Source of the DNA: Prasinococcaceae sp. CCMP 1430 | Taxonomy: Eukaryota; Plantae; Prasinodermophyta | DNA: 5,453 nucleotides | Assembly: GCA_013416795.1 (NCBI GenBank) | Contig: RQSC01000051.1 | Coordinates: 1 to 5,453 of the forward strand | Direction of reading: 5' to 3' | In this document: piece by piece, positions 1 through 5,453 of the stretch | Numbering within the stretch: the first letter of the stretch is position 1 | How the letters are laid out: each line of letters starts with the position of its first letter | Notes under the pieces: model-generated | What the model saw: only the letters and a program-made list of their open reading frames with translations | The model's database searches: none | Told to the model about the DNA's origin: nothing | Program-made: the position numbers and the translations under genes

Positions 1-1
1 G

Positions 2-460
2 CGCGGCGACGGGCTCGGCGAGCAGCGCGGCGCGCGGCGCGATCGCGAGGGTGGCGCCGCGGGCGACCGCGCCGAAGACGTCCGCCTGGTGCGGGTCGAA
101 GGTGAGCGCCGACGCCAGCATGACGACGCTGCCGGGGCGGATGCGCTCGGCGTCCGCGCGAGCCGTGGCATACGCGGCGGCGTGCGACTGCGCGCACAGC
201 ACGCCCTTGGGCGCGCCGGTGGAGCCGCTCGTGAACTGGACGTACAAGGCTTCTTGGCTGCTGTTGGTGTTGGTGCTGAGGATGCTCGGGTCTCGGTGGT
301 GGTGGTGGTGGTGGTGGTCCTCTTCGGGGGTGGTTGGTGGTGTTGTGGGTGGGTGGCATGGTGTCGTCGCCCGGAGAGACAGGTCGGGGACGAAGTCCTC
401 CGCCGCGCGGGCGACGAGCCGCCACCGCGACCGCGCGGCCGCCGCCGCCGCCTCGCGCGC
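2..460 (-). CDS. Internal fragment of an adenylation (AMP-binding, ANL superfamily) domain of an NRPS or NRPS-like protein; partial at both ends
   Basis: Manual minus-strand translation is open from 460 to the window edge: AREAAAAAARSRWRLVARAAEDFVPDLSLRATTPCHPPTTPPTTPEEDHHHHHHHRDPSILSTNTNSSQEALYVQFTSGSTGAPKGVLCAQSHAAAYATARADAERIRPGSVVMLASALTFDPHQADVFGAVARGATLAIAPRAALLAEPVAA. It contains the A3/P-loop motif YxxFTSGSTGxPKGV (244-200) and an A4-type FD motif (100-95) followed by GATL, at the expected spacing. Confidence 0.93.
295..318. repeat. (GGT)8 trinucleotide microsatellite encoding His7 on the minus strand
   Basis: Eight consecutive GGT units are directly visible. In the adenylation-domain frame they read D-HHHHHHH-R (His codons 316-296). 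Confidence 0.9.
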
Positions 461-462
461 GT

Positions 463-463
463 N
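463..463. other. Single N; probable contig-concatenation or scaffold junction
   Basis: The coding strand switches from minus to plus exactly here. Both genes are cut mid-domain with no intergenic space, and the right side is visibly less GC-rich. Confidence 0.85.
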
Positions 464-464
464 T

Positions 465-710
465 TCTGCCGACTTCTCTGATGACGTCCAGAGCATCGCG
501 GCGACGCGCGATGGGCGCAATCTTTACGTGCCTGGCGGCGAGGCGAGCACTGTCGTCGCGCTGGTGCGTTCCATGGACGGCCGAATCAAGTATGCCGGAC
601 AGTTACCAGCGGGAAGTGCTCCCGTCCATGGTGTCGCAGTGCATCCTAATGACCGCATCGTTTATGTGCTCGGATGGAAATCCAATACCGCCGTTGTCTG
701 GTTCACGAGA
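465..710 (+). other. Last two blades of a beta-propeller (lactonase/YVTN-like)
   Basis: Two ~45-aa units with the blade pattern: VQSIAATRDGRNLYVPGGEASTVVALVR and VHGVAVHPNDRIVYVLGWKSNTAVVWFTR. Confidence 0.7.
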
Positions 711-3700
711 AAGGCAGACCGCTACGACCGCCCGGCAGAGCTCTGGACACCACCTCCTCCTGGCCCACCACCGCCGTTACAGCCACCACTGCCACTGCCA
801 CCGCCATCGAGCCCGCCTTCGCCGCCTCCTTTGCCGCCTCCTTCACCGCCCCCGTCTCCGCCGCCGACTCCTCCCCCGAGCCCACCCCTTCCATGGTGGG
901 GTGGCTTCCTGCCAGACCCATCATCACTGCCTGAGGCTGAGGGTGCAGACGCAGGCGGGGGGTCGGCGCAGAGGACTGGCTTAGGAACTGGAATGCTGGA
1001 CGGCGATGATGGCATGACGGCGGTGTCGATCATGCGGTCGAAGTGCGTCGGGGGCACCGACGAGGAGCACGTGCTCCGCTCCTGGTTCAGTGGGCAGGCA
1101 GCATCATGTACCTGTGATGCTGCCTTCATTGCTTCAATTGACAGGGTGGGCGCGCGCAAGAGCTTCGTCGAGGCCGTACAAAAGATCACGGTTGATGACC
1201 CCCGAGCTGATACAGCGCTGATCTACGACTTCTACCTCGAAATGTGCCAGTCTGTGCGCTGCTGTGCCGACAGCCAGCAGACGCTGCTGCCTTCGCAGTG
1301 CGATGTGCACAATATCTGCCCCACGATCGACGATGAGTCCACTGCCGGAGCTGGCCTTCCCCTGGGTCCGATCGCCGGCGGTGCCGTGGGGGGCCTGCTG
1401 TTGGCAGCCGGAGCGGTGCTGTTTGTACGTCGCGGGGGAGCGAAGGTTAGCGTCACTGGCACCGTGCAGGATGCTGGCACAGGGCAACCCCTTGCGGGGG
1501 CGCTCGTGTCCCTTGGCAAAGGCAAGGCCGATACGGTGACAGCCGACGCCGACGGAATCTTCGTCGTCGAGCTACGCGCCGGGGCCGTGAGCGTGCTGCG
1601 CGCATCAATGGAGGGGTTCCGGCCGCTGGTGCAAGCGTGCAGCGCTCCGAAGAAAGGCCAAGTGGCGCCTAGTGGAGGAATCATCCTCGAGCTCGAATTC
1701 ATCGTTTACCCAGTAGGGGGGAGGGTGGTTGACGCTGCCACAGGCAAGCCCATATCTGGCGCCCTCGTCACGGTGACCACCGCCGCTGGTCTCATGGAGT
1801 GTGACACCAACACGGAGGGGGAGTGGAGCTGCGGGAAGCTTCCGCCGTCGGCAGCGGTGCACGCGGTGGTACGCGCCGAGAGGTACAGAGAAGGCACCGC
1901 GTCACTCAAGGAGACTCTCGCTGGCCCGGTCGGGCCAGGCGGCGCACTTGACGTTGAATTGGTGCGCGAGCCCATCCTTCTATCGGGCCGAGTGCGCTCC
2001 TCCGAGTCAGATCGACCTCTCGAGGGCGCTGAGGTCAAGGCTCTAGACGCGGGCAGTGGCGAGTTTCTTGCCACTGCCACGACTGACAAAGACGGCAACT
2101 ACACCGTGGCGGTGGCGCACGGAAAGCACCCAAAGGTCACGCTAGTGGCTAGCGCAACCTCGCACGCCTCAGCTGAAGCTGCAGCGGACGTGGACGACGA
2201 CGATGTCGCGGTCGACGATCTACGCGCTGTGACGCTCAAGTACGATCTGAGCGGGTGCGTTGTTGACTCCAGGGACAGTGAACCGATCGGCGGGTCCGAG
2301 CTCGCGTTCCTTGATGCGGACAGTGAGGAGACACTCGTCACTACTGACACTGAGGGAAAGTATGAGGTGCGCTTGCCTGCTGGCGAGTACACGCGCCGAG
2401 TGGTTTGCCCGGGCTATGACAACGCTTACGCGACCGTCGCCGTCGTTGAGGACGCCGCGAACTGCAACATCGAGCTCGAGATCGAGAAAAACGAAGTGTC
2501 GGGCACCATCACCGAGGTGGACGGCGACGGTCCCTTCGCCGGCGCCACCGTCGAGCTGTTGGATGCTGAAAGTGCAGTTGTCGCCAGCGCGGTCACCAAC
2601 GAGGCCGGCGAGTACTCACTCGCCGCCCCGCCGGCGGCATATACGCGGCGCGTGTCGGCGCCGGACTTTGACACGGTTGAGGATACGGTGCAGTTGCAAA
2701 ACGGCGACGCCATTGTCAATGACGAGCTCAAGCCGACTGTGTACACTGTCGAAGGTTGCCTCAGCGACGCGGAAACAAACTACAGACTGTCGGGCGCCGA
2801 GGTCGTCCTGGTGAACAGCGACGGTGATGTCATGGGGCGAACCTATGCTGACGACGATGGCGAGTACAACTTCAAAGCGCGCGCGGGTGAGTACAAGGCG
2901 CGCGTCACGCTGGATGGGTACTCGGCCGTCGCGGTGCCATTGAGCGTCGGCGTCGAGGCGGACGCCCGCCGCAGGGCTGTGGCGGACGCCGCGGCAGGAC
3001 AGGCCGATGATGCCGACCCTGCCGACAGCGCTGCTGGCGCGGCCGCCGCCGTAGCGAGCATGGTCATGCCCGAGATCGTCTTGCAGACAGCGACGCTCGT
3101 CCTCCGCGGCATGGTCGAGAGCGCCGGCGAACAAGGTGGCTACGTCGAGGACGCCGAGATCACGCTCCTTGACGGGAATGGCACCGAGGTTGCGACCACC
3201 GTCTCGGACGGCTTCGGGAGCTACGGCCTGGAGCTGAACGAGGGCACGTACGCGCTGCGCGCGTCAGCCAGCGGCTACCATCCGAGCGTGGTGCCGCTGG
3301 TTGTCGACGGTGGCGATGTTGATCAGAACTTCAAGCTCGCTGAGATCGCATTCGCTGTGTACGGCACCGTCAAAGATCTCTTGAACAGTACCGAGAACAC
3401 GATCGTGCCCGTTCCTGCCGCATCCATCACCCTCAACCCGGCCGGCGGCGGCAAGAAGCGAGGCGCTGCACTGAAGCCATCGCGCAAGACGGGGATGTCC
3501 GCAGAGGACGGCACCTTCCGCATCGAGGGAGTGCGCCCAGGCTGGTATTTTGCCAAGTTTGACGCTGACCGATACACAACCAACACGACGACCGTCGAGG
3601 TGCCCTTCGAGGACATCGAGCTTGACGCCAGCGTGTCGCTCACTCGCTACGCTGTGTACGGCCGCGTGTCGGACGCTGAGAGCGGCGACGCGCTGCACGA

Positions 3701-4301
3701 TGTGCGCGTGGTGCTATTGGGAGCGACCGGCGACCAGATGGCTGACGCGCGCACCGGCGAGGGCGGTGAGTATGCCTTCGAGGACCTGTTGTGCGCCAAT
3801 TACACCGTGCACGTCGAGGCGACCGGCTTCTTCAAGGCCGTGGACATCCCGGCGCCCATTGTGGATGGTGACATCGAAGGCGTCGACGCAGCGCTCGAGT
3901 GCGTGAAATTCAATGTGAGTGGCCGAGTATTCAGCATTAACGCCGGCACGGGTGGGCTCAGCGGTGCCGTCGTGTGGCTGAAGCGCAATGGGAAGATAAA
4001 GATGCGCACGGTGTGTGGCGAGGATGGCACATACACCTTCGGCGCGCAGAGCGGCGGCCTATACAACATCGTCGCTGCGGCGGAGGGGCACAACAAGATG
4101 CGCATCCCGCTCGAGCTCGATGCCGACGTGGCGCCTGGCAAAGGGCCCGCCGACCTGGTCCTGCCGAGGCCGCTCCCTCCCGACAAGGACATCGGCATGC
4201 AGCTGGTTCGCTGCTACGCCATGGCCAAGTCGATCTTCCAGTACTACTGCAGCGCCGGGAGCGTGGGCGAGAACAACCCGTTCCAGATGACCCTCATTCA
4301 G
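465..4301 (+). CDS. Large exon (5'-partial) of a single-pass membrane protein: beta-propeller blades, Pro-rich stalk, Cys-rich module, TM helix, 10 carboxypeptidase-regulatory-like repeats, start of a TPPP-like region
   Basis: An uninterrupted 3.8-kb frame (part of ORF 51..4805) with a coherent, recognisable domain series from SADFSDDV to NPFQMTLIQ. It ends at the splice donor CAG|GTACTT, after which that frame no longer resembles protein. Confidence 0.9.
750..893 (+). repeat. Proline-rich (SPPP-type) low-complexity stalk
   Basis: 48 aa with 34 Pro: PPPPGPPPPLQPPLPLPPPSSPPSPPPLPPPSPPPSPPPTPPPSPPLP. It resembles the hydroxyproline-rich linkers of algal surface proteins. Confidence 0.9.
1044..1319 (+). 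other. Juxtamembrane 8-cysteine module of unknown family
   Basis: Cys pattern C...CxC...C-x4-CC...C-x5-C over 92 aa (KCVGG, SCTCD, MCQSVRCCAD, QCDVHNICP), immediately before the TM helix. Confidence 0.6.
1362..1427 (+). other. Single transmembrane helix, type I orientation predicted
   Basis: Uncharged LGPIAGGAVGGLLLAAGAVLFV, preceded by acidic DDES and followed by RRGGAK, which fits the positive-inside rule. Confidence 0.8.
1446..4163 (+). repeat. Ten tandem carboxypeptidase-regulatory-like (CarboxypepD_reg/prealbumin-like beta-sandwich) protein repeats
   Basis: Units start at about 1446, 1707, 1977, 2241, 2490, 2742, 3096, 3351, 3648 and 3909 (mostly 83-90 aa). They share the consensus V.G.V.D..tg.Pl.GA.V.L.......TdxxGxY.....G.Y......GY...........L, for example TGTVQDAGTGQPLAGALVSL, GRVVDAATGKPISGALVTV, TTDKDGNYTV and TTDTEGKYEVRLPAGEY. 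Confidence 0.88.
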
Positions 4302-4431
4302 GTACTTAGTGCGCGCGCGTGCGCTGTGGCGCGGGAGCTCGCACCGCGCGCGCTCCAGCCCTTGCGACAAAGTTTCGATGCTGACGCGCGAGGACGTGCG
4401 CTAATGCACTCGCGCGCACAACCTGCGATAG
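4302..4431 (+). other. Spliceosomal GT-AG intron, 130 bp, phase 0
   Basis: Donor CAG|GTACTT, branch-point-like GCTAAT at 4400-4405 (GCTGAC also at 4380-4385), and acceptor GATAG|CTG. Removing it joins FQMTLIQ in frame to LDDFMRSLRL (the frame of ORF 4444..5199). The interior carries GCGCGC runs. Confidence 0.88.
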
Positions 4432-5034
4432 CTGGACGACTTCATGAGGAGTTTGCGGCTGCCCGACGCCCTCTCGGAACCGCAGAACCCGACAGTCAAC
4501 GCCATGTTCGGCGTGGTCAATGGGCCGGTCATGACCTCGCTCAAGATCGATCAGAAGGGGCAGGTTGCCGGCGGCCTCCGCCCCGACCCGAACAAGAAGG
4601 TCGACGACGCCATCACGTTCGACGAGTTCATGGACCTGCTGGTGCGCCTCTCCTGGCTGGTTGGCAAGCGCGGTCACCTCAGCGTGAATGCGTTCCCGCA
4701 CACGCGCCGCGGCGTGGGGTACGCCCTGGCGCTCTTCATGGAGGAGGTGGTTGCCCCGCGCGCGGAGCGGTTGGAGATGGACGAGGCCTTCGAGAGGGCC
4801 TTTAAAAAGTTCAAATACAACGCGAGGGATGCGCGAGACCTCAAGCGCGCGTGGGACTCGCGCAAGACCGGCGGCCGGGCCGTGGGACTCGGTGCCTTCG
4901 TGACCATGTGCAAGGACTGGCGTTGCACGGGCAACAAGGTGTCCATTATGAAGGCGCGCTCAGTCTACGTGCAGTTCGCCGATGATGACCGCGGCAAGCT
5001 GCCCTTCTTCCTCAAGGACGAGACACCCACCAAG
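4432..5034 (+). CDS. Second exon of the membrane-protein gene, encoding tandem p25alpha/TPPP-like (EF-hand-like) helical repeats; 3' boundary uncertain (frame stays open to TGA at 5199)
   Basis: Protein-like sequence with G/C-ending codons from LDDFMRSLRLPD through AITFDEFMDLLVRLSW and AFVTMCKDWRCTGNKVSIMKARSVYVQF to DETPTK. After 5034 the frame becomes Arg/Pro-rich, typical of an off-frame read of GC-rich DNA. Confidence 0.8.
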
Positions 5035-5338
5035 GCGGGCCGGCGCTCCCGCCCGCGGCGCCGGCGCGGACGGCGCCCGTCGCGGTCGCGACGAGAGCCG
5101 GCGCGCAGAACGGGTCGGCGATTCGCGCCGCGAACCACACGATCTCCCCTCTCATCGCGTCGCGCTCCTCGCGTGCCTCGCGCGCGGCGGCCTCGTTGAC
5201 GGCCAGCGCCTGCGTGGCCAGCAACAGCGCCTGGCGTGCGCTCTTCGCCCACGCGGACGCCGAGACGCGCCCTTCGCCGATGGCTCCGCCTCCGCCAATC
5301 ACTCTTCCGCCTCCTCCTCCGCCGTCGTCCATCTTCGG
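5012..5338 (-). CDS. Probable exon of an unidentified minus-strand gene (hypothetical protein)
   Basis: ORF 5012..5332, extended to a splice acceptor at 5339. It has mostly G/C-ending codons and a helical, protein-like segment: AWAKSARQALLLATQALAVNEAAAREAREERDAMRGEIVWFAARIADPF. No family recognised. Confidence 0.45.
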   Translation of the reverse strand, partial: PKMDDGGGGGGRVIGGGGAIGEGRVSASAWAKSARQALLLATQALAVNEAAAREAREERDAMRGEIVWFAARIADPFCAPALVATATGAVRAGAAGGSAGPPWWVSRP

Positions 5339-5427
5339 CTGCGCTCCTCGCGCGCGCGTCGGGAGAAACGGCGGTCGACTCGACTCGGGCGACGCGGCCG
5401 TCCCGCCCCTCGCGCGCGCGCGCTCAC
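5339..5427 (-). other. Putative spliceosomal GT-AG intron, 89 bp, minus strand
   Basis: The minus strand reads ACT|GTGAGCGCGCGCGC...GCGCGCGAGGAGCGCAG|CCG AAG ATG. Donor and acceptor are canonical, it has GC-dinucleotide runs like the 4302 intron, and the exon after it is in frame with the ATG at 5332. Confidence 0.5.
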
Positions 5428-5453
5428 AGTGGCGCCGCCGGCCGCCGGCCGCC

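Follow-up and report, generated by a model that had tools for sequence, protein, structure and literature searches.

The DNA analysed here (the window, 5,453 nt) holds the middle of a gene for a large membrane protein. Judging from translated homologues, relatives keep its single transmembrane (TM) helix, the rod of transthyretin-like domains and the helical C-terminal module together on one chain. The protein is predicted to have type I topology, with the ectodomain outside the cell and the repeats in the cytosol. We consider this architecture and topology, as described below, very probably correct. The DNA likely comes from a marine picoalga of the green lineage, either Prasinoderma itself or something close to it. 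The neighbouring pirin gene falls, at 90% or more, into one cluster with Prasinoderma coloniale PRCOL_00006668. The phylum to which this candidate belongs, Prasinodermophyta, branched off before the split between Chlorophyta and Streptophyta.

The window itself is a chimeric scaffold, misjoined at both ends (463 and 5038/5039). It was compared with nine independent contigs, five of them from Tara metagenomes and four from the organism's own assemblies, and 464-5038 is the only part that matches them (98.9% identity), with similarity beginning at 464 in 9/9. In the four assemblies, a 7.7-kb contig reproduces 464-5038 with zero differences and then diverges from the window on both sides. The sequence running up to 464 is ...ACCCAAGTGAAGCTGCCCAA in all four, and past 5038 all independent contigs read TGCAGAATTTCGAGGAGG... 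(VQNFEEA...) instead of the window sequence. Among the matches listed, no contig bridges 463 or 5038/5039. The window beyond 5038 shows no similarity to the independent contigs, and a Pfam scan of the minus-strand ORF at 5012-5332 gave no match. The left flank, in which the motif YVQFTSGSTGAPKGV is read in minus frame 2, matches positions 153-243 of the 384 in the Pfam AMP-binding profile (E 4.8e-14) and sits in the organism's own assemblies on a separate 3.4-kb contig ending at 462.

Since both ends are misjoined, the polypeptide is cut at both ends in the window, which covers only the middle of the gene; the protein has at least about 1,900 residues. Upstream, the longer contigs (L001, L003, L004, L005) add two further propeller blades and a second, longer Pro-rich stretch. 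The frame is still open at the contig end, and the protein's own N-terminus and signal peptide were not found on these contigs. Downstream, the independent contigs add about 140 codons and reach the C-terminus ...DRVDMFMSVHYKSV*. Gene models or architectures taken from the ends of the chimeric scaffold are wrong. The sequence-only reading had proposed one polypeptide of more than 1450 aa and named misassembly as a way in which this could fail. The stretch from the TM helix to the C-terminus does lie on one chain and nine contigs agree on 464-5038, but the window is not faithful at either end. Its features are as follows.

1..462, minus strand: foreign flank, from the interior of a gene for an AMP-binding (adenylate-forming) enzyme, outside the studied gene
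463..463, no strand: left scaffold misjoin, a single 'n'
464..743, plus strand: final pair among the four lactonase-type propeller blades seen on longer contigs (translation)
about 744..896, plus strand: extensin-like Pro-rich stalk of PPSPPP type (translation; length polymorphism)
1044..1319, plus strand: 8-Cys juxtamembrane module (Cys positions in the exon-1 product)
about 1356..1427, plus strand: single TM helix, the only strong hydropathy peak, with RRGGAK next
1452..4133, plus strand: ten CarboxypepD_reg (transthyretin-like beta-sandwich) repeats, PF13620; an Ala-rich linker separates repeats 6 and 7
1452-1658, 1713-1913 and 1980-2207, plus strand: repeats 1-3 (self-built HMM)
2247-2459, 2496-2711 and 2748-2966, plus strand: repeats 4-6 (self-built HMM)
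3102-3320, about 3354-3617, 3654-3875 and 3915-4133, plus strand: repeats 7-10 (self-built HMM)
4134..4301, plus strand: last part of exon 1, encoding a linker and the opening helices of the C-terminal EF-hand/p25alpha-like module (...KSIFQYYCSAGSVGENNPFQMTLIQ; alignments)
4302..4431, plus strand: intron, 130 nt (3n+1), GT...AG (sequence and contiguous homologues)
4432..5038, plus strand: window portion of exon 2, remainder of module 1 and first half of module 2 (homologues)
5039..5453, no strand: foreign flank right of the misjoin 5038/5039, outside the studied gene

The frame is open from 465 to 4301 and shifts across the intron. The splice of 4302-4431, already postulated from the window, is borne out by the GT-AG ends, by the frame change and by the contiguity of orthologues through the junction: four homologues (P0017, P0021, P0032, P0037/P0038) align across it gaplessly. 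By eye, the intron also contains a branch-like CTAAT at about 4401. The product of 4134-4301 aligns with P0017, P0021 and P0037, and exon 2 is 45% identical to P0016 in a MAFFT alignment (A1; 41% by BLASTP), with further matches to P0019, P0024 and others. The pattern of variable sites fits the proposed intron, with 3 in its 130 nt against 38 in about 4,440 nt of exon. The exon sites are mostly third-position synonymous (26 synonymous, 12 non-synonymous), as are all four in exon 2 when read in the proposed frame.

The same order recurs in relatives. P0017, which is 1751 aa long and derives from DNA metagenome contigs, joins a Cys-rich ectodomain and TM helix to nine CarboxypepD_reg stretches and a matching C-terminal module, and is collinear with the studied protein through the last residue of exon 1, including 30% identity across 720 residues of the repeat array. 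P0032 likewise combines TM helix, repeats and C-terminal module, and a relative with 57% GC shows the identical domain order in a single ORF. As P0017 and P0032 keep these parts together, the alternative of separate genes fails for the part from the TM helix to the C-terminus. The ectodomains of the relatives are unrelated to that of the studied protein.

Translation bears out the order of propeller-type blades, Pro stalk, 8-Cys module, TM helix and ten carboxypeptidase-regulatory-like repeats given by the sequence-only reading. Pfam PF13620 matches ten stretches (E 3.8e-97) with 319.2 bits, above the gathering cut-off of 32.3, and a self-built HMM recovers ten units within 1452-4133. Weak Pfam matches to NOMO domains were seen in repeat-bearing proteins. 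In the ectodomain, longer contigs reveal four blade-like units between two Pro-rich stretches, two of the four inside the window. Membership of the Lactonase 7-bladed propeller family is defined by an HMM match above the gathering score together with seven blades; the PF10282 match on L001:3-1700 (E 3e-4, 20.5 bits) lies just below the cut-off of 21.7 and spans only positions 225-321 of the 344 in the profile. No FG-GAP or other integrin-type family came up when the ectodomain was scanned with Pfam, and this places the ectodomain outside the integrin alpha definition. The stalk varies in length, with Tara contigs carrying 24 additional bases at about window position 801. The eight cysteines lie at residues 194, 215, 217, 261, 266, 267, 279 and 285 of the exon-1 product, and the last Cys pair, QCDVHNICP, is similar to TCPVHDVCG immediately ahead of the TM helix of P0032.

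The C-terminal region is a helical tandem module of degenerate EF-hand-like character. It had been called TPPP-like, a description that extends only to a resemblance in its modelled fold and its language-model neighbours; Pfam p25-alpha is silent, also on contiguous orthologues. PF05517 gave no match at E up to 10 in window:4134-4301, window:4432-5034 or L001:4714-5736, nor in P0017:1385-1751, P0037 and P0038, although HMMER filters may conceal very weak matches. In a low-confidence structure model (mean pLDDT 47), both solved p25alpha-family structures rank high among 528 mostly EF-hand chains: 2JRF (human TPPP3) is first (Z 6.6, rmsd 3.0 over 81 residues) and 1PUL (C. elegans CE32E8.3) third (Z 5.1-5.2), all TPPP-type Z values being below the tool's safe level; Z < 8 can reflect no more than a common helical arrangement. 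The best rows of a 48,161-chain fold search with the same model are similarly placed below that level and comprise two central-pair chains, one being 7N6G chain 5Z at Z 7.1 and the other from a ciliary tip, together with 1PUL and, at Z 6.9, chain E of 9HQ4, an entry titled 'TTLL11 bound to microtubule'. Foldseek on the model returned nothing at E 0.001 or better. Among Atlas language-model neighbours, 11 of 30 named clusters carry PF05517. Together, we lean slightly towards a true p25alpha relationship.

The module could instead be a degenerate EF-hand/S100-like pair serving dimerisation, metal sensing or non-tubulin docking, in a wall-associated receptor or scaffold with no microtubule link. 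This reading is possible, though we think it somewhat improbable. Besides the silence of PF05517, it draws on a profile search against PDB sequences, which missed the TPPPs and hit only S100A9 and troponin C, at their EF-hand loop and the helix leaving it (E 0.05-5), and on the many EF-hand and S100 chains that follow closely in the fold lists (Z 4-5). Against it stand the ranks of 2JRF and 1PUL, the central-pair or microtubule-bound entries at the top of the wide search, the prominence of PF05517-carrying clusters among named language-model neighbours, and the loop itself. When aligned to S100A9, the loop keeps D, T/S and E at positions 5, 9 and 12. Positions 1 and 3, by contrast, vary or are basic in alignment A2, leaving incomplete the acidic ligand set (1, 3, 5, 12) of the canonical 12-residue loop. 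The fold appears EF-hand-like, but with these ligand positions unconserved, classical calcium binding, or a calcium switch, is unlikely. The Rossmann-like motif GXGXGXXGR is absent from A2; a loose Gly/Lys/Arg-rich patch, KAGRGGVRGG, precedes the last helix and is missing in P0017 and P0019. GXGXGXXGR marks p25alpha domains of the long and partial types (PMC3498115). The short and truncated types do without it, so its absence does not exclude these latter two.

The topology prediction starts from one strongly hydrophobic helix (Kyte-Doolittle peak 2.22 in a 19-residue window). The next peak, 1.64 at residues 862-880, corresponds to a region without hydrophobic character in P0017. Immediately after the helix come basic residues in all three proteins compared (P0017, P0032 and the studied protein, where the sequence is RRGGAK), and the start of P0017 reads by eye as a signal peptide, so that the part ahead of the helix is expected outside. 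A reversed or secretory arrangement, with extracellular repeats and the helix acting as a signal anchor, is quite improbable. Pfam family descriptions typically place CarboxypepD_reg and transthyretin-like arrays outside the cell or in a lumen, and the studied protein's own N-terminus was not found on the contigs. However, the basic residues and the P0017 start both argue against reversal, as do the Cys-rich, extensin-like character of the part ahead of the helix, expected extracellularly, and the Cys-poor part behind it, which ends in an EF-hand/TPPP-like module of a cytosolic type. No characterised protein with a cytosolic CarboxypepD_reg array is known to us; the predicted type I orientation would, if true, make this a rare case of a cytosolic transthyretin-like domain array. 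It is very improbable that the long polypeptide arose artificially, through a GC-rich open frame or through misassembly, from parts of separate genes: the misjoined window ends, the frequency of long stop-free frames at 66% GC and an upstream PPSPPP stretch that could conceal an intron or gene boundary speak for it, but the concordance of nine independent contigs over 464-5038 and further, the single ORF of the 57% GC relative and the mainly third-position, synonymous variation reject it for the part from the TM helix to the C-terminus, leaving it only the far-upstream Pro-rich/blade link.

Taking the type I reading as a whole, our best explanation is a large membrane protein that links the wall to a cortical partner, a plausible but tentative proposal. 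Outside the cell, the Cys-rich juxtamembrane module and the extensin-like Pro-rich stalks with their lactonase-type blades would probably be embedded in, or bound to, the cell wall. Behind the single TM helix, the ten transthyretin-like domains would form a cytosolic rod of perhaps a few tens of nanometres. At its tip would sit the tandem degenerate EF-hand-like module, whose first half is nearest to p25alpha/TPPP in the low-confidence model. Relatives keep rod and tip but have other ectodomains, so the cytosolic part looks like a shared adaptor, which may keep a cortical partner at a defined spacing from the membrane. Microtubules would be the most likely partner, yet their tethering by the module is itself doubtful. 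In TPPP/p25, tubulin binding has been mapped mainly to the C-terminal tail, not to the folded core that the module resembles. Unlikely, in our view, is the more specific version, a lineage-restricted 'ruler' in which a divergent p25alpha module docks cortical microtubules at a fixed distance through the ten-domain spacer, the adaptor being fused to interchangeable wall-binding ectodomains. If true, this would be a green-lineage wall-to-microtubule linker with a plan unlike anything characterised in plants. To our knowledge, Prasinoderma is coccoid, with no flagella seen. Prasinoderma coloniale has thick walls (PMC7455551). For a walled and coccoid alga, a wall-to-cortex linker fits better than a flagellar one. 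Plant and algal cell biology still has to explain how walled cells couple the wall to cortical microtubules through the membrane. With a clear predicted topology and a conserved cytosolic module under exchanged ectodomains, the studied protein offers a concrete candidate for experiments on binding, localisation and spacing.

Orosz 2012 (PMC3498115) described multidomain TPPP-like proteins in green algae and stramenopiles. The green-algal members carry one or two short or truncated p25alpha-type domains within a larger protein, often beside EF-hand regions (PMC3498115), and the first half of the tandem module studied here resembles TPPP3 and CE32E8.3 in fold, as far as the low-confidence model indicates. 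Whereas those proteins are recognised by Pfam/CDD p25alpha, the studied protein is not, and a TM helix, extensin-like ectodomain or CarboxypepD_reg repeats occur in none of the listed architectures (PMC3498115).

When compared with integrins, the studied protein shares a propeller-bearing ectodomain, one TM helix and a proposed cytoskeleton link. However, its blades are of lactonase type, with only four seen and no FG-GAP matches in Pfam scans, and its predicted cytosolic part exceeds 1,200 residues, in contrast to the short integrin tail. NOMO (Nodal modulator) is similarly single-pass, with a long chain of transthyretin-like domains thought to be a spacer. In NOMO the array is N-terminal to the TM helix and lumenal, whereas here it is C-terminal, predicted to be cytosolic and followed by an extra terminal module. 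Plant class I formins such as AtFH1 are reportedly type I proteins with a wall-anchored, extensin-like Pro-rich ectodomain and a cytosolic cytoskeleton-binding end, and we propose that the studied protein follows a common wall-membrane-cytoskeleton linker logic. Pfam scans of the studied protein and its relatives found no FH1/FH2 domains. Whereas the partner of AtFH1 is said to be actin, the beta-sandwich rod and EF-hand/TPPP-like tip described here would have microtubules as their proposed partner.

The single long open frame on the + strand of the window (51-4805) encodes, from 465, two blade-like repeats, a PPSPPP-type stalk, an eight-Cys stretch, a transmembrane (TM) helix and a long repetitive region. 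The hydrophobic helix IAGGAVGGLLLAAGAVLFV has a Kyte-Doolittle value of 2.22 and is directly followed by RRGGAK. The sequence-only reading had proposed ten β-sandwich repeats after this helix, and the repetitive region indeed consists of ten CarboxypepD_reg domains (Pfam PF13620, E 3.8e-97; score 319 bits, cut-off 32.3 bits). A profile built on the protein itself delineated all ten units:

Borders of the CarboxypepD_reg repeats in the window, according to the self-built profile
1452-1658, + strand, repeat 1
1713-1913, + strand, repeat 2
1980-2207, + strand, repeat 3
2247-2459, + strand, repeat 4
2496-2711, + strand, repeat 5
2748-2966, + strand, repeat 6
3102-3320, + strand, repeat 7
about 3354-3617, + strand, repeat 8
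3654-3875, + strand, repeat 9
3915-4133, + strand, repeat 10

The closest database protein, P0001, is a read-through ORF call; it is found on Tara Oceans DNA metagenome scaffolds and on Logan assemblies. All five contigs of the locus that we fetched match the window only over 464-5038, at 98.9-99.3% identity, and agree with each other past both ends of this interval. In each of four sequencing runs of the organism itself, a contig of ~7.7 kb reproduces 464-5038 without differences and diverges from the window before 464 (...ACCCAAGTGAAGCTGCCCAA) and after 5038 (TGCAGAATTTCGAGGAGG...). A separate 3.4-kb contig carries window 1-253 and 331-462, ending at 462, and no contig bridging the junctions at 463 or 5038/5039 was found among those listed for the four runs. 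The window scaffold is thus misjoined at both 463, where it has a single 'n', and 5038/5039, where the junction is unmarked. Gene models crossing either point would be wrong. The sequence-only reading had held that misassembly would undo the proposed architecture; it affects both ends of the window, whereas 464-5038, which holds the features described here, matches independent contigs.

Window 1-462 holds, on the minus strand, part of the interior of a gene for an AMP-binding (adenylate-forming) enzyme; the Pfam match (E 4.8e-14) covers profile positions 153-243 of 384. The fragment contains the motif YVQFTSGSTGAPKGV, with a His run and low-complexity sequence ahead of it, and the word depth of its 3.4-kb contig is about 1/4 to 1/2 of that of the main contig. 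Window 5039-5453 yielded no recognisable content. At the true locus, two additional blades lie upstream, as does another Pro-rich stretch of greater length, and the frame is still open at every contig end. This second PPSPPP stretch (contigs L004:1-420 and L005:1-560) precedes the four blades, spans at least 140 residues and contains a short Cys-bearing island, PPCVATGLCSPP. The N-terminus was not found, as all contigs and assemblies break within the upstream PPSPPP repeat. In the stalk at window position about 801, the window differs in length by 24 bases (8 codons) from the Tara/Logan contigs L001-L004, a length polymorphism of the extensin-like stalk. Downstream, the true exon 2 extends about 140 codons past the window, through an acidic stretch and a variable linker to ...DQEMSLSEFKAGVAYLAWLLCKGKTLADRVDMFMSVHYKSV and the stop codon. 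With about 1,564 residues in exon 1 (L004) and 341 in exon 2, the protein therefore measures at least about 1,900 residues. The gene that truly lies next to it downstream encodes a pirin (Pirin and Pirin_C; L003:5710-7101, minus strand); it is convergent and begins about 130 nt past the stop codon.

The exon-1 frame turns into Arg/Ala-rich text after ...NPFQMTLIQ at 4301, and a second protein-like frame opens exactly at 4432. The interval 4302-4431 measures 130 nt (3n+1), starts with GT, ends with AG and contains a CTAAT roughly 30 nt upstream of its 3' end. The two exons were searched separately, with naturally contiguous orthologues used to represent the splice junction. In the homologue P0017, NPFQMAFFQLEAFMADLKLPEG corresponds to NPFQMTLIQ followed by LDDFMRSLRLPDA across the junction, and P0021, P0032, P0037 and P0038 are equally uninterrupted at this position. 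The last of these, with its 'merc' catalogue label and run-like accession, we take to be metatranscriptome-derived. The exon-1 product and P0017 are collinear over 720 residues up to the last exon-1 residue (30% identity, E 2e-78). Positions that vary between the window and the Tara/Logan contigs comprise 26 synonymous changes, all at third codon positions, 12 non-synonymous ones and three inside the 130-nt intron; in exon 2, all four are synonymous in the exon-2 frame. This pattern fits the exon/intron model. Removal of 4302-4431 by splicing, as the sequence-only reading had assumed, is thus well supported at the sequence level by contiguous homologues and variable sites, which together with the P0017 collinearity place the TM helix, the repeats and the C-terminal region in one polypeptide.

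The 4302-4431 intron is absent from the P0017 orthologue on DNA contigs of 57% GC (L006, L007 and L008). Similarity to P0021 and P0032 stops elsewhere, after ...ARVEKL and after ...FDEFLDFQV, in a manner resembling unspliced introns, and intron positions seem to vary among lineages of the family. Another contig, seen in two runs, matches roughly the first 30 intron bases and diverges at a loose end at 4335; word depth is slightly higher at 4302-4335. This shared start may reflect GC-rich low complexity only, or a repeated intron family.

A HMMER search of 1.84 billion representative proteins, with a profile that combined the exon-2 product with its only word-search relative, returned just 18 relatives, all of one narrow family. 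Among them is P0017, whose 1,751 residues are encoded by a single ORF without interruption on DNA metagenome contigs (57% GC). Its N-terminus by eye resembles a signal peptide; a Cys-rich ectodomain, a TM helix with basic residues after it, nine CarboxypepD_reg stretches and the same C-terminal region follow. This shared order bears out the single-polypeptide claim. No Pfam family matches the P0017 ectodomain, which is about 400 residues long and unrelated to that of our protein (P0017:1-400 against L004:1-1750, BLASTP E 6.2), whereas the cytosolic parts are collinear. The domain order is established, as are the conserved rod of repeats with its C-terminal module and the unrelated ectodomains of this protein and P0017.

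The family alignment of the C-terminal region (17 rows) makes two units visible:

Sequence patterns of the two C-terminal units in the family alignment
Unit 1: KSIFQHY...NPFQM..Q...FM..LKLP...IDQKG.V.GALRPDP.K..D..LTFDEFLD.QVRLAW
Unit 2, start: around FE...KKFK...FV...KKWR..G..SI...R..YVQ.ADDDRG
Unit 2, middle: broken by FEEEEDDDVMEAK and a variable linker
Unit 2, end: DQEMTL.EFKAAVCRLAW.LCKGKTL

An internal duplication was considered and rejected, since the last helix pair alone aligns between the units (hhalign probability 51%). The sequence-only reading had called this region TPPP-like, a claim that stands in part. Pfam p25-alpha (PF05517) did not match the exon pieces or the contiguous orthologues P0017:1385-1751, P0037 and P0038 at any E value up to 10, and the region lacks the GXGXGXXGR motif known from long and partial p25alpha domains (PMC3498115). 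Searches of PDB sequences with single sequences and family profiles did not find TPPPs; the weak matches obtained (E 0.05-5) were confined to the EF-hand loop and exiting helix of S100A9 and troponin C. A word search with a repeat-1 profile for sequences bridging to TPPPs returned known family members only. Loop positions 1 and 3 carry no conserved acidic residues, making classical calcium binding unlikely.

AlphaFold on the exon-2 protein with two sequences gave an unusable model (pLDDT 39). The model of the P0017 C-terminal region from the 17 rows reached a mean pLDDT of only 47, with 55-72 across most of unit 1. The Foldseek check suggested by the sequence-only reading yielded nothing significant against the PDB with this model, nor did a shape search of the ESM Atlas. 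When the Foldseek list was re-examined, human TPPP3 (2JRF) ranked first for this pLDDT-47 model (Z 6.6, rmsd 3.0, 81 residues) and C. elegans CE32E8.3 (1PUL) third (Z 5.2), with dozens of chains of the S100 and calmodulin type behind them at Z ≤4.8. A structural aligner run with the same model on 48,161 chains gave as its best row 7N6G chain 5Z of central-pair C1 (Z 7.1, rmsd 2.9, 86 residues); the other best rows were 9HQ4 chain E (Z 6.9), from an entry with the title 'TTLL11 bound to microtubule', 1PUL (Z 5.1) and a central-pair chain of the ciliary tip. In a language-model search, unit 1 adjoins clusters of eukaryotic hypothetical proteins, mostly haptophyte-labelled, and 11 of the 30 named neighbours belong to the set carrying PF05517 (score 0.94). 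An EF-hand-like fold is very likely, and we lean towards a true, very divergent p25alpha relationship. These fold neighbours make microtubules our best guess for the putative partner of the module. Almost as likely, the module would serve generic EF-hand/S100-like interaction or dimerisation, a reading to which the S100A9 and troponin C matches lend weight and above whose chains TPPP3 and 1PUL rank.

The region before the TM helix is extensin-like and Cys-rich, and basic residues directly follow the helix in this protein, P0017 and P0032. Together with the signal-peptide-like start of P0017, this predicts a type I topology with the ten β-sandwich domains and C-terminal module in the cytosol, an unusual predicted location for a CarboxypepD_reg array. 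The second-best hydrophobic stretch (residues 862-880) was ruled out as a second TM helix, as it is not hydrophobic in P0017.

The pirin gene beside this gene on Tara contigs clusters at ≥90% identity with Prasinoderma coloniale PRCOL_00006668, which suggests the likely organism. The composition of 66% GC fits the P. coloniale genome, which measures 25.3 Mb with 69.8% GC (PMC7455551). This species is coccoid and thick-walled; flagella have not been seen, yet its gene set suggests an ability to make flagellate cells (PMC7455551). In a walled cell, an ectodomain of extensin type suggests anchorage in the wall and not a place in a flagellar membrane or at a contact with prey. We hypothesise that the ectodomain would be seated in the cell wall, that the ten β-sandwich domains would act as a spacer a few tens of nanometres long (our estimate from domain size) and that the C-terminal tip would dock a cortical partner, putatively microtubules. 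This architecture is of interest, and the proposed function lends itself to testing.

TPPP-like multidomain proteins bearing one to three short p25alpha domains are known from green algae and stramenopiles (PMC3498115). Those listed there have no TM helix, no extensin-like part and no CarboxypepD_reg repeats; they are recognised by Pfam/CDD, unlike the C-terminal module described here. NOMO likewise has a transthyretin-like array beside a TM helix; however, the array of our protein is predicted to lie on the opposite side of the membrane. Plant class I formins combine an extensin-like ectodomain, a TM helix and a cytoskeleton-binding end. Our protein resembles them in its logic, with an extensin-like ectodomain, a TM helix and a proposed cytoskeleton-binding end.
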